In this document: one piece after another, positions 1 through 64,000 of the stretch
Layout: each line of letters opens with the position of its first letter
How positions within the stretch are numbered: position 1 is the stretch's first letter
Origin: Actinomycetes bacterium
Lineage (GTDB): Bacteria; Actinomycetota; Acidimicrobiia; Acidimicrobiales; RAAP-2
NCBI GenBank assembly: GCA_021786095.1
Contig: JAJYNX010000098.1
Span: forward strand, 448-64,447
Direction of reading: 5' to 3'
DNA: 64,000 nt
Translations under genes and position numbers: made by a program
The notes under the pieces: generated by a model
The model's database searches: none
What the model was told of the DNA's origin: nothing
Seen by the model: only the letters and a program-made list of their open reading frames with translations

Positions 1-716
1 AGGACGACGGGCGCCTGGGCTCCTGGGGCTGGTTGTGCATTCAGGTTGTAGAGGCCACCCGTGGCGCGAACGTAGGAGTTGAGACCATCGCTGTGGATTG
101 TCGCGCCTGGCGCAACGTTGGCGACCAAGAACTGACGCAGGGTCGCGTGGTTGACGCGGTCGACGATGCCCATTCGGCAACGCCCGAACCCACGGGGCTG
201 GTGTCGCTCGACCGCCACGATGACCGGCAACTTCGCCCCGTGCTGACGACCCCCGCGCTGGCCGGGAGTCCGCCCCCCATAGAAAGTCTCATCGACTTCG
301 ACGTCGCCTGTGAGCAGATCGCGTCCGGGGTTGACCGTCACGGTCCTGAGCTTGGTGAGCATCGTCCAAGCAGTCTGGTGGCTCCGAAGTCCGAGTTGTC
401 GCTGGAGGGCCATCGCAGAGATGCCGTCCTTACTCGTGGCGAACAGCCAGGCGGCGTGGAACCAGACTGTCAGGGGTGTGCGCGTCCGGTCGAAGATGGT
501 GCCGGCCGTGACACTGGTACGCAGATGGCACGATGAGCACTCGTAGCGCCCGTCCCCGTTGAGCCATCCAGCCGCTCCGCAGTTCTCGCAAACAAAACCG
601 CCGGGCCATCGAAGCCACCTGAGGTAGTCAAGACAGTCAGCGTCCTTCGAGAACCACGCACCGAACTCGCCGAGGTCTGCCGGGTAGTCCCGATGGGCAC
701 GGGGTGCGACGAGCAC
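1..716 (-). CDS. IS1595-family (ISXO2-like) DDE transposase, 3'-truncated by the window edge
   Basis: Manual translation from GTG at 716, no stop to base 1: ...DCLDYLRWLRWPGGFVCENCG...RYECSSCHLRTSVTAGTIFDRTRTPLTVWFHAAW...LTGDVEVDETFYGG...TIHSDG (Zn ribbon, HTH region, first two catalytic Asp). Confidence 0.92.
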   Translation of the reverse strand, partial: MLVAPRAHRDYPADLGEFGAWFSKDADCLDYLRWLRWPGGFVCENCGAAGWLNGDGRYECSSCHLRTSVTAGTIFDRTRTPLTVWFHAAWLFATSKDGISAMALQRQLGLRSHQTAWTMLTKLRTVTVNPGRDLLTGDVEVDETFYGGRTPGQRGGRQHGAKLPVIVAVERHQPRGFGRCRMGIVDRVNHATLRQFLVANVAPGATIHSDGLNSYVRATGGLYNLNAQPAPGAQAPVV

Positions 717-746
717 ACCCGGGACATTACCGCGAAATAGTCGGAT

Positions 747-769
747 CTACTCCGGTTAGATGGAGACCC
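747..769 (-). repeat. Candidate left terminal inverted repeat of the IS1595 element
   Basis: Minus strand GGGTCTCCATCTAACCGGAGTAG ~30 bp upstream of the transposase start; partner end is outside the window. Confidence 0.45.
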
Positions 770-855
770 CCAATGATCGATAGTTCGAACTCGACGGGTG
801 AGTCGTCGTCGAGCGACGAGCGGCGCCGTTGACGATTGTAGAAGTCCTCGAACGA

Positions 856-875
856 TTTCCCAGATTTATGGGAAA
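856..875 (-). terminator. Short hairpin downstream of tRNA-Ile
   Basis: TTTCCCA-gattta-TGGGAAA 7-bp inverted repeat. Confidence 0.3.
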
Positions 876-884
876 CCCTCTCGG

Positions 885-958
885 TGGGGCTAGTAAGAAT
901 CGAACTTACGACCTCGTCATTATCAGTGACGCGCTCTAACCGACTGAGCTATAGCCCC
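885..958 (-). tRNA. tRNA-Ile (GAT), CCA not encoded
   Basis: GGGGCTA/TAGCCCC acceptor stem, TAGCTCAGTCGGTTAGAGC D-arm, CT-GAT-AA loop, GTTCGATTC T-arm. Confidence 0.96.
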
Positions 959-966
959 AAGGGCTA

Positions 967-1797
967 CTAATCTACACCAGCCGCTACACCCGTTGGTGGG
1001 CCGGGCTGGTCCCAGAGACGTGCCGCGATCGACTGGCTCGCCGTGGCGAGGAGCGTGCCTCCGCGGCTCCACAGGAAGGCCGTCCCCTGGGCGAAGCCAC
1101 CGGCCAGGGCATACATGTGGATGTCACACAGTACCCATTCGGTCGGCTCCAGGGTGACGACTCGAATCGTGTTGTCAAGACTCCGCCCCATCGTCCGTCG
1201 ACCGAGAGGCTGACTCACCCCGCCCGAGACGTAGTCACCAAAGATGGCCAGGGTGGCGGCGGAGGGGTCGAAGTGGCCCGGCACTCGGGCCCAGATGGCG
1301 GAGTGGGGGCTGCTCGGCGTTCCGTCGAGATCATCGAACGTTCGTCCGAGGGCGACGCGGCTCTCCACGTGCTCGAAGATCGAGGCCCCGAGTCCTTGGG
1401 GCATGCGGCGTGGCGGGCACTGCTCCGGGTCGGGTACGTCGGGCATGGTCATCCACGGACCGGGCGCGTTCAGCGTTCCGGTCCCCAGCGCCGCGTTCAC
1501 GGTAAGGATCTCACGCGAGTCAACGGTGGCGACGGCGCGCGCCTGAGTGACGTGGCCGCCAGTGACGGCGAGGTCGGTGGTGACCACGAGCTCGGCGCCG
1601 CGTGGCGCGTAGGAGAGATAGTGGGCGGTGGCCCACACCGTTGGCCGCCCGCTGGCCCCCTCAAGGGCGACGAGGCCCGCGGCCAGGCCGCAGCCGCCGA
1701 AGAGGAACTGGCCCGGCGTGATCAGTCGATCGGTCACCGTCAGGCGCCACGTGCGCTCGTCGCAGCGTTCGAGGCCCAGGAAGTGCTGCGCGTCCAC
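967..1797 (-). CDS. Acyl-CoA thioesterase II (TesB-like double hot-dog)
   Basis: FGGCGLAAG, ATAHYLS, SLDNTIR, GFAQGTAFLWS motifs. Confidence 0.85.
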   Translation of the reverse strand: MDAQHFLGLERCDERTWRLTVTDRLITPGQFLFGGCGLAAGLVALEGASGRPTVWATAHYLSYAPRGAELVVTTDLAVTGGHVTQARAVATVDSREILTVNAALGTGTLNAPGPWMTMPDVPDPEQCPPRRMPQGLGASIFEHVESRVALGRTFDDLDGTPSSPHSAIWARVPGHFDPSAATLAIFGDYVSGGVSQPLGRRTMGRSLDNTIRVVTLEPTEWVLCDIHMYALAGGFAQGTAFLWSRGGTLLATASQSIAARLWDQPGPPTGVAAGVD

Positions 1798-1826
1798 GAC
1801 CTCGGAGGATACTGCGAACGGGAGGG

Positions 1827-2480
1827 TTGCGGACGTGGTGGCGCCGTGACGGGCAGACTGGGGGGGTGATCAACTCCCACTTCGTGTTCCTGGCGGCGGC
1901 CCTGTCGCTGCTGGGCGCCGCGGGGTACATCCGCGACACCCTGCGCGGCGTCACCGCACCGCACCGGGTGACGTGGGGTCTCTGGGGCGTGGAGGGCGTC
2001 CTGGCCTTCGTGGTGGAGGTCCAACAGCACGTGGGGCTCGTGTCCTTGATGACGCTGATGTTCGGCGTCGTGCCACTGCTGGTCTTTGCCGCGAGCTTCG
2101 CCAACGGGTCATCGGCCTGGGCGATCACGACGTTCGACGTGGTGTGCGGAGTGATCTCGCTGCTCGGCATCGCCTTCTGGCTGCTGATCAACGAGCCGAC
2201 TGTCGCGCTGGTCGCGTTCGTGGTGGCCGATCAGGTGGCCGGATTGCCGACGTTGCGCAAGTCGTGGACGGAGCCGTCCAGCGAATCCTGGCTGGTTTTC
2301 CTCTCGGGCGTGGCCAACACCGCGCTGACTCTTTTGGCAGTGCGACACGTGACGACGGCTGCCGTCCTCTTCCCCGCCGTGATCTTCGTCAACGACCTCG
2401 TGCTCGTGCTCGTGCTCGTACTGCGGGTGGGCCCGCGCTGGCGTCACGTGCGATCTCTTCGGGGAGCGTCGGTCGCGTGA
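1827..2480 (+). CDS. Hypothetical multi-pass membrane protein (start may be GTG 1866)
   Basis: About six hydrophobic segments; stop overlaps the next start (GTGA). Confidence 0.7.
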   Translation: MRTWWRRDGQTGGVINSHFVFLAAALSLLGAAGYIRDTLRGVTAPHRVTWGLWGVEGVLAFVVEVQQHVGLVSLMTLMFGVVPLLVFAASFANGSSAWAITTFDVVCGVISLLGIAFWLLINEPTVALVAFVVADQVAGLPTLRKSWTEPSSESWLVFLSGVANTALTLLAVRHVTTAAVLFPAVIFVNDLVLVLVLVLRVGPRWRHVRSLRGASVA

Positions 2481-3844
2481 GGTGGTCGAGCGGCCCGACG
2501 CCGACCCAGCGACGCCGCGAGGGGCGGGCGCATCGCGCTCAGGCACCGCGCCGGACCCTGGCGCAGTTGGCCCCGCGACCCGAGGACGAGGCGCCCCTGG
2601 CCGGCCTCGACGACGACGAGGAGGAGCGTCTCGAGAGGCTCGTACCCCTGCGCTATCACCGGCTCGTCGCGAGTCCCGTCGCCTTCCTGCGCGGCAGCGG
2701 TGCGCGGATGAGCGATGACCTGGCGCGCGCGGCGAGCACCGGGATCGACGTGCAGCTGTGCGGTGACGCCCACGTCGAGAACTTCAGCCTGATCACCACG
2801 GCCACGGGCCGGACGATTCTCGAGATCGCGGACTTCGACGAGACGGCGCGTGGTCCCTTCGAGTGGGACGTGAAGCGTCTGGCCGCGTCCCTCGTGGTGG
2901 CGGCCGACCACCTCGGGCACTCCGTGACGGTCCAAGACCGCGCGGCTCGCGCGGCGGCGCACGAGTACCAGCGGGTGATCGCCCAACTGTCGCGCCGACC
3001 CCGGATGGAGGCGTGGCACGCGGCGCTCGACGCTGACCCCCTCGACCGTCGACTACTCACGCTCTTCAGCGAGTCGGCCCAACGCCGCGTCGATCAGGTG
3101 ATCGGTCCCGTGACGCGGCACACTTCGGAGCGGGCCTACGGTTCCCTTCTCACGTATCGGCGGGGCGAGCCGAGGATTCGGCTGCGTTCGCCGTACGTGA
3201 TGGCGCTGAGCGACGACGAGGCTCGTGTGACACTGGCGCGCGTGCTGTCGCGCTACGCCGCGTCGCTCAGTGACGATCGGCGCGCGCTCCTCACTCAGTT
3301 CACTCCCGTGGAGGTGGCGCGCGAGGTCGTGGGCATCGGGTCGGTGGGTCGTGAGGACTACGTCGTTCTGCTGGTCGGCCGCGACGCGGGTGACCCCCTC
3401 GTGCTGCGGGTACGCGAGGTCGTGGCATCACACGTAGGGCGAGCGCGTGGCGTCGAGGAGCGCCACCGCGCCGGGGAGCGAGTGGTCGCGGGGCAGCGGC
3501 TCCTGGAGTCCACGTCCGACGAGTTCCTCGGCTGGTACGACGCACCTGCGGGAGGTCGGGATCGCAGTTTTTACGTTCGTCGACTCGACCCGCATCGAGC
3601 GGCGGTGGACCTCGCGCGCCTCGATCGTCGGCGTCTCGAGGCCTACGGCCGCGCGTGCGCCGGCGTGTTGGCTCGCGCGCACGTTCGCTCGGGATCGAGC
3701 GATGTGATTGCGGGCTACCTCGGGGAGGGTGAACGGTTCGCCACGGCGATCGCGGACTTCGCCCAGGCGTACCGCGTACGCAACGAGGTGGCCTGGCGCC
3801 GATCGCGCCGGGCCGTTCGAAAGGGTGGTCTCGTCGGCCGGTGA
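2477..3844 (+). CDS. DUF2252 family protein
   Basis: LVPLRYHRLVASPVAFLRGS, QLCGDAHVENF, DFDETARGPFEWDVKRLAAS, VGIGSVG; start at GTG 2477 rather than track start 1973. Confidence 0.88.
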   Translation: MRWSSGPTPTQRRREGRAHRAQAPRRTLAQLAPRPEDEAPLAGLDDDEEERLERLVPLRYHRLVASPVAFLRGSGARMSDDLARAASTGIDVQLCGDAHVENFSLITTATGRTILEIADFDETARGPFEWDVKRLAASLVVAADHLGHSVTVQDRAARAAAHEYQRVIAQLSRRPRMEAWHAALDADPLDRRLLTLFSESAQRRVDQVIGPVTRHTSERAYGSLLTYRRGEPRIRLRSPYVMALSDDEARVTLARVLSRYAASLSDDRRALLTQFTPVEVAREVVGIGSVGREDYVVLLVGRDAGDPLVLRVREVVASHVGRARGVEERHRAGERVVAGQRLLESTSDEFLGWYDAPAGGRDRSFYVRRLDPHRAAVDLARLDRRRLEAYGRACAGVLARAHVRSGSSDVIAGYLGEGERFATAIADFAQAYRVRNEVAWRRSRRAVRKGGLVGR

Positions 3845-3894
3845 GTTGGTGGCGCTGCGGCGCCCGCCTCAGACGTTGGTAAAATGGTGAACGC

Positions 3895-3967
3895 GGGGAT
3901 GTAGCTCAGTTGGTAGAGCGCGGGCTTTGCAAGCCTGAGGTCGTGGGTTCGATCCCCATCGTCTCCA
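3895..3967 (+). tRNA. tRNA-Ala (TGC), CCA not encoded
   Basis: GGGGATG/CGTCTCC stem with G3:U70 pair, TT-TGC-AA loop, GGTTCGATCCC T-arm. Confidence 0.95.
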
Positions 3968-4103
3968 CCGAGAGGGAGTGGGGCAAATGGGCCCAATGCC
4001 GCACGGTGGGTCGGCACCGATCGCGGGTCCTCACGGCGCGAGCGTGTGACGAGGTTCCAGCACCCGTAGCGGCCACGGTCCCCGTACCGAAACTCGAGCG
4101 GCG

Positions 4104-4421
4104 CTACTGCGAGTGGCCGTGGTCCTTCATCCACTGGGCGTGACGGGGGTTGCGGGGGTCGAGGAGGTCGTCGGCGACGTCGCCGACGCTGTCCAGTGCG
4201 TTCATCTCCTCGCTGAGGTCGTCGTCCGTGGTCGTCATCGTCGAGATGTCCTCGACGACCCGCCCCGACGGGAAGGCGGCGACGCCCGGCGCGAACTCGT
4301 CGAGCGGGTCGGCGACGTGGCGCTCGGTCTCACGGTTCGCGAGTCGCTCATCAACTTCGGCCTCGGCCTCGGCTTCGCGTTCGCTATCGGACTCGTTCTC
4401 GTCACTGGTTGGCCTGGTCAC
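4104..4421 (-). CDS. Small acidic hypothetical protein
   Basis: 105-aa D/E-rich ORF, GC-rich third positions, fills the gap between tRNA-Ala and the terminator. Confidence 0.6.
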   Translation of the reverse strand: MTRPTSDENESDSEREAEAEAEVDERLANRETERHVADPLDEFAPGVAAFPSGRVVEDISTMTTTDDDLSEEMNALDSVGDVADDLLDPRNPRHAQWMKDHGHSQ

Positions 4422-4522
4422 GCTCGCCTCCTGTCGCCGCGGCCACCGCCGTGACGCATCGCCCCATCGTACTGGGGTGGCGTTGGCCGCGTCGAGGGCT
4501 CGGCGGCGGGGTGGACACAGAC

Positions 4523-4560
4523 TGACATCGCCCCGACCGCAGCCGGTCGGGGCGATGTCA
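4523..4560 (-). terminator. Strong hairpin after the cytochrome b operon
   Basis: TGACATCGCCCCGACCG-cagc-CGGTCGGGGCGATGTCA perfect 17-bp stem. Confidence 0.75.
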
Positions 4561-4578
4561 CGCGCGGGGAGTACGGGC

Positions 4579-5523
4579 CTAGGCGTCGCGGTAGTGCTCG
4601 CGCCAGATCACCCGATACAGCCTCACCTTGCGCGGGATCGCCCGCAGCCCCGGGATGAGGGGTAGGAAGAAGAGCACCAGGGTGAGGAGGATCATGATGG
4701 CGAACACCTCGATGTCGCCGTTGCTCGACGAGTTCATCGGCGGCACCTGGTACCAGAAGGTGTAGAGCCACAGCCAGGGCTGGCCCGGGTAACTGCCCGT
4801 CTCGTTCATCATGCCCCACTGGTTGCCGAGCATGTGCTGCTTCTGGGCCAGGTCCCCCAGGTAGCTGCCGTCAGCGATGAAGAGCAGCGGCTTGGTGTAG
4901 TCCGTGGTGTAGAAGCCGTTGCCCGAGAGCAACGCGGTGTCGAGCGCTCCGGTGCGCGCCATGTGGGTCAGGTCGTTGATCATCACCGGCACCGGTCCGG
5001 CGTTGGCCGCGGGTACCACCACGTTGCCGTTGGTGAAGGTCATGTGGCCCGCGACCTTGGTGTAGTTGGCGACCCAGGTGGTCCGGGTGCTCGCCGAGGC
5101 CGTCTCCCACGCGGTGAGGCTGGACTTCAACGCCGGGTTGTTGGGCTGGGACTGCAGCGGATCGATCACGAAGTCGTCGGCCGAGTTGATCGGGATGCGC
5201 ACACCCACCCACCGGGCCAGGGCGAGCGGTCCGAGCTGCTGACCGGGACCGTTGTGGTTGTAGGGCGCCCCGTAGGAGGCCGAGATCGACGTGCCGTTGA
5301 GCTCGCTCAGCGCGGTCGTGGCGAAGTCGATCGGTGCGGCGTTGGACCACTTCTTGATCGTGATCGCCGGTTCGTCGGGGGACCCGAACACCACGGCCAG
5401 TAGCACCACCAGGATGCCCACCACCACGATGGCGATGGTGCCCTCCTTGATGATGTCGTAGGGGCTGTAGCCCCCCTTGTACACCGGGGCGTCGACGTCG
5501 GGCCGGAATTTCTTGGTGCTCAC
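4579..5523 (-). CDS. Cytochrome b subunit-IV-like membrane protein with a large extracytoplasmic insert
   Basis: GTG 5523 overlaps upstream stop; N-terminal PYDIIKE plus TM helix; C-terminal PGQPWLWLYTFWYQVPP then TM ending FFLPLIP resembles the PEWY/ef-loop region; no CxxCH. Confidence 0.6.
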   Translation of the reverse strand: MSTKKFRPDVDAPVYKGGYSPYDIIKEGTIAIVVVGILVVLLAVVFGSPDEPAITIKKWSNAAPIDFATTALSELNGTSISASYGAPYNHNGPGQQLGPLALARWVGVRIPINSADDFVIDPLQSQPNNPALKSSLTAWETASASTRTTWVANYTKVAGHMTFTNGNVVVPAANAGPVPVMINDLTHMARTGALDTALLSGNGFYTTDYTKPLLFIADGSYLGDLAQKQHMLGNQWGMMNETGSYPGQPWLWLYTFWYQVPPMNSSSNGDIEVFAIMILLTLVLFFLPLIPGLRAIPRKVRLYRVIWREHYRDA

Positions 5524-6167
5524 TTGGTCGCTCCTTCGGGGGTGGTGACTGCCGTGGCGTCGTCGTCGTACGGCGGGACGACGCCCTTCACGCGAACCAG
5601 GATCACGTGCAGGGCGGTCAGGACGATGGCCGCGAGCGGTAGCAGCACGATGTGCCACATCAGCATCTGGCCCATGTTGAGCACGTTGAAGTAGGCCCCG
5701 CCACCGGTGGCGTTGATACCGTCCTTCGCCTGGGTCGAGATCCACTGGGAGTCGAAGTTGCTCTGTGAGACGTAGCCGGTGAAGGCCGTCAGCAGCGAGG
5801 CGAGGAAGGTGACCACGCCAGTCATCCAGGTGGCCGTGCGCCCTCCGCGCCAGGCCCCCATGAAGAACTTGCCCCACAGGTGCACGACCATCGCGAAGAA
5901 GAAGACCTCCACGCTCCACAGGTGCAGTGAGTTGACGAAGTGGCCGATGAACGAGCCGTGCCACCAGGAGGGTCCACGTAGTGCGAGCAGGCAGCCGGTG
6001 ACGATGACCAGGATCAGCGACGAGAGGGTGGCCACGCCGAACACGTAGATCCACGACGACACGTAACTGGGCTGGGTGTCGGGCAGCAGCTTCTCGGGGG
6101 GCAGCTTGCCCGCGGCGCGGTGGCGCAGGCGGGTCGTCCACTGGCGCTCGATTTCGGTGGTGCTCAC
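5520..6167 (-). CDS. Cytochrome b N-terminal domain protein (cytochrome b6-sized, four TM helices)
   Basis: Four heme-ligand His (SLHLW/VVHLW and MWHIV/ALHVI), LTAFTGY, NFDSQW motifs. Confidence 0.88.
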   Translation of the reverse strand: MSTTEIERQWTTRLRHRAAGKLPPEKLLPDTQPSYVSSWIYVFGVATLSSLILVIVTGCLLALRGPSWWHGSFIGHFVNSLHLWSVEVFFFAMVVHLWGKFFMGAWRGGRTATWMTGVVTFLASLLTAFTGYVSQSNFDSQWISTQAKDGINATGGGAYFNVLNMGQMLMWHIVLLPLAAIVLTALHVILVRVKGVVPPYDDDATAVTTPEGATK

Positions 6168-6346
6168 CGGTTCTCCTTTCGGCGGTTGCGGCCCGGGAAG
6201 GGCAGCAGCAGGGCGGCCACGAAGGTGATCACCATCAGACAGATCACGATGAAGTTGGCGTAGCTGACGTACAGCCAGTGCCAGTGGATGAAGTGGCCGT
6301 AGTTATTGAGCGGCACCAGTGCCGCGAGAAACGTGTACAACCCCAT
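6164..6346 (-). CDS. Small His-containing single-TM protein
   Basis: 60 aa, GHFIHWHW then hydrophobic helix ending LPFP; translationally coupled to cytochrome b. Confidence 0.7.
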   Translation of the reverse strand: MGLYTFLAALVPLNNYGHFIHWHWLYVSYANFIVICLMVITFVAALLLPFPGRNRRKENR

Positions 6347-6424
6347 AGATCTCCCACTCTCAGAGTCGGGCCCGCCCGACTCGTGCTGCCCAGTGTGCCA
6401 TACCGGTGCGGGGGCTACTAGGGG

Positions 6425-7387
6425 CTAAAGGCCCGCGGGCACCCTCACCGGTGGCGCCACCTCTCCCTTTCTAGTACCGGGCTCGCGGTCGTGCGCGCTC
6501 TGGCGCAGGTGGAACTGGGTGACGCCGATGGTGAGCGAGACCGCGCCGGCGACGTGCAGTTCGACCAGCACCGGTGGCACGTGCGTGAGGTACTGCGAGA
6601 CGCCGATCGCCGCCTGGACCAGTGAGATGAGCACCAGGCGTCGCACGCCCAACTGCAACGGCTGGGGGGCGCTGGAGTGCCAGATGGCGAAGAGCAGCCC
6701 TACGACGATCCCGATGAAGAGCATGGCGGCGACCGAGTGCACCCACACGGCGTCCACGAAGGGGAAGGGGAGCCGTCGCGCGACGAGCTGTCCCTGGGCG
6801 TTGCCGGCGTGAGGGCCCGACCCCGTGGCGGCCGTGCCGGCGATCAGTAGAACCACGAAGGGGACCCAGAGGAGGCGCGCGACGAGACGGAAGTGGGGAT
6901 CACGGACGTCGCAGCGGGTACCAGGTCCGTAGACGTACTTCGAGCGATGGTAGAGAACCGCCCCGAGGACCACCATCGCGAGGGAGAGCAGCATGTGGCT
7001 CGACACCAGCCAGGGGTTGAGCTTGGAGTAGACGACGAAGGCGCCGAGGATCGCGTTGGCCACCACGCCGGCGATGAGCAGGGCCGACAGCACCACCAGA
7101 TCACGGCGGTAGACCCGTCGAACCAGGGCGGCGAGGAAGGTGGCGCCGATGACCAGGATCAGGGCGAGAGTGACCATCCGATTCGCGTACTCGATCAGGG
7201 GGTGGATGCTCCACGATCCGGTGACCCGATGGTGGTAGCAGGTCGGCCAGTCCGGGCACCCCAGGCCCGAACCGGTCAGGCGCACGGCGGCCCCGGTCAG
7301 GACGATCACGATGAGCGAGAGGAAGGTGGCGAAGGCGAACCAGCGAAAGGCGGGGACCGAGATCGTACGGCGCGGGGAGTGGGGCAC
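6425..7387 (-). CDS. ctaA: Heme A synthase (COX15/CtaA)
   Basis: GAAVRLTGSGLGCPDWPTC, IEYANR, TGSGPHAG, WVHS, ELHVAGA. Confidence 0.92.
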   Translation of the reverse strand: MPHSPRRTISVPAFRWFAFATFLSLIVIVLTGAAVRLTGSGLGCPDWPTCYHHRVTGSWSIHPLIEYANRMVTLALILVIGATFLAALVRRVYRRDLVVLSALLIAGVVANAILGAFVVYSKLNPWLVSSHMLLSLAMVVLGAVLYHRSKYVYGPGTRCDVRDPHFRLVARLLWVPFVVLLIAGTAATGSGPHAGNAQGQLVARRLPFPFVDAVWVHSVAAMLFIGIVVGLLFAIWHSSAPQPLQLGVRRLVLISLVQAAIGVSQYLTHVPPVLVELHVAGAVSLTIGVTQFHLRQSAHDREPGTRKGEVAPPVRVPAGL

Positions 7388-7428
7388 CTCCGTAGCCTAG
7401 GTAATCGACGACTCGTAGACTGCGCCGT

Positions 7429-8343
7429 ATGACACTATCGGTCACGGTACCTCGCGCCCGCCTCGACGTGGTGCGCGGGTACGTGGCGCTCACCAAGCCG
7501 CGGATCATCGAGCTGCTGCTCGTGACGACCATCCCGACCATGATCGTGGCGGCGCGGGGTGTGCCGAGCCTCGGGCTGGTGGTGACGACGCTGGTCGGCG
7601 GGACGCTGGCGGCGGGCGGGGCCAACGCCTTCAACATGGTGATCGACCGCGACATCGACGCCATCATGGAGCGGACCAAGCACCGCCCCCTGGTGACCGG
7701 GGTGATGTCGCCGCGGGCCGCCACGATCTTCGCGGTGTGCCTGGAGCTCGCGGCCTACGCGGTGCTGGCCATCTGGGTCAACCAGCTGTCGGCGTGGCTG
7801 GCGTTGTCGGCCACGGCGTTCTACGTCGTCGTCTACACGCTGTGGCTGAAGCGGCGCAGCAAGCAGAACATCGTCATCGGCGGCGCCGCGGGCGCCGTCC
7901 CGGTGCTGGTCGGCTGGGCCGCCGTCACCAACTCCCTGACCTGGACGCCGGTGCTGCTCTTCCTGGTCATCTTCATCTGGACGCCTCCTCACTTCTGGGC
8001 GCTCGCCGTGCGCTACCGCGACGACTACGAGGCCGCGAACGTGCCGATGATGCCGGTGGTGACCTCCCTGCGACGCACCACCTTCGAGATCCTGGTGTAC
8101 ACGGTGCTGATGTGGGCACTGACGGTCCTGATCGGACCGAGCGCTCACCTGGGGTGGATCTACGCCGTGTCCTCGACCGTGCTGGGTGCCTGGTTCACCT
8201 TCTACGCCCTGCGCCTGTATCGCCACGCGCGCAGCGGGACGGCCGACGTGGCCCAGGCGATGCGGCTCTTCCACTTCTCGATCACCTACCTGACCGCGCT
8301 CTTCGTCGCCATGGCGGTGGACGTCCTTGTCCGATACCGGTAG
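7429..8343 (+). CDS. ctaB: Heme O synthase (protoheme IX farnesyltransferase)
   Basis: LTKPRIIELLL, NMVIDRDIDAIMERTKHRPL, NIVIGGAAGA, WTPPHFWAL. Confidence 0.96.
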   Translation: MTLSVTVPRARLDVVRGYVALTKPRIIELLLVTTIPTMIVAARGVPSLGLVVTTLVGGTLAAGGANAFNMVIDRDIDAIMERTKHRPLVTGVMSPRAATIFAVCLELAAYAVLAIWVNQLSAWLALSATAFYVVVYTLWLKRRSKQNIVIGGAAGAVPVLVGWAAVTNSLTWTPVLLFLVIFIWTPPHFWALAVRYRDDYEAANVPMMPVVTSLRRTTFEILVYTVLMWALTVLIGPSAHLGWIYAVSSTVLGAWFTFYALRLYRHARSGTADVAQAMRLFHFSITYLTALFVAMAVDVLVRYR

Positions 8344-8917
8344 TCCCCCTCGTCGGCGGCCCTCGCCGATGATGTTCGTCTCGCTGGGCCTGGGCACGCT
8401 GCTCGCGGTGATCGCCATCGCGGTGGTCTCGGTCCTGACGGGGGGGTCACCGTCGACGTCGTCGACGACCGCCCCGCCGGCCCTGGTCGGCGCGCGGGTG
8501 GCCCCCTTCACGCTGCCGGGGCTCGAGGGTGGGACGATCACGCCCCCCTGGCGACACCACCACCCGGCGATCCTGATCTTCTTCGCGTCCTGGTGCGGCC
8601 CGTGCCAGGGCGAGATGCCGGCGGTGGCGCGGTACCTGCGCGATCACCGGGTGGCGCCCGTGCGCGTGATCGGCGTGGACGCCAACGATCAGCGCGCCGC
8701 CGCCCGCCAGTTCGTGGCTCGCGACCACGTGACCTTCCCGGTGGGCTTCGACGCCAATGGCGTGGTCACCAGCCAGGTCTTCCACTTCGTCACCCTGCCC
8801 GAGACGGTCTTCGTGAACGCGCACGGCGTCGTCACCGGCGTTCACTTCGGCGCGATCCCGGTCTCCCAGCTCGCCGGCGGCGTTCGGGCGCTGATCGCGG
8901 GGGAGCGTCAGTCGTAG
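8327..8917 (+). CDS. Membrane-anchored TlpA/ResA-like thiol-disulfide oxidoreductase
   Basis: N-terminal TM, FFASWCGPCQGEMP, LPETVFVN. Confidence 0.88.
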   Translation: MSDTGSPPRRRPSPMMFVSLGLGTLLAVIAIAVVSVLTGGSPSTSSTTAPPALVGARVAPFTLPGLEGGTITPPWRHHHPAILIFFASWCGPCQGEMPAVARYLRDHRVAPVRVIGVDANDQRAAARQFVARDHVTFPVGFDANGVVTSQVFHFVTLPETVFVNAHGVVTGVHFGAIPVSQLAGGVRALIAGERQS

Positions 8918-9639
8918 CGAAAGGACCGGGCGGCGAGCAGGGGAGCGGCCACCGCCCACGCCGCCAGCGAGAGCCAGTCGGATCCCGATGGTGCGATCCC
9001 CGTTCCGAGGATGCGATGCAAGGCCTCGGCGAGCGCGCCCGAGGGCAGCGCCACCATGAGTCGCGCGAGCCCGGACGGCAGTGACGACGTGGGCAGGACG
9101 ATTCCCGAGAGCAGCAGCAGGACGAGGTAGAGGCCGTTGGTCGCGGCGAGGTTCACCTCGGCGCGGAGCCGGCCCGCCAGGGCGAGGCCGATGCCCGCGA
9201 GCCCCGCCGAGCCCAGGACCATCACGGCGATCACTGCCGCAGCGCCCACGGCCCCTCCGTGGGGGCGCCAGCCCAGGAGTAGTGCCACCACCGAGAGGAT
9301 CACGACCTGGAGGAACTCGGTCACCAGCACCGCGGCCACCTTGGCGCCGATCAGGCGCCGCTGGCCGAGGGGCGTGACGTACAGCCGTCGCAGGACGCCA
9401 AAGGACCGCTCGAAGCCGGTGGCGATCGACAGTGCCACCATCGAGGTCGACAGCACGCAGAGTGCGAGGATCCCCGGGGCGATGAAGTCGACGCGGTGCG
9501 TCGTGGGCGTCGCGGTGACGTGCACCAGCGCGAAGAACACCAGCAGCCCGACGGGAATGGCGATGGTGAGCAGGAGCGTCTCACCGCGTCGGACGGTCAT
9601 GCGAACCTCGGCGAGGGTCTGCGCCCACCAGGCCCTCAC
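8908..9639 (-). CDS. ABC-2 type transporter permease
   Basis: RRGETLLLTIAIP, SIATGFER, six TM helices; GTG 9639 overlaps the ATPase stop. Confidence 0.88.
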   Translation of the reverse strand: MRAWWAQTLAEVRMTVRRGETLLLTIAIPVGLLVFFALVHVTATPTTHRVDFIAPGILALCVLSTSMVALSIATGFERSFGVLRRLYVTPLGQRRLIGAKVAAVLVTEFLQVVILSVVALLLGWRPHGGAVGAAAVIAVMVLGSAGLAGIGLALAGRLRAEVNLAATNGLYLVLLLLSGIVLPTSSLPSGLARLMVALPSGALAEALHRILGTGIAPSGSDWLSLAAWAVAAPLLAARSFRYD

Positions 9640-10547
9640 GCGTGGTCCTCCGCACGCTCGTCCACGATCAGGGCGAGGTAGCGCTCCTCGAGCGACGCTC
9701 GCGTGCGCAGCGCCACGAGTGCCACTCCCGCCTCCCCGAGGTAGGCGTGCATCAGGGCGAGGCGCTCGGGGGTCGCCGTCGTGGCGCAGCGCAGGCGCAA
9801 CGGCCCGTCGAGGTCGACGCGACACGAGAGTCGCCGTGCGAGCTCGACGGGGTCGAGTGGGCTCGCGACCTCGACGATCAGCTCGGGCTCGCCCGCCAGG
9901 TCGTCCAGCGTGCCCGACGCGATGACGCGGCCGCGCTGCATGATGACCAGGCGGTCGGCGACCCGCTCCGCCTCGTCCAGTTCGTGGGTGGTGATGAGCA
10001 GGGCGCAGCCGCGCTCGCGCTCCGCGCCGATCAGCGCGCGGATCACTTGGCGACCTTCGGGATCGACGGCCGTGGTGGGCTCGTCCAGGACCAGTACCCG
10101 GGGACGGCCCAGCAGGGCCAGGGCCAGCAGCGTGCGCTGCTGCTCGCCGCCACTCAGGCGCCGCCACGGCGTGCGGGCGCAGCGCTCCAGGTCGAGCAGG
10201 GCCAGCAGCTCGTCGGGCGCGCGTGGTGCGTCGTAGTAGGTGGCGGTGAGCTCGAGGGCTTGACGGGGGGTCATGGGGAACCAGACGCCGCCGCGCTGCA
10301 GGAGTGCTCCGGTACGCGTGACGACCTCGCGGTGATCGCGCCGCGGGTCGAGCCCGTGGAGTCGCACCACTCCGGCGTCGGGCGCGCGGAACCCGAGGAG
10401 CGTCTCGACCGCCGTGGTCTTGCCCGCGCCGTTGGGTCCCAGCAGGGCGACGACCTCCCCGTAGTCGACGTGCAGACTCACGTCGTCCACGGCGACCAGA
10501 TCGCCGAAGGAGACCCGCAGGTGCTCGACGGCGATGGCGCTACTCAC
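9636..10547 (-). CDS. ABC transporter ATP-binding protein
   Basis: GPNGAGKT, LSGGEQQR, VLDEPT. Confidence 0.93.
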   Translation of the reverse strand: MSSAIAVEHLRVSFGDLVAVDDVSLHVDYGEVVALLGPNGAGKTTAVETLLGFRAPDAGVVRLHGLDPRRDHREVVTRTGALLQRGGVWFPMTPRQALELTATYYDAPRAPDELLALLDLERCARTPWRRLSGGEQQRTLLALALLGRPRVLVLDEPTTAVDPEGRQVIRALIGAERERGCALLITTHELDEAERVADRLVIMQRGRVIASGTLDDLAGEPELIVEVASPLDPVELARRLSCRVDLDGPLRLRCATTATPERLALMHAYLGEAGVALVALRTRASLEERYLALIVDERAEDHA

Positions 10548-10599
10548 GCATCGAAACTAGACGCTTCGTCGCCTCGTGAGCCCTCGGTAGGCTGAGCGC

Positions 10600-11907
10600 A
10601 TGATCGATCTGGCCCAGTTGCGCCGCGAGCCCGAGGTGGTGGTGGCAGCTCTGGGCCGTCGCGGCGTCGCGGCGGCCACCGTCGAGGAGATCGTGGCCCT
10701 CGACGTGGAGCACCGCCGGCTGCTCGCCGAGACCGAGCGGCTGCGCGCCCAGGTCAAGGACCTGTCGCGCCGCGTCGGCGACGCACGTCGCGCCGGCGAC
10801 GACGAAAGCGCGGCGCGTCTCACGGACGAGAGCCGCCGCGTGGGTGACCGCGAGCGGGCCAGCGCGGCGGCGACCGATCTGCTCGGTACCGACCTGCGCG
10901 ATCGGCTGCTGCTGCTGCCGAACCTGCCCTCGCCCGAGGCGCCCGATGGTGCCGACGAGTCGGGCAACGTCGAGGTGCGCCGGTGGTGGGTCGGCCTTGA
11001 CGAGGGCACCGCGGAGCCCACGTTCGCCGAGCACCAGCGGGTGCCCCACTGGGAGGTCGGCGCGGACCTGGGGATTCTCGACCTCGAGACCGGCGTCAAG
11101 CTCGCGGGATCGATGTTCCCACTGTTTCGTGGTCCGGGTGCGCGCCTGCTGCGCGCCCTGGGCAGCTTCGCGCTCGATCGGCACCTGGAGGACTTCGAGG
11201 AGATCCGCCCCCCCACCTTCGCCCTGACCGAGACGATGCGCTCGACGGGTCACCTTCCCAAGTCGGCCGACGACATGTACGCCATCGAGCGCGACGGTCT
11301 GTGGGCGATCCCCACGGCGGAGGTCCCACTCACGTCGATGATGCGCGGCGAGATCATCGACGAGGCGCGTCTGCCGATGCGCCTCACGGCCCAGACGGCG
11401 TGCTTTCGCCGCGAGGCCGGGGCCGCGGGTCGCGACACGCGCGGTGTGCTGCGGGTGCACGAGTTCGACAAGGTCGAGCTCTTCGCGTACTGCACGCCGG
11501 ACCAGGCGCCCGCGATGCACCTCGAGGTGCTGGCGCGCGCCGAGGGGATCATTCGCGCGCTGGGACTGACGTATCGAGTCCTCGATCTGTGCGCGGGCGA
11601 TCTGGGAACCTCGTCCAAGCGCACGTGGGATCTCGAGGTCTACAGTCCCGGGGTGGATCGCTGGCTCGAGGTGTCCTCGGTCAGCTGGTTCGGCGACTTC
11701 CAGGCTCGCCGGGCCAACGTGCGCTTTCGCCGCGGCGACGGATCGGTCGCGCTGGTGCACACGGTGAACGGTTCGGCGCTGGCCTGGCCGCGCATCTGGG
11801 CCGCGCTGGTCGAGACCGGGCGCCAGAGCGACGGCTCGGTGGTGCTGCCGGAGATTCTCGCGCCCTACCTGGGTGGCGCGACGCGAATCAGCCGGTCGGC
11901 GCCGTAG
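10600..11907 (+). CDS. serS: Serine--tRNA ligase
   Basis: N-terminal coiled coil, IPTAEVPLT, FRREAG, RVHEFDKVE, EVSSVS, VHTVNGSALA. Confidence 0.97.
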   Translation: MIDLAQLRREPEVVVAALGRRGVAAATVEEIVALDVEHRRLLAETERLRAQVKDLSRRVGDARRAGDDESAARLTDESRRVGDRERASAAATDLLGTDLRDRLLLLPNLPSPEAPDGADESGNVEVRRWWVGLDEGTAEPTFAEHQRVPHWEVGADLGILDLETGVKLAGSMFPLFRGPGARLLRALGSFALDRHLEDFEEIRPPTFALTETMRSTGHLPKSADDMYAIERDGLWAIPTAEVPLTSMMRGEIIDEARLPMRLTAQTACFRREAGAAGRDTRGVLRVHEFDKVELFAYCTPDQAPAMHLEVLARAEGIIRALGLTYRVLDLCAGDLGTSSKRTWDLEVYSPGVDRWLEVSSVSWFGDFQARRANVRFRRGDGSVALVHTVNGSALAWPRIWAALVETGRQSDGSVVLPEILAPYLGGATRISRSAP

Positions 11908-12616
11908 TCTCGAAGCGGTAGCCGACGCCGCGCACCGTGGTGATGAACTCGGGTGACTTGGGATTGCGCTCGATCAGCCCGCGCAGCCGCTTGATGTGGA
12001 CGTCGAGGGTCTTGGTGTCGCCCACGTAGTCGCTGCCCCACACGCGATCGATGAGCACCTCGCGCGTCAGCACTCGTCCCGGATTCTCGAGCAGGAGGTG
12101 CAGCAGGGCGAACTCCTTCTTGCGCAGCTTCACCTCGGCGCCGGCGACGAAGCAGCGGCGGGCGTCGACGTCGAGACGAATGGGGCCGCGCTCGATCACC
12201 GATTCGTCGTCCTCGTCGGCGTCGCGCACCTCGCGGCGGCGCAGGACGGCGCGGATGCGTGCCACGAGCTCGCGCAGCCGGTAGGGCTTGGTGACGTAGT
12301 CGTCGGCGCCGATCTCGAGCAGGAGCACCATGTCCACCTCCTCGCCCTTGGCGCTCACGATGATGATGGGCACGTCACTGACCTCGCGCAGGGAGCGCAA
12401 GACGTCGAGGCCCGAGAGGCGCGGGAGCATCAGGTCCAACAGCACGACGTCGAACTCGCCGGGTCGAAAGGCGTGGAGCGCGTCCAGGCCGTCGCGCACG
12501 GCGGTGACGTCGAACCCTTCGCGCTGCAGTCCGATCGTCAGGGCCTCGACGAAGGACTCCTCGTCTTCGACGACCAGAACGCGGGTGCGGCGCCCCCCAT
12601 CGGCGTGCTTGCTCAC
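11888..12616 (-). CDS. regX3: OmpR-family response regulator, RegX3-like
   Basis: LLDLMLP, GADDYVTKPY, VWGSDYVGDTKTLDVHIKRLR. Confidence 0.88.
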   Translation of the reverse strand: MSKHADGGRRTRVLVVEDEESFVEALTIGLQREGFDVTAVRDGLDALHAFRPGEFDVVLLDLMLPRLSGLDVLRSLREVSDVPIIIVSAKGEEVDMVLLLEIGADDYVTKPYRLRELVARIRAVLRRREVRDADEDDESVIERGPIRLDVDARRCFVAGAEVKLRKKEFALLHLLLENPGRVLTREVLIDRVWGSDYVGDTKTLDVHIKRLRGLIERNPKSPEFITTVRGVGYRFETTAPTG

Positions 12617-13908
12617 GGGCGGGTGACCGGCAACTCGAGGATGAAGGTCGACCCCTCGCCCTCGCGGGAGTCCACGATCACGGTGCCTCCGTGGTTCTGG
12701 GCCACGTGACGCACGATACTCAGTCCCAGCCCGGTTCCTCCGGTTTCGCGCGCCCGGCCCGGATCCACCCGGTAGAAGCGCTCGAAGATCCGCTCGAGGT
12801 CCTTGCTCGGGATGCCGATACCTTCGTCGCGTACGATGACGCGCACCACGGGTCCGACGACCTCACTCGCGTCGGTCGAGGTCGCCTCGGCCCGCTCGAT
12901 GCTGACCTGCACGACATCGCCCGGCGCGGAGTAGACCACGGCGTTCTCGAGCAGGGCGTGCACGGCCGACACCAGTTGGCGCCGGTCGCCTACGACCACG
13001 TGGGCGACCTCGGGCTCGCGGAACTCGAGTCCGACGTCGTGCTGCTCGGCCGCGGTGCGGATCCGCTCGATGGCCTCGGCCACGAAGAGGGTGGCGGGGA
13101 TCGGCTCGCGCGAGGGGGAGCCCTCGTTCTCGATGCGCGAGAGGTCGAGGAGGTCCTCGATGATGCGGTTCACGCGGTAGGCCTCGGCGTTGATGCGCTC
13201 GGCGAGGCGCTGGGCAATCGCCGGGTCGCGCTCGACCTGGAGGGTCTCGGCGAGTAGTCCGAGCGCCCCAATGGGGGTCTTGAGCTCGTGGCTGACGTTG
13301 GCGATGAAGTCGCGTCGGATGTCCTCGAGTCGGCGCCGCTCGGAGACGTTCTCGATCACCGCCAGCACGCCGAGTGGTCGGCGTCCGTCATCGATGACGG
13401 TGGCTCGCACGGTCAGCGTGCGTCGCGGCGGTCCGTACAGGTCGAGGGTGCGCTCGGCCACGCCGTTCGACCAGCCGTCGGCCAGGATGTCGGTCACCGC
13501 CTGGGCGGCGATGGCGTCGCCGTAGCGGCTGGCCATGAGCTGCTCCGCCTGGGCGTTGCGCAGGATGACGTCGCCGCTCTCGTCGCACAGCACGAGGCCC
13601 AGCGGGAGGCTGTCGAGGGATCGACGCAGGCGAATCGCCTCGGCGCTGGACTCGCTGACGGCAGTGGTGGCCTCGCTGGTCACCTCCTCGAGGTACGCCA
13701 GGGCCGTCTCGACGCGCCCGTTGTCGCGGGGCACCTCCACGCCCAGGCGAGCGCCCAGGGCGCTCAGGCGCTGGGCGATCGCCCGGTGGTCGCGGACGCG
13801 AGAGACGAGGAAGCCCAGAAGCAGGCCCACGACGATCGCGCCGGCGAGGGCTCCGTAGAGCGCGGCGGGAGGCCACTGGGATACGAGGTTGACGGTGGCG
13901 AGGGGCAC
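12613..13908 (-). CDS. senX3: Sensor histidine kinase, SenX3-like
   Basis: RRDFIANVSHELKTPIGAL, LLENAVVYS, FERFYRVD, GGTGLGLSIVRHVA. Confidence 0.88.
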   Translation of the reverse strand: MPLATVNLVSQWPPAALYGALAGAIVVGLLLGFLVSRVRDHRAIAQRLSALGARLGVEVPRDNGRVETALAYLEEVTSEATTAVSESSAEAIRLRRSLDSLPLGLVLCDESGDVILRNAQAEQLMASRYGDAIAAQAVTDILADGWSNGVAERTLDLYGPPRRTLTVRATVIDDGRRPLGVLAVIENVSERRRLEDIRRDFIANVSHELKTPIGALGLLAETLQVERDPAIAQRLAERINAEAYRVNRIIEDLLDLSRIENEGSPSREPIPATLFVAEAIERIRTAAEQHDVGLEFREPEVAHVVVGDRRQLVSAVHALLENAVVYSAPGDVVQVSIERAEATSTDASEVVGPVVRVIVRDEGIGIPSKDLERIFERFYRVDPGRARETGGTGLGLSIVRHVAQNHGGTVIVDSREGEGSTFILELPVTRP

Positions 13909-13983
13909 ACCTCATTCTCGCAGACCTGCGCCACGCGCCCGGCGACGCCGACCGTTGGGTGCCCACACGATCAAGGGAGACCC

Positions 13984-14268
13984 ATGTACATGGCCGGCGT
14001 GCAACTCAGTCCGTCGCCGAGCGCGCTGCCCGGCTACCAGGCCCTCCAGCAGTTCACCAACGGGATCGCCTCGTGGGCCCTGCTGGCGACCCTGGCAGCG
14101 TTCCTCCTGGGGGCGGCGCTGTGGGCGATCGGCAGTCACACCCAGAACATGCACCAGTCGATGTCGGGACGTCGAGCGGTGGCGACCTCGCTGCTGGCCG
14201 CCGTGCTGATCGGCGCCGCGCCCCACGTCATCAACTTCTTCTTCTCGGCCGGGGGGAAGGTCCACTGA
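13984..14268 (+). CDS. VirB2/TrbC-like pilin-type small membrane protein (DUF6112-like)
   Basis: 94 aa, two TM helices, LPGYQALQQFTNG...GRRAV...AAVLIGAAPHVINFF; RBS AAGGGAG. Confidence 0.7.
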   Translation: MYMAGVQLSPSPSALPGYQALQQFTNGIASWALLATLAAFLLGAALWAIGSHTQNMHQSMSGRRAVATSLLAAVLIGAAPHVINFFFSAGGKVH

Positions 14269-15377
14269 TGGGGTCGTGGCTCTGTCTTGCCTCCCCCGTC
14301 GGCTGCGCCGCGACGACCCTGGCGCGCGCCACGGTCGGCGACGTCTTCGGCGGGGTGACCGCCTGGATCACGGCCAGCGTGTCGTGGCTGCTCGGCGCGG
14401 CCGGACACGTGCTGGCCTCCGCGTCCGATCCGACGATCGTGGTCAGCGCCGCGCGCCAGGAGTACGGCGTCCTCGTGGGGGTGGCGCCACTGGTGATGCT
14501 GGTCGGCCTGATGGTCGCCACGCTCCAGGCGGTGCGTCACGGGGACGCGTCGTCGCTGTGGCGTGTCTACTTCGGCGTGGTGCCGGCGAGCGTGGTGGCG
14601 ATCGTGGCCGCTCCGTCGGTCGCGGTGCTGGCCCTGCGCGCGGTCGACCAGCTCTCGCGCGTGGCGGCCACGACCGACGCGCAGCGCGCCACCCAGCTGG
14701 CCCGCGTCTTCGCCCAGCTGCCCTCCACCACTCCGGGCTTCGGGATCCTGCTCCTCGCCGGTGGGGTGGTGGTGGGGTGCTGGCTGTTGTGGTGCGAGCT
14801 GATCGTGCGCACCGTGATCCTGACGCTGCTGCTGGTCCTGGTGCCGGTCGCGGCGGCGCTCGCCCCCCTCCCCGCGACCCGGAGGCTCGGCTGGCGTCTC
14901 GCCGAGACGTTCGCCGCCGTGGCGTCCACGAAGTTCCTCATCGTCGTGGCCCTGGCGCTGGGCCTCGACGAGCTGCGCGGGTCCTCGGCCACGCAGTTGG
15001 TCACGGGCGCGGTCACGCTGGCGCTGGCGGTGGCCTCGCCGTACGTGCTGTTGCGGGTGATGCCCTTCGTGGAGCAGTCGGCGCTGCACCACCTCGACGG
15101 TCTGCGCCAGCGCGCCGCGCGCGCGGCGGCACGGGTTCCGTCGTCGCCGGTCGGTCGGGCCGTCAGGTCCCTGGCGCCCGACATCGTGCCGACTCCCTAC
15201 GAGGCGCCCGAGGATCTGGGCCTGACCATGTGGCCCGGTGTGCCGGAGGCACCGATGCCGCCCACCGACGGCGAGCCGCCGGCGCCGCCGGTGGGCACGC
15301 CTCAGCTGCGCGGCGGCCACGTCGTGCACTACTCCGACGAGGGCGGCCCGGTGGTGGGTTGGCACTTCGATGAGTGA
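14268..15377 (+). CDS. VirB6/TrbL-like polytopic membrane protein
   Basis: ATG overlaps the previous TGA; multi-TM with ELIVRTVIL and Pro-rich tail; T4SS context. Confidence 0.6.
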   Translation: MGSWLCLASPVGCAATTLARATVGDVFGGVTAWITASVSWLLGAAGHVLASASDPTIVVSAARQEYGVLVGVAPLVMLVGLMVATLQAVRHGDASSLWRVYFGVVPASVVAIVAAPSVAVLALRAVDQLSRVAATTDAQRATQLARVFAQLPSTTPGFGILLLAGGVVVGCWLLWCELIVRTVILTLLLVLVPVAAALAPLPATRRLGWRLAETFAAVASTKFLIVVALALGLDELRGSSATQLVTGAVTLALAVASPYVLLRVMPFVEQSALHHLDGLRQRAARAAARVPSSPVGRAVRSLAPDIVPTPYEAPEDLGLTMWPGVPEAPMPPTDGEPPAPPVGTPQLRGGHVVHYSDEGGPVVGWHFDE

Positions 15378-16455
15378 GGGCCCTCGGCTGGGCCCCGCCA
15401 ACGCCGTCGTCTCGTGGGTGGGTCTCGCGCGCCATCGCGTCCTGCTCGCCCTGGCGGGGGTGGGGCTCGTCGGCGACGCTCTGCTGCGCGTCGGGACGCC
15501 GGGGTGGGAGGTGGTCGCGGGCGTGGTACTGCTGGCGGGGGCGCTGCCCGCGCACGACGCGCGCAGCGTCGCCGAGTGGGCGACGACGACGACGGCCTAC
15601 CTGGCGCGCTCGCGCTGGGTCACCGTCACCGTGGAGCACCCCTCGAGCCCGTCGTCCGGGGAGCCCGAGGGGGTGAGTGTGACCAGCGCGCGCGCCACGG
15701 CGGTGGTGCGCGGCTTCGAGCTCGAGCACCGGGGTCGGCTCGACCTGTCGGGGGAGGGGCCCGCGCTCGCGCGGGCGCTGGCGGACCTCGTCGACTCGCT
15801 GGCCCTGGCGCCGCCCGACCAGCACGTCTCGTGGCACGTCCGACGCGACGGGAACGAGCTGGTGACTTTGCTGGCGGTGCGTGGCGCCGGCGCGCCGCCG
15901 CCGGCGTTCCGCCCGCGCGACGCGCTGGTCGCGTGGTTCGTCGGAGCGGCGGTCGCCGAGCGCACCTGGCTGCTCGAGCGTTGGCGCTACCTGCGCGCTC
16001 CCTACGAGGTCGTGCGCGTCCTCCGTATTCGCGACTTCACGGCGGCGCGCGACGCGGCGGTCCTGGACCGGCTGGTCTGGACGTCGTCGAGGGTGGGGAT
16101 CGCGGTGCACGTCGCGGTCGTGGAGTCGGCTCGGGCGCGGCGCCTGTCCGAGCGCGCCGTGCACCGTAGCCGCAGCGACGCGGCGATCTCGCGCGGCGCG
16201 GGCTTTCGCGAGAGCGCCCGGTCGGCCGCCGAAGAGGGGCGTCTCGCGCGGCGCGAGGGCCAGGTCGCGGCGGGCCGCGCGCTGGTGCGACTGGGCGTCT
16301 ACGTGACCGTGCACGCGGCCGGTCTCGACGAGTTGCGCGCCGCGGTGGCCGAGGTCCTCGAGGTGGCCCGCGCGGCGGGACTGCGCTGTGAGCGTGGAGC
16401 CGGTCACCAGGGGCCGTGGCACCGCTACCAGCTGCCCGGCGGACTCGGCTGGTGA
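15370..16455 (+). CDS. PrgI/VirB3-like (SCO6880-like) membrane protein fused to a VirB4 N-terminal-like region
   Basis: Two N-terminal TM helices, C-terminal GVYVTVHA...LRAAVAEV...LPGG; immediately precedes the ATPase. Confidence 0.55.
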   Translation: MSEGPRLGPANAVVSWVGLARHRVLLALAGVGLVGDALLRVGTPGWEVVAGVVLLAGALPAHDARSVAEWATTTTAYLARSRWVTVTVEHPSSPSSGEPEGVSVTSARATAVVRGFELEHRGRLDLSGEGPALARALADLVDSLALAPPDQHVSWHVRRDGNELVTLLAVRGAGAPPPAFRPRDALVAWFVGAAVAERTWLLERWRYLRAPYEVVRVLRIRDFTAARDAAVLDRLVWTSSRVGIAVHVAVVESARARRLSERAVHRSRSDAAISRGAGFRESARSAAEEGRLARREGQVAAGRALVRLGVYVTVHAAGLDELRAAVAEVLEVARAAGLRCERGAGHQGPWHRYQLPGGLGW

Positions 16456-17630
16456 GCCGGCCGTGGACTCACTGGGCGACCTCGGTCGACCTCGAGGCCC
16501 TGCGGGTGCCCGACGCCGACGCCGGTACCGGACTGGCCGGACGACCGCTCGGCCGGGCGGTGCGCGGCGGCGACTTCGTGTTCGACCCCTTCGACGCCTA
16601 CGCGTCGGGACTCGTCTCGAACCCCAACGTGGTGGTGGCCGGGGCTATCGGAACGGGCAAGAGCACCGTGGTCAAGATGATGGTCGATCGGGCGCTCGAG
16701 CGCGGGCGCCACGTCGTGGTGGTCGATCCGAAGGGCGAGTACGGCGAGCTGGCGCGACGCCACGGTCAGCGCTCCTTCGCTCCGGGTCGCGACGGCTGGT
16801 GCACGCCGTTCCCCGACGACGATCGCGAGGCACGCGCCCTCACCGGGGCGCTCCTGGCCAGCGCGCGCGCCGCCGCGCTGAGCGCTGAGCAGCACTTCGC
16901 CCTGGACGTCCTGTGGGAGGCGCTCCCCACGCCGCGCCCGCGACGGCTGCTGGCCGCACTCCTCGAGCGCGCACGCGGCCACCTCGGCGATCGTGGCCCG
17001 TCGCCGGCACGAGACCTGGCGGTGACGCTGCACCGCTTCGTCCACGGTGATCTCGCCGGCCTGGTGGACGGTGTCGGCGAACCGCTCTCCTTCGCCGATC
17101 GCCTGGTCGTCCTGGACCTGTCGGCGTCGTGGTCGAGCGGATCGCTGCCGATCGTGGCGCTGAGCGCCACGGCCGCGGCGCAGCGGGTCGCGTCGACGCG
17201 CTCGGCCCTGGGGTACCTGGTGCTCGACGAGGCGTGGGCCCTGCTGAGCGACCCGGGGGCGCTGGGCTGGTTGCGCGGCTCGTGGAAGCTGGCGCGCGCG
17301 CGGGGACTCGCGCACCTGCTGGTGCTGCACCGGTGGAGCGACGTGGCCGCCGTGGGCGACGAGGGCAGCGTCGGGCGGGCCACGGCCCAGGGCCTGCTGC
17401 GCGAGTGCGAGTCGTCGTGGCTGTTCCGTCAGCCCCCCGACGAGGCCGGCGAGATGGCTCGAGCCCTGGGGCTGGCCGACGCCGAGACGCGTCTCGTCAC
17501 GTCGCTCGGTCGGGGATCGGCCCTCGTTCGCTACGGCGCGCACCGGTCGGTCGTGCGGGTGCGGCCCGACGAGCGCGACGCCGGCTTCGTGGACACCGAC
17601 GCGGCCATGCGCTCGCCCGCGACGTCGTGA
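16452..17630 (+). CDS. VirB4-like ATPase (motor domain only)
   Basis: FVFDPF, NVVVAGAIGTGKS, VVDPKGEY, VLDEAW, WKLARARG. Confidence 0.85.
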   Translation: MSRPWTHWATSVDLEALRVPDADAGTGLAGRPLGRAVRGGDFVFDPFDAYASGLVSNPNVVVAGAIGTGKSTVVKMMVDRALERGRHVVVVDPKGEYGELARRHGQRSFAPGRDGWCTPFPDDDREARALTGALLASARAAALSAEQHFALDVLWEALPTPRPRRLLAALLERARGHLGDRGPSPARDLAVTLHRFVHGDLAGLVDGVGEPLSFADRLVVLDLSASWSSGSLPIVALSATAAAQRVASTRSALGYLVLDEAWALLSDPGALGWLRGSWKLARARGLAHLLVLHRWSDVAAVGDEGSVGRATAQGLLRECESSWLFRQPPDEAGEMARALGLADAETRLVTSLGRGSALVRYGAHRSVVRVRPDERDAGFVDTDAAMRSPATS

Positions 17631-18772
17631 CCTCGGACCGCCCGCCCCTGGGTCGACGGACGTGGCGGGGCGTGTCGTGGGGGCCGACGACGCGCCTGAC
17701 GCCGGCCAGCTCGCTCCTGGTCGTCGGGCCGACGCAGGTGGGCAAGACCTCGTCCGTGGTCGTGCCCGCGCTGCTGAGCTGGACCGACGCGCTGGTGGTG
17801 ACCAGCGTCAAGCGCGACGTGGTGGCCACGACGTCGCGGTGGCGCTCGTCCCTGGGCGAGGTGCAGGTGCTCGAGCCCGGGCGGGACGACGGCCTGACCT
17901 GGGATCCGCTCGAGGGCGTCGAGTCGATGCGTCACGCGCTTCGGGTCGCCGGAGATCTCACAGGGCGCGCGCCGGCGCACGCCGACTCGGAGTTCTGGAA
18001 CACGCTGGCCACCAAGTTGCTCGCGGCGATGCTGGTGGTGGCGCGCGAGCGCTCGCGGAGCATCTTCGACGTGGCGGCCGCGATCGAGCGTCGTGACTTC
18101 GCCGCGTGGTGCGATGACGCGAGCGTGGCGTCGCGCTCGGTGCGCGACTTCCTCGACCACGACGCCAAGACGCTCGACGCGGTCGTGACCACGGTGGAGG
18201 CGATGGTGGTGCCCTGGCGCTTCGCGCAGCCGACGGCGCGAGTGCGCCGGGTGCTCGACGGTCCCAACACGCTCTACCTGTGCAGCCCCCGCGGCGAGCA
18301 GCGACACTACGAGTCCCTCTTTCGCGGGGCGCTGCGCATGGTGCTCGAGGAGCAGCAGCGTCGGGTGGACGAGGGTCGTGGTCGGCGCCTGCTGATGGTC
18401 CTGGACGAGGCGGCCTCCGTGGCTCCCCTCGATGACCTCGACCAGATGGCGGCGACGGTGAGCGGGCTGGGGGTGACCCTGGTCACGGTGGTCCAAGACT
18501 TCTCCCAGCTGGTGGGGCGCTGGGGACCCCGAGCCTCGACGATCGTGAACAATCACACCACCCGCCTCGTGATGGCCGGTCTCGCGGACCCCAGCGTGGG
18601 TCGCTACCTGCCCGAGATCGTGGCTCCGCGCGCGAACCGTCCCGCACCGCCGCTGCGGGTGCGTTCCCCGGGCACCGCAGTTCTCGTGGCCCGTCACCAC
18701 CCGCTGGTCACGCTGCGTCTGCGACCGTGGTGGCGCGACCGTCGCCTGCGCGTGCGCGGCGAGCGATCCTAG
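17627..18772 (+). CDS. VirD4/TraG-like coupling ATPase lacking N-terminal TM anchor
   Basis: LVVGPTQVGKTSS, VVTSVKRD, WDPLEG, FWNTLA, LDEAASV, VVQDFSQL...WG. Confidence 0.85.
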   Translation: MTSDRPPLGRRTWRGVSWGPTTRLTPASSLLVVGPTQVGKTSSVVVPALLSWTDALVVTSVKRDVVATTSRWRSSLGEVQVLEPGRDDGLTWDPLEGVESMRHALRVAGDLTGRAPAHADSEFWNTLATKLLAAMLVVARERSRSIFDVAAAIERRDFAAWCDDASVASRSVRDFLDHDAKTLDAVVTTVEAMVVPWRFAQPTARVRRVLDGPNTLYLCSPRGEQRHYESLFRGALRMVLEEQQRRVDEGRGRRLLMVLDEAASVAPLDDLDQMAATVSGLGVTLVTVVQDFSQLVGRWGPRASTIVNNHTTRLVMAGLADPSVGRYLPEIVAPRANRPAPPLRVRSPGTAVLVARHHPLVTLRLRPWWRDRRLRVRGERS

Positions 18773-18785
18773 GTACGATTCCCGG

Positions 18786-19568
18786 GTGGCCTCGTCGCGA
18801 CCGTTCCCGCCCGAGGTCGTCTACGGCGTGGACGTCGGCGCGACCAACATCAAGTACTGCCACGTCGGCCCCGACGGTGCGCTGCTCGAGGCACTGCGCC
18901 GTCGCGCGACGCCCTACCCCTGCACGCCCGAGCGCCTCGTCACGACGCTGGTCGGGCGGATCCGCCGTTGCGGCACGTCGCGAGTGGGCGTGGGCTTCCC
19001 GGGCGAGTTCGCCGACGGCCACGTCGTGCGACCGGGCAACCTCTCGCGCCCGGGTGGTCCGGGAACGCCGGTCGATCCCGACCTCGACCGGCGTTGGCGC
19101 GGCTTCGACCTGCAGGGAACGCTGCGCGCGCAGACCAGCCGTGACGTGCGGGTGGTCAACGACGCGACGCTGGCCGCGATCGGGGCGAGTCTCGGCCGCG
19201 GCGTCGAGCTGGTGTTCACCCTGGGCACCGGCTTCGGTCTCGCGAAGTTGGACGGAGGTCAGCCCGTGCGCGTGCGCGACGTGGGCCAGGAGGTGTTCTG
19301 CGACGGGCGCACCTACGACCAGGCCCTCGGTGAGCAGTCACGCGCGCAGGACGAGGCGGCGTGGCGCCAACTGCTCGACCAGGCGCTCACCGGATTCATC
19401 CGGGAGTTCGGAGCCGACACCGTACACCTGGCCGGTGGCAACGCGCGGCGTGTGACGTCCGAGATGTTCGCTGATCTACCCTGTCCGGTCATTGTCAACG
19501 GCAACGAGTCCTCGATGACCGGTGCGGCTCGGCTCTTCTATCCGCTCGTCACCCCTCTCGATCGCTGA
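18786..19568 (+). CDS. ROK-family kinase, polyphosphate glucokinase-like
   Basis: VDVGATNIK, VGFPG, VVNDA, FTLGTGFG, LAGGNA. Confidence 0.8.
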   Translation: MASSRPFPPEVVYGVDVGATNIKYCHVGPDGALLEALRRRATPYPCTPERLVTTLVGRIRRCGTSRVGVGFPGEFADGHVVRPGNLSRPGGPGTPVDPDLDRRWRGFDLQGTLRAQTSRDVRVVNDATLAAIGASLGRGVELVFTLGTGFGLAKLDGGQPVRVRDVGQEVFCDGRTYDQALGEQSRAQDEAAWRQLLDQALTGFIREFGADTVHLAGGNARRVTSEMFADLPCPVIVNGNESSMTGAARLFYPLVTPLDR

Positions 19569-20760
19569 GGGGGTCCTGGGCCAGGTCCACGGCGCTCGCC
19601 GCGAGAACCTCGGCTGCGACGCGGCATGCCTCGTCGTCGACGGCGAAGTCGGGTCCGTGGTGCATTCCGCTGCTGCCGTCGGCCAGTGCGCCGCCGACGA
19701 ACAGGTAGCATCCCGCGACGCGTCCCAGCAGTTCGGCCACGTCGTCACTCGGTGAGACCGGAGGCGTGACCAGCGTCGCGGCGCCGCCGACGACCCGCGC
19801 GGCCGCCTCGAGGACGCGGGCGGTGACGGCGGCGTCGTTGACGACCGCGGGGGCGTGCTCGCCCAGCTCGATCGTGGCGGTGACGCCGAAGGCGGACTCC
19901 ACCTCGGCGACGAGGAGTCCCAGCCGCTCCAGCGCGATCTCGAGCTGATCGGGGGTGAAGGTGCGCAGCGTGCCCAGCGCGGTCGCGGCGCGCGGAACCA
20001 CGTTGTTCGCGGTACCCGCGCGCACCACGCCCGCCGAGCACGCACAGTCGGTGCCCTCGAAGGAGAGGCCGGTGACGACCTCGCCGAGGCGTGGGACGAG
20101 GTGGCTGAGGGCGAGCACGACGTTGCCGTCGACCTGGGCCATGGCGCCGTGCCCACCGCGTCCGGCGAGGTGCACGGTGAGCGCGTTGGCGGCGCTCATG
20201 AGGGTGCCGGGCCGAGTCGCCACGAGGCCCACCGGCGCCAGCGACGTCACGTGGGCGCCGAGGACGACGTCGGCCGGGTGCTCGACCAGGAGACCACCGT
20301 CGATCATCGCTCGGGCACCGCCGAGTGCCTCCTCGGCCGGTTGGAAGACGAGGGTGTACTCGCCGGTGAGCGTATCGCGCCGTTGGGCCAGGAGGTCCGC
20401 CACGGCCAGCAGCGCCGCGGTGTGCACGTCGTGGCCGCACGCGTGCATGACGCCGTCGTGGCGCGAGGCGTGGAGCCAGGACCGCTCCTCGTGTACGGGT
20501 AGTGCGTCGATGTCGGCCCGCAGCATGATCCGCCGGCCGTGGTGGGCGCCGCGCAGGGTGGCGACCGCCCCGGTCTCGGTGGGGCAGGGGGCGAGCTCCC
20601 ACCCCAGGGTCGACAGGCGTTCGCGGATCACCGCCGTCGTACGGTGCTCCCGGAAGGAGAGTTCGGGGTGGGCGTGCAGGTCGTGACGCAGATCCATCAT
20701 CGGATCGCGGGCGCGGCGCCACAACTCGGGGAGTGAGTCGGTGAACGCGTCGTCCATCAC
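19549..20760 (-). CDS. M20-family amidohydrolase
   Basis: HAHPELSFRE, LRADIDALP, MHACGHDVH, FQPAEE. Confidence 0.92.
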   Translation of the reverse strand: MMDDAFTDSLPELWRRARDPMMDLRHDLHAHPELSFREHRTTAVIRERLSTLGWELAPCPTETGAVATLRGAHHGRRIMLRADIDALPVHEERSWLHASRHDGVMHACGHDVHTAALLAVADLLAQRRDTLTGEYTLVFQPAEEALGGARAMIDGGLLVEHPADVVLGAHVTSLAPVGLVATRPGTLMSAANALTVHLAGRGGHGAMAQVDGNVVLALSHLVPRLGEVVTGLSFEGTDCACSAGVVRAGTANNVVPRAATALGTLRTFTPDQLEIALERLGLLVAEVESAFGVTATIELGEHAPAVVNDAAVTARVLEAAARVVGGAATLVTPPVSPSDDVAELLGRVAGCYLFVGGALADGSSGMHHGPDFAVDDEACRVAAEVLAASAVDLAQDPLSDREG

Positions 20761-20852
20761 CGAATGGTAGTGATCCGCCGTCGCCTCGCGGGTGGTTCGC
20801 CCGGGATGGCGTCGCGGTCGCCAGGCACTACGATGGGGAGCCGAGTATCACT

Positions 20853-20929
20853 GCGGCTGTAGCTCAGCGGATTAGAGCATCGGTCTACGGAACCGAGGGT
20901 CGGGGGTTCGAATCCCTCCAGCCGCACCA
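20853..20929 (+). tRNA. tRNA-Arg (ACG), CCA encoded
   Basis: GCGGCTG/CAGCCGC stem, CT-ACG-GA loop, GGTTCGAATCC. Confidence 0.96.
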
Positions 20930-21099
20930 AAGGATAAAGGATGAGGTGCCAGCGTGGTCCGACGATCCGCGGGGTGCGGGGGTTCCCCATGAGATGACCT
21001 GGTGTCGTGAGCGCGTCAAGGGTTCGCTGCGCGGGCGGCGAGGGCGCGACGAGGTACCGTCAACTCGGGGGACGGCCAGTCTCGGGTGAGTGGGTTCGT

Positions 21100-21717
21100 A
21101 TGCGATGGTTGCGTTCTACGAGTGCCGCGTTGGCTCTCGCCGCGTCGTCGCTGGGCGTCGCGGGCGCCGCGGGCGCGGCACCCTCGCCCTATCCGGCTTC
21201 GCTCACGATGCGACACGGGCTGACGTTCTCGACGACGGGTCGCGCGCTGCGATGGGGGACGGCGCTCACGACCGCCCAGGCTCGATGGGTGACGATCGAG
21301 TCGTCGGGGGGTGCCGATCGGTGGGGAGTGTGGCGTCGCGCCGGCGGGCCCGCGCAATACCCGGTGCGCAGCGCCGACGGCGGACTGCGCTGGGTGGCCG
21401 CGGGGCCCCAGCTCTCCTCCGACTGGGCGGGTGGTTCGCTCTTCGAGGTGACCGTGGTGATCGGCGAGGGTCCGCTGAGCGCGGTCATGGTCAGCCACTC
21501 CATCATTGACGTCACCACTGACGGCGGGCGACAGTGGTACCAGTACCTCCACGCCACCGCGAACTGGTCGATCTCGCGGTATCGGGTTCGCGGCGGGGGC
21601 ATCGGCCTGCGCGTCGCTCCCGCGAGCTTCGCTCGATTGCCGAGGGGGAGTTACGCCCTCTACGTACTCGACGTCGTTGGTCACCGGTGGCGCCGCGTGG
21701 CGCAGTCGTTGCGCTGA
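21100..21717 (+). CDS. Secreted hypothetical protein with Asp-box-like motifs
   Basis: Signal peptide (MRWLRS...AAGAA), SADGGLRW and TTDGGRQW. Confidence 0.65.
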   Translation: MRWLRSTSAALALAASSLGVAGAAGAAPSPYPASLTMRHGLTFSTTGRALRWGTALTTAQARWVTIESSGGADRWGVWRRAGGPAQYPVRSADGGLRWVAAGPQLSSDWAGGSLFEVTVVIGEGPLSAVMVSHSIIDVTTDGGRQWYQYLHATANWSISRYRVRGGGIGLRVAPASFARLPRGSYALYVLDVVGHRWRRVAQSLR

Positions 21718-21769
21718 GGCCCCGGTCCGGGCTCGCCGTGCCCGGGTCGGCGCCCGCTACGGGGGCCGG

Positions 21770-22984
21770 CTAGCGCGGCGGACGTCGACGCGTGGCCGTC
21801 ACGCGTAGACCAATGACCGGGAAGAGGAAGACCGACGCGGCGCCGGCGGCCACGAGGGCCGCGGCATTCTCTGGTCCGAGGCGCCCCTGGGCGACGCCGA
21901 TCTCGGTGATGGCGACGATGAGGGGGAGCGAGGTGGCGGCGTAGAGCGCGAGCGAGATTCGCTGACGCCGGGGGAGGTCGCGACGGTTGAGGGCGAACGC
22001 GGGCAGACCCCGTACGACGAGCAAGAGCACGAGGAAGATGGGCACGAGCAGGAGATTGCGCGCCTTGGCGAACAGGGCCGTCAGGTCGAAGGCCACCCCG
22101 CTGACCACGAAGAAGATGGGGACCAGGAAGCCGTAGCCGATCGCGTCGAGTTTCGACGTGACCGCGGCGCGATCGTCGCCGGCGATGATCACCTGGACCA
22201 CGATGCCCGCGGCGAAGGACCCCATCAGGACGTCGAGTCCCAGCGCCTGGGCGAAGTAGGTGAGAGCGAGCACCAGCAAGAGGGAGAGTCGGACTGGTAG
22301 CTGGGAGGTGGAGTGCAGGTGGCGGCGCAGGAAGAGGATGGCCCGCGGCGGCCGGACGCGGTTGGCGAGGACGCCCGCCGCCACCGCGACGCCGACGAAG
22401 CCGAGGGTGAGCAGTGAGGTGAGTCCGGCACTGGAGGTGGAGAGCAGGATCGTGGCGACGACGATGGGCCCGAACTCGCCGACCGCTCCCAGCGTCAGCA
22501 GGCGGCTGCCCAACGGCGTGGCGAAGACGCCGGTGTCCCTCAGTGCGGGGATGAGAGTCGTGAGTGCGGTCGTGGTGAGGCAGAGCGCCACCGTCGTGGC
22601 GTGGTCGATGAGTCCCCAGGACTGGAGCGCGAGGGCGGCTCCCAGGGCCATGGCCAGTGACACCAGCCAGCCCACGACGACCCGGGCGCTGGACGCGAGG
22701 CGGATCTGGTGCAGGTCGATCTCGCTTCCCGCGAGGAACATCAGGTAGGACAGGCCGAGGGTCGACAGGGCGGAGACCACCGGTCCGACCCGCGCGACGT
22801 CGAGGACATCGGGCCCCAGCACGACGCCGAAGGCGATCTGGATGATGGCCTCGGGCACGACGACGATGCGTCGAGCAGCCTCCGCGACGATCGGCGATGC
22901 GACGGCTGCCAGAGCGACGAGCACCAGCGTGGGTAGCGCCAGTCCGATGGCGGAGTGACGGGCACCCGCGAAGGCCAGTAGCAC
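21770..22984 (-). CDS. Cation:proton antiporter (CPA2/Kef-type)
   Basis: About twelve TM helices, LMFLAGSEID, GFLVPIFFVVSG. Confidence 0.88.
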   Translation of the reverse strand: MLLAFAGARHSAIGLALPTLVLVALAAVASPIVAEAARRIVVVPEAIIQIAFGVVLGPDVLDVARVGPVVSALSTLGLSYLMFLAGSEIDLHQIRLASSARVVVGWLVSLAMALGAALALQSWGLIDHATTVALCLTTTALTTLIPALRDTGVFATPLGSRLLTLGAVGEFGPIVVATILLSTSSAGLTSLLTLGFVGVAVAAGVLANRVRPPRAILFLRRHLHSTSQLPVRLSLLLVLALTYFAQALGLDVLMGSFAAGIVVQVIIAGDDRAAVTSKLDAIGYGFLVPIFFVVSGVAFDLTALFAKARNLLLVPIFLVLLLVVRGLPAFALNRRDLPRRQRISLALYAATSLPLIVAITEIGVAQGRLGPENAAALVAAGAASVFLFPVIGLRVTATRRRPPR

Positions 22985-23142
22985 GGCGTCAGGCCTCTCG
23001 CGGGTGTGGGGCGCCGGACGCGACTCGTCGATGATCTGCTCGCCCGCGGGTCGCGGCGCGATCGAGCGTGGGGCATCGGTCGGGCGTGATGGACGCTATC
23101 GGCGCAGTGTAGTGGCGTCGGCTGTGGTGCCGGTGGCCGCGT

Positions 23143-24582
23143 TCACGTCGTGCTGGGCACCCGAGTGGGCACGCCGGCTCCGTGGAGGGGCACGCGGGCG
23201 TCGATGGTCGTGCCGTGATCGGGTGTGGCCAGGATGTCGCAGCGCCCACCCAGCAGGTGAGCGCGTTCGCGCATGCTGTGGATGCCGAGGTGGCGTCCGT
23301 CGAGCGCTCCGACAGTGTGCGAGTCGAAGCCGCGCCCGTCGTCGGTCACGCGCACGTGCAGCGCGTCGCCCACGAAGTGCATCTCGACGGTCAGGAGGGT
23401 CGCGTCGGCGTGGCGCACGGTGTTGCGCACGGCCTCCTGGATGATGCGAAAGGCCCCAATCTCCGCCTCGGGGGTTCCGCGCACCACGTCGCCGTCGAGG
23501 AGGAAGCGGGTGGCCACCTCGTGCTGGATCTCGACGTCGACGAGCAGCCCCCGCACGGCGGCCACCAGTCCGTACTGGTCCAGGCCTGCGGGATGCAGTC
23601 CTCTCGTGACCTCGCGCAGGTGGCCCACCGTCTCGAGCAACTCTTCGCGCACGACGTCCCAGCGACCGTGGTCGCCGTTGGCGGGCGCGGCGTCACCGAG
23701 CGACTCGACGCGTCGCGCCAGCTGTAGGAGCCGTTGGAGGGGGTCGTCATGGATCTCGCGCGCGATGCGCCGCCGTTCCTCCTCCTGCGCTCGCAGCACC
23801 TCACCGGCCCAGGCCCGTGCCTCGATCTCCGAACGGTGCTCCTCGGTGATGTCCTCGAGGACGACCTGATGGGACGAGCCGTCGCCGACGGTGTCGAGAC
23901 TCGAGATCGACGGTCGGTAGGTGCGTTCGTCGCCGTTCGGGGTGATGATGGTGACGGTTCGCGGCGTCGTGGTCGCGGTGATGTCGTCGACGGAGAGCCC
24001 GAGCAGGTCGTGCAGGGTGGAGCCGCGGGTATCGCCCCACAGCGTCGCGGCGGCGGGGTTGACCTCGACGACCGCTCCGGAGGGATCCACGAGGACGATT
24101 GGTGACGCGTTGGTGGTGAAGAGCTGGCGATAGTGCCATTCGGCCGCGCGACGCTCGGCCTCGGCGGACTCGGCGCGGGCTCGCTCGAGGTGGGCTCGCT
24201 CGATCTCGAGGCCCACGAAGAGGGCCACGACCGCTACGACCGCGAGCTGGACGAGGTCCTGGTGGTAGTGGCCCTTGTCGTGGTCGAGCAGCAGGTCGGG
24301 CGTCCACAGCAGGATCGCCCAGAGAGTGGTCGCCGCGGAGCCCGACAATCCGTAGTAGAGCGCGGCGTATCCGACGGGGATGAGTAGGAGATCGATGGGG
24401 ATCCCGTAGGGGAAGTACCGGTTGTCCAGCCCGCCGTGCATGTCGATGCCGATGTGGATGAAGGCCCACAGCACCACCATGAGCTGCACCAGCCAGAAGG
24501 AGCGCTCGCGCAGCGGCGGATGCAGGGCACCCCTCAGGATCTGGCGCACGGGGATGCGCGGCGAGGCGGGGCGCAGCGTCAC
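23143..24582 (-). CDS. Membrane-bound PAS sensor histidine kinase (HisKA_3 type)
   Basis: Four N-terminal TM helices, PAS-like region, EEERRRIAREIHDD, RIIQEAVRNTVRHA, DDGRGF, HLGIHSMRERA. Confidence 0.92.
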   Translation of the reverse strand: MTLRPASPRIPVRQILRGALHPPLRERSFWLVQLMVVLWAFIHIGIDMHGGLDNRYFPYGIPIDLLLIPVGYAALYYGLSGSAATTLWAILLWTPDLLLDHDKGHYHQDLVQLAVVAVVALFVGLEIERAHLERARAESAEAERRAAEWHYRQLFTTNASPIVLVDPSGAVVEVNPAAATLWGDTRGSTLHDLLGLSVDDITATTTPRTVTIITPNGDERTYRPSISSLDTVGDGSSHQVVLEDITEEHRSEIEARAWAGEVLRAQEEERRRIAREIHDDPLQRLLQLARRVESLGDAAPANGDHGRWDVVREELLETVGHLREVTRGLHPAGLDQYGLVAAVRGLLVDVEIQHEVATRFLLDGDVVRGTPEAEIGAFRIIQEAVRNTVRHADATLLTVEMHFVGDALHVRVTDDGRGFDSHTVGALDGRHLGIHSMRERAHLLGGRCDILATPDHGTTIDARVPLHGAGVPTRVPSTT

Positions 24583-25250
24583 TTGGCCGAGTTGGGCGAG
24601 ATCAGGTGGTGCTCGAGCACGTACACGATCGCCTCGGAGCGCGAGCGTACCCCGAGCTTGGCCAGCACCGCCGAGACGTAGCTCTCCACCGTGCGCAGCC
24701 CGACGCCGAGATCACGGGCGATCTCCTTGTTCGAACGGCCGCGTACCAGGCCACGGATCACGTCGAACTCGCGAGCGGTGAGGGCGTCGGCGACGCGCTC
24801 CTCGGGCTGTCGGCGTCGGCCGGCGAGTCGGTGCGACAGCACGCCGTCGATGACCGTGCCACCGAGCGCGACCGTGCGCACCGCGGCGATGAACTCGTCG
24901 GTGCCGATGGTCTTGAGCAGGTACCCGTTGGCCCCCGCCGCGAGGGCCTCGGAGAAGTAGACGTAGTCGTCGTGGGCGGACAGCATCAGGCAGCGCACGG
25001 GCAGTCCGGTGCCGACGACGTGGCGCACCACGTCGACGCCGCTGCCGTCGGGCAGTTCGACGTCGATGACCATGAGGCGGGGCGTGAGTCGCTGGGCGAG
25101 GTCGATAGCGTCGGCGACGGACGAGACCTCGCCCACGACCTCGATGCCGTCCTCGCGCTCGAGCATCTGACGGGTGCCCTCGCGCACGACGGTGTGGTCG
25201 TCCACCACCACCACCGTTATCGTTTCCTCGCGCGAGCGTACGTCCGCCAC
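24579..25250 (-). CDS. NarL/LuxR-family response regulator
   Basis: VVDDHTVVREG, GANGYLLK, LTAREFDV...GRSNKEIA...KLGVRSR. Confidence 0.94.
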   Translation of the reverse strand: MADVRSREETITVVVVDDHTVVREGTRQMLEREDGIEVVGEVSSVADAIDLAQRLTPRLMVIDVELPDGSGVDVVRHVVGTGLPVRCLMLSAHDDYVYFSEALAAGANGYLLKTIGTDEFIAAVRTVALGGTVIDGVLSHRLAGRRRQPEERVADALTAREFDVIRGLVRGRSNKEIARDLGVGLRTVESYVSAVLAKLGVRSRSEAIVYVLEHHLISPNSAK

Positions 25251-25425
25251 GGCCTCAGGATAGGTCAGGAATTCGCCCGTGCGGCACGCTGGACGTCGCG
25301 TCCGTACCGTAGTTCCTCGGTAGTGGCGCCCCGTGGCATTTCTCTACCGGACCCGGCCCGCGCCGGGCAGGCTGTCTCACGGGCTGGGCCGTGTGCGGTC
25401 CCGGCGCTGAAGGGAGTCGCGGGGC

Positions 25426-25983
25426 ATGAGCAGTGAGTCGGTGGTGAGTGGGCGCCAGGATGGGATGAGCCATCGGCTGCGGGGCCTCGTCAATCTGGTG
25501 GTGGGAGCCGTGCTGGTCGTCGCGGTGGTCTTCGCTCTGACGGCCGGCGTCGGCGCAATCTGGTCGGCCGTGACGAGCTCGTCGAGCCCCGGCGCGAGCG
25601 CGGCGCCGGCGGGCGGCGCACCCGTCACCCCCGCAGCCGTGGCGCTCAAGATGACGATCGACGCCCCGCCGGTGGGTGGGGTCAAGGGATCCAACGGGAT
25701 GGTGGACGAGGCGTACACGCCCGGGACTCTCACGATGAGCGTCGGGACCACCTATGACGTCACGATCCTCAACTACTCGAAGGACGGGCACACGTGGACC
25801 CTTCCGGAGCTCAACGTGAACGCGGTGGTGCCAGTGGGCTCGAGCTCCTCACCGTCGGTGACCCACTTCACCGTGACGCCGAAGAAGGCGGGGACGTACC
25901 AGTGGTTCTGTGCGGTGCCGTGCGAGAAGTGGTCGATGGCCACCAACGGCTTCATGCGTGGCTACGTGGTGGTCAAGGCGTGA
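25426..25983 (+). CDS. Membrane-anchored cupredoxin-like protein 1
   Basis: N-terminal TM; GHTWT and GTYQWFCAVPCEKWSMATNGFMRGYV. Confidence 0.8.
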   Translation: MSSESVVSGRQDGMSHRLRGLVNLVVGAVLVVAVVFALTAGVGAIWSAVTSSSSPGASAAPAGGAPVTPAAVALKMTIDAPPVGGVKGSNGMVDEAYTPGTLTMSVGTTYDVTILNYSKDGHTWTLPELNVNAVVPVGSSSSPSVTHFTVTPKKAGTYQWFCAVPCEKWSMATNGFMRGYVVVKA

Positions 25984-26039
25984 GGTCTCGTACCGCGGGG
26001 GAGAGCCTCCCGGTCGGAGTAACCAAAGGAGATAATCAC

Positions 26040-26606
26040 ATGAAGAGCACACTGGCCAAGGTGGTGACGGTGGCCCTGGCGGCGGCTCCCGCGATGGCCC
26101 TCGGCCTCGCACCGAGCGGCGCCGGTGCCGCCGGGGCGGCCGGTCACGTGACCGAGTCGATGCGCCTGATCACTGGTCACATGGACGGAAAGTCGGGCTG
26201 GCCGAAGATCACCAACTCGTCGTGGACCGTCCACAAGGGTGAGACCGTCACCGTCAAGATCACGAGCTACGACGACGGCACGGCCCCGTTGACCGGCCAG
26301 TACATGAAGTACGACAAGGTGATGGGCGCGACCACCGGCAAGGAGACCGTCAACGGCAAGGGCGTGACGACGGTGTCGGACATCAACGTCGCCCACACCT
26401 TCACGGTGCCTGGTCTCGGGTTCAACATGCCGATCCCGGTGGCACCGACTGGCGGTCACGTCACCGTGGTCGCGACCTTCATCGCCAAGAAGACCGGTAC
26501 CTTCGTGTGGCACTGCTACGCCCCGTGCGGCTCGGGCGCGACGGGCATGGCCGGCGCCATGACGACGATGGGCTGGATGACTGGAAAGGTCACGGTCGTC
26601 CGATGA
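26040..26606 (+). CDS. Secreted cupredoxin-like protein 2
   Basis: RBS AAAGGAG; Sec signal peptide; AHTFT and GTFVWHCYAPCGSGATGMAGAMTTMGWMTG. Confidence 0.85.
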   Translation: MKSTLAKVVTVALAAAPAMALGLAPSGAGAAGAAGHVTESMRLITGHMDGKSGWPKITNSSWTVHKGETVTVKITSYDDGTAPLTGQYMKYDKVMGATTGKETVNGKGVTTVSDINVAHTFTVPGLGFNMPIPVAPTGGHVTVVATFIAKKTGTFVWHCYAPCGSGATGMAGAMTTMGWMTGKVTVVR

Positions 26607-27337
26607 GTGACGAGCGCTCTCGCGGATCGCGCGGCGACGCGCCAGGTGCCGGCGATCCGCTGGAGCGGCTCGGGCGGTGGGACCCCCTCGAGCGGCTCGG
26701 ACGGCTGAGTTGGCGCCGCCCCGCGCGCGTCGCGCGCCAGGGGGGAATCGTGGTGGGCTCCTTCGCGGGCATCCTGGTGGTTCTCGGAGTCACGGTGGCC
26801 CTCGTGGGTGGTATCGCCGCGGCGGTGACGACGCTCACCAAGCCCGCGGCTCCTCCGGCGCTGGTGCCGCACGGCCACGTGACCGAGGCGATGAGCATCG
26901 TCTCGGGAACCTCGGGTGCGACCAACGGCTGGCCCGAGTACACCCACGCCTCGTGGACCGTCCACAAGGGTGAGACCGTCACCGTCAAGATCACGAGTTT
27001 CGACGACGGCACGGCGCCCCTCGTGGGGTCGCAGATGATGTTCGCGCACGTGATGGGCTCGACGAACGGCCACGAGACCGTGGACGGGAGGTCGATCACG
27101 TCGGTGCCGGACGTCAACATCGCCCACACCTTCACGGTGCCCGCTCTCAACTTCAACATGCCGATCCCGGTGGCACCGACCAACGGTCACGTCACCGTGG
27201 TCGCGACGTTCGTCGCGGCCAAGGCGGGCACGTTCACGTGGCAGTGCTACGCGCCGTGCGGGAGCGGGACGAACTCGATGGGCGGGGCGATGGCGACGAT
27301 GGGCTGGATGGAAGGCACGATCAAGGTGACAGCGTGA
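26603..27337 (+). CDS. Membrane-anchored cupredoxin-like protein 3 (paralog of protein 2)
   Basis: TM anchor; AHTFT and GTFTWQCYAPCGSGTNSMGGAMATMGWMEG. Confidence 0.85.
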   Translation: MSDERSRGSRGDAPGAGDPLERLGRWDPLERLGRLSWRRPARVARQGGIVVGSFAGILVVLGVTVALVGGIAAAVTTLTKPAAPPALVPHGHVTEAMSIVSGTSGATNGWPEYTHASWTVHKGETVTVKITSFDDGTAPLVGSQMMFAHVMGSTNGHETVDGRSITSVPDVNIAHTFTVPALNFNMPIPVAPTNGHVTVVATFVAAKAGTFTWQCYAPCGSGTNSMGGAMATMGWMEGTIKVTA

Positions 27338-28200
27338 TGACGAAGAACAGAGAGATGGTGCCGGCGTCCCCGGCGGTTGACGACGAGCACGACGAACTGA
27401 CCGCGGCTGCGGTCACGATCGGTCGGCGCGGACTCCTTCGCGCGGCGGCGCTGGGCGGACTGGGGCTCACCGCGCTCGGTGCGCTCGGCGAGACGGTGGC
27501 CGCGGCGGCCGAGTCCTCGACGACGACGCCGTCGGGCCCGACCCACCAGTGGTGCATGATCATCGACCTGCGCCTGTGCAACGGCTGCAAGCTCTGCACG
27601 ACGGCCTGCCAGACGGCGCACTACCTGCACGAGGACCAGACGTGGATGAACGTCTACACGATGCAGAACGCGGCGGGCGAGGACTACTACATGCCGCGCC
27701 CCTGCATGATGTGCGAGGACCCGGCGTGCGTCCCGGTGTGCCCCGTGGGAGCCAACATCCGCACCGACGAGGGCCTCGTTCTGGTGGACCAGAGCCGCTG
27801 CATCGGTACGCGCATCTGCATGAACGCCTGCCCCTACGACGCTCGGTACTTCAACTGGGAGCAGCCCGTTCCCGCCCCGCGTCAGCCGTTCCCCCAAGAG
27901 CCCGAGTGGCCCGTTCCCCAAGTCAAGGGCACGGTCGGCAAGTGCATCGACTGCGCCGCGATGCTGCCCTCGGGCCAGCTCCCCGAGTGTGTCACCCACT
28001 GCCCCATGGGCGTGCTCTACTTCGGCGACCTCACGTCGGACGCGGCGGTCAATGGCATGGGAGCGACGGTGAAGGTGTCGACCTTCCTGGCGGAGAACGA
28101 CGCCGTCGTCTTCAAGGAGGAGTACGGCACTCACCCGCGGGTGTACTACATCCCGGGTCACGGACAGGATTTGGACAACAATGCCGCGGCGTCGTCGTGA
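27337..28200 (+). CDS. Tat-exported tetra-cluster Fe-S protein (NrfC/ActB2-like)
   Basis: RRGLLR Tat motif; CNGCKLCTTAC, CMMCEDPACVPVC, CIGTRICMNAC, KCIDC...PECVTHC. Confidence 0.92.
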   Translation: MTKNREMVPASPAVDDEHDELTAAAVTIGRRGLLRAAALGGLGLTALGALGETVAAAAESSTTTPSGPTHQWCMIIDLRLCNGCKLCTTACQTAHYLHEDQTWMNVYTMQNAAGEDYYMPRPCMMCEDPACVPVCPVGANIRTDEGLVLVDQSRCIGTRICMNACPYDARYFNWEQPVPAPRQPFPQEPEWPVPQVKGTVGKCIDCAAMLPSGQLPECVTHCPMGVLYFGDLTSDAAVNGMGATVKVSTFLAENDAVVFKEEYGTHPRVYYIPGHGQDLDNNAAASS

Positions 28201-28221
28201 TGCGGGGGCGGAGGTAAGCGA

Positions 28222-29631
28222 ATGAGCAGCAACCTACTGGAGACCGAGCGAGTCGAACGGCCCGCCGATGCGCACGCGCGCGAGGACGTGCGCCACGCGG
28301 CGATGCGGCCCGTGCTCGAGACGCCGCGGTGGTGGTGGCCGGCCGTGCTGGTGCTGGGTGCCGTCGTCGTCCTGGGCATCGTCGCGTGGATGGTTCAGGT
28401 CGCCGACGGCCTGGGCACCGCCGGCTACAGCGACGGAGCCTTCTGGGCCATCTACGAGGCGAACCTCGTGGCCTTCATCGGCGTCAGCTACGGCGGCGCC
28501 GTGGTGTCGGCGATCCTGCGTTTGACCCACGCTGGCTGGCGGGCCCCCCTGACGCGGATCGCCGAGGCCACGGCCCTCGTGACCCTGCCCATCGGGATGC
28601 TCTTCATCATTCCCCACCTGGGCAGCCCCCAGAAGATCTGGGAACTGGTCTGGCCGCCGTACTGGAACCTGTCGTCGCCGATCCTCTGGGACTTCTTCGC
28701 GGTCAGCACGTATCTGCTCGCGACCATCGTGTTCTTCTATCTGCCGCTCGTCCCCGACGCCGCCATCGTGCTCGACCGCCTTGGTGACGCGCCGGCCAAT
28801 CGCCGCGTTCGCGTGCGGCGCACGCTGTACCGCGCGCTCCTGGGCCGCTTCGGGGGCACGCCGCGCGAACGGGCCGCGCTCAACGGGTCGATCGGCCTGG
28901 TCGCCATCATGATCATCCCCATGGCGGTCTCGGTCCACTCGGTGCTGTCCTTCGCGTTCTCGTCGTCGTCGCGACCCGGCTACATGGAGACGATCTTCCC
29001 GGTCTACTTCGTCGTCGCGGCGCTCTACTCGGGAGTCGCGCTGGTGGTGCTGGTGATCGCCGCGAGCCGGCGTCTCTTCCACCTCGAGGCGTTCATCGTG
29101 CCGCGCCACTTCGTGCGCCTGGGCTTCGTGATGATCGCCTTCGGTGCGGCGTACCTGTACCTCACCTTCACCGAGTACCTGGTCGACGGCTACTCGGGGA
29201 CCACCGGTGCGGCCGCCTGGGTGTACCAGGACATCGCTGGTCGCTACTGGATCCCCTTCTGGTTCTACTTCGTCGCGGCTGGCGTGGTGCCCCTGGTCAT
29301 CATGGCCGTGCGGCGCTTTCGCACGACGTCGGGGGTGGTGGTCGCCTCGACGCTCGTGGTGCTGGCCCTGTGGGTCAAGCGTCTCGTGATCGTGATCCCC
29401 CCGGCGACGGAGCCGCTCGTGCAGTCGCCGCTGGCCAAGGGTGGCGTACTCGCCGGCAACTGGGGTAGCTACCACTTCACCTGGGTGCCGATCTCGATCA
29501 CGGTGGCGGCCACCGCCGCGATACCGCTGCTGTTGCTGATCGTGTTCCGCTTCGTGCCCATCCTGCCGATGGCCGAGATGGAGGAGATGGACGACGAGCT
29601 CGTTGGCGCGTCGTCGAGGGAGGTGGCGTGA
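28222..29631 (+). CDS. NrfD/PsrC-family quinone-interacting membrane subunit (ActC-like)
   Basis: VSAILRL...WRAPLTRIAEA, PHLGSP, NLSSPILWDFFAVSTY, VSVHSVLSF, RFVPILP; about ten TM helices. Confidence 0.92.
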   Translation: MSSNLLETERVERPADAHAREDVRHAAMRPVLETPRWWWPAVLVLGAVVVLGIVAWMVQVADGLGTAGYSDGAFWAIYEANLVAFIGVSYGGAVVSAILRLTHAGWRAPLTRIAEATALVTLPIGMLFIIPHLGSPQKIWELVWPPYWNLSSPILWDFFAVSTYLLATIVFFYLPLVPDAAIVLDRLGDAPANRRVRVRRTLYRALLGRFGGTPRERAALNGSIGLVAIMIIPMAVSVHSVLSFAFSSSSRPGYMETIFPVYFVVAALYSGVALVVLVIAASRRLFHLEAFIVPRHFVRLGFVMIAFGAAYLYLTFTEYLVDGYSGTTGAAAWVYQDIAGRYWIPFWFYFVAAGVVPLVIMAVRRFRTTSGVVVASTLVVLALWVKRLVIVIPPATEPLVQSPLAKGGVLAGNWGSYHFTWVPISITVAATAAIPLLLLIVFRFVPILPMAEMEEMDDELVGASSREVA

Positions 29632-30176
29632 TGGCGCGGACGACGGGTCGTGGTGTGCGACGGGTGGGGGCCGCGTTCGGCGGCGCCCTGATCCTGGTCG
29701 CGGTGGCGTTCGCGCTGCCGGCGGCGGCGTCGGGCCCGAGCGTGGCGTTGCGGGCCTCGACCCCGTCGGGCGGTGGCGTGGCGCTGACGGCGCAGGTGGC
29801 GTCGGTCGACGCACCGGTGACGGTCGACTACTACGTGCACCTCGAGGAGTTCTCGGGCGCGCCCCTGCTGCTGATCGGCTCGTCGACGACCAACGCCGCG
29901 GGAGTGGCGACCGACGTCTACCAGCCGACGTGGTCGGGGCCGCAGAACTTCGTCGCCACGGTCGTCGCACCGAGCGGGACGGTTCTGGCTACTACGAGCC
30001 TGACGGTCCAGGCCGCGAAGACCGACCCCTTCGCGGGCAGCGTCCAGAGCCTGCGACCCGACGGCCTCATCGGCCGCTGGGTCGTGGTCGCCCTGCTGGC
30101 CCTGCTGTTGGCCATGTGGATCACGCTGCTGGCGGTGATCGTGCGCGTCCAGCAGGGTCCTCGCGTCGTGCGGTGA
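29628..30176 (+). CDS. Exported beta-rich protein with C-terminal membrane anchor
   Basis: N-terminal signal, Ig-like beta pattern, C-terminal TM; coupled to the nrfD-like gene. Confidence 0.7.
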   Translation: MMARTTGRGVRRVGAAFGGALILVAVAFALPAAASGPSVALRASTPSGGGVALTAQVASVDAPVTVDYYVHLEEFSGAPLLLIGSSTTNAAGVATDVYQPTWSGPQNFVATVVAPSGTVLATTSLTVQAAKTDPFAGSVQSLRPDGLIGRWVVVALLALLLAMWITLLAVIVRVQQGPRVVR

Positions 30177-30180
30177 CCTG

Positions 30181-31866
30181 ATGGCGGGCGTCGCGGGACT
30201 GTCGGTGACGAACCACACGGTCGTCGGGGCGTTCGATCACGAGCTGGTGATCCAGGCCGGGGTGATCGCGTCCCTCGCGATCATCGCGTGTCTCGTGGCC
30301 GTCGCGGTGGCCGGTCGCGGCGCGTCCAACGAGGACAGCGGGGATAGTGGGGCAGAGCCCGTCGCTCGGCGAGTCGTGCGCGTGGGCTTCGGCCTCGTCT
30401 GGCTTGTTGACGGCATCCTCCAGGCCCAGTCGGCGATGCCCCTGGGCATGATTCCCCAGGTGGTGCAGCCGGCGTCGTCGTCGTCGCCGAGCTGGGTGCA
30501 GCACCTGGTCAACGTCACCGCGACGATGTGGACCCTGCATCCCGTGAGTGTGCCCGCCTCGGCCGTGTGGATCCAGATTGGACTGGGAGTCTGGCTTCTG
30601 GGCGCCCGTCGGGGGGAGTGGTCGCGGATGGCGGGCTGGACCAGTCTGGCCTGGGGCCTCTTCGTGTGGGTGTTCGGTGAGGCCTTTGGTGGCCTCTTCG
30701 CGCCGGGCTTGTCCTGGTTGACGGGGGCGCCGGGGGGCGTCCTCTTCTACTGCGCGGCGGGCGTGCTGGTCGCACTGCCGGAGCGTCACTGGGAGTCGGC
30801 CCGCCTGGGTCGTGTCGTGCTGGCGACGCTCGGCGGCTTCTTCATGGTGATGGCCGCCCTACAGGCGTGGCCGGGTCGGGGCTACTGGCGCGGGGCGGGC
30901 ACGCACGGGCCGGGCACGCTGCTCGGCGCGGTTCAGGCCATGACGACCACCCCCCAGCCCTCCGCGCTGCGCTCGCTGGTCACGGGCTTCGCCGCGGTGG
31001 ACAGCGCGCACGGCTGGGCCGTGAACCTGGTCGTTGTCGTGGCACTCGGGGTGATCGGGGCGTTGCTCGTGCGTGCGCGGCCGTCGTGGTTGCGCGTGGT
31101 GGTGGTGGCTGGCGTCCTCCTGTGCCTGGCGGACTGGGTCCTGGTCCAGGACATGGGGTTCTGGGGCGGGGTCGGCACCGACCCCAACAGCATGATTCCG
31201 ACGGCCCTGTTGCTCGTCACCGGGTACCTCGCGGTGTCGAGCGTGCCCGCGACGCGACCGGCCGTGGTGCCTCAACGTCGCGTGGCCCGGGGCGCGCGCG
31301 TGTCGTGGGCGGCGTCGCTGGTCGCCCTGATCATGCTGGTCGTGGGCGTGGTCCCCGCGCTCGCGGCGGCGGCCGATCCCCGAGCGAGCACCATCCTCGC
31401 CCGCGCGGAGGGTGCCACCGTCGCCGCGCTCGACGCCCCGTCGCCGTGGCCGGGCTGGTCGGGTGCGACGGGGCCTTCGGGCTCGGAACCGACGGTGGTG
31501 ACGTTCCTCGGGAGCTGCGACGCCCGCAGTGACCTCGCCACGCTGCGCGCGGCCCAGCGTGATCTCATGGCGTCGGGCGACGCGATGAGTGTCACGGTGG
31601 CGACCGCCTGCGCGGCGCCGCAGGCGCCGGCGCGCTGGCGGGTGGCTCGACTGACGCCGGTCGAGCTGCGGCGCTGGCGCGCGGCCTTCGGACAGCTGAG
31701 TGGCCTCACGTCACGCCCGCGGGGTGATGTCTACTACGTGCTCGCTCCCGACGGCCAGGTATGCGACGCGCTCGTGACCGGCGCGGCGCCGGTCGGTGGT
31801 CCACTGGTCTCGTCGAACGCGGTGGAGCTCGCCGGGGTCGTGCGTCGTGTGGCGCTCGGCCTCTAG
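30181..31866 (+). CDS. Polytopic membrane protein (two DoxX-like repeats) fused to a degenerate SCO/thioredoxin-like domain
   Basis: GFGLVWLVDGILQAQ...VWVFGEAFGG and ...DWVLVQDMGFWGG repeats; C-terminal PTVVTFLGSC...YYVLAPDG without an intact CxxxC. Confidence 0.6.
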   Translation: MAGVAGLSVTNHTVVGAFDHELVIQAGVIASLAIIACLVAVAVAGRGASNEDSGDSGAEPVARRVVRVGFGLVWLVDGILQAQSAMPLGMIPQVVQPASSSSPSWVQHLVNVTATMWTLHPVSVPASAVWIQIGLGVWLLGARRGEWSRMAGWTSLAWGLFVWVFGEAFGGLFAPGLSWLTGAPGGVLFYCAAGVLVALPERHWESARLGRVVLATLGGFFMVMAALQAWPGRGYWRGAGTHGPGTLLGAVQAMTTTPQPSALRSLVTGFAAVDSAHGWAVNLVVVVALGVIGALLVRARPSWLRVVVVAGVLLCLADWVLVQDMGFWGGVGTDPNSMIPTALLLVTGYLAVSSVPATRPAVVPQRRVARGARVSWAASLVALIMLVVGVVPALAAAADPRASTILARAEGATVAALDAPSPWPGWSGATGPSGSEPTVVTFLGSCDARSDLATLRAAQRDLMASGDAMSVTVATACAAPQAPARWRVARLTPVELRRWRAAFGQLSGLTSRPRGDVYYVLAPDGQVCDALVTGAAPVGGPLVSSNAVELAGVVRRVALGL

Positions 31867-31874
31867 CCACGGCG

Positions 31875-33401
31875 TCACACGGGGGCGACGACCTCGCGGC
31901 GTGGCGTGGTCGGCGGGCGCACATCGCGCGCCTCGCCGATCAGGTCGTCGCGCAGGGCCCGTACGGCGGGATCGTCGAATCGGTTCACGCGCTGGAGCGG
32001 ATCGTCGGTGAGGTCGTAGAGTTCGCCCTCACTCCCGTCGTGGACGGTGCCCGGCAGGTAGGTGGTGCAGACGTAGCCGTCGTGGGTGATGGTGCGCAGA
32101 TGCACGTCGACGCCGAACAGCTCGGAGTCCCACTCCGTCAGGACGGGTCGGGTGGGCTCGTCGGGTGAGGTGGGTAGGGGGCGACCCTCGAGGAAGGCGG
32201 GCGGCTCGACGCCGGCGAGCGCGCAGAAGGTCGGAGCGAGATCGATCAGCCCGACGGGGCAGTCGATCACGGCGGGGGCGATGCCGCGACGCGGGGCGGG
32301 GCGCCACACCAGGGGCAGGCGCATCAAGGAGTCCACGTGGTAGGGGCCCTTGAAGAGCAGGCCGAAGTCGCCCTGGAACTCGCCGTGGTCGGTGGTGACG
32401 ACGACGTCCACGTCGTCGTCCCACCCGCGCGCATCGAGGGCCTCCAGCACTCGACCCAGCGCCTCGTCGATGAGCTCCACCTCGACCGCGTTGCGAGCGT
32501 TGACCTCGCGGACCTGGTCGGCGGTCAGCGTGGCCGGCACCCAGGTCGCGGGAGCCTCGTAGTTCGAGACCAGCGCCCCGTCGTACCAGAGACGCCAGTG
32601 GCGTGGCTTGTCGTCGAGCAGCCGCTCACGTTCGTCGCGGCGCGCCGGGTAGCCCGCCGGCAACGCGACGTCGCGCCAGTCGATGCGTCGCATCTCGCTC
32701 TCGGGCGGGTCCCACGGGTGGTGCGGGTCCGGGAAGCTCATCCAGCAGAACCAGTCGTCGTCGTCGGCGAGGCCGGCCAGCCAGTCGAGGGTGCGTTGGG
32801 CGACCCAGTCGGTGTGGTACCACTCGCGCGCGACGGGGTTCACCGCCACCTGGGGGGCGCCGGTCGCACCGCCGCCGCGGGCGTTGACCTGCAGGTCGGC
32901 GTCGAGCGTCTCGTAGAAGCCGGCCATCGCCTCGGGGTGGTTCGCGCGCAGCCAGCGCGCGTAGTGCAGGGGTCCCATCACGCCGTGGGTCGCGAGCTCG
33001 AGGTGCTCGAAGCCTCGGTGCGAGCCCCCCGGGGGCGTGGGCCCGAGGGCGCCCAGCGCGTTCTCGGCGAAGCGGCCGAAGGGGTCGAGGAAGGGCTCGA
33101 AGTGGGCCTTGCCGATCAGGGCCGTGCGGTACCCGGTCTGGCGCAGCACCTCAGCGATCGACGGCGCGTCGTCGGCCAGGGGCACCCCGTTCATCCACAC
33201 GCCGTGGGTCGCCGGGTGCTGGCCGGTCAGCATGGTGGCCCGCGACGGCATGCACACGACCGAGGAGGGTACGGCGCGCTCGTAGCGCAGACCGTGCGCC
33301 GCCAGCGCGTCGACGACCGGGGTCCGCGCGAGCGTGCCGCCGTTGCAGCCCAGCGTGTCGTAGCGCTGTTGGTCGGTGGTGACGAAGAGGATCCTGCTCA
33401 C
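31875..33401 (-). CDS. Sulfatase-family hydrolase
   Basis: ILFVTTDQQRYD, CMPSRATMLTG (CxPxR), GKAH, SFPDPHHP, TTDHGEFQGD; GTG start 33401. Confidence 0.92.
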   Translation of the reverse strand: MSRILFVTTDQQRYDTLGCNGGTLARTPVVDALAAHGLRYERAVPSSVVCMPSRATMLTGQHPATHGVWMNGVPLADDAPSIAEVLRQTGYRTALIGKAHFEPFLDPFGRFAENALGALGPTPPGGSHRGFEHLELATHGVMGPLHYARWLRANHPEAMAGFYETLDADLQVNARGGGATGAPQVAVNPVAREWYHTDWVAQRTLDWLAGLADDDDWFCWMSFPDPHHPWDPPESEMRRIDWRDVALPAGYPARRDERERLLDDKPRHWRLWYDGALVSNYEAPATWVPATLTADQVREVNARNAVEVELIDEALGRVLEALDARGWDDDVDVVVTTDHGEFQGDFGLLFKGPYHVDSLMRLPLVWRPAPRRGIAPAVIDCPVGLIDLAPTFCALAGVEPPAFLEGRPLPTSPDEPTRPVLTEWDSELFGVDVHLRTITHDGYVCTTYLPGTVHDGSEGELYDLTDDPLQRVNRFDDPAVRALRDDLIGEARDVRPPTTPRREVVAPV

Positions 33402-33823
33402 GTCGCCTCGACGAGCTCGCGGAGTCGGTGCAGCGCGTCGCCGGCCGCGCCGGCGATCACCAGCGCCAGCGTGGCGGGATTGGCGTCTACGCCGTAGACG
33501 GCCAGGCACGTCCCGTCGTCGAGGTCGATGACGTCGATGGTGGACAGGTGCTCGTGGAACAGCGCGGTGGTGATCCGGTACTGGAAGCGTCGGGCCAGCG
33601 GATCGTTGGTGACGATCTCCTCGGGCATCGCCACACCCGACTCGGTGACCACGGTGCGCGTCGCTCCCGTCACGCGGCACTCGGCGATGCCCGTGAACCA
33701 CTCGGCCAGTCGCGTCGGGTCGCCCACGTAGGGCCAGACGACCTCGGCGGGTCGACGGATCCGTACGTGGCGTCGCACACTGGCGCGGGTGCGGTGCACG
33801 GCCTCACCGACGCGGTCCTCCAC
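33398..33823 (-). CDS. SRPBCC (polyketide cyclase-like) domain protein
   Basis: PAEVVWPYVGDPTRLAEWF, RRFQYRI; coupled to the sulfatase. Confidence 0.8.
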   Translation of the reverse strand: MEDRVGEAVHRTRASVRRHVRIRRPAEVVWPYVGDPTRLAEWFTGIAECRVTGATRTVVTESGVAMPEEIVTNDPLARRFQYRITTALFHEHLSTIDVIDLDDGTCLAVYGVDANPATLALVIAGAAGDALHRLRELVEAT

Positions 33824-33982
33824 GGGCGAAGCGTAGAGGTCGCCCCGGGCGCTGTCAACGACGTGCCACGAGCTCGGCCACCGCGTGGGCCGCGCGGGCT
33901 CGCGGGTTACGCTCGAGGTGGTGCTCCGATCGGTGGCGCGCCACGGTCGAGGGAGGCCACGTGGTCAATGGGGACCTGGCGC

Positions 33983-36900
33983 ATGGCTGAGGCCACTGAC
34001 CCTTCGCTCGACGATCTGGTGACGGGGGCGAGCGAGCGAGCCCGGCGACTCATCGCCGAGGCCGAGCGTCACCGCACCCGCCACGAGCGCGCGGTGCGTC
34101 GTCAATTCGTCGGGCTCTTCCGCGACCCCGCGGCCCTGGGCGTGACGATCGCGATGACCGATGAGGTGATGCGCTGCGCGTCGCGCGAGGGGGCGACGCG
34201 AATCCTGCGCCGCACGGCGCCGCACGCGACCGTGGCCGGCTTCGGCGTGCTCAATGCCCTCGGCCTGCGACTGATGGCGGCCGCGTCGCGCGTGGCCCCG
34301 GCGCTCGTCGTGCGGATCGTGCACTGGCGCGTGCGCCGACTGTCGGGCGACCTGATCCTGGACGCGGCGCCCGCGGCGTTCTCGCGCCACGCGCGCCGCC
34401 GACGCGAGCAGGGCCTCGCGCTCAACGTCAACGTGCTGGGCGAGGCGGTCCTCGGGGAGCACGAGGCCGCGCAGCGACTCGCGCGGGTGGTGGCGATGAT
34501 CCGCCGCGACGACGTGAGCTACGTCTCGGTCAAGCTCTCGGCGCTGGTCAGCCAGATCGTGGCGATCGACCACGCGGGCTCGCGCGAGCGGGTCGCGCAG
34601 CGTCTGCGCACCCTTTTCCGCGAGGCCAACGCGCACGCGACGTTCGTCAACCTCGACATGGAGGAGTACCGCGACCTGCGCCTCACCGTCGACGGGTTCA
34701 TCGAGGTCCTCTCCGAGCCCGAGTTCGCCACCACCTACGCCGGCATCGTGCTGCAGGCCTACCTGCCCGACTCGCACGCCGCGCTCGAGGAGTTGCTCGC
34801 CTGGGCCCTGGACCGCCGTGCGGCCGGCGGGGCGCCGATCAAGGTGCGCCTGGTCAAGGGCGCCAACCTGGCCATGGAGCACGCCGAGGCCGAGCTGCAC
34901 GGCTGGGTCGCCGCCCCCTACGACACCAAGGCCGACGTCGACGCCAGCTACGCGCGCCTGATCGACCGCGCGCTGCGCGTCGAGCACGCCGGGGCCCTGC
35001 GAGTGGGGGTGGCCAGCCACAACCTGTTCGCCGTCGCCTGGGCCCTCGAGGTGGCGGCGGCCCGCGGCGTGGGCGATCAGCTGGACATCGAGATGCTCGA
35101 GGGCATGGCGCCCGCCGAGGCGCGCGCCCTGGTGAGCGAGGGGCGCACCGTGCTCCTCTACGCGCCGGTCACGCGCGTCGACGACTTCGCCGCCGCCGTG
35201 GCCTACCTGGTGCGGCGCCTCGACGAGAACACCGCACCCGAGAACTACCTGCGCGCGGCCTTCGCGATCGCGAGCGACCCGGCGACCTTCGAGGAGCAGC
35301 GCCGCCGTTTCGTGGTCTCCGTCGCGGCGCGCCACGCGTTGGTCACCGACCGGCGGCGCCGTGCTCGCGCCGCGACCGCGGGCTTCGCCAACGCGCCCGA
35401 CGGCGACCCCACCGACCTCGCCTACGTGGCGGCGCTCGCGTCGTCGTGCGAGGGGCTCGCCGCTCGCGGCGACCGGGCGCAGCTCGTCGAGGTCGGTGAG
35501 GACGTGGCCGACGCGCCGGCGTCGGCGCTCGAGGTCGGCACCGACCCCAACGACGCGGGAGCGGGCTGGTACCGCTACCGGGTCGCGGACCGCGACCGGA
35601 TCGACGAGGTCGTGGCGCGCGCGCGCGCCGCCGCGCCGGCGTGGGCCGCCCGCTCGGCGAGCGAGCGTGGCGCGATCCTCGCACGGGTGGCGGCGGTGAT
35701 GGAGGCGCACCGCGCCGCCACGATCGCGGTCATGGCGCGCGACACGGGCAAGACGGTGGCCGAGGGGGACCCCGAGGTCAGCGAGGCGATCGACTTCGCG
35801 CGCTACTACGCCACGCTCGGCGAGGGCCGGGAGGGAGTGGGTCTGGAGGGATCGACCCCGCTCGGGGTGGTCCTCGTCGTGCCGCCGTGGAACTTCCCCT
35901 ACTCCATTCCCGCCGGTGGGGTCACCGCGGCTCTCGCGGCGGGCAACGCGGTGCTGCTCAAGCCCGCGCCCGAGGCGGTGGCGGTGGGCTGGGAGCTGGC
36001 CCAGCACCTCTGGGAGGGGGGCGTGCCGCGCGACGTGGTGCAGTTCGTGCCCACGCGCGACGACGAGCACGGGCGCCACCTGGTCACCCACGACGGCGTC
36101 GACGCGGTGGTGCTGACCGGCTCGTTCGACACCGCGCGCCTGTTCACCTCCTGGAAGCCGTCGATGACCCTGCTCGCCGAGACCAGCGGCAAGAACGCCC
36201 TCGTGGTGACGGCGTCGGCCGACGTCGACCTGGCGGTGAAGGACCTGGTGCACTCGGCGTTCGCCAACGCCGGCCAGAAGTGCAGCGCGGCGAGCCTGGC
36301 CATCGTGGACCGCGCCACCTACGACAACCCGCTCTTCGTGCGTCAGCTGGTCGACGCGGTGACCAGCCTCGCGGTCGGCGCAGCGCTGGAGTGGGCGAGC
36401 GAGGTGGGGCCGGTGATCCGCCCGCCCGAGACTGCCCTACGCCGGGCCCTGACCCAGCTCGACCCCGGCGAGTCGTGGCTGGTCGAGCCCGCACCCCTGG
36501 ACGAGACCGGTCACCTCTGGCGCCCGGGGGTGAAGGTCGGCGTGGCGCCAGGGTCGTGGAGCCACCGTCACGAGTGGTTCGGCCCGGTGCTCGGCGTCAT
36601 GGTGGCCCCGGACCTGGCGACGGCCATCGAGTGGCAGAACGCGGTCGACTACGGACTCACGGCCGGCATCCACAGCCTGGACGAGGCCGAGTGCGCGACG
36701 TGGCTCGAGCGCGTCGAGGCGGGCAACCTCTACGTGAACCGGGCGATCACCGGGGCGGTGGTGCGTCGTCAGCCCTTCGGTGGCTGGAAGCGCTCCAGCG
36801 TCGGACCCGGCGCCAAGGCCGGTGGGGTCAACTACGTCGCCGCCCTGCGTCGCTGGCCCGAGGTCGACGACGTCGTGGCGGCCCGCGACGACCTACGACG

Positions 36901-37390
36901 CTGGTGGGACGAGCGCGCGAGCCGGGCGATCGACGAGTCGGGACTCGCCGTCGAGAGCAATCACGTGCGCTACCGCCGCGCCCGCCAGCCGATCCTCGTG
37001 CGCGTCGACGAGCGCGTCGACGCGCCGCGCGTGGGCTACGTGCGCGCCCTCGCGTCGATCACCGGGGCCCGGATCCAGTTCAGCGCCGCGCGCGTGGTTC
37101 CCGGCGTCGACGGCGTGATCGTCGAGTCGCTCGACGAGCTAGTCGCACGCGCCGCGACGGTCGCGCGAGTGCGTTGGTGGAGCGAGGAGACGCCCCCGGT
37201 GACGGAGCTGCTCGATCAGGGCCGCACGACGGACCGACGCCCGCTGAGCGGCGTGGGCGCCGTCGAGGGGCCGCGCTGGCTGCTCGAGCAGAGCGTGGCG
37301 ATCACCAACCACCGCTACGGCAACGTGAACGCAGGCCCCAAGCCCGCGGTGGTGGGCCTCGGCACGACGGCGAACTCGCGGGGCGGGTGA
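33983..37390 (+). CDS. putA: Bifunctional proline dehydrogenase / P5C dehydrogenase
   Basis: NVNVLGEAVLG, NLDMEEYRD, VRLVKGANL, YLVRRLDENT, EAIDFARYY, ETSGKN, AGQKCSAAS. Confidence 0.93.
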   Translation: MAEATDPSLDDLVTGASERARRLIAEAERHRTRHERAVRRQFVGLFRDPAALGVTIAMTDEVMRCASREGATRILRRTAPHATVAGFGVLNALGLRLMAAASRVAPALVVRIVHWRVRRLSGDLILDAAPAAFSRHARRRREQGLALNVNVLGEAVLGEHEAAQRLARVVAMIRRDDVSYVSVKLSALVSQIVAIDHAGSRERVAQRLRTLFREANAHATFVNLDMEEYRDLRLTVDGFIEVLSEPEFATTYAGIVLQAYLPDSHAALEELLAWALDRRAAGGAPIKVRLVKGANLAMEHAEAELHGWVAAPYDTKADVDASYARLIDRALRVEHAGALRVGVASHNLFAVAWALEVAAARGVGDQLDIEMLEGMAPAEARALVSEGRTVLLYAPVTRVDDFAAAVAYLVRRLDENTAPENYLRAAFAIASDPATFEEQRRRFVVSVAARHALVTDRRRRARAATAGFANAPDGDPTDLAYVAALASSCEGLAARGDRAQLVEVGEDVADAPASALEVGTDPNDAGAGWYRYRVADRDRIDEVVARARAAAPAWAARSASERGAILARVAAVMEAHRAATIAVMARDTGKTVAEGDPEVSEAIDFARYYATLGEGREGVGLEGSTPLGVVLVVPPWNFPYSIPAGGVTAALAAGNAVLLKPAPEAVAVGWELAQHLWEGGVPRDVVQFVPTRDDEHGRHLVTHDGVDAVVLTGSFDTARLFTSWKPSMTLLAETSGKNALVVTASADVDLAVKDLVHSAFANAGQKCSAASLAIVDRATYDNPLFVRQLVDAVTSLAVGAALEWASEVGPVIRPPETALRRALTQLDPGESWLVEPAPLDETGHLWRPGVKVGVAPGSWSHRHEWFGPVLGVMVAPDLATAIEWQNAVDYGLTAGIHSLDEAECATWLERVEAGNLYVNRAITGAVVRRQPFGGWKRSSVGPGAKAGGVNYVAALRRWPEVDDVVAARDDLRRWWDERASRAIDESGLAVESNHVRYRRARQPILVRVDERVDAPRVGYVRALASITGARIQFSAARVVPGVDGVIVESLDELVARAATVARVRWWSEETPPVTELLDQGRTTDRRPLSGVGAVEGPRWLLEQSVAITNHRYGNVNAGPKPAVVGLGTTANSRGG

Positions 37391-37559
37391 GGCGCCGGGC
37401 GCCATCGCCGTGGTCGGCGTATGGCCTCGACGCGCTAGTTTGCAGGGGTGACCCGATGGTAGGGTTCGCGCACTCAATCCAGTCCTCGTTGGGGTCGCCA
37501 CGTGAGAACGGAGACGAGATGACGATGATGCCGGGCGGCGACGTCACCCATCGAGGAAC

Positions 37560-38300
37560 GTGAGTAGCGACGTGCCCGCAACGCGGCTGTCGGCCGTGGT
37601 GGCGCTCCTGGTGGAGCGTCAACGGGCGGGTGAGGAGGCCCACGCCTTGTGCCTGGTGGCCGCGGAGGTCATCGTGGTGGACGGGGCGGCCGTCTCCCTG
37701 GTCTCGCCCGAGGGCGCTCTCACGGTCGTGTGCTGCGGGACGACGCGAGCGCGCGATCTCATGGACGCGGAGCTCACCACGGGCGAGGGGCCGTGCGTCG
37801 ACGCCGCGCGGACCCGTCGCACGGTGGTCGAGGTGGACGTGCTCACGGCCGCGACCTCGCGCTGGCTGGGCTACAACGCCCTCGCGCGCGAGATCGGCGT
37901 GGGCGGCGTGTTCGCCGTGCCGGTGAAGGTGGGGTCCGTTCGCATCGGCGTGCTGGGCCTCTACCGTGACGAGCCCGGACCGCTGCGCGACGACCAGTGG
38001 TCGGACGTGTACCTGATGGCGGCGGTCATCGGTCGGGCCATTCTGGCGTTGCAGGCCGGCGCGTCGCCCGGGATGCTGGCCGCCGCGCTCGAGCGTGACG
38101 GCGCCAGCGAGGTGACGGTGCACTGGGCCTGCGGCATGCTCGCGGTGCAGGGGACGGTGTCCGTGAGTGACGCCCTGGTGATCCTGCGCAGCCACGCGTT
38201 CGCGACTGGCGTGACGCTGGCGGGCCTCGCGGCGCGGGTGGTCGCCAACGAGACTCACTGGGACGCTGACCGGCTCGCGTGGGCGGACGGCTCGTGGTGA
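37560..38300 (+). CDS. GAF-ANTAR domain protein
   Basis: GEGPCVDAA, VHWACGMLAVQ, ALVILRSHAF. Confidence 0.85.
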   Translation: MSSDVPATRLSAVVALLVERQRAGEEAHALCLVAAEVIVVDGAAVSLVSPEGALTVVCCGTTRARDLMDAELTTGEGPCVDAARTRRTVVEVDVLTAATSRWLGYNALAREIGVGGVFAVPVKVGSVRIGVLGLYRDEPGPLRDDQWSDVYLMAAVIGRAILALQAGASPGMLAAALERDGASEVTVHWACGMLAVQGTVSVSDALVILRSHAFATGVTLAGLAARVVANETHWDADRLAWADGSW

Positions 38301-38379
38301 GGGGCTGGGGCGCAGTTCCGACGAATAGGGTGGGATCCGGCGTGGAGGCGAGTCGCCGCGAGGATGAGGTAGTGGTGCG

Positions 38380-39099
38380 ATGACAAGAGAGTCTCTCGTA
38401 GTGGCCACGCTCGTGGAGCTGGCCGACAACCTGGTGGTCGACTTCGACGTGATCGATCTGTTGATCCTGGTCAGCCGACGTTGCGTGGAGGTTCTCGACG
38501 TCGACGCGGCGGGCGTGATGCTGGCGGCACCGACCGGTGAGCTCCAATTCGTGGCCTCGTCGAGCGAGTCCATGAAGATTCTCGAGCTCTTCCAGATCCA
38601 GGCGGATGAGGGGCCGTGCGTCGACAGCTATCGCAGCGGTGAGACCGTCGCGAACCACGCGCTGAGTGACCCCGACGAGCGGTGGCCCCACTTCACGCCC
38701 CGGGCCCTGGCCCTCGGCTTCGCCGCTGTGCACAGCGTCCCCCTGCGGCTGCGCGGACGCACCATCGGCGCTCTCAATCTCTTCCGGCGCGAACCTGGGT
38801 GGCTGGACGAGACCGACGTCATGTACGCCCAGGGTCTGGCGGACATCGCGACCATCACGATCCTTCAGCACCAGACGGCGGTGGACGCGAGCCTGCTCAA
38901 CGACCAGCTGACCCGCGCCCTGGAGAGCCGCATCGTCATCGAGCAGGCCAAGGGCATGGTGGCCGCGGCGATGCGCTGCGACGTGGACCAGGCATTCGCG
39001 CGCCTGCGAACCCACGCTCGCAACCACAATCTGGGGCTGACTGCGGTGGCGCACTCCGTCGTGAGCGGCGCGGTGAGGGTCGACGAACTCGACTCGTGA
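38380..39099 (+). CDS. GAF-ANTAR domain protein
   Basis: DFDVIDLL, DEGPCVDSY, ALESRIVIEQAKG, AFARLRTHARNHN. Confidence 0.9.
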   Translation: MTRESLVVATLVELADNLVVDFDVIDLLILVSRRCVEVLDVDAAGVMLAAPTGELQFVASSSESMKILELFQIQADEGPCVDSYRSGETVANHALSDPDERWPHFTPRALALGFAAVHSVPLRLRGRTIGALNLFRREPGWLDETDVMYAQGLADIATITILQHQTAVDASLLNDQLTRALESRIVIEQAKGMVAAAMRCDVDQAFARLRTHARNHNLGLTAVAHSVVSGAVRVDELDS

Positions 39100-39304
39100 T
39101 CGGGGCGGTGGCCGCCGCGAGAACGTCCGCGCACTGACGCGCAACCGCCGCCGGTGAGGGGGAAATGGGTGTGAAGGGGGCGCCTGCGGTGCCGCTTCCT
39201 TGCCCCATATCTGCGGGGCGAAGCGTGGTAAAATACCGGTAGGACGTCAAGACCCCGCCTCCTTGTACTCGAACAGTGTGTTCGGGATCGTAGAGGGGGA
39301 TTGT

Positions 39305-39568
39305 ATGGGTTTACCAGGCATGGTTCTAAGTGTCATGGCGGCGGCAGCCGGTGCAGTAATGTACTGGGCAATAACCTATCAGGGTCACGGGTTTCGCCTG
39401 TCGACAGTGGGAATAATCCTGATGGTCTTTGGCGCCATTGGCTTCGTCATTTCGGCGATCGTGTTCGCGTCGTCACGTCGAGCAGTGGGGTCGGGGCATC
39501 ACACCCTCGATCGCCAGGTCACCGATTCGTCGGGACAGTCCAGCACGGTCCATGAAGACGTCAAGTAA
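39305..39568 (+). CDS. Small two-TM membrane protein (DUF6458-like)
   Basis: RBS GAGGGG; two hydrophobic helices, VGIILMVFGAIG. Confidence 0.7.
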   Translation: MGLPGMVLSVMAAAAGAVMYWAITYQGHGFRLSTVGIILMVFGAIGFVISAIVFASSRRAVGSGHHTLDRQVTDSSGQSSTVHEDVK

Positions 39569-39579
39569 TTACGCGAGGT

Positions 39580-39609
39580 GCGCGTCGTCGACGTTCGTCG
39601 GCGACGCGC
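39580..39609 (+). terminator. Hairpin after the small membrane protein gene
   Basis: GCGCGTCGTCGAC-gttc-GTCGGCGACGCGC, 13-bp stem with one G-U pair. Confidence 0.5.
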
Positions 39610-39661
39610 TGCGCGGCGTCGTGAGAGTGGCGCCGTGAGACTGTTGAGAAGGGCGCGTCAT

Positions 39662-39730
39662 ATGCGTATTCGAATGGGAACCATCGTGGTGATTCTGCTG
39701 CTGGTGATCATCTACCTGATGGTCCGATGA
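39662..39730 (+). CDS. Candidate 22-aa hydrophobic small protein
   Basis: MRIRMGTIVVILLLVIIYLMVR; purine-rich GAGAAGGG upstream; below the track length cutoff. Confidence 0.5.
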   Translation: MRIRMGTIVVILLLVIIYLMVR

Positions 39731-40232
39731 GCGGCGGCCCCTCGAGCGAGCCCCCTGCGGGGGGCCGCCACGCGGTCGGCGTGAGCGGGTCGTGGTCCGC
39801 GGTGACGGCTCGAGTCGCGGCGCTGCGAGCGCAGCTGGTGAGCCGCGCGGCGCTGTCGCGCCCGCCGGCGTCCGTTGGGGACGTGGGAGCCTCAGCGCAC
39901 GGACTCCCCGCTCGCGAGACGACCCGAGACGTCCACTCGCCCGCGGCCGCGTCGAGCCGCACGCCACGGCGCGAGGGTGGGACGAGCGACGACCTGCGCC
40001 ACGCGCCCACGCGCTACGCGGGCGGTGGCCGGTGGTCGAGCGGTGCCGTCGGGGCCCGCGAGCACGGTGCGGAGCGCTGACGTGTGGCGAGGACATCTGC
40101 CGGGACGCCGGTCGCTCGACGAACAGCGGTGGCGATCCATCGCCCGACGCGATCGCACCCGGGCGCTGAGCGACGTTCCGCGCTCCGAGATCGTGGTCGG
40201 CGCGACGCTGTCGCGCCCGTCGGCGCGGGTGC

Positions 40233-40628
40233 TCAGTCGACGTCGCTAGCTGATGCCCTCACGGCCTCGTGGTGGGCCACTTGGCCCCTCTCACGTTCGA
40301 TGAGCTCATCCTCGTTGGCGAGCTCGATGTGGACCAGATGGTCGTCGGCGCGGGGCGAGGTGCGTATCAACTCATCGAGCTTCAACTGGATGGCGATCTG
40401 CTGGCGGCTCTGCGTGTGCTGGATGACGAACAGCATCACCAGCGTGATCGACTCCGTCGCGACGGCGAACCCCGTCTCCCAACCGGCGCGATGTCCTACG
40501 ATCGCGAGGGTGACGAGGTAGATCGCTAGTGCCGCGGCGACGGTGGCCGTCGCTCCTGCGCGCGAGGTCACCTCGCCCACCCACTGGAGGACGCGGCTGA
40601 TGCGCCGCTGCAACGTTGATGTCTCCAT
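40233..40628 (-). CDS. Low-affinity iron permease (Fet4-like) family protein
   Basis: ITLVMLFVIQHTQSR...IQLKLDELIR. Confidence 0.85.
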   Translation of the reverse strand: METSTLQRRISRVLQWVGEVTSRAGATATVAAALAIYLVTLAIVGHRAGWETGFAVATESITLVMLFVIQHTQSRQQIAIQLKLDELIRTSPRADDHLVHIELANEDELIERERGQVAHHEAVRASASDVD

Positions 40629-40966
40629 GATCTCTCCTCGAGCGGCTGGTGGTCGTGCGCGCCGCGCCGACGTCGGCGTCGCGCGAACCTCGCGGACCTG
40701 TCAACACCGCCACGGCGACCTGCGCCGTGTCCCCGCGGCCCGGGCTGGGGTGGGTCGTCCCACCCCTCAACCTAGCGGCGCGACGCGGAGTCGAGTCGTT
40801 GCACCGGCGACGGGTGCGACGGGTGCGGAGCCGCGGTGACCCTTGGTCGGCGCGCGGACCGCACCCGCCACTCCGGTCGTTTTGCGGGGTGCTGGTAGGG
40901 TTTCTCGGGTGGAACATGGCTGTCCAGCGACGTCACCGACGCTCGCGACGGTGACGAAGGAGTGAC

Positions 40967-42163
40967 GTGAGGGTTCTGGTTCTTGGTGGTGACGGATTTT
41001 GCGGATGGCCCACGGCGCTGCACCTCTCGGACGTCGGGTGGGACGTCACGATCGTGGACAACCTGAGTCGACGGGCGATCGACCTCGAGCTCGAGGTGGA
41101 GTCGCTGACGCCGATTCGCCCCATCGGGGAGAGGATCCGCGTCTGGGAGGAGTTGAGCGGCCGGGAGATCGGCTACGTGCACCTCGACCTCGCCGAGGAG
41201 TACGACCGCTTCGAGACGCTGCTGCGGGACCTGCGCCCCGACGCCATCGTCCACTTCGGAGAGCAGCGCTCCGCCCCGTACTCGATGCGCAACATCCCGG
41301 CGAAGCGCTACACGGTCGACAACAACGTACGCGGGACGCACAACGTGCTGGCGGCCATCGTCGCTGCGGATCTCGACGTGGCGCTGGTGCACCTGGGGAC
41401 CATGGGGGTCTACGGCTACGGGTGGTCCGGTAGCGCGCCGATTCCCGAGGGCTACCTCACCGTGAAGGTCCCCACGCCCGACGGCGACATCGAGCGCGAG
41501 ATCCTCCACCCAGCGAATCCCGGCTCCGTCTACCACCTGACCAAGACGCTCGACCAACTGATGTTCACCTTCTACGCGGGCAACGACCGTCTGCGCATCA
41601 CGGACCTGCACCAGGGGATCGTGTGGGGCACCCAGACGCCTCAGACCGTGCGCGACGAGCGGCTGATCAATCGCTTCGACTACGACGGCGACTACGGCAC
41701 GGTGCTGAATCGCTTCTTGATGCAGGCGGCGATCGGCCACCCGCTGACGGTGCACGGCACCGGGGGCCAGACCCGCGCGTTCATCCACATCCGTGACACG
41801 GTTCGCTGCATCCAGATCGCCCTCGAGAACCCCCCGGCCCGGGGCGACAAGCCAATGGTGTTCAATCAGGTGACCGAGACCTACCGGGTTCGCGACCTGG
41901 CCCAGCTGGTGTCGGAGATGACGGGCGTGGAGATCGCGTACCTGCCCAATCCGCGCCGCGAGGCGGCGGAGAACGAGCTCAACGTGAGCCGCGATCGCTT
42001 CATGGCGCTCGGCCTGAATCCGACGACGCTGTCCGAGGGGCTGCTCGAAGAGGTGAGCGACATCGCGACGCGCTACCGCGACCGCGTCGACCCGACCAAG
42101 ATCATCGCCCGCTCGACCTGGCGCGAGGGGATGGAGACCTCACCTGACCTGATGAAGGGGTGA
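40967..42163 (+). CDS. sqdB: UDP-sulfoquinovose synthase
   Basis: LGGDGFCGWPTALHLS, HFGEQRSAPYSM, HLGTMGVYGY, YHLTK, TDLHQGIVWG, DYDGDYGTVLNRF. Confidence 0.95.
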   Translation: MRVLVLGGDGFCGWPTALHLSDVGWDVTIVDNLSRRAIDLELEVESLTPIRPIGERIRVWEELSGREIGYVHLDLAEEYDRFETLLRDLRPDAIVHFGEQRSAPYSMRNIPAKRYTVDNNVRGTHNVLAAIVAADLDVALVHLGTMGVYGYGWSGSAPIPEGYLTVKVPTPDGDIEREILHPANPGSVYHLTKTLDQLMFTFYAGNDRLRITDLHQGIVWGTQTPQTVRDERLINRFDYDGDYGTVLNRFLMQAAIGHPLTVHGTGGQTRAFIHIRDTVRCIQIALENPPARGDKPMVFNQVTETYRVRDLAQLVSEMTGVEIAYLPNPRREAAENELNVSRDRFMALGLNPTTLSEGLLEEVSDIATRYRDRVDPTKIIARSTWREGMETSPDLMKG

Positions 42164-42203
42164 GGTGGCGCGCCGGCGCGCCGGCGCGTGTGAGACTCGG
42201 CAC

Positions 42204-42680
42204 ATGTCGACCATCTACCAGTACATGCGCCACCCCCGCCACGCGGAGCTGCGGGCGGGACGGCCGGTCACCACCCGTGACCTGCGCAACCTGAATCACC
42301 CGAACCCGATCGTGCGCTTCAACGCGCGCGTCGGGCTCAAGGTCACGCTGATCGTGGGCACGATGTGGTGCGCCTACCTCTTCAGCGTGATCGCGCTCAT
42401 CGCCCTGCCCTCGGCCATCAAGCAGGGGATCTTCTTCGTCGTCGTGTGGATCTCGAGCAGCTTCCTGCAACTGGTCCTGCTGCCGATCATCATCGTCGGC
42501 CAGAACATCCAGGCGGCCACCGCCGACAAGCGTGCCGAGGACACCTACAAGGACGCCGAGGCCGTCCTGCGCGAGTCCGAGGAGATCCAGAACCACCTGC
42601 TCGCCCAGGACACGGCGATCGCCGAGATCATCGATCGGCTCGAGCGGTTCATGGGCCAGCCGGCGCCACCCAGTCCGTGA
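42204..42680 (+). CDS. DUF1003-like membrane protein
   Basis: VGTMWCAYLF, WISSSFLQLVLLPIIIVGQNIQA. Confidence 0.8.
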   Translation: MSTIYQYMRHPRHAELRAGRPVTTRDLRNLNHPNPIVRFNARVGLKVTLIVGTMWCAYLFSVIALIALPSAIKQGIFFVVVWISSSFLQLVLLPIIIVGQNIQAATADKRAEDTYKDAEAVLRESEEIQNHLLAQDTAIAEIIDRLERFMGQPAPPSP

Positions 42681-42701
42681 CGCCCTAGGGTGGCGTGGTG
42701 C

Positions 42702-42904
42702 GTGGCGAAGTCGAGGCGTGGTGACGTGGCGGTCGTGACGTGGCGGTCGTGACGGTCGTGACGTGGCTGTGGTTCGCCGCGGGCGCGGTTGACCCGATTG
42801 GCAGTGTGCATCGCGGCGTGCCCTTGCCGGCCGCGCGGGTGGTGGTGATCGCCGTGCCCGCCACGCTCCTGCTGGTGTTCGCCTGGCTGCGCCGACGATC
42901 CTGA
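42702..42904 (+). pseudogene. Small two-TM protein gene frameshifted by a 14-bp tandem duplication
   Basis: (GTGACGTGGCGGTC)2 at 42721-42748; removing one copy joins MAKSRRGD to VAVVTVVTWLWF...LLLVFAWLRRRS. Confidence 0.45.
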
Positions 42905-42908
42905 CGCC

Positions 42909-44117
42909 TCAGTCGCGGATCAGGTCCCGGGCGATCGCCACGACCTGCATCTCGTCGGTGCCGGCGTAGATGCGCAGGACTCGCGCGTCGCGGCTCAGCT
43001 GCTCGACGCGGTAGTCGGCGATGTAGCCGTTGCCACCGAGGACCTGGATGGCGTCATCGGCCACCTGGCAGGCCGCCTGCGCCGCGTAGAGCTTCATCGC
43101 CGAGGCCTCGGCGAGGGAGGGGGTCACGCCCGCGGCGGACCGCTCCAGGTGGGCGAAGACGAGGTGGCGCACGTTGATCCGAGCCACCTCCATCTGGGCG
43201 AGCTTCAGTTGCACCAGTTGGTAGCGCGCGATGGGTTGGCCCCACAGGACGCGCTCGGACGCGTAGGCGACGGCGATCCGCTGGCACTCCTCGATGATTC
43301 CCAGGGCCATAGCCGCCACACCGGCCCGTTCGGTGACGAAGGTGTCGCGTGCGCTGACCCGCCCGCCACCCGGAGCCGACTCCGACTCGCCGAGCAGCCG
43401 CTCGGGGCCCACGCGCACGTCGCGCAGGAAGACGTCGCCGGTGGGCGAGGAGTGCTGGCCCATCTTGCGCTGCGGGACGGACTGCTCGAGTCCCTCCAGG
43501 CCCCGGTCGAGCACGAAGGTGAGGACGCGCCGCTCACGCGGTTCCGTACCGTCGCCCTCGTCGAGCTTCGCGTACAGGACGATGACGTCGGCGAAGGGGC
43601 CGTTGGTGATCCAAGTCTTCTGCCCGTTGAGGACGTACCCGGTCCCGTCGCGCCGGGCAGTCGTGCGCATGCCCCCGAGGGCGTCGGACCCCGAGTCCGG
43701 CTCGGTGATCGCCCAGGCCCCGACGGCGTCGAGGGTCGCCAGGTCGCGGCCCCACCGCTCGATCTGGGCGGGGGTCCCCAGGCGCAGGACGGTGCCGGCG
43801 GCGAGTCCCGTGGACACGCCGAGCGAGGTCACCAGGCCCGGGCTCACCCGGCAGAGCTCGATGGTCGCCAGCACCTGTGCGGCGACGTCCCCCGGGCTGC
43901 TCTCGGTCCTCGGCTCGTCGGCGTCGCGAGCCAGTCGCCGGGCCACGCGTTCGCGCGCGAGCTCGTCGAGACCGAAGGTGCGGTAGAAGTCGCGCAGCAC
44001 GCCGTAGGGCGGGAGGTTGCCGTGCTCGAGGTCGTCCAGGACCGGGCGGATCCGCTCGTCGACGAAGCGCCGCACGGCCTGCGCGATCGCGCGGTGCTCG
44101 TCGGACCAGTCGTACAC
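42909..44117 (-). CDS. Acyl-CoA dehydrogenase
   Basis: AWAITEPDSGSD, LNGQKTWITNG, GGNGY...EQLSRDARVLRIYAGTDE. Confidence 0.95.
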   Translation of the reverse strand: MYDWSDEHRAIAQAVRRFVDERIRPVLDDLEHGNLPPYGVLRDFYRTFGLDELARERVARRLARDADEPRTESSPGDVAAQVLATIELCRVSPGLVTSLGVSTGLAAGTVLRLGTPAQIERWGRDLATLDAVGAWAITEPDSGSDALGGMRTTARRDGTGYVLNGQKTWITNGPFADVIVLYAKLDEGDGTEPRERRVLTFVLDRGLEGLEQSVPQRKMGQHSSPTGDVFLRDVRVGPERLLGESESAPGGGRVSARDTFVTERAGVAAMALGIIEECQRIAVAYASERVLWGQPIARYQLVQLKLAQMEVARINVRHLVFAHLERSAAGVTPSLAEASAMKLYAAQAACQVADDAIQVLGGNGYIADYRVEQLSRDARVLRIYAGTDEMQVVAIARDLIRD

Positions 44118-44118
44118 G

Positions 44119-44685
44119 CTAGGCGTCGTCGCCGACGCGTTTGAGGGTGTTGCGGTCGGTGTGCGCGATCGCGGTCGGCCATTTGCGGTGCTCGACGATC
44201 GTCGTCTCGTCGTAGGAGAAGGTGCCGTCGCCGATCGTGACGGACACGTCGTAGCGAGTGGTCTGAGCCACCGCGTCGAGGTACTGGTTGGAGAGGATGC
44301 CGTAGGTGTTCGATCCCAGCACGGCCCGCAGGTGGAACGAGGTGGCGTCGGGCTCGACCGTCGCCCCCGCGATGAGGGCGCTGGCGCGCGGGATGAGGAA
44401 GCAGCGCAGCAGCTGGTGGTCGCGGGCGTCCCACATCCAGTACCCGATCTCGGTGTGGAACGGGTTCGTCTCGTCGTTGCGCCAGGCGGCGGTGCGGTAG
44501 TCGAGGCCGTAGAGATGCTGCTCGCCGTTCTCGACCGGGCCGAAGGGGACGAAGCTCGTGCGCTCGCGAAAGATCGTCTCGTTGAGCTTGCCGTCGTCGT
44601 TGTGGTACGAGACGTCCACGCCGTCCCAGCCCGACTCCCACGTCCCGATCAGACCCGCGAGCGGACCCCACTCCTCGTGCGCCAC
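44119..44685 (-). CDS. FABP-like / nitrobindin heme-binding beta-barrel protein
   Basis: WGPLAGLIGTWE, FHTEIGYWMWD, C-terminal HTDRNTL. Confidence 0.85.
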   Translation of the reverse strand: MAHEEWGPLAGLIGTWESGWDGVDVSYHNDDGKLNETIFRERTSFVPFGPVENGEQHLYGLDYRTAAWRNDETNPFHTEIGYWMWDARDHQLLRCFLIPRASALIAGATVEPDATSFHLRAVLGSNTYGILSNQYLDAVAQTTRYDVSVTIGDGTFSYDETTIVEHRKWPTAIAHTDRNTLKRVGDDA

Positions 44686-44743
44686 GATTCCTCCTCGCGT
44701 TCGACTCGATCGATCCTAGGGCCCGCGCGGGGCGTGCTCGTGG

Positions 44744-45334
44744 TCAGCGTCGGTGGTCGAGCGCGCGGGCCACCGCGCACTCGTGATCGATCGCGAGGGC
44801 CACGGGGAGGAACGCCAGCCACGGCGCGCCGTGGTCGAGGGAGGCGAGCAGCGCCATCGCCAGCGCCTGGATCACCAGCAGCGGCCGGGCGGACGCGGCG
44901 TCGCGCTCGTGGGCCAGCGCGGCGCGCAGGGCCAGCGCGTTGAGACCCGGCGTGAGGGCGACGAGGTTCCAGTGACCGCGCAGGGCCCGCAGGGCGATCG
45001 CGTGGGCCGCCGTCCCCCAGGTCACCAGCGCGAGAGCGACGTCGAGCCCGACGAGGGCCGAGCTCGTCGTGAGTGGGTGAGCCGTGCCCGGCCAGTGGGC
45101 GAGGCTGTTGACGAGCAGGCCCAGCCCGGCGAAGGTCGCCGCGACGCCCGAGCGTCGTACCCGGTGTAGGGCCCGCTGCGCCTCCAGGGCCTCGATCGGT
45201 GAGGGCAACGCCGCCCTGGGCCCGTAGGGGCGGGTGAGCGCCGACCAGCGATCGCCGCTCCACACCCGCCATTGGCGCCCGCCCTGGGGGTCCGGGTACC
45301 AACCCGGAGGCGCGCTGGGCGGTTCGCGGGTCAC
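44744..45334 (-). CDS. DUF2510-domain membrane protein
   Basis: PPGWYPDPQGGRQWRVWSGDRWS followed by TM helices. Confidence 0.8.
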   Translation of the reverse strand: MTREPPSAPPGWYPDPQGGRQWRVWSGDRWSALTRPYGPRAALPSPIEALEAQRALHRVRRSGVAATFAGLGLLVNSLAHWPGTAHPLTTSSALVGLDVALALVTWGTAAHAIALRALRGHWNLVALTPGLNALALRAALAHERDAASARPLLVIQALAMALLASLDHGAPWLAFLPVALAIDHECAVARALDHRR

Positions 45335-45376
45335 GGCGCTAGTCTCCCATCACACGAGGGAGGTGCCGAGGTGGCG

Positions 45377-47119
45377 GTGACGCGAGGGGCGCAGGTCGTC
45401 GCGGGGGCTGGCGGGCCCGACGAGGTCGGTGCCGCCGAGCGCGAGCGCCTGGACGGGCTGTTGGCCGCGTTGGCGGACCGGGCGCCGGTGTGGGCGCGGG
45501 TCGACGCGGCGGCGCGTGCGACGCTGCTCGCGCGCGTGGTGCGCGACACGGCGGCCGTGGCCGAGGAGTGGAATGCCGCAGCCTGCGTCGCCAAGGGGTA
45601 CGAGGTGGACAGTCCCGAGGGTGGTGAGGAGCTCTTCAGTGGCGTGGGCACTCTGGTGACCCTGGCCCAGGCGCTGCGACGCTCCATGGAGGACCTCGCG
45701 ACCGTGGGCCGACCCCGCTACCCGGGACCGGTACGCCATCGCCCGGGCGGTCGCGTGTCGATCGGGGTGCTGCCGGCGAACGCCTTCGATCGGGTGCTCT
45801 ACGCCGGGATCAGCGCCGAGGTGTGGATGGAGCCGGGCGTAGACGAGGCGACCGTGCGCGCGACGCAGGCGGCGCTCTACCGTCACCCCCTCGAGGAGGC
45901 TGGCGTGGCCCTGGTGCTCGGGGCGGGCAACGTGGCGTCCCTGGGGCCGCGCGACGCCCTGCACAAGCTCTTCGCGGAGGGCCAGGTCGTGATCCTGAAG
46001 GCCAACCCCGTGAACGACTACCTGGTGCCCTACTGGGAGCGGGCCATGGCGGCGCTGGTGGAGGGCGGGTTCCTCGCGATCGTGCGCGGCGGTGCCGCGG
46101 TCGGCTCGTACCTCGCGACCCACGCGCTGGTCGACGAGATCCACGTCACCGGCTCGGACAAGACCCACGACGCGATCGTGTTCGGGCCGGGCGAGGCGGG
46201 GTCGGCGCGCAAGGCGCTGGACCAGCCCCGGATCGACAAGCCAGTCAGTTGCGAACTGGGCAACGTCTCGCCCGTCGTCGTCGTGCCCGGTGAGTGGTCG
46301 CGACGCGAGATCGAGTACCAGGCGCGCCACGTCGCGACCATGCTCGTCAACAACGCGGGCTTCAACTGCCTCACGCCGCGGGTGCTCGTGACCCACGCGC
46401 GCTGGCGTCAGCGCGAGGAGTTCCTGGACGCGCTGTCATCAGTCCTGGCGACGATCCCCACGCGGCGGGCCTACTACCCGGGTGCCGCCGACCGGCGGGC
46501 GATCTTTCTCGCGGCCCACCCCGACGCCTGGGAGATCGGCGACGGGGGCGAAGGGCGTATGGCCTGGACGATCGTGCGCGACGTGGATCCGACGGTCGTG
46601 GACGACGTGTGCCTCAACGTCGAGGCGTTCTGCGCCCTGACCAGCGAGACGGCCCTGGATGCGGCGGATCCCGCCGACTTCGTGGACCGCGCGGTCACCT
46701 TCTGCAACGAGGTCGTCTGGGGGTCGCTGTCGATGACCCTCCTCGCCGACCCGCGCTCGATGGCCGACCCGCGCACCGGCCCGGCCATCGAGCGGGCGAT
46801 CGCCGACCTGCGCTACGGATCGATCGGCGTGAACGTCTGGCACGCGCTCAGCTTCGTCGTCGCGACGACCGCGTGGGGGGCCTATCCGGGGCACGACCGC
46901 ACCGACATCCAGTCGGGGCGAGGAGTGGTTGGCAACGCGTTTCTCTTCGCCAATCCCCAGAAGTCGGTGGTGCGAGGACCGTTCGTGTCGCGACCCGACC
47001 CCGCCTGGTTCGCCACCAATCCCCGTGCCGCGACCGTGATGCGCGCGCTGCTGGCCTTCCAGGCCTCGCCGTCGTGGTGGCGCCTGCCCGTGCTGCTGGC
47101 GGCGGCGCTGCGGCCCTAG
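45377..47119 (+). CDS. Aldehyde dehydrogenase family protein
   Basis: LGAGNV, LKANPVN, IHVTGS, CELGNVSP, NAGFNCL. Confidence 0.88.
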   Translation: MTRGAQVVAGAGGPDEVGAAERERLDGLLAALADRAPVWARVDAAARATLLARVVRDTAAVAEEWNAAACVAKGYEVDSPEGGEELFSGVGTLVTLAQALRRSMEDLATVGRPRYPGPVRHRPGGRVSIGVLPANAFDRVLYAGISAEVWMEPGVDEATVRATQAALYRHPLEEAGVALVLGAGNVASLGPRDALHKLFAEGQVVILKANPVNDYLVPYWERAMAALVEGGFLAIVRGGAAVGSYLATHALVDEIHVTGSDKTHDAIVFGPGEAGSARKALDQPRIDKPVSCELGNVSPVVVVPGEWSRREIEYQARHVATMLVNNAGFNCLTPRVLVTHARWRQREEFLDALSSVLATIPTRRAYYPGAADRRAIFLAAHPDAWEIGDGGEGRMAWTIVRDVDPTVVDDVCLNVEAFCALTSETALDAADPADFVDRAVTFCNEVVWGSLSMTLLADPRSMADPRTGPAIERAIADLRYGSIGVNVWHALSFVVATTAWGAYPGHDRTDIQSGRGVVGNAFLFANPQKSVVRGPFVSRPDPAWFATNPRAATVMRALLAFQASPSWWRLPVLLAAALRP

Positions 47120-48156
47120 GTGCGCGCCAGGGCCACCAGGGTCGACGGGCCGACGGCCGTGCAGACGCCGGTTCCGCACGACAGAGCGATCAGCGTCGAA
47201 GGGACGTAGCGCAGCGCGACCGTCGTCACGCGCCGAGCGTTCACGCGGGCGAGCCATCCACCGTGGGCGGACGCGCCGGCGAGCACGCAGCGCTGCGCGC
47301 TCGCGCAACTCACGGCCGTCGCTGTCTCGGGCAGGATGGTCGTCGTCCAGGTGACCCCCGCGTCGCGCGAGCGCACGAGCGCGGATCCCTGGTCGGTCGT
47401 GGCGAGTCCGGCGCACAGCTGCGCCCGGCAGGTGAGCGAGGTGAGGCTCGACCACGTCGCCGGGGTGCTCAGTGGGGCCCAGGTGACCCCGGCGTCGGTG
47501 GTCGCCTCCACCCGTGCCGGGCGTCCCGGGGCCTCCCCGACCGCGAGACAGTCGGTGGCGCTGGTGCACGTGAGGGCGCTGATGGTGTCGCGCGCCGCCC
47601 AGCCCAGGGTCACGGGGCTCGACCACGTCACGCCGCCGTCGTGGCTGATGCTCAGGCGCGCGTGGCCGGCGGTGCTGGACGAGTCCACCATTGCACACGA
47701 CGACGAGGCGAAACAACTGAGCGCGACGACGCCCTGTCCCTGGGGCGGCGCGGCCAGGGCGCTCACGGTCGCGGTGCTCGCGTCGAAGCGCCACAGCAGG
47801 TCACCCGTGAGCTGGGACCCCCCGATCAGGCACTGATCGCTCGCGCACGACGACGCCGTGATCAGTGGTGAGTTGGCGCTCGGCACGACGAGAGCCCGCC
47901 ACCCGCCCGTGGCGGCACGGTACTCGCCCACCGTGGACACCGCCACGGCGGCCGAGGTCGCGCCGACGGCCACGCAGACGTTGTCGGTGGCGCAGGCCAC
48001 GGTGCGCAGCGGCACGCTCAGGCTCTCGGAGGGGACTCCCGTGACCGGGGGGGCGGCGACGTGTGCCACGCCGCACCCGGCGAGGGCGACGCCGGCGAGG
48101 GCGACGCCGGCGAGGGCGCCTCGGGATCGTCGGGCGCGTACGGTCACTGAGTTCAT
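47116..48156 (-). CDS. Cys-repeat beta-propeller-like lipoprotein
   Basis: Lipobox LAGC; seven xxC-x3/5-C repeats; SHDGGVTW, TTDAGVTW, SRDAGVTW Asp-boxes. Confidence 0.75.
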   Translation of the reverse strand: MNSVTVRARRSRGALAGVALAGVALAGCGVAHVAAPPVTGVPSESLSVPLRTVACATDNVCVAVGATSAAVAVSTVGEYRAATGGWRALVVPSANSPLITASSCASDQCLIGGSQLTGDLLWRFDASTATVSALAAPPQGQGVVALSCFASSSCAMVDSSSTAGHARLSISHDGGVTWSSPVTLGWAARDTISALTCTSATDCLAVGEAPGRPARVEATTDAGVTWAPLSTPATWSSLTSLTCRAQLCAGLATTDQGSALVRSRDAGVTWTTTILPETATAVSCASAQRCVLAGASAHGGWLARVNARRVTTVALRYVPSTLIALSCGTGVCTAVGPSTLVALART

Positions 48157-48255
48157 GAGGTCCTTGGGCGGCGTCGCCGGCGTCGGCGTCGTAGTGACGA
48201 TGTTAGTGACTCGCGTGTCGTGAACGGCGTCACCTGGTCGGCCTAGTGTCGGGCG

Positions 48256-49407
48256 ATGAGCTGGGTCGACCTCGTGGTGGTGGTGCTGGTGGCCCTGGGC
48301 GTGTGGCGCGGGTACGTCCACGGCGCGCTGCGTCAGATTGGCGGGTTCGCGGGCTTCGTCGCCGGTTTCTACGTCGGCGCGCGCGCGGCACCGGCACTCT
48401 CGACCAGCGTGACCAACTCCGGGTGGCGCCCGCTGGTGGCCCTCGGCATCGTGCTGGTGGCGGCGGTGGCTGGATCCGCACTGGGTCGCGCCCTGGGGTC
48501 CGTGCTCGGCCGCGCGCTGCGCGAGCTGCACGTGGGCCTGGTGGACCGCGTGGCGGGGGCGGTGGTCGGTGGCCTCGGTACGGCGATCGCGTGCTGGATG
48601 GCGGCGGGCCTGTTGAGCGCGACGAGCTGGGGCTCGCTGGCTCCGGCAATCCAGAGCTCCGTCGCGCTGCGCACGCTCAACGCGGTGATGCCACCGGTGC
48701 CCGCCTTCGAGGCTCGGGTGCAGGCGCTCCTTCGTGGAGTGGACTTCCCCAACGTGTTCGCCAACCTGATCGCACCGGCCACGCTCGCCCCCCCGTCCGG
48801 CTCTCTGGGCCCGTCGGTGGCCAACCTGGCGGGGCCCTCGTCGGTGCAGAAGGTCCTGGCGACGGGCTGTGCGAGTGGCCGCGAGGGAACCGCCTTCTTC
48901 GTCGGGCCCCAGCGGGCGATCACCAACGCGCACGTGGTCGCGGGTGCGCGGCGCGTCACCGTCGGAGGCGTGCGGGCTCGCGTGATCGGCTTTGACCCCC
49001 GCGACGATCTCGCCGTGCTCGCCCCGCTCTCTCGCCAGTCGTCGTGGCTGCACCTCTCGGCGGCGACGCCGGCGCCGGGGACGTCCGCCCAAGTCGTGGG
49101 CTTCCCGCTCGACGCCTCGCGCACCGGCACGCCCGCCGAGGTGTTGGGCGAGGTGTCGACGCTGAGCCGCACCATCTACAACCAGGGCCTCTTCACTCGC
49201 ACGCTGATCGTGGTGGGTGCGCGGGTCGAGCCCGGTAACTCGGGTAGCCCACTGCTGATCGGGCGTGCGGTGTCGGGCGTGATCGTCTCCAAGTCGGTGT
49301 CCTCGCCCGAAACCGCCTACGCCATCCCGGCGGGGGCGGTGGCGCGCGAACTGGCGCGCGTCACCGCCCCCGCTCCGGCCGTGTCGACCGAGGCCTGTCT
49401 CCCCTGA
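48256..49407 (+). CDS. marP: MarP-family membrane serine protease (CvpA-like TM domain plus trypsin domain)
   Basis: Four TM helices, TNAHVVAG, DDLAVL, VEPGNSGSPL. Confidence 0.85.
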   Translation: MSWVDLVVVVLVALGVWRGYVHGALRQIGGFAGFVAGFYVGARAAPALSTSVTNSGWRPLVALGIVLVAAVAGSALGRALGSVLGRALRELHVGLVDRVAGAVVGGLGTAIACWMAAGLLSATSWGSLAPAIQSSVALRTLNAVMPPVPAFEARVQALLRGVDFPNVFANLIAPATLAPPSGSLGPSVANLAGPSSVQKVLATGCASGREGTAFFVGPQRAITNAHVVAGARRVTVGGVRARVIGFDPRDDLAVLAPLSRQSSWLHLSAATPAPGTSAQVVGFPLDASRTGTPAEVLGEVSTLSRTIYNQGLFTRTLIVVGARVEPGNSGSPLLIGRAVSGVIVSKSVSSPETAYAIPAGAVARELARVTAPAPAVSTEACLP

Positions 49408-49421
49408 GGTCGGTCGGTCGC

Positions 49422-50756
49422 CTAGCTGGCGGCGCGCACGGCGCTGGCGAACACGCTCATGGCGTCGGCCAGCTGCTCGTCGCTGATCACCAGCGGTGGC
49501 AGGAGCCGGATCACGTTGCCGAACGTGCCGCACGACAGGGCGATCACGCCGCGCTCGTTGCAGTAGTTGACGATGGACTTGGCTGCCGCGGCATTGGGGA
49601 TCTTGGTGCCGGGCTGGACCAGCTCGAAGGCGACCATGGCCCCGCGACCGCGAACGTCACCGATGATCGCGACGTCCTGGGCCAGTGAACGCAGTGAGCT
49701 GAGCATGGTCTCGCCCAGGGCCCGCGCGCGCGTCGGGAGGTCCCGGTCGCGCATCGTGCGGATGGTGGCCAGGGCCGCGGCCGCGGCCACGGGGTTACCA
49801 CCGTAGGTCCCGCCGAGTCCGCCCTCGTGCACGGCGTTCATGAGCTCCGCCCGGCCGGTGACGGCCGACAGCGGCATGCCACCGGCCAATCCCTTGGCGG
49901 TGGTGACCAGGTCGGGGATCACGCCCTCGTGATTGACGGCGAACCAGTCCCCGCTGCGACAGAAGCCGCTCTGGATCTCGTCGGCGATGAAGACCACGCC
50001 GTTGCGGGTCGTCCACTCGGAGAGCGCGGGCAGGAATCCCTCGGCCGGCACCACGAAGCCGCCCTCGCCCTGGATGGGCTCGATGAGCAGCGCCGCGACG
50101 TTGTGGGCTCCGACCTGGGTCTCGATCTCGGCGATCGCACGCGCGGCGGCCTCGGCGCCGCTGAGACCGTCGAGGAACGGGTAGCTCATCGGGACGCGGT
50201 AGACCTCCGGGGCGAAGGGCCCGAAGCGGTCCTTGTAGGGCATGTTCTTCGCCGTGAGCGCCATGGTGAGGTTGGTGCGGCCGTGGTACGCGTGGTCGAA
50301 CACGATGACGGCACTGCGCCCCGTGGCCAGGCGGGCCACCTTGACGGCGTTCTCGACCGCCTCGGCCCCGGAGTTGAAGAGCGCCGAGGTCTTGGGGAAG
50401 TCACCGGGCGTCAGGGCCGCGAGCTCCTCGCACACCTCCACGTAGCTCTCGTAGGGCGTGACCATGAAGCAGGTGTGGGTGAACGCGGCGACCTGAGCGC
50501 TCACCGCGTCCACGATCTCGGGCACGGCGTGGCCGACCGAGATGACCGCGATGCCCGATCCCATGTCGAGCAGGTGGTTGCCGTCGACGTCCTCGAGGAT
50601 GGCGCCTTCGGCGCGCGCGATGTAGACGGGGAACCCGGTGGAGAGTCCGGAGCTGACCACGGCGCCGCGCCGCTCGTGCAGCGCTCGCGACTTGGGTCCA
50701 GGCAACTCGGTGACCAACTTGCGTTCGGTACCCAGTGACGAGTGGAGAGAGACCAC
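49422..50756 (-). CDS. gabT: 4-aminobutyrate aminotransferase
   Basis: RBS AAAGGAG; FTHTCFMV, NSGAEAVENAVK, EPIQGEGGF, ADEIQSG, TAKGLAGG, GGTYGGNP. Confidence 0.93.
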   Translation of the reverse strand: MVSLHSSLGTERKLVTELPGPKSRALHERRGAVVSSGLSTGFPVYIARAEGAILEDVDGNHLLDMGSGIAVISVGHAVPEIVDAVSAQVAAFTHTCFMVTPYESYVEVCEELAALTPGDFPKTSALFNSGAEAVENAVKVARLATGRSAVIVFDHAYHGRTNLTMALTAKNMPYKDRFGPFAPEVYRVPMSYPFLDGLSGAEAAARAIAEIETQVGAHNVAALLIEPIQGEGGFVVPAEGFLPALSEWTTRNGVVFIADEIQSGFCRSGDWFAVNHEGVIPDLVTTAKGLAGGMPLSAVTGRAELMNAVHEGGLGGTYGGNPVAAAAALATIRTMRDRDLPTRARALGETMLSSLRSLAQDVAIIGDVRGRGAMVAFELVQPGTKIPNAAAAKSIVNYCNERGVIALSCGTFGNVIRLLPPLVISDEQLADAMSVFASAVRAAS

Positions 50757-50840
50757 GGTGACTCCTTTGGACGACGACGCTGGCGACCGCCAGACAGTGC
50801 CCAGCGTACTTCGTCGCGTGGGGAACTCCCCCGGCGACGA

Positions 50841-50875
50841 CGAGACCGCGGGTGAGGGGATCACCCGCGGTCTCG
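50841..50875 (-). terminator. Hairpin directly after tRNA-Ser
   Basis: CGAGACCGCGGGTGA-gggga-TCACCCGCGGTCTCG perfect 15-bp stem. Confidence 0.75.
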
Positions 50876-50876
50876 G

Positions 50877-50964
50877 TGGCGGAGGAGGTGGGATTTGAAC
50901 CCACGGTGCCCGTAGACACAGCAGTTTTCGAGACTGCCCGATTCGGCCGCTCTCGCACCCCTCC
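50877..50964 (-). tRNA. tRNA-Ser (CGA), CCA encoded
   Basis: GGAGGGG/CTCCTCC stem, CT-CGA-AA loop, long variable arm, GGTTCAAATCC. Confidence 0.94.
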
Positions 50965-51027
50965 GCGAAGGAGTCTACCGTTGGCGCAGACGCCGCGACG
51001 CCGCGGTGGTGAGCGCGGAGGTAGCCG

Positions 51028-51507
51028 GTGTTCGAGGGTGACGAGGGCTTCATGGCGCGGGCGCTCGCGGTCGCGCGTCGCGCACCCGCGCACGACGACG
51101 TTCCCGTGGGCTGTGTGGTGGTGGTGGACGGGCGGGTGGTGGGCGAGGGCGAGAATCGTCGGGAGGTCGACGGCGACCCCACCGCCCACGCCGAGATGGT
51201 CGCGCTGCGCGCCGCGGCGGCGGCGCGCAGCGGCTGGCGCCTCGACGACGCCACCGTCTACGTGACCCTGGAGCCCTGCGCGATGTGCGCCGGAGCCCTA
51301 CTGGCGGCGCGGGTGAGCCGACTCGTGGTGGGCGCGCTGGACCCCAAGGCGGGGGCCGCGGGGTCGCGCTACAACCTGCTGAGTGACCCTCGCCTGTTGC
51401 ACGAGGTGTCGCTCACCTACGAGGTGCGCGCCGAGGAGAGCGCCGCGCTGCTGCGCGACTTCTTCGCGCCGCGCCGCGGCGTGGGTCAGGCGTCGGCGAG
51501 CGGGTAG
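51028..51507 (+). CDS. tadA: tRNA adenosine(34) deaminase
   Basis: DVPVGCVVV, TAHAEM, VTLEPCAMCAGA, DPKAGA. Confidence 0.9.
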   Translation: MFEGDEGFMARALAVARRAPAHDDVPVGCVVVVDGRVVGEGENRREVDGDPTAHAEMVALRAAAAARSGWRLDDATVYVTLEPCAMCAGALLAARVSRLVVGALDPKAGAAGSRYNLLSDPRLLHEVSLTYEVRAEESAALLRDFFAPRRGVGQASASG

Positions 51508-52922
51508 GCGGTCGGGTCCTCGTCGAAGCGCTGCGCGCAGGCGACGTTGCAGAACCAGACGTCGTGGCCCTCGTAGACGCGGTGGTCCGCGGCGGTGGCC
51601 GGGTCCACGCTCATGTGGCAGACGGGGTCGAGCGCGGGGGCGTCATCCCCGGGCTGGGGGGAGGCCCCGGGGGACACGAAGCGCTCGGGGTTCGCCTCGA
51701 AGCGCTCGCGGCACCGCGGCGAGCAGAAGTAGTAAGTCGTCCCCTGGTAGGTGCTCTGGGCCGGCGCGTCGGCGACGCGCACCTGCATCGCGCACACCAC
51801 GTCGTGGGCGAAGCCCGCTCCGGCGCCGAAGCGCTCGCCGTGGCGGGCCAGCCACCACACGCCCAGTGCGAGGGCGAGGAAGACGAGGTTCAGGTAGGTG
51901 GTGTAGTTCCACGAGAAGTGCGCACTGGCGACCGTGACCGCCCGGGTGCGCGGGACGGCGTGGAACAGCGTGAAGATCCCCTCGGTGGCCAGTCCGGCGA
52001 CCGCCATGACCGCATAGAAGACGAGGACCATGCGAGCCGTGAGTCGCCAGCCGTAGAACTTGCGGTAGATGAGGATCAGTGGCATGGAGATCAAGTCGGC
52101 GAAGATGAAGGCGATGACGCCGCCGAAGGCGATGCCCCCGGACCACAGGGCGGCGGCGAGGGGCACGTTACCGATCGAGCAGACCCAACTGAGCATCGCG
52201 ATGATCGGACCGACGAGCGCGTTCTCGACGCTGGTGCCCACCCCGTGGCCGTGCCAGAACAGGTCGTTCCACAGGTGGGTGGGCACGATCGCCGTGAGCA
52301 GTCCGGCGACGCCGTAGCCGATGGCCAACTCCTTGCGCAGCATCGTGGCGTCGGCGAGGGCGTATCGCGAGGCGTCGGCCCAGCCGGCCAGCGAGCGGAT
52401 CGACGAGGTCGTCTCGTCGGTGTCGCCCGCGACTCCCGTCGCGCACGCGCGGTCGACCACGGCGGTCTCGTCGACGTCGGCGACCGGTCGCCGACGCACG
52501 ACGGTGAAGACGACGCCTCCGACGAGGGCGAGCAGGATGATCATGATCGGCCCGCCTACGAACTCGGCCACCGCGAACTGCCAGCCCAGTAGTACCAGCA
52601 TCACGATGCCCAGTTCGATCACCAGGTTGGTCGAGGCGATCATGAAGATCATGGCGCTGGTGAAGTCGGCGCCCTTGCGCACGATCGAGTGAGTCATCGC
52701 GGATGCCGCGTAGGAGCAGCTCGACGACACCATGCCGAAGAACGACGCGCGCGCCACCGCGCGGGGCCCGTGGTCGCCGAGGCGGGCCTGCATCTGCTCG
52801 CGCGACACGAAGGCCTGCACGGCGCCGGACAGGGTGAATCCCAGGACCAGCGCCCACGCGGTCTCCCAGAACATGAACAGCCCCTCGCGCAGGCCGCGAC
52901 CGATGTCGACGAGGACGATCAC
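51486..52922 (-). CDS. DUF318/ArsP-like permease fused to two YHS domains
   Basis: SSCSYAA and WVCSIGNVP in the TM part; DVVCAMQV...YYFCSPRC and DPVCHMSV...VWFCNVAC. Confidence 0.85.
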   Translation of the reverse strand: MIVLVDIGRGLREGLFMFWETAWALVLGFTLSGAVQAFVSREQMQARLGDHGPRAVARASFFGMVSSSCSYAASAMTHSIVRKGADFTSAMIFMIASTNLVIELGIVMLVLLGWQFAVAEFVGGPIMIILLALVGGVVFTVVRRRPVADVDETAVVDRACATGVAGDTDETTSSIRSLAGWADASRYALADATMLRKELAIGYGVAGLLTAIVPTHLWNDLFWHGHGVGTSVENALVGPIIAMLSWVCSIGNVPLAAALWSGGIAFGGVIAFIFADLISMPLILIYRKFYGWRLTARMVLVFYAVMAVAGLATEGIFTLFHAVPRTRAVTVASAHFSWNYTTYLNLVFLALALGVWWLARHGERFGAGAGFAHDVVCAMQVRVADAPAQSTYQGTTYYFCSPRCRERFEANPERFVSPGASPQPGDDAPALDPVCHMSVDPATAADHRVYEGHDVWFCNVACAQRFDEDPTAYPLADA

Positions 52923-53245
52923 GAGCGAACCAGTCGGGCGATAGCGGCCGACGCCTCACGCAACTTGCGGTCCTTCTCCTCGCCGCCCGCCTCGACGGCG
53001 TGCACGACGCAGTGGGCGAGGTGGTCGTCGAGCAGGGACAGCGCGACGCCCTGGAGAGCCCGCGTCACCGCCGAGACCTGCTGGAGCACGTCGATGCAGT
53101 AGCGCTCCTGTTCAACCATGGCGTGGATCCCGCGAACCTGCCCCTCGATGCGGCGCAGCCGCGCGAGGATCGCGCGCTGGTCGACGAGGTAGCCCGGAGG
53201 GGCCGTGGTCGGCGACACGTCACAGTGCTCGGGGCTGTCTCCCAT
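52919..53245 (-). CDS. csoR: CsoR-family metal-sensing repressor
   Basis: RLRRIEGQVRGI, RYCIDVLQQ, HLAHCV (Cys-His-Cys ligand set). Confidence 0.9.
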   Translation of the reverse strand: MGDSPEHCDVSPTTAPPGYLVDQRAILARLRRIEGQVRGIHAMVEQERYCIDVLQQVSAVTRALQGVALSLLDDHLAHCVVHAVEAGGEEKDRKLREASAAIARLVRS

Positions 53246-53261
53246 ACTCCCGGGGAGTATA
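53244..53261 (-). promoter_or_regulatory. CsoR operator overlapping a -10 box
   Basis: ATACTCCC-G-GGGAGTAT palindrome; minus-strand TATACT at 53261-53256 about 10 nt before the csoR ATG. Confidence 0.75.
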
Positions 53262-53268
53262 GCGCGAC

Positions 53269-53298
53269 CCCGATCCCGATCCCGATCCCGATCCCGAC
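53269..53298. repeat. (CCCGAT)4 CCCGAC hexamer tract in the csoR promoter
   Basis: Read directly from the sequence. Confidence 0.9.
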
Positions 53299-53326
53299 TC
53301 CGCTCGTGGTCGGGTCGGACGCGGCG

Positions 53327-54931
53327 TCACGCGCGGCTCGACCCCCTTGCGGCGACGGGGATGGACTGGGCGAAGGCGAAGTGGTTCTGCGGGTCGTAGC
53401 GACCCTTGACCGCCATCAGGCGCTCGAGGTTGGATCCGTAGTACGCCGTCGGCCACGAGACGAGAGTCGGGTCGATGTAGTTCTGGTAGGCGCCGGTGGT
53501 CGGATCGAAGACGTCGGCCCCCAGCCAGGCGAGCCACCGCTCTCCCGCGCGTCGCTCGCGCGGTGCGGTCCAGGTCGACCACGAGTACGTGGCCTGGATG
53601 CAAGCCAGCGCGTCGCGGTGCACGAAGGCCGTGGCCTGCGGGGCCACCGCGTTGATGGCGCCACCGTAGGCGTCCAGGGCCAGACCGCCGCCCACGCTTG
53701 GCGCGTCGCGCCCCAGGCGCGCCACCGCGGCGACCATCGCCGCGGCCCGCTCGCTCGTCATGGGCCGGTCGACGTAGCTCGACTTGGCCGAGTACGCCGA
53801 GCGGTGCAGGGCCCCGTGCGGGTTGCGCGAGTGGAGGTGGCAGGCGGCGACGCTCAGTGCGGCGCACCCCGCCTCGACGGCCATCGCGGCGAGGTACTCG
53901 CTCGAGCCCACGAAGCGTTCGCTGGGTGGCGGCGCGGCGCGCTCGAGCCCGGCGAGGAGGCCGTCGAGGGTGGAGGGGGGGCCACAGTAGACGCCACTGA
54001 CCTGCGCCAGGAAGCCGTACCCGCCCTGGGAGAGCAGCTGGCAGTTCGACCAGAGCTCGTCGGGGGCGCTCGCCGCCCAGGGGAGCCACGCCTCGAGCAT
54101 CGCGGAGGCCGCCGACCATGGATAGCGCCACTCGAACAGGGTGATCTCGGGCAGGGGGTGGACGGTGAACTCGAACGAGGTCGCGACGCCGTAGTTGCCG
54201 CCGCCGCCGCCTCGCGACGCCCACAGCAGGTCGGCGTGGTGCTCGGCGCTCGCGGTGATCTCGTGCGCGTCGCTCGTCACGAGTTGCAGTGCTCGGAGGT
54301 TGTCGCACGTCAGGCCGTAGCGTCGCGAGAACACGCCGACGCCGCCGCCCAGCGCCAGCCCCGCGATGCCCACGGTGGGACAGGACCCGCCGGGCAGCAG
54401 GCGGCCGTGCCGACCCAGGGCGTTGTAGACGTCGATGAGCGCGGCGCCCGCGCCGACCGTGGCGACGTTGGTGGTGGTATCGACCGAGATCGAGGACAGT
54501 CGACTGACGTCGATCACGAGTCCGGAGCAGCTCGAGTACCCGCCGTAGCTGTGCCCGCCCGAGCGCGCGGCCATCGCGATCTCGTGCGACGTGGCGAAGT
54601 CCACGCAGCGCGCTACGTCATCGGCGTTGGCACAGTACGCGATGGCCTGGGGGTGCAGGTTGACGAACTTGGCGTTGTAGAGCAGGGCGTCGACGGCGTA
54701 GGCGCTGTCGTCGGGGCGGATCAGCGCACCGGAGAGTGACGCGGCGAGGCCGGCCCAGGCCGACGTCGTCGGCGGGCCGAGCGTCGTCGTCGTGGTCGCG
54801 GTCGGATGACGCGTCACGACGTCGCCCTCCCCCAGCGCGGTCGCGGCGAGGACTGCTCCGGCGACCGTCGTGCCGATCTGGAGGCTGCGGCGAAGCAGCG
54901 TCCGGCGATCGAGCGGAGAGGAGCGGCTCAC
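53327..54931 (-). CDS. Tat-exported FAD-linked oxidase (berberine bridge enzyme-like)
   Basis: RRTLLRR signal, ARSGGHSYGG, GSCPTVGIAG, GGGGGNYG, AYQNYID...YYGSN...KGRYDPQNHF. Confidence 0.92.
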   Translation of the reverse strand: MSRSSPLDRRTLLRRSLQIGTTVAGAVLAATALGEGDVVTRHPTATTTTTLGPPTTSAWAGLAASLSGALIRPDDSAYAVDALLYNAKFVNLHPQAIAYCANADDVARCVDFATSHEIAMAARSGGHSYGGYSSCSGLVIDVSRLSSISVDTTTNVATVGAGAALIDVYNALGRHGRLLPGGSCPTVGIAGLALGGGVGVFSRRYGLTCDNLRALQLVTSDAHEITASAEHHADLLWASRGGGGGNYGVATSFEFTVHPLPEITLFEWRYPWSAASAMLEAWLPWAASAPDELWSNCQLLSQGGYGFLAQVSGVYCGPPSTLDGLLAGLERAAPPPSERFVGSSEYLAAMAVEAGCAALSVAACHLHSRNPHGALHRSAYSAKSSYVDRPMTSERAAAMVAAVARLGRDAPSVGGGLALDAYGGAINAVAPQATAFVHRDALACIQATYSWSTWTAPRERRAGERWLAWLGADVFDPTTGAYQNYIDPTLVSWPTAYYGSNLERLMAVKGRYDPQNHFAFAQSIPVAARGSSRA

Positions 54932-55015
54932 GTGGCGACGCTACCGGTCACGACTCGCGTACGCGGATCGGGCGGCGTCGACGGCGTGGGGGGCCGACGA
55001 CGACCGGGCCGAGCG

Positions 55016-56482
55016 TCAGGGGTGCGAGTCCGCGGCGGCGGGCCGAAGCCCGGTGGGCCAGCGGCCCGGCCGCCCGGGCTCGAGGAGCAGGTCGGTGAAC
55101 TGGCGATCGAGATGCTCCTGGCGCCACACGAGCATCTCCTGGGCGGCGCGCAGGACCCGTGACGCGTCAGTGCACTCCGTGCGCCAGGTCGGGTCGAGAC
55201 CCAGGTCGTAGCAGCGATACGAGCCGTCCGCGAACTGGACGTAGGCGAGGTTCTCGCTCACGGTGACCGCTAGGTTACGCCGCGAGAGCGACCGGTCGAA
55301 GGGCCACGGCGTCGCCGCTTCGGCGATGAAGTGGGCCCGGTAGTCCCACTCGTAGTGGGCGCTCGAGCGCCACTCGACCTCCTCGCCGGTCAGTAGCGGT
55401 GTCAGGACGCGCCCGTCGAACTGGGCCGGAATCTCGGCGCCGAGCGCGTCAGCCAGGGTCGGGGCCAGGTCCACGTTCTCGGTGAAGCGCTCGACCACCC
55501 GACCGCCCTCGTTCAGTCGTGGGTCCCTCCAGATTCCCAGGATGTGGTAGCTCTGGGGGAAGAAGCCGAGCTTCTGGATCAGGCCGTGGTCGCCCAGCTG
55601 GTCGCCGTGGTCCGAGGTCACCACGACGAGGGTGTCCGCCCACTCGCCGCGGGTCTCGATCGCGTCGACGACGCGCGCCAGGTTGGCGTCCACCTCGCTG
55701 ATCATGCCGTAGTACTGGGCGCGCAGCTGTCGTAGCGCCGCCTCCTCGCGCGGCGCCGCGCTGGCGTGCACACCGAGGGCCATCTCGTGTAGCGGGTGGC
55801 GCTGGTCGGACTCGACCGGTTCTATCGGCATCGACACGTCGGCGGGGTCGTAGAGCGTGGCGTACTCGCCGGCCGCGGCGTAGGGGGGGTGCGGACGCAG
55901 GTAGCTGAGGTGGGCGAACCACCCGGGCTCCTGTCCGGCGAGCCACTCGACGAACTTGGTGGTGAGGAAGCTCGTCAGTGAGGCGTCGGCGGGTCGCTCC
56001 GGCTCGCCGCGCAGCGCGGCCGCCCAGCCGTAGGGGACGTCGTAGCCCCGGTCGCGTAGGTACTCCACCCAGGTCGCCTGGCTCTCGGGCAGGTAGTGGC
56101 CGACAGCGAAGCCGGGCAGCACGCCGTCGTAGCTGTCGAGGCGCGGGTCGTCGAACCCGTCGGCCTGGAACGGGTCGATCCCTTGGTCGGTGTAGCCGAA
56201 AAGCGTCGGTACGTAGTGGGCGCGTCGCGCCAGCGTGGCGATGTTGTCGAAGCGCGCGGCGAGGGGAGTGCCGTTGGCCACGACGCGGTTGTTCATCTGG
56301 TAGGTCCCGGTGTAGAGCGCGGCTCGTCCGGGTGAGCAGGGTGCGGCCTGCGAGTAGTGGCGCGCGAGACGAACGCCCTCGCGGGCGATCCGGTCGAGCG
56401 TGGGCGTCGCCACGAGATGGTGGCCCGCAGCGCCCCAGGAGTCGCCGCGAAACTGGTCGAGGGTGATGAAGAGGACGTTCAC
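55016..56482 (-). CDS. Sulfatase-superfamily hydrolase, phosphonate monoester hydrolase-like
   Basis: NVLFITLDQFRGD, APCSPGRAALYTGTYQMNNRV, YLRPHPP, TSDHGDQLGDH. Confidence 0.88.
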   Translation of the reverse strand: MNVLFITLDQFRGDSWGAAGHHLVATPTLDRIAREGVRLARHYSQAAPCSPGRAALYTGTYQMNNRVVANGTPLAARFDNIATLARRAHYVPTLFGYTDQGIDPFQADGFDDPRLDSYDGVLPGFAVGHYLPESQATWVEYLRDRGYDVPYGWAAALRGEPERPADASLTSFLTTKFVEWLAGQEPGWFAHLSYLRPHPPYAAAGEYATLYDPADVSMPIEPVESDQRHPLHEMALGVHASAAPREEAALRQLRAQYYGMISEVDANLARVVDAIETRGEWADTLVVVTSDHGDQLGDHGLIQKLGFFPQSYHILGIWRDPRLNEGGRVVERFTENVDLAPTLADALGAEIPAQFDGRVLTPLLTGEEVEWRSSAHYEWDYRAHFIAEAATPWPFDRSLSRRNLAVTVSENLAYVQFADGSYRCYDLGLDPTWRTECTDASRVLRAAQEMLVWRQEHLDRQFTDLLLEPGRPGRWPTGLRPAAADSHP

Positions 56483-56717
56483 GGCGCGGCCTCCCTGCTG
56501 CCTGGCTCTTTGGAGACGCTTGACTGGCGATGCTAGCGGCCGGCAGGCGGGATTCGGACGACCGTTCTCGACCGAGTGCTGCTGGCCGGAGGAATTGTGG
56601 TGCGTCGAACCGGTCTCGATGGGGCTCGGGTGGCCGCTGGTGTGGCGAGCACGTTCCCGTGACGAGGCGGTCGGACGCCGTCGGGGGCACTGGTCACTGG
56701 TGGGAGTGGCCCCGCGG

Positions 56718-58001
<1,284 letters not shown>

Positions 58002-58215
58002 CGGATGAAGCGTAGGTCTCCAGTTGATCGTGCGCGTGGCGTCTCAACCCGGGGGCGCTGCGCGAAAGTCTCGTGCGCCGACCGCCCAACGGACCGTCGT
58101 CAGCACCCCGTCGACCACGCCAGACGTCGTCGTGTACTCGCGACGACGATGGTGATCGCGCCAGAAACCGTCGACGAGTCGCGGCGCGTTCGTGACGCGA
58201 GCTTCGTGACGTGAG

Positions 58216-58881
58216 TCACACGAGGCTCTTGGCGGCGTTGAGCAGCCCGGGCATCGTGGACGAGGGCGACCCGTTCACGTAGACGATCCTGCCTGCCGCG
58301 TTGATCAGGTAGTAGATGTCGAGATAGGCGCGCGGGTTGTACGTACGGGTGAGGGCGGACGATGCCTCGCCGAAGGTCCAGTCGGGGTTGGCGAAGGCGT
58401 GGCCGGCAAGGGATTTCGCAAAGGTCTCCATCGTGGGGCCCGATTGGCCGAAGTCGGCGTAGTTCTCCACCTCGACAACCCGCACACCGTCGGCGGACAA
58501 CGCGGCGATGTTCTGCGCCATCGTCTGCGTGCCGGCCTCGCACGAAGAGCACCAGGTCGTCACGAACCAGATCAGTGCGGGGCGACCGCGCAATGACGCC
58601 ACGGACGTCGTTGCGCCAGAGAGCGTGATGGCGGTTCCGTTTGGTGCGACGGCGCCGACCGGGAGCGATACACCCGTCGACCCCGACGTGGTACCGGCTG
58701 ATGCCGAACTCGAAGCGCTGTTCACCACGTGCAACGTGAGAATCATTGCGATGAGCGCGACGACCAGAGCGACGCTGGCGCTGATGAGGAGTCGGTTTCG
58801 ACGGTGTCGCCGTGCCGCCGCTCTGCGTCGGGTCTCCCCGTGGGGTCGTGGCGGACGCTGGCTGGTGGATGGGGTGTTCAT
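58216..58881 (-). CDS. Membrane-anchored redoxin (TlpA-like)
   Basis: Arg-rich N-terminus plus TM, WFVTTWCSSCEAG, YYLINAAGRI. Confidence 0.85.
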   Translation of the reverse strand: MNTPSTSQRPPRPHGETRRRAAARRHRRNRLLISASVALVVALIAMILTLHVVNSASSSASAGTTSGSTGVSLPVGAVAPNGTAITLSGATTSVASLRGRPALIWFVTTWCSSCEAGTQTMAQNIAALSADGVRVVEVENYADFGQSGPTMETFAKSLAGHAFANPDWTFGEASSALTRTYNPRAYLDIYYLINAAGRIVYVNGSPSSTMPGLLNAAKSLV

Positions 58882-59552
58882 CGCGGAGTTTTCTCCTTGG
58901 GTAGTGGCCGTTCGGCGTGAGGCGGGTCACTGCGTGGAACCTGCAGGTCGGCTTGTGCGTCACCGCTAGCGGACGTCGTACCCTCTGTCGTGTCGACGGC
59001 GCATCCCTCGCCGGTGAAGCACCGAGAGTGCGTCAGCTTGCGTAGTCCCCACCAGCCCATGATGGCGAGAAGCGCCAGACTCGCCGAGAGAATCTCCGAC
59101 TGGTGAACGGCGAAGAAGTGTTGCACGGCGCCCGTCGTTGAGTACAGACCCACCCCCGACACTCCGACAAAGGCGAGGAGTGAGGGGACCATGGGAGTGC
59201 AGCACAGGAAACTCGGCAGAAGGCTCATGATGAACGCCGCTCCGCTTGCCGCACCGGTGGCCACTCGAGCGGACACGATCTGGCGCATTGCGTAGACCTG
59301 GATGCTTAAGACGAGACCCATGGCGACACCGAGCGCGAGGGCCCACACCAGTAGATGGGGGGAGAGGTAGTTCCAGTTGGCGAACTCGAAGCGTTGCGTG
59401 TAGTCGAAGGGGAGAAGCAGGGTGTAGAAGAACGCCACGACGCCCGATGCGGTCACGAAGCCAGCGATCCGCCCGGGCGAGCCCAGAACCTCGGCGAGCA
59501 CCCGAGGCATGGGCGCACGCGCGCATTCGGTCGGCGTCTCAGTCGTGCTCAT
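58878..59552 (-). CDS. Four-TM membrane protein with an intramembrane Cys-Cys pair
   Basis: SFLCCTP in TM3, C-terminal CFTGEGC. Confidence 0.7.
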   Translation of the reverse strand: MSTTETPTECARAPMPRVLAEVLGSPGRIAGFVTASGVVAFFYTLLLPFDYTQRFEFANWNYLSPHLLVWALALGVAMGLVLSIQVYAMRQIVSARVATGAASGAAFIMSLLPSFLCCTPMVPSLLAFVGVSGVGLYSTTGAVQHFFAVHQSEILSASLALLAIMGWWGLRKLTHSRCFTGEGCAVDTTEGTTSASGDAQADLQVPRSDPPHAERPLPKEKTPR

Positions 59553-59823
59553 GGCCGCCAATGGGTCGTTTTGCGGTGCAGCACGTCGCACGTCGGCGGT
59601 GTCGCCGGAGAAGTCCGATGGCAACCACCAGGAGGACTCCTCCGGCGACTCCACCCACCACACCCAGGGTCACCACGCCCGCCGCCGCCAGAGCCGTGAC
59701 GATGGCCGGACCACCACAGCACAGCACCGGGATGGCGAAAAGCCACACTGAAGGGCGAGAACCCTCCGCGGTTGCGTGCTCGCCGGGACTCGGTCTTGAG
59801 CTCACGAGGGAACGCTCATTCAT
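59539..59823 (-). CDS. Small two-TM Cys-pair protein (MerF/MerT-like architecture)
   Basis: IPVLCCGGP in TM1, RRHRRRATCC tail. Confidence 0.65.
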   Translation of the reverse strand: MNERSLVSSRPSPGEHATAEGSRPSVWLFAIPVLCCGGPAIVTALAAAGVVTLGVVGGVAGGVLLVVAIGLLRRHRRRATCCTAKRPIGGHEHD

Positions 59824-59948
59824 TCGAGGTCCGCTGCTGACGGGTGATTTGTGGGACACAGCCATCGATATCTCCAGTGCGGGCCCAACGAATCGACTCA
59901 TCGCCCACTGTGCCGTCGAGGGCGCACGGCACACCCCCGTGTCGGCTC

Positions 59949-59978
59949 AAACTACTACGTAACTGTAGTAGTCGTCAA
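59949..59978 (-). promoter_or_regulatory. Promoter with a BlaI-type palindromic operator in its spacer
   Basis: TTGACG-N18-TAGTTT on the minus strand; ACTACTAC-N6-GTAGTAGT at 59951-59972. Confidence 0.7.
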
Positions 59979-60053
59979 GCCACTGCACGCTCGGTGATCG
60001 AGCCCCTGGACTCGATCACCGGTACCTGGTTCTGGTTCGATGCGGAGTCGGTC

Positions 60054-61055
60054 TCAACGGGGCGTGCCGTGAGCACGCCACGACCACGTCGGGCGCAGGC
60101 CGACCAGGGTTACGACGGCGAGACACCCAAGGAGGCCGACGGTACTCGCCGATGCCCCGGCGAGTGCGCAGCCCACCGACGCCACGATGACGGCGGTAGC
60201 GACGGCGGCGGCCGCGACGCGTGCGGTTGGCCATGGTGTCACGGGCTCGCGCCGAGTGAGGCGCGCCACCCGCGCGCGCAGTTCTGGGTCGACCGTGGCG
60301 TCAACCCCGTATCCCTCGTGTTCGACGTTCGTTCCACGAACTCGTGCCGAAACGCGAATCAGGGCTGATACCAAGGTGTCGACACCGACAGTGCGCGCCG
60401 CTTCGTCGTCGGCGGCAGCCTCGAGCGCTCGGCGAAGTCCTAGCCAGGCGCGGCGCACCGGGGGTAGTCGACCGTACGCGGACGCAATAGCACCGCCAAT
60501 GATGAGCAGGCGAGGATGTCCCAGACGAACGTGCGCCGCCTCGTGCTCACACACGGCCTCGCGCTCGCGACCTTCGAGCGAGATGAGCATGCCCGAGGTC
60601 ACGACCGCCCGACTGCGCCAGAGGCCCGACGCGAATGCCATCGGTCGATTTGAAGGAACCACCCACACCTCTCCGGCCGCGGTCGAGCGTCGAACGGACG
60701 ACACGCGGGCCGCCCGGTGCAGTTCGCTGCGCCGCGCGGAGACTGCGTGGCGCAGTCCTTGCCAGAGGAGAGCGCCAAATACGAGAGCCCCGGGGCCGTA
60801 GCCGAGCAGTTGCCATTGACCGTGGTTGAGCCCAAGGAGGCATCCTCCGCTCGCGGTGCGAACCCCTCCAAGCCACGAACCGAGGGCGCTTCCGAGACAC
60901 GTGACCCATATCGCGGGCAACAGCGCCCAGCCGAGGAGGTCAACGAGGTAGGCACCGGCGGCGACTCGAGGAGAGATGTCACTGTTGCGTCGCACGAGTG
61001 CGGGGAGGGAGATGAGCACCACGAGGAAGCTCAATCCGATGATGACGGCGTTCAC
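60054..61055 (-). CDS. M56-family membrane metallopeptidase (BlaR1-like)
   Basis: N-terminal TM helices, VVTSGML, VCEHEAAHVRLGH, EAAADDEA. Confidence 0.9.
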   Translation of the reverse strand: MNAVIIGLSFLVVLISLPALVRRNSDISPRVAAGAYLVDLLGWALLPAIWVTCLGSALGSWLGGVRTASGGCLLGLNHGQWQLLGYGPGALVFGALLWQGLRHAVSARRSELHRAARVSSVRRSTAAGEVWVVPSNRPMAFASGLWRSRAVVTSGMLISLEGREREAVCEHEAAHVRLGHPRLLIIGGAIASAYGRLPPVRRAWLGLRRALEAAADDEAARTVGVDTLVSALIRVSARVRGTNVEHEGYGVDATVDPELRARVARLTRREPVTPWPTARVAAAAVATAVIVASVGCALAGASASTVGLLGCLAVVTLVGLRPTWSWRAHGTPR

Positions 61056-61432
61056 GGGCGGCGTGCTCGCTTGATGACTGACGTCAACTCGGCCACAAGT
61101 TCGGGGTCGTCAAGACTGTCAACGAAGTGAGCGAGCGCAACCTTGGGGTGAGTTGTCGCCGAGAGAAGCGAGTGGATTGCTTGGGCAGTCAGCTCGTCGA
61201 CGTCGCCAGCTGCGCGGTAGAGGAACACCTTTCCCTCTTCGACTCGCTCCACGAGCGACTTGTCCACGAGACGGCCGAGAACGGTCATGACGGTTGTGTA
61301 CGCCCTGGGGCCATTCTCAAGTCGCTCAAGGATCTCGCGTCCCGAGAGTGCGGTACCGGTTGACCAGAGGACGTCGAGGATCTCGTTTTCGAGGTCGCCT
61401 ATGCGACGACCTGCAATGGAGCGCCTGGCCAC
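61052..61432 (-). CDS. BlaI/MecI/CopY-family repressor without a C-terminal Cys motif
   Basis: GDLENEILDVLW, AYTTVMTVLGRLVDKSLV, ALAHFV; RBS AGGAGG. Confidence 0.92.
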   Translation of the reverse strand: MARRSIAGRRIGDLENEILDVLWSTGTALSGREILERLENGPRAYTTVMTVLGRLVDKSLVERVEEGKVFLYRAAGDVDELTAQAIHSLLSATTHPKVALAHFVDSLDDPELVAELTSVIKRARRP

Positions 61433-61445
61433 CGATCTCTACCTC

Positions 61446-61472
61446 CTACGTTTTCGTAGTTTAGGTTCGTAG
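61446..61472 (-). promoter_or_regulatory. Candidate autoregulatory operator and -10 box of the blaI-like gene
   Basis: CTACG-tttt-CGTAG palindrome, second TTCGTAG half-site, minus-strand TAAACT at 61463-61458. Confidence 0.55.
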
Positions 61473-61654
61473 CCTGCTCCGCGGGTCAGGCACCGAGGGA
61501 ACTGATTCACAACCGCCCCGGCGACAGCCCACGTTGCAATGATGCACCGTCAGAGAGTGAGCGGCGCTGTCCGTTGGCGGCGACGACGAATAGTGACGAT
61601 CCGAAGTGATGTCGCGCCACACCGTCGGCTTCTGTGCTGGGGCGGAGGTCGTAG

Positions 61655-61933
61655 CGGGGCCCCGGCGCTGGCGCGACTGCGGACACCGAGTCCACGCGGC
61701 GTGCGAGGAACGTTGAAGATGTCGCGACCGATGACCTCCCGGGAGAGGAGGACCCCTCAGGTCAGGATCGCCTGACGTACGAGTACTACTCGGCCGACCT
61801 GGATGCGCGCACGGGCGAGAACTCCGATCTGCTCTACGAGCCCTTCCCCGAGGACTTCGGCTTCGACGAGATCGACGCCGAGGGCTACGCCTGGTCCGTG
61901 ACGAGCGACGACCCCCGCCCGCCGGGCAGCTAG
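61655..61933 (+). pseudogene. Start-less acidic coding fragment
   Basis: Open frame with GC-rich third positions (RLTYEYYSADLDARTGENSDLLYEPFPEDFGFDEIDAEGYAW) and no in-frame ATG/GTG/TTG near its 5' end. Confidence 0.4.
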
Positions 61934-62098
61934 CCCGTCCTCACCGCCACGGCGAGCCTCGCGGGACCTGACACGTCCCGCGAGGCCCTTGCGCGTCTCG
62001 CACGACTCTCGAATCGCCGCCGCACACGGCTGACCTCGCGCCGAGACCACTCGCTCGGCGGTTCAGGGCCTCACTCAGGTCGCCGGGCCGTCACGTCG

Positions 62099-62133
62099 CG
62101 ACTTTCGTCACCTCGTGGGTCCGACTTTCGTCA
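62099..62133. repeat. Two 12-bp direct repeats CGACTTTCGTCA, 23-bp period
   Basis: Copies at 62099-62110 and 62122-62133. Confidence 0.85.
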
Positions 62134-62476
62134 AGACCCCGTGGCGGGGTGATTGCGAAACCTTTAGGGCGAGTTGGCGACTGGGGACTGGAACTGCTGC
62201 GTACAGGCGCTCCACATGAATTCGAACGCAGTGACCACATCCCTTGATGAGGCACTTGGCAGTGCCCAACTCTTCAATGTCGGTGTCGGTGCCGGTGTCG
62301 CAGGAACGGGCGGTCGTCCCAGTGTTGCCGTCGCACTTGGCTTGAGGCGGTGTACGTGAGGAGTCGATATGTACGGGAGGGTGGGGTTGTGGACCCGACC
62401 GTCCTTGGTCGCGGACCGGTCGCAGTGGTCGTTGCTCGCAAGGCGGTTGCCGACTTCGAAGAATCAGGGCACGAAC

Positions 62477-63749
62477 TCAAGGAGAGGGGGTCCACATTCG
62501 ATCGAGGGGAACCACGTGAAGTCGATCCTCAGGGGAGTAGGTTCGTTGCCCCAGGTGGAGGGCGAACCCCGCGACGAAACCGCTTCCGAGCTTGTCACGA
62601 AGCAGCCGCAGACCCCTCAGTTCCTTCCCTGGAACGCTGTCCCCAGTCTTGATCTCGAAGCCGACCACCCCGCCGTCATCACGTTCGACCACGAGGTCGA
62701 CTTCATGGTCATCGCGAGTGCGCCAGTGGCCGAGACCTGCAACCTCCGGCGCCCACGACGCTTGCTTGATCAGTTCGCCGACCGCGAACGTCTCCAAGAG
62801 GTGACCGAGTTCCGTGAGAGCGGATGGGTCGCGAGCCGCGAGTTTTGCCGGGGTGAGGCGCAGAAGGCGAGCGGCGACCCCGGAGTCAACGACGTGGATC
62901 TTCGGTAGCGCGGCCGAGCGTGCCGACAGTGTTCTGCCCCATGCGTCGAGTCGGTAGATGAGGAAGACTTCTTCGAGCAGGGCGGTGTAGTTTTCCGCTG
63001 TCGAGGGGGCGAGCCCGATGTCACGAGCCGCGCCCTCGACGTTGAGCACCTGCGCGGTTTGACTGGCGAGGCGGGCGAGAAAGTTTGCGAGCTGCTGACC
63101 TTGGCGCAGTTTGCTCAACTCACGGACATCTCGCTCCAACGTGAGCTTCACGTAGTCGTCGAACCATCGTTGTCGGCTCTGGCTTGTGGAAGCTGCAAGT
63201 GCCAGCGGGAAGCCTCCCGCACAGATCCTGGTGATGTACTCGTCGCGCGACGTCGACGAGACCTGGGATGTCACCAGAGTGGTGGGATCACGTAGCGCCC
63301 GAACGAGGAAGTCTTCATGGACACCGGGAAGCTCTCCCTGGGACAGTGGGTATACGGGCAGGCGGGAGAGCCGACCCGTGAGTGCCTGAGCTGTTGCCGG
63401 CAGCGCGTCGTGGCGCGTGGACCCCACTGGAACGTATCGGCCTGGGCTGGTTGAACAGTGAGTTCCGCCTTGATGACGTTCAGGATGTGAGGGGCCTTCT
63501 GGTACTCGTCGATGCACACCGTCTCCTCTCCACCGAGGAGGAGGCTGGCGTTGGCGAGCGCCGCGCTTCTCCTCGCCCGATCGTCGAGGCTGACGAGCCG
63601 TCCGCCACTGGAGTCCGCGACCTGGCGGAGCAACGTGGACTTGCCGACGCTGCGGGGACCCTCCAGGAGGAGGACGGGGTGTCGAGCATCCGGCTGAGCG
63701 CCTCGGGTAGGCAGCGGCGGGCTATCACATCGATCGACTGTCGTGCCAT
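62477..63749 (-). pseudogene. AAA_14 + DUF4143 ATPase with two frameshifts
   Basis: Three frames carry consecutive parts: MARQSIDVIARR...DTP / VLLLEGPRSVGKSTLL...IDEYQ...IKAEL / GSTRHDALP...GGFP...HWRTRDDHEVDLVVE...GFEIK; shifts near 63677 and 63455. Confidence 0.85.
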
Positions 63750-63836
63750 CCCGTGACTCCTCCATGAACTGGGGCTATGGAGGCCTTTAGATTGGGGTTT
63801 TGGAGACTATTGAATTGGGGTTATGCGAGCTACCCA

Positions 63837-64000
63837 TCAAGCCCGTGCCCGGCGCACCAGGAGGAAGTTCGCCCCGAGTAAAAGCGCCGCACTCGCCAGG
63901 TAGAGGCCACCCTCACGCAACTGCAGCGTCCAGTATTGGTTGTCGGCCACGTACCCTTCGACTTGGTGCAGGCCGAGCTATTTCAGGCACGTCGCGTACT
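63837..64000 (-). pseudogene. 3' end of an actinobacterial ABC-permease-like gene with an in-frame TAG
   Basis: YATCLK*LGLHQVEGYVADNQYWTLQLREGGLYLASAALLLGANFLLVRRARA; TAG at 63980-63978. Confidence 0.55.

What the first reader, a model, noticed from the sequence alone, without database searches (positions are those of the whole stretch)
4579..6346. Split cytochrome b module with no Rieske or cytochrome c1 partner and a rewritten Qo-site motif
Three coupled genes: a 60-aa His-rich peptide, a b6-sized cytochrome b with all four heme His but no heme-ci Cys (WIYVFG), and a subunit-IV-like protein. In the last, the PEWY region reads GQPWLWLYTFWYQVPP after a ~200-aa extracytoplasmic insert with no heme-c motif. 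The unit ends in its own terminator. It may be a quinol oxidoreductase whose insert docks a non-Rieske partner; the cupredoxins 20 kb away are one candidate (inference).
Basis: partly seen in the sequence, partly recalled or inferred. Interest (0 to 1): 0.7.

Follow-up and report, generated by a model that had tools for sequence, protein, structure and literature searches.

The report
Rieske-less three-subunit cytochrome b complex
Three overlapping genes encode a two-haem membrane cytochrome related to the core of respiratory complex III, but it has no iron-sulfur or cytochrome c partner and carries a large cofactor-free outer domain. The module is widespread, strongly conserved, separate from the cell's normal complex III, and apparently undescribed.

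Summary
On the minus strand, 6346-4579, three translationally coupled genes (GTGA overlaps) end in a strong hairpin. They encode:
- a 60-aa one-helix peptide;
- a 215-aa cytochrome b with all four haem His, b6-type spacing and no haem-ci Cys;
- a 314-aa two-helix protein (P3) with a Cys-free outer domain of about 190 residues.

All three are under purifying selection (dN/dS 0.04-0.15). Natural fusions occur in all three combinations, so they form one 7-helix complex.

P3 has no Pfam, NCBIfam or PDB match, and its modelled outer domain has no PDB fold match. With the outer domain removed, a profile comparison aligns it in register with helices E, ef and F of real subunit IV, above all controls. 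"Subunit-IV-like" is therefore moderately supported.

No Rieske or cytochrome c gene lies near the unit in 26 loci. The genome has a separate ctaE-qcrCAB. The cytochrome forms its own deep clade (100/100). The family occurs patchily in Actinomycetota, and also in Chloroflexota and Sulfobacillus.

The cupredoxin proposed as partner is not conserved with the unit.

Function is untested. My best guess is a menaquinone-linked transmembrane electron conduit without a Q cycle. I found no description of the family in the literature I could search.

The parts
6164..6346 (-). 60-aa single-helix mini-subunit. The outer N-terminal stretch reads ..NNYGHFIHWHW... The TM helix is ANFIVICLMVITFVAALLLPFPG, followed by a basic cytoplasmic tail.
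   Evidence: ATG start after a GGGAG ribosome-binding site; the stop overlaps the next gene's start in GTGA. dN/dS is 0.12-0.15. A small ORF with the same TM core and ..PFPG-basic tail stands upstream of the cytochrome in most loci read, 30-66 aa long. It is fused to the cytochrome in G143 and in P0246.
5520..6167 (-). 215-aa, four-helix, two-haem cytochrome b of b6 size. It has no haem-ci Cys.
   Evidence: Pfam PF13631, 6e-15. The best PDB sequence match is cytochrome b6 (1q90_B, 5.6e-7), with the His ligands aligned. H82, H96, H172 and H187 are invariant. dN/dS is 0.04-0.06. The protein falls in a separate clade with 100/100 support.
4579..5523 (-). 314-aa P3, read as a remnant of subunit IV. 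Helix E has a PYDxxKE start and an FGSPD end. A cofactor-free, mostly helical outer domain of about 190 residues follows. Then come the ef-type helix (PGQPWLWLYTFWYQ), helix F, and a basic C-terminal amphipathic tail.
   Evidence: No Pfam or NCBIfam match. 6890 relatives had E <= 0.001, and 918 clusters at 50% identity. The AF2 model has pLDDT 79 and no PDB fold match. hhalign against subunit IV gives an in-register alignment. It is fused to the cytochrome in G047, P0247 and P0246.
4523..4560 (-). Hairpin that ends the unit: 17-bp perfect stem, 4-nt loop, no U-tract.
   Evidence: -41.8 kcal/mol, z = -4.3. Not found by the consensus terminator scan.

Best explanation
The three genes encode one 7-helix membrane complex. 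It is a Rieske-independent, accessory member of the cytochrome b family.

Composition:
- The core is a b6-type cytochrome b with two haems, bL and bH.
- The second large subunit keeps only helices E and F of subunit IV. Its ef loop has grown into a cofactor-free outer cap of about 190 residues, in the region where Rieske proteins dock on canonical complexes.
- A one-helix mini-subunit completes the complex.

Proposed mechanism (inferred):
- The complex links the menaquinone pool to the outer face of the membrane through the two b haems, one electron at a time.
- There is no bifurcated quinol oxidation and no Q cycle.
- A quinone site on the cytoplasmic side looks retained. The evidence is the K26/E27 pair at the start of helix E, and Arg five residues after the bH ligand, as in b6.
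- The outer quinol site is remodelled (xPWL in place of PEWY; Ile in place of the cd1 Gly) and covered by the cap.
- The outer donor or acceptor is unknown.

Shown: gene structure, haem ligands, conservation, fusions, absence of linked Rieske or cytochrome c genes, separate clade.
Inferred: that the three proteins assemble, the quinone sites, the direction of electron flow, and the physiological role.
For: One complex:
- GTGA overlaps couple the genes.
- The unit is conserved in 26 loci, with the cytochrome gene truncated in one.
- Natural fusions exist in three combinations: peptide+b+P3 (P0246), b+P3 (P0247 and G047) and peptide+b (G143). All are compatible with an in/out topology of 1+4+2 helices.

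Two-haem b6-type core.

P3 as helices E-ef-F of subunit IV:
- hhalign scores 27.8 local (E = 9e-4) and 27.2 global (E = 3.8e-5).
- Controls score at most 18.6 local and at most 6.2 global, for the reversed template and 20 shuffles.
- The alignment pairs PYDIIKE with FPDAIFKD, QPW with PEW, FWYQ with LFQ, and the two F helices.

Cofactor-free cap: no Cys, and no conserved His, Cys or Met.

No partner genes: no Rieske near the unit in 15 genomes, and no recurrent neighbour.

Accessory role: all 11 genomes tested have another, canonical cytochrome b. This genome has ctaE-qcrCAB.

Distinct lineage: the clade has 100/100 support. A sister subgroup still has YCMGG and GPWY.

Selection: dN/dS is 0.04-0.15.

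Fold: Foldseek top hits for the fusion model are all cytochrome b chains, with probability 1.0.
Against: - There is no experimental evidence of any kind.
- P3 gives no hit to PF00032 or to any PDB chain by HMM.
- The hhalign probabilities are only 23-44%. That test used a construct from which I removed the outer domain, and a template of 5 sequences.
- The fusion model is of low confidence (pLDDT 68.7). Its superpositions on cytochrome b are poor (TM-score normalised to the model 0.18-0.26, to the target 0.26-0.48), so the 3D placement of helices E and F is not shown.
- The quinone sites are read from motifs only.
- A module with no second redox partner has no obvious net reaction, so the mechanism is incomplete.
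- Recurrent neighbours in haem A and cytochrome biogenesis (ctaA, ccdA/resA/ccsBA) hint at another role.
Confidence: 0.5

Rival explanations
1. Outside-to-quinone oxidoreductase. This is a specific direction of the conduit, working like E. coli CybB. A small extracytoplasmic reductant, such as superoxide, gives electrons to the outer haem under the cap, and menaquinone is reduced at the cytoplasmic-side site. The complex would then be a stress-protection and energy-salvage device.
For: The inner-site motifs are retained while the outer site is remodelled. The cap is cofactor-free. Universal-stress-protein genes flank the unit in L041 and L043, with nitroreductase-like, OsmC or PspA genes nearby in L041 and L044. 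No partner protein is conserved.
Against: No homology to CybB. No substrate site has been identified. The neighbours vary, and stress genes are absent around the unit in this window.
Confidence: 0.15
2. A second Rieske/cytochrome b complex that borrows a Rieske protein and an acceptor encoded elsewhere, for example QcrA and QcrC on contig C14.
For: Every genome with the unit has Rieske-domain genes somewhere. Published work notes that Rieske genes are not always next to cytochrome b genes (PMC5600118).
Against: The outer insert sits in the ef loop, where the Rieske head docks. The Glu and Tyr of PEWY are lost. No Rieske gene is linked in 26 loci. G276 carries two copies of the unit but only one weak Rieske hit, and that hit lies beside its canonical cytochrome b.
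Confidence: 0.1
3. A factor for haem A or cytochrome biogenesis. It could deliver electrons to haem A synthase CtaA, or it could handle haem itself. The Trp-rich WG..NE.G..PG..WLW..FWYQ stretch recalls the WWD motifs of haem lyases.
For: ctaA lies immediately upstream in the window, L021, L077 and L078, and 2-3 kb away in L013 and L014. It also lies immediately upstream in Sulfobacillus, whose CtaA is only 26% identical. ccdA, resA and ccsBA lie nearby in L044.
Against: 4 of 15 genomes with the unit have no CtaA at all, among them G276 (two copies) and G282. The unit is present in only 10 of 401 sampled Actinomycetota, most of which respire with aa3 oxidases. Most loci have no such neighbours. 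The bis-His ligand pattern is that of fixed haems.
Confidence: 0.1
4. A decaying remnant of a former bc complex with no present function.
For: The Rieske partner, helix G, the PEWY motif and haem ci are all lost. One locus (L046) appears to have a truncated cytochrome gene.
Against: dN/dS is 0.04-0.15. The cytochrome is 78-92% identical across the 120 closest of thousands of metagenomic relatives. The haem ligands are invariant across three phyla. Operon structure and fusions are conserved.
Confidence: 0.02

Closest known systems
Cytochrome b6 + subunit IV (PetB/PetD) of b6f complexes, and the split QcrB/QcrC of Bacillus-type menaquinol:cytochrome c reductases
   Same: The cytochrome is split, with a 4-helix, b6-sized N-terminal protein. 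The helix D His pair has the 14-residue spacing. The H-x4-R-x-K-G end of helix D resembles HFLMIRKQG of b6. The following gene encodes helix E, an ef helix with an invariant Trp, and helix F. The gene order is the same.
   Different: There is no Rieske protein and no cytochrome f or c. There is no haem-ci Cys (YVFGV in place of YCxGG). Helix G is missing. About 190 residues are inserted in the ef loop. The motif is xPWL in place of PEWY. A dedicated upstream one-helix subunit is present. PF00032 does not detect P3.
APWY-clade split cytochrome b complexes (Kao & Hunte 2014, PMC4122944), which probably correspond to subfamily G of Dibrova et al. 2017 (PMC5600118); that equivalence is my inference
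   Same: [quoted passage not shown] Most other genomes of the same class carry APWY-type complexes.
   Different: APWY-type cytochromes sit beside Rieske genes and have a normal three-helix subunit IV. In the tree they fall on the other side of a 100/100 branch from this family.
Actinobacterial QcrB of the bcc-aa3 supercomplex (for example PDB 7q21, 6adq)
   Same: These are the best Foldseek hits for the fusion model. The same genome encodes one.
   Different: QcrB is a long fused cytochrome b of about 540 aa with a PDWY motif. It is encoded in the ctaE-qcrCAB cluster with a Rieske protein and a di-haem cytochrome c.
Di-haem quinone-linked membrane cytochromes without a Q cycle (NarI, FdnI, E. 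coli CybB)
   Same: The proposed working principle is the same: two stacked b haems carry electrons across the membrane between a quinone site and a partner on the other face.
   Different: They have unrelated folds and histidine patterns. The resemblance is of function only and was not tested here.

Membership tests
Cytochrome b/b6 N-terminal domain (PF00033 / PF13631) | Profile score above the curated cut-off | tested here: met
   PF13631 scores 56.0 bits against a cut-off of 27. PF00033 scores 32.3 bits against 27.2.
Cytochrome b/b6 N-terminal domain (PF00033 / PF13631) | Two His pairs in helices B and D that ligate haems bL and bH | tested here: met
   H82/H96 and H172/H187. They align to the b6 ligands. 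They are invariant in the 21 members aligned over this region.
Rieske/cytochrome b complexes (bc1, b6f, bcc) | A Rieske iron-sulfur subunit, normally encoded with the cytochrome b | tested here: not met
   No Rieske gene lies within 7-10 kb of the unit in 26 loci. In 15 genomes the Rieske hits lie elsewhere or beside the canonical cytochrome b.
Rieske/cytochrome b complexes (bc1, b6f, bcc) | Qo motif P-[ED]-W-Y in the ef loop | tested here: not met
   The window reads Q-P-W-L. The family consensus is PGxxW[LW]; the Trp is invariant, there is no acidic residue and the Tyr is lost.
Rieske/cytochrome b complexes (bc1, b6f, bcc) | A c-type cytochrome or other high-potential acceptor subunit | tested here: not met
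   None of the three proteins has CxxCH. No cytochrome c gene lies in the neighbourhoods read.
Subunit IV / cytochrome b C-terminal domain (PF00032) | Profile match to PF00032 | tested here: not met
   No hit for the window's P3 at E <= 1, nor for 9 divergent P3 members at E <= 10. Profiles of P3 find no PDB chain at E <= 10.
Subunit IV / cytochrome b C-terminal domain (PF00032) | Helices E, F and G with the ef helix between E and F | tested here: inconclusive
   P3 has two TM helices, not three. hhalign of P3 without its outer domain against PEWY-type subunit IV is in register and above all controls (local score 27.8 against at most 18.6; global 27.2 against at most 6.2), but the probabilities are only 23-44%. 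The 3D placement is not resolved.
b6f / Bacillus-type b6 with haem ci | CxGG motif in helix A | tested here: not met
   The window has YVFGV. Only the sister subgroup (G078, G126) keeps YCMGG.

The most novel reading that the evidence does not exclude
This would be a member of an unrecognised class of respiratory membrane enzyme of monoderm-type bacteria (Actinomycetota, Chloroflexota, Bacillota). It is a Rieske-independent cytochrome b6 complex. In it, the ef loop of a two-helix subunit IV has become a catalytic or docking cap. The cap would let the outer b haem exchange electrons directly with an extracytoplasmic small molecule or an unknown partner, and so couple that exchange to the menaquinone pool.
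Probability: 0.25. Interest if true: 0.85.

Novelty: new variant of a known kind. Interest (0 to 1): 0.66.

Why it matters
Cytochrome b of the bc/b6f type is usually treated as inseparable from the Rieske protein and the Q cycle. Here a large, strongly conserved clade keeps the two-haem core and the start of subunit IV. It has dropped the whole high-potential branch and gained a domain of unknown fold in its place.

It coexists with a normal complex III, so it must do something else. Working out what would add a missing element to the respiratory chains of abundant soil and freshwater Actinomycetota, Chloroflexota and acidophilic Bacillota.

It would also show what a cytochrome b core can do without bifurcation.

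Sulfobacillus acidophilus, which is cultured, carries the module, so the question can be tested directly.

Tried and rejected
Cupredoxin 20 kb away as partner. Rejected. It sits in a separate operon with NrfC-like and NrfD-like genes. It is absent from 12 of 15 genomes that carry the unit.

CtaA electron donor as the general function. Weakened. 4 of 15 genomes with the unit lack CtaA.

Recurrent neighbours. All-against-all clustering of ORFs from 20 loci found none beyond close relatives.

Known fold for the outer domain. Foldseek against the PDB found nothing below E = 1.

Sequence link of P3 to solved structures. Profiles of full-length P3 and of P3 without its outer domain gave no PDB hits at E <= 10.

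PF00032 in P3. No hit in the window's P3 or in nine divergent members.

3D test of the helix E/F positions, using the natural triple fusion. The model was too weak to decide (pLDDT 68.7; TM-score normalised to the model 0.18-0.26). The tools gave me no model coordinates to inspect.

First fusion alignment (A2). It placed the peptides wrongly, so I rebuilt it as A3.

hhalign against APWY-type subunit IV. Only helix E aligned (probability 9-11%).

Literature. Searches for Rieske-less cytochrome b, Sulfobacillus cytochrome b6 and DosR-regulated cytochrome b found no description of this family.

The conserved Y84-G-P-P-Y88 resembles the YxxxY haem motif of NEAT domains. I treat it as a chance resemblance, because the modelled outer domain is mostly helical, unlike the beta-sandwich NEAT fold.
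Full report
**1. What is in the sequence**

On the minus strand of the window three ORFs follow one another with 4-base GTGA overlaps:
- a 60-aa peptide (6346..6164, ATG start preceded by GGGAG);
- a 215-aa protein (6167..5520);
- a 314-aa protein that I call P3 (5523..4579).

Nineteen bases after the P3 stop lies a perfect 17-bp hairpin (4560..4523). It folds at -41.8 kcal/mol with z = -4.3, and none of 200 shuffles folds as well. It has no U-tract, so the consensus terminator scan did not list it.

The surroundings are as follows:
- Upstream on the same strand is ctaA, the haem A synthase gene (7387..6425).
- Divergent from ctaA are ctaB, a redoxin gene and an ABC-2 transporter pair.
- Downstream are a small acidic protein gene and tRNA-Ala.

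**2. The middle protein is a real two-haem cytochrome b of the b6 type**

- It passes both Pfam cytochrome b N-terminal models.
- Its best solved relative by sequence is cytochrome b6 (1q90_B, E = 5.6e-7), with the haem ligands aligned.
- The ligands are H82/H96 and H172/H187. Fourteen residues separate the second pair, which is the b6 pattern.
- All four His are invariant in the 21 family members aligned over this region, from three phyla.
- The haem-ci Cys of b6 and Bacillus-type cytochromes is Val here (WIYVFGV).
- The end of helix D (HVILVRVKGVVPP) resembles HFLMIRKQGISGP of b6.

**3. The third protein, P3**

P3 has no Pfam or NCBIfam match, and profiles of it find nothing in the PDB at E <= 10.

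Its layout is:
- a basic N-terminus;
- a TM helix at about 28-48;
- about 190 hydrophilic residues;
- the aromatic stretch GQPWLWLYTFWYQVPP;
- a second TM helix at about 283-303;
- a strongly basic, conserved tail (PGLRAIPRKVRLYRVIWREHY).

By the positive-inside rule the large domain faces outward. P3 has no Cys, and no alignment column has conserved His, Cys or Met. A covalent haem, a copper site or an iron-sulfur site is therefore unlikely.

An AlphaFold2 model from 26 sequences (pLDDT 79, pTM 0.69) shows a mostly helical outer domain. Foldseek found no PDB match below E = 1.

**4. Is P3 subunit-IV-like?**

The profile HMM tests say no. Other evidence says probably yes, for helices E and F only.

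*Position.* P3 follows a b6-sized cytochrome gene, as petD follows petB.

*Fusions.* Natural fusions occur in three combinations:
- cytochrome + P3, in the complete genome G047 and in P0247;
- peptide + cytochrome, in G143;
- all three, in the 639-aa P0246, which is a single called gene on a 16-kb contig.

All are compatible with a 1+4+2-helix topology. That gives seven helices, the same total as b6 plus subunit IV.

*Profile comparison.*
- I removed the outer domain (residues 59-235) from 22 family members and compared the profile with real subunit IV sequences. Those sequences came from genomes of the same class.
- Against the PEWY type, hhalign gave a local score of 27.8 (E = 9e-4, probability 23%, 91 columns). 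The global score was 27.2 (E = 3.8e-5, probability 44%).
- The reversed template scored 18.6 local and 6.2 global. Twenty column shuffles scored at most 15.8 local and 5.6 global.
- The alignment is in register at every landmark. PYDIIKE pairs with FPDAIFKD at the start of helix E. FGSPD falls at the end of helix E. QPW pairs with PEW, and FWYQ with LFQ. The two F helices align.
- Against the APWY type only helix E aligned.

*Caveats.* The deletion boundaries were my choice. The template had only five sequences. The probabilities are modest.

*3D test.* The triple fusion was inconclusive. The model had pLDDT 68.7. All top Foldseek hits were cytochrome b chains (probability 1.0, E about 2e-3), and the alignments ran the whole length of long cytochromes b. 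TM-scores were low, however: 0.18-0.26 normalised to the model and 0.26-0.48 normalised to the target.

**5. The peptide**

A small ORF with the same TM core and a ..PFPG-basic tail precedes the cytochrome gene in most loci I read. It is 30-66 aa long. Its dN/dS is 0.12-0.15.

Only H18 is semi-conserved in the long forms, and the short forms lack that whole N-terminal stretch.

Some lineages add a fourth, downstream ORF of 55-122 aa with one or two predicted hydrophobic helices. The window does not, because the terminator follows P3 directly.

**6. No Rieske or cytochrome c partner, and a separate normal complex III**

- The window's genome encodes ctaE-qcrC-qcrA-qcrB on another contig, C14.
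- None of 26 loci has a Rieske or qcrC gene within the 7-10 kb read on each side.
- In 15 whole genomes, every Rieske-domain hit lies elsewhere or beside the canonical cytochrome b.
- All 11 genomes tested have another, canonical cytochrome b.
- Within the window's order the sample splits cleanly. Six genomes have a long QcrB plus this unit. Seven have a split b6-type cytochrome with APWY subunit IV and no unit. This may simply reflect shared ancestry.

**7. Family and distribution**

- The word-indexed search scored 8000 candidates for each protein. 6890 (P3) and 7569 (cytochrome) had E <= 0.001. The closest were mostly Acidimicrobiales MAG proteins labelled 'hypothetical protein' or 'cytochrome b N-terminal domain-containing'.
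- The exhaustive search found 918 clusters at 50% identity.
- Among reference genomes the unit is patchy: 8 of 151 in the class and 10 of 401 in the phylum, spread over 9 genera.
- Members also occur in Chloroflexota MAGs and in cultured Sulfobacillus acidophilus (AEJ41237.1, AEW04317.1).
- In a maximum-likelihood tree the unit's cytochromes form one clade (100/100). A long branch separates them from APWY-type, PEWY-type and QcrB cytochromes.
- The sister subgroup (G078, G126; P3 27% identical) still has YCMGG and GPWY. That points to descent from a haem-ci-bearing cytochrome of b6 type, near the APWY clade of Kao & Hunte (PMC4122944).
- Neither that paper nor Dibrova et al. 2017 (PMC5600118) describes a Rieske-less capped family.
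- My other literature searches found nothing either.

**8. Neighbours**

- No gene recurs beside the unit across lineages.
- ctaA is adjacent in the window and its close relatives.
- ctaA is also adjacent in Sulfobacillus, whose CtaA is only 26% identical to the window's.
- ccdA, resA and ccsBA lie nearby in one locus.
- Universal-stress-protein genes flank the unit in two loci, with a nitroreductase-like gene in one of them.
- Four of 15 genomes with the unit have no CtaA. A role tied to haem A therefore cannot be general.
It is missing from 12 of 15 genomes with the unit.

**9. How it most likely works**

*Shown:*
- a conserved, selected three-gene unit;
- a cytochrome b with a complete set of bis-His ligands;
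- a partner protein that plausibly supplies helices E and F;
- no linked high-potential subunits.

*Inferred:*
- The inner, Qi-like quinone site is probably retained. The D23...K26-E27 motif at the start of helix E matches the Lys-Asp pair of canonical cytochromes. Arg follows the bH ligand by five residues, as in b6.
- The outer site has lost the acidic residue and the Tyr of PEWY. It has Ile where cd1 has Gly in bc1. It lies under a cofactor-free cap of about 190 residues.
- Without a Rieske centre within electron-transfer distance, bifurcated quinol oxidation is not possible.

I therefore propose a menaquinone-linked, two-haem transmembrane conduit without a Q cycle. It would work in the manner of NarI or CybB, though it is unrelated to them. 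The outer donor or acceptor is unknown.

I give this about 0.5. The structural part I hold at about 0.85.

The rivals are:
- a superoxide-type donor reducing the quinone pool;
- a Rieske protein borrowed in trans;
- a role in haem or cytochrome biogenesis;
- a decaying relic.

Each is listed in its own section with its evidence.

**10. Earlier notes of this scan**

Several earlier notes describe the same family in other genomes and reach similar structural conclusions. I treated them as leads only. Gene structure, absence of Rieske, fusions, distribution and the subunit IV question were all tested independently here.

- the controlled profile comparison with real subunit IV;
- the tree;
- the sister subgroup that keeps CxGG and PWY;
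- the tests of CtaA and of the cupredoxin.

**11. Verdict**

This is a new, apparently undescribed variant of the cytochrome b complex family, with unknown function.

Noticed in passing
window 25426-31866 (+), with 23143-25250 (-): A separate respiratory-looking operon. It encodes a cupredoxin (185 aa), two proteins with no family match (188 and 244 aa), a 4Fe-4S dicluster protein (NrfC-like, 288 aa), an NrfD-like membrane protein (469 aa), and two more unassigned proteins (182 and 561 aa). A divergent PAS/HisKA_3 kinase and a LuxR-type response regulator precede it. The cupredoxin has homologues in only 3 of 22 related genomes.
   Followed up: partly
genome contig C14, 24174-28173 (-), outside the window: The canonical actinobacterial ctaE-qcrC-qcrA-qcrB cluster. 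QcrB has the motif PDWY. PF00032 does not detect its C-terminal half.
   Followed up: partly
genomes of the window's order and class: 139 of 151 genomes of the class have a PF00032-positive subunit IV. Of the 30 fetched, 25 have APWY and 5 have PEWY. All six close genomes that carry the three-gene unit lack such a subunit IV and have a long QcrB. In this sample the two kinds of bc complex and the unit sort perfectly.
   Followed up: partly
L011/L018 (G126:C8) and L012/L019 (G078:C24): A sister subgroup of the family. Its cytochrome keeps the haem-ci motif YCMGG and its P3 reads GPWYLIIP. I found no upstream mini-peptide. In G126, a canonical Rieske/b6/PEWY-subunit IV operon lies 14 kb upstream on the same contig.
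   Followed up: partly
window 6347-6424 (-), between ctaA and the peptide gene: An 8-bp GC-rich hairpin (GAGUCGGG-CGGG-CCCGACUC) lies 19 nt upstream of the peptide's start codon. The fold energy of the whole spacer is no better than its shuffles (z = -0.2). It cannot be decided here whether it ends the ctaA transcript.
   Followed up: partly
window 3-716 (-): An IS1595/ISXO2-type transposase gene is cut off by the start of the window, near the contig end.
   Followed up: no
window 8908-10547 (-): An ABC-2 permease with a weak, sub-threshold CcmB (haem exporter) match, plus an ABC ATPase. They lie next to ctaB and a redoxin gene. The same set accompanies ctaA and ctaB in the close relatives L021, L077 and L078.
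   Followed up: no
L046 (ENA scaffold, Actinomycetes MAG): Only the C-terminal 80 residues of the cytochrome are found upstream of an intact P3. The cause may be a broken gene or an assembly fault.
   Followed up: no

Follow-up and report, generated by a model that had tools for sequence, protein, structure and literature searches.

We lean towards the view that the seven genes at positions 25426-31866 of the window (the whole 64,000-nucleotide stretch of DNA that was analysed) encode, in an uncultured member of the Acidimicrobiia, a haem-free membrane complex, related to alternative complex III (ACIII), that acts as a menaquinol:cupredoxin oxidoreductase. An earlier note on this DNA had proposed an ACIII-like quinol module that lacks haem c and is wired to cupredoxins, and this core reading is the best supported, in that ActC is the closest solved relative of the membrane subunit, the Fe-S subunit carries a CxGTRxC motif and the cupredoxin genes are conserved neighbours. 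The arrangement, found again in 80 species-level genomes, is far beyond chance, and its gene content, the conservation of the cluster, the folds, the motifs and the lack of an alternative partner in the genome are established. An ACIII-like quinone core together with copper-type proteins is a conserved combination of which we found no published description, and it probably gives the relatives of acid-loving iron bacteria that carry it an additional respiratory branch.

The seven genes lie on the forward strand, closely spaced or overlapping, with GC3 values of 0.87-0.93; all seven open reading frames were confirmed at the coordinates given earlier, their starts were refined, and their family assignments agree with the earlier description of the products. 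The first three encode the cupredoxins cup1 (25426-25983), with an N-terminal membrane helix, cup2 (26040-26606), a signal-peptide protein placed on a CuA scaffold by AlphaFold and the family profile, and cup3 (26603-27337), a paralogue of cup2 that has a cytoplasmic tail and is anchored in the membrane at its N-terminus. These are followed by genes for a Tat-exported Fe-S subunit (27337-28200), a ten-helix NrfD/ActC-like membrane subunit (28222-29631), g6, an Ig-like beta domain that is exported and held in the membrane by a C-terminal anchor (29628-30176), and g7, a polytopic DoxX-like membrane domain with a degenerate SCO-like C-terminal domain (30181-31866). The 56-nt gap between cup1 and cup2 contains an AAAGGAG ribosome-binding site, and the 4-nt overlap (ATGA) of cup2 and cup3 indicates, at the level of sequence, translational coupling of the two. 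The remaining junctions are a 1-nt overlap (TGATG) between cup3 and the Fe-S gene, a 21-nt gap before the NrfD gene, a 4-nt overlap between that gene and g6, and a 4-nt gap between g6 and g7. As had been claimed, CxxCH is absent from all seven products and no molybdopterin gene (PF00384) lies within or near the cluster.

The NrfD protein matches PF03916 (E 6e-25), and by sequence comparison ActC is by far its closest solved relative: ActC of 6F0K was aligned over its full length, at E 7e-44 when the query was the single sequence and at 3e-68 when it was the family profile, in searches that left PsrC undetected. When compared with the quinol-site and channel residues of ActC listed in PMC8076601, most of both sets are preserved: three of the four quinol-site residues are retained, H139, S164 and D169 corresponding to H132, S152 and D157, which are invariant in the operon NrfD family, and the D253 position is an invariant Ala. 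The gate residue R395 corresponds to R387, and the E394 position is Lys. The subunit is predicted to bind quinol and possibly translocates ions as well.

The Fe-S protein (287 aa, with a Fer4_11 match) may be likened to NrfC or to the ferredoxin part of ActB. The spacing of its 16 Cys fits three [4Fe-4S] clusters and one [3Fe-4S] cluster, the last at CIGTRIC, which aligned to RCIGTRYC of ActB (6F0K); the PsrB counterpart is CIACGAC. Since the NrfC of the nearest sister variant has an all-Cys motif, the [3Fe-4S] signature shared with ActB may be convergent rather than inherited. The protein has its own Tat leader, like those NrfC/DsrO-type subunits whose export does not depend on a Mo protein, and in the present family the twin-arginine (RR) leader is kept in 74 sequences. 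This leader argues against a further explanation, namely that NrfC/NrfD serves a partner encoded elsewhere (a Mo enzyme, hydrogenase or cytochrome) and that the cupredoxins are mere neighbours. Public annotation of NrfD homologues as 'molybdoenzyme membrane anchor' or 'HybB-like' points to such a partner, as does the finding that the best NCBIfam matches of the pair are DsrO and DsrP; however, every NCBIfam score was under its cut-off (164 bits for the Fe-S protein and DsrO, where the cut-off is 200), and the genome, which is 96% complete, offers no suitable candidate among its cytochromes and Mo proteins. It holds one NrfD gene and one NrfC-like gene, and among its proteins only nine contain CxxCH, the sole dihaem protein being QcrC, none has three or more haem-c motifs and none is an ActA- or ActE-like cytochrome. 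Only two of its proteins have Mo domains, NuoG and an FdhA-like protein encoded among cofactor-biosynthesis genes, and no periplasmic-looking or exported Mo partner was evident. The earlier note had allowed that an actA/actE product or a Mo subunit from elsewhere might be the true partner, and the genome yielded neither. Given also how constantly cupredoxin genes accompany NrfD, we regard a partner encoded elsewhere as very improbable.

Neighbour counts were made on 53 species-level related loci with full flanks. The Fe-S gene adjoins NrfD in all of them and a cupredoxin gene does so in 52, lying about 6 kb off in the remaining locus, in line with the core reading of the earlier note. All 25 genomes with a close NrfD contain the cupredoxin family, and none of 10 tested genomes that lack this NrfD, from other families of the order, does. 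The module is accessory: of the 301 genomes in the order 31 have it, and of the six in the genus two do. In a sister variant from this order, an EB_dh-type haem protein takes the place of the cupredoxins in the operon and the Ig-like subunit is fused to a cytochrome c, which fits the view that this position belongs to the redox partner.

The operon cupredoxins belong to an unannotated family on a CuA scaffold. cup1 matches Pfam Cupredoxin_1 (E 1e-7) and carries the motif H122-T-W ... C162-AVP-C166 ... M171-x5-M177-x-G, kept in 28 orthologues. The matches of cup2 and cup3, which share 66% identity within the domain, are weak and confined to the CuA part of CoxB/NosZ; their candidate ligands are H119, C159-x3-C163, M174 and M180 in cup2 and H175, C215-x3-C219, M230 and M236 in cup3. 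The family profile found CuA domains as its best PDB matches (E 1e-4), and AlphaFold models cup2 with confidence as a cupredoxin (pLDDT 94), the nearest solved folds in Foldseek being the NosZ CuA domain, laccase and AcoP. The 117 family members share an invariant His, Cys-x3-Cys pair and two Met, and all of them lack the second CuA histidine. The predicted metal site (His, two Cys, two Met) is thus neither canonical CuA nor canonical type-1, and we infer that it derives from CuA; because the second His is lacking, metal content and potential are not predictable from it. The CxxxC pair could alternatively form a disulfide. Indeed, these proteins might be copper-handling or thiol/disulfide proteins rather than electron carriers, with CxxxC as a chaperone site or redox disulfide and NrfC/NrfD supplying or removing electrons for the homeostasis of copper or thiols in the periplasm instead of for respiration. 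Such a role would suit the non-canonical site, in which a Cys pair and several Met without a second His recall Cu(I)-handling proteins, the usual fusion of the g7 family to SCO, which serves as a copper chaperone or thiol reductase, and the dedicated two-component system adjoining the operon. However, no gene for copper resistance (CopA, CopZ, CsoR, multicopper oxidase) is conserved beside the module, the regulator is NarL-type rather than CopRS/CusRS-type, and the ActC-like quinol site and four-cluster wire are typical of respiratory complexes. Moreover, haem proteins occupy the same operon positions in the sister variant, and one family member follows the SCO-fusion gene and precedes COX2 where a haem-copper oxidase operon begins. 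We therefore consider a homeostatic function improbable.

The two remaining products would be structural or accessory subunits of the favoured oxidoreductase. g6 is probably structural: weak Big_1 Ig-like matches were obtained in 21 of 29 family members, which have no conserved cofactor ligands, its gene is 3' of NrfD in 49 of 53 loci, and a natural NrfD-g6 fusion occurs in P0100 (hhalign probability 98%). g7 has more than 4600 homologues, mostly of about 610 aa and with SCO1/SenC (PF02630). Its DoxX-like membrane domain spans approximately residues 55-350 and recurs alone in 33 of 53 loci, in 12 of them between the Fe-S and NrfD genes. Its model (pLDDT 87.5) gave NACHO/TMEM35A as the top Foldseek match (probability 0.99, but E 0.4), and the likeness of the membrane half to this DoxX-family protein is confined to the fold. 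The SCO-like domain has lost CxxxC and His (alignment to P0133), and so g7 cannot be cited as a working copper chaperone.

On the reverse strand upstream are genes for a NarL/LuxR-type response regulator (24579..25250; Response_reg and GerE domains), divergent from the operon, and a sensor histidine kinase (23143..24582) with a membrane N-terminus, PAS, HisKA_3 and HATPase_c (Pfam), the two overlapping by 4 nt. The best NCBIfam matches of the kinase, MctS, UhpB and NarX, were all under cut-off; it is probably a dedicated regulator of the operon. The response-regulator gene is a conserved neighbour, no more than 8 kb away in 40 of the 53 related loci, beside a kinase match in the loci listed. 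The 175-nt divergent intergenic region (25251..25425) is, from its position only, the presumed promoter/operator; no match to the sigma-70 consensus was found in it, which carries little weight in a genome of 70% G+C.

In the scheme that we propose, complex formation, copper binding, the direction of electron flow, the terminal acceptor and any link to ion translocation are inferred. Menaquinol would be oxidized at an outward-facing site of the ActC-like NrfD protein, and electrons would enter the Tat-exported Fe-S subunit through the [3Fe-4S] cluster near the quinol site, pass along its three [4Fe-4S] clusters and exit to one or more of the outer-face cupredoxins, cup1 and cup3 being membrane-tethered and cup2 soluble. 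The reduced cupredoxins would most likely deliver them to an A-type haem-copper oxidase, giving a cytochrome-c-independent branch, parallel to the bcc-aa3 route, that the adjoining two-component system would turn on. The suggestion that the module replaces complex III was not supported: the same genome has a canonical ctaE-qcrCAB locus, with dihaem QcrC, as well as CtaCD, and because QcrCAB is present the module is to be seen as an additional branch. A second oxidase operon (contig C43) encodes an SCO fusion, a member of the cupredoxin family, COX2, COX1, COX3 and CtaG. Such an oxidase-linked cupredoxin was found in only five of 25 close-NrfD genomes tested, plus one genome without the NrfD module, so the cupredoxin-oxidase link is not general.

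The module might instead be the putative quinone-pool link of iron respiration in acidophilic Acidimicrobiia, with its Met-rich surface cupredoxins trading electrons with dissolved Fe(III)/Fe(II). In cells that respire Fe(III) anaerobically the complex would be a menaquinol:Fe(III) oxidoreductase, and in Fe(II) oxidation the cupredoxins would feed an oxidase, with an uphill branch to quinone minor at most. Both processes are found in cultured acidophilic Acidimicrobiia (PMC8790237), and Ferrimicrobium acidiphilum has a five-gene version of the module, in keeping with the earlier guess at acidophilic Actinobacteria. Iron-reduced spectra of Ferrimicrobium and Acidimicrobium contain a-type cytochromes only, with no c-type cytochrome and no visible blue copper (PMC5143472), which leaves room for a weakly coloured copper carrier; c-type cytochromes are very scarce in this genome, the distribution of the module is patchy, as for an accessory trait, and the structural neighbours of cup2 include AcoP, which is encoded in the iron-oxidation operon of Acidithiobacillus. 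However, nearly all carriers are metagenome-assembled genomes, the cupredoxins are the module's sole outward-reaching conduit, and the step from Fe(II) to menaquinone is uphill by roughly 0.7-0.8 V (our estimate). We give iron respiration a modest chance; reverse electron flow from Fe(II) or sulfur, which the earlier note had also entertained, is energetically hard with menaquinone.

Comparison with known systems places the menaquinol:cupredoxin oxidoreductase that we favour among several partial relatives. Like the Acidithiobacillus ferrooxidans rus operon (AcoP, rusticyanin), this genome has a cupredoxin inside a haem-copper oxidase operon, that on C43, and the structural likeness of cup2 to AcoP extends the parallel; the metal-site ligands of AcoP and rusticyanin differ from those of the operon cupredoxins, however, there is no Cyc1, Cyc2 or other cytochrome c, the envelope is of Gram-positive type, and the rus operon has nothing that corresponds to the link with an NrfCD/ACIII-type module. 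NosGH (clade II nos), NrfCD, DsrOP and PsrBC likewise pair an NrfC-type Tat-exported ferredoxin with an NrfD-type membrane protein, and NosGH is thought to pass electrons towards a CuA centre. NosZ is absent from this genome, though, as are DsrMKJ, NrfAB or a Mo subunit from the module, equivalog scores are all far under cut-off, and PsrC is undetectable by sequence. The CuA domains of oxidase subunit II and nitrous-oxide reductase (2CUA, 1FWX) share the cupredoxin fold and are the best sequence and structure matches of the operon cupredoxins; in the alignment, their first His and Cys-x3-Cys-Gly loop coincide with CuA ligands, which we take to be H114, C149 and C153 in Thermus ba3, and a Met follows the loop. 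Unlike them, the operon proteins lack the second His (presumably H157 in Thermus), have two further invariant Met (M-x5-M-x-G), are free-standing, of about 150 aa and not attached to a membrane oxidase or NosZ propeller, and score under the Pfam COX2 and NCBIfam cut-offs. Solved structures of ACIII include 6F0K (Rhodothermus marinus), 6BTM (Flavobacterium johnsoniae), 6LOD and 8K9E. Compared with ACIII (ActABCDEF), the module has no ActA (pentahaem), ActE (monohaem), ActF (second NrfD-like) or ActD, its Fe-S protein (287 aa, where ActB has about 1000) is without the large Mo-enzyme-like B1 domain of ActB, D253 of ActC is replaced by Ala, cupredoxins stand where ACIII has cytochromes, and Ig-like and DoxX-like subunits are added. 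It nevertheless shares with ACIII a ten-helix ActC-type subunit that aligns end to end and retains the gate Arg together with His, Ser and Asp of the quinol site, an exported Fe-S module of four clusters that bears the CxGTRxC [3Fe-4S] motif and, presumably, the same direction of flow, from quinol to a high-potential periplasmic carrier. The ACIII of Chloroflexi is itself thought to reduce a cupredoxin, auracyanin.

The seven genes that the earlier note had proposed as a set on the + strand of the window (25426-31866) proved to be real open reading frames at the positions it gave, with a third-position G+C of 0.87-0.93, as for true genes in this genome of 70% G+C. With refined starts, they encode three predicted exported cupredoxins (cup1, 25426-25983; cup2, 26040-26606; cup3, 26603-27337), a Tat-exported Fe-S protein (FeS, 27337-28200), an NrfD-type subunit (NrfD, 28222-29631), an anchored Ig-like protein (g6, 29628-30176) and a fusion of a DoxX-like membrane domain with an SCO-like domain (g7, 30181-31866), all on the + strand. 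Three of the junctions are overlaps (ATGA, TGATG and GTGA) and the remaining gaps are 56, 21 and 4 nt; these tight or overlapping junctions, together with a divergent pair of genes upstream (a NarL-type response regulator and a PAS/HisKA_3 kinase) and a convergent sulfatase gene downstream of g7, indicate that the seven genes form one unit. A promoter scan gave no promoter-like site, and a terminator scan returned three weak terminator-like sites, all inside genes, with 1.6 expected by chance. For the two-component pair (23143-25250, - strand) the top NCBIfam models were MctS and MctR, followed by NarL and UhpA for the regulator and by UhpB, NarX and NarQ for the kinase, all below cut-off; the kinase combines a polytopic N-terminal domain with a PAS domain. 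Further along the window (33428-37390, + strand), a listed 1320-aa ORF resembles, from its sequence, a fused proline dehydrogenase/aldehyde dehydrogenase (PutA-like), and its start is probably placed too far upstream, as it overlaps the convergent upstream gene.

We lean towards the view that this operon encodes a haem-free menaquinol:cupredoxin oxidoreductase resembling alternative complex III (ACIII) and serving an accessory respiratory branch. The central proposal of the earlier note, a haem-free, ACIII-like quinol:cupredoxin module, thus stands as the best explanation, but its suggestion that the module replaces complex III does not, because QcrCAB is encoded in the same genome. A twin-arginine leader is conserved in the FeS protein, whose 16 Cys residues fall into four motifs; the third, CIGTRIC, aligns with RCIGTRYC of Rhodothermus marinus ActB (6F0K_B) and with RCVGTKYC of another ACIII (8K9E_B); the sequences at this position are CIACGAC in PsrB and CIGCKKC in ArrB. 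A motif of the CxGTRxC type is the signature of the [3Fe-4S] cluster that in ACIII is turned towards the quinol site (PMC8076601, Table 1). FeS therefore carries the [3Fe-4S] motif found in the ferredoxin domain of ActB, but the N-terminal Mo-enzyme-like (B1) domain of that protein is absent: the 287 aa of FeS match only residues 796-958 of the 1039-aa ActB, and PF00384 has no match in the cluster. NrfD belongs to the PF03916 family (88.9 bits, cut-off 25.8) and aligns end to end with ActC, the ten-helix NrfD-type quinol subunit of ACIII (6F0K_C; E 7e-44, and 3e-68 with the family profile); in the same search ActF scored weakly and PsrC was undetected. The functional residues of ActC (PMC8076601, Table 2) were mapped through the ActC alignment and checked in 77 members of the NrfD family. 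At the quinol site, H139, S164 and D169 are kept and invariant, and an invariant Ala stands at the position of D253. Seven of the 13 residues of the N-side half-channel are identical and invariant, S180 is Thr, which is also invariant, and one more Asp matches in the window NrfD without being conserved across the family; in the P-side half-channel, Y270, E326 and the gate residue R395 are kept and E394 is Lys.

CxxCH motifs, as expected of the haem c subunits of ACIII (five haems in ActA, one in ActE), are absent from all seven proteins, and no protein in the genome has three or more of them. A second NrfD-like subunit corresponding to ActF was not found by tblastn in this 2.10 Mb, 96%-complete genome, which encodes a single NrfD and a single NrfC-like protein. 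It could be argued that the true partner of the quinol module is a haem or molybdenum protein encoded at another locus. The genome encodes nine CxxCH proteins, the sole dihaem one being QcrC in a canonical ctaE-qcrCAB locus, and two molybdopterin-domain proteins, NuoG and an FdhA-like protein beside FdhD, MoeA, MoaC and MoaA; this inventory makes a partner of the ActA/ActE or Mo type unlikely, and the idea was rejected. Two further identities were set aside. A nos-type module (NosGH with NosZ) was rejected since the genome has no NosZ, the NosZ model matching the CuA domain of CtaC alone (25.8 bits, cut-off 625). For DsrMKJOP, the scores were 164 bits against 200 for DsrO and 72 against 350 for DsrP, with no DsrMKJ genes in the cluster. 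Elsewhere in the window (4579-6346, - strand) lies a gene for a b6-sized cytochrome b (PF13631/PF00033), followed by one for a 314-aa protein without a Pfam match; this cytochrome b is distinct from the canonical qcrCAB locus, which is on another contig (C14).

The cupredoxins have a conserved candidate copper site. Pfam Cupredoxin_1 matches cup1; cup2 and cup3 have sub-threshold matches only, to the CuA part of CoxB and NosZ. Across 117 distinct cup2/cup3-type domains aligned from related loci, His86-Thr, Asn96, Cys126-x2-Pro-Cys130-Gly, Gly139, Met141, Met147 and Gly149 are invariant (numbering as in the last 155 residues of cup2), and cup1 has the same H ... CxxPC ... M-x5-M-x-G arrangement with a shorter loop. 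The AlphaFold model of cup2 (pLDDT 94) is a cupredoxin Greek-key beta sandwich, for which Foldseek returned the NosZ CuA domain, laccase, AcoP and nitrite reductase with a probability of 1.0. When the family profile was compared with solved structures, CuA domains (Thermus ba3 subunit II and NosZ) were the best matches (E about 1e-4), with the first His and both Cys falling on ligand positions and the second CuA His replaced by a non-ligand residue. The fold is thus common to both, but the module's cupredoxins fail the ligand test for CuA: from the set H ... C-x3-C-x3-H-x2-M, the first His, C-x3-C and one Met align and the second His is absent, with no His at that position in any of 37 aligned representatives and the first His being the sole invariant one among the 117 family members. 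The COX2 model likewise scored 14 bits against a cut-off of 22. Nor do these proteins qualify as type-1 blue copper proteins (PF00127), cup1 scoring 13.8 bits with a cut-off of 21.2 and no His following the Cys in cup1, cup2 or cup3. A search of 1.84 billion representative proteins placed 400 clusters in the family at E <= 1e-10, mostly stand-alone proteins of 170-260 aa with a few tandem two-domain forms, and the motif is kept in distant members. Among the homologues, P0371, P0382 and P0409 are distant members from low-G+C organisms, tandem two-domain proteins of about 400-420 aa with the motif in each domain, and P0454, P0469 and P0507 are lipoprotein-like with two cup1-type domains each. 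The public names of the listed homologues are 'hypothetical' or 'cupredoxin domain-containing', and a Pfam domain is recorded for just one of them.

A scan at one genome per species gave 279 relatives of the window NrfD, the best 80 of which are all from Acidimicrobiia or Actinomycetota and include that of Ferrimicrobium acidiphilum YE2023 (74% identity). The search for cupredoxin neighbours that the earlier note had suggested bore out the association: at 52 of the 53 loci with enough flanking DNA a cupredoxin gene lies in the cluster, and the last locus has one about 6 kb away. At these 53 loci the FeS gene is always directly upstream of NrfD, g6 is downstream of it at 49, a g7-type membrane protein is encoded in the neighbourhood at 33, and a response regulator gene lies within 8 kb of the module at 40. 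The minimal version is cup-FeS-(g7N)-NrfD-g6, the window version with its three cupredoxins being among the richer ones. Within the order the module is accessory, occurring in 31 of 301 genomes (a count that includes two distant hits to the sister variant described below), 22 of 185 genera and two of the six genomes from the genus to which the window belongs. The cupredoxin family follows the distribution of the module: it was found in all 25 tested genomes with a close NrfD and in none of 10 genomes without NrfD from other families of the order, as well as in four of five close relatives (same genus or family) without NrfD. Ferrimicrobium is the only cultured organism among the listed cluster members, the others being metagenome-assembled genomes.

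The g6 protein combines an Ig-like beta domain with a signal sequence and a C-terminal anchor, and none of its Cys, His or Met residues is conserved; weak Big_1 matches were obtained for 21 of 29 members of its family. In some relatives NrfD and g6 form one polypeptide (for example the homologue P0100, hhalign probability 98%), which argues that g6 is a physical subunit. The g7 family numbers more than 4600 proteins, most of them about 610 aa long and ending in a SCO1/SenC domain. PF02630 has no match in the window g7, and its SCO-like domain still aligns to the SCO-bearing homologue P0133, but CxxxC and His are replaced, so that g7 lacks the CxxxC and distal His that mark the SCO1/SenC thioredoxin fold and that its paralogue on contig C43 keeps. 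The part conserved in this cluster type is the membrane domain, which is found without SCO in many loci and whose gene lies between those for FeS and NrfD at 12 of the 53 loci, Ferrimicrobium included. In the g7 model (pLDDT 87.5) the top Foldseek match was NACHO/TMEM35A, which we take to be a DoxX-family protein (probability 0.99, marginal E of 0.4, half of the domain covered); the membrane domain had no Pfam match, DoxX included, and in the sequence comparison with the PDB the SCO part alone was matched. At two related loci (L005:1180-2127 and L061:1749-2651) a g7-like membrane protein is encoded upstream of the cluster; in its matched region an in-frame stop falls at about codon 292, which could mark a pseudogene or the natural end of a shorter gene.

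A distant sister operon in two genomes of the same order (G040 and G091; L092:6312-10840 and L093:1-4200) bears on the role of the cupredoxins. Its NrfD is 34-37% identical to that of the window, and its gene order is an EB_dh-type haem-binding protein, FeS, NrfD and a membrane-anchored Ig-like domain to which a cytochrome c is fused, so that haem proteins hold the operon slots of the cupredoxins and g6. This correspondence supports the cupredoxins as the redox output of the module. The FeS motif of the sister is all-Cys (CIGCRMC), which suggests that the [3Fe-4S] motif arose within the copper-linked lineage and was not inherited from ACIII. Direct comparison of the window g6 with the Ig-cytochrome c protein was not significant, and the parallel between them is one of architecture only; the sister operon looks like a further uncharacterised NrfD-type complex.

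On the reading that we favour, electrons would pass along the outer face of the membrane from the NrfD quinol site to the [3Fe-4S] cluster, through three [4Fe-4S] clusters and on to the candidate cupredoxin copper site, with the exit cupredoxin either tethered or soluble. Quinol oxidation would be the more likely direction of flow, since the combination of [3Fe-4S] cluster and ActC-type subunit is known from a quinol-oxidising complex and since electrons run downhill from menaquinol to a copper protein but, by estimate, steeply uphill from Fe(II) to menaquinone. Beyond the cupredoxins, electrons could go to a second oxidase, to the main one or, in acidophiles, to soluble Fe(III). The genome has two A-type oxidases, the usual CtaCD and a second operon (C43:18301-25939) in the order g7 paralogue (intact SCO, CWTDC), cupredoxin, COX2 of the canonical CuA type, COX1, COX3 and CtaG. 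The C43 cupredoxin (229 aa; HTF ... CFVPCG ... M-x5-M-GG) is of the same family as those of the module and lies beside a terminal oxidase, much as AcoP does in the rus operon of Acidithiobacillus; this oxidase-linked protein has orthologues in a minority of the genomes that carry the NrfD module, and one genome that lacks the module has an orthologue as well. The main rival explanation, that the module has a specific role in iron respiration, seems to us unlikely. The literature is compatible with it, though a link to iron is not demonstrated there: acidophilic Acidimicrobiia both oxidise and reduce iron (PMC8790237), and iron-reduced cells of Ferrimicrobium and Acidimicrobium show a-type cytochromes only (PMC5143472). 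In its boldest form, which we regard as similarly doubtful, the module would provide Gram-positive acidophilic iron bacteria, Ferrimicrobium and its relatives among them, with the long-sought connection at the membrane from the quinone pool to soluble iron. It would then be a haem-free complex that conserves energy, of a menaquinol:Fe(III) or Fe(II)-accepting kind, and its exit would be a new CuA-derived His-Cys2-Met2 copper centre in stand-alone cupredoxins.

The module is real, conserved and undescribed in the literature searched. In the most complete survey of NrfD-containing complexes, the partners listed have haem, molybdenum, nickel-iron or Fe-S as cofactors and copper is never mentioned (PMC8076601), and a full-text literature search returned nothing relevant for NrfD with cupredoxin, or for NrfD with Acidimicrobiia and iron oxidation. 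If our reading is correct, an ACIII-type quinol site joined directly to copper proteins would be a new respiratory-chain architecture, and the cupredoxins, with about 400 clusters at 50% identity and no Pfam model, a new copper-site family. Acidophilic iron-metabolising Actinobacteria are used in biomining, and for their poorly defined electron route the module would then be a concrete candidate. As Ferrimicrobium acidiphilum is culturable and has the minimal five-gene version, the question is directly testable. Although it is without four features that define ACIII, namely ActA, ActE, ActF and the B1 domain, the module would work like the ActB2-ActC core of that complex.
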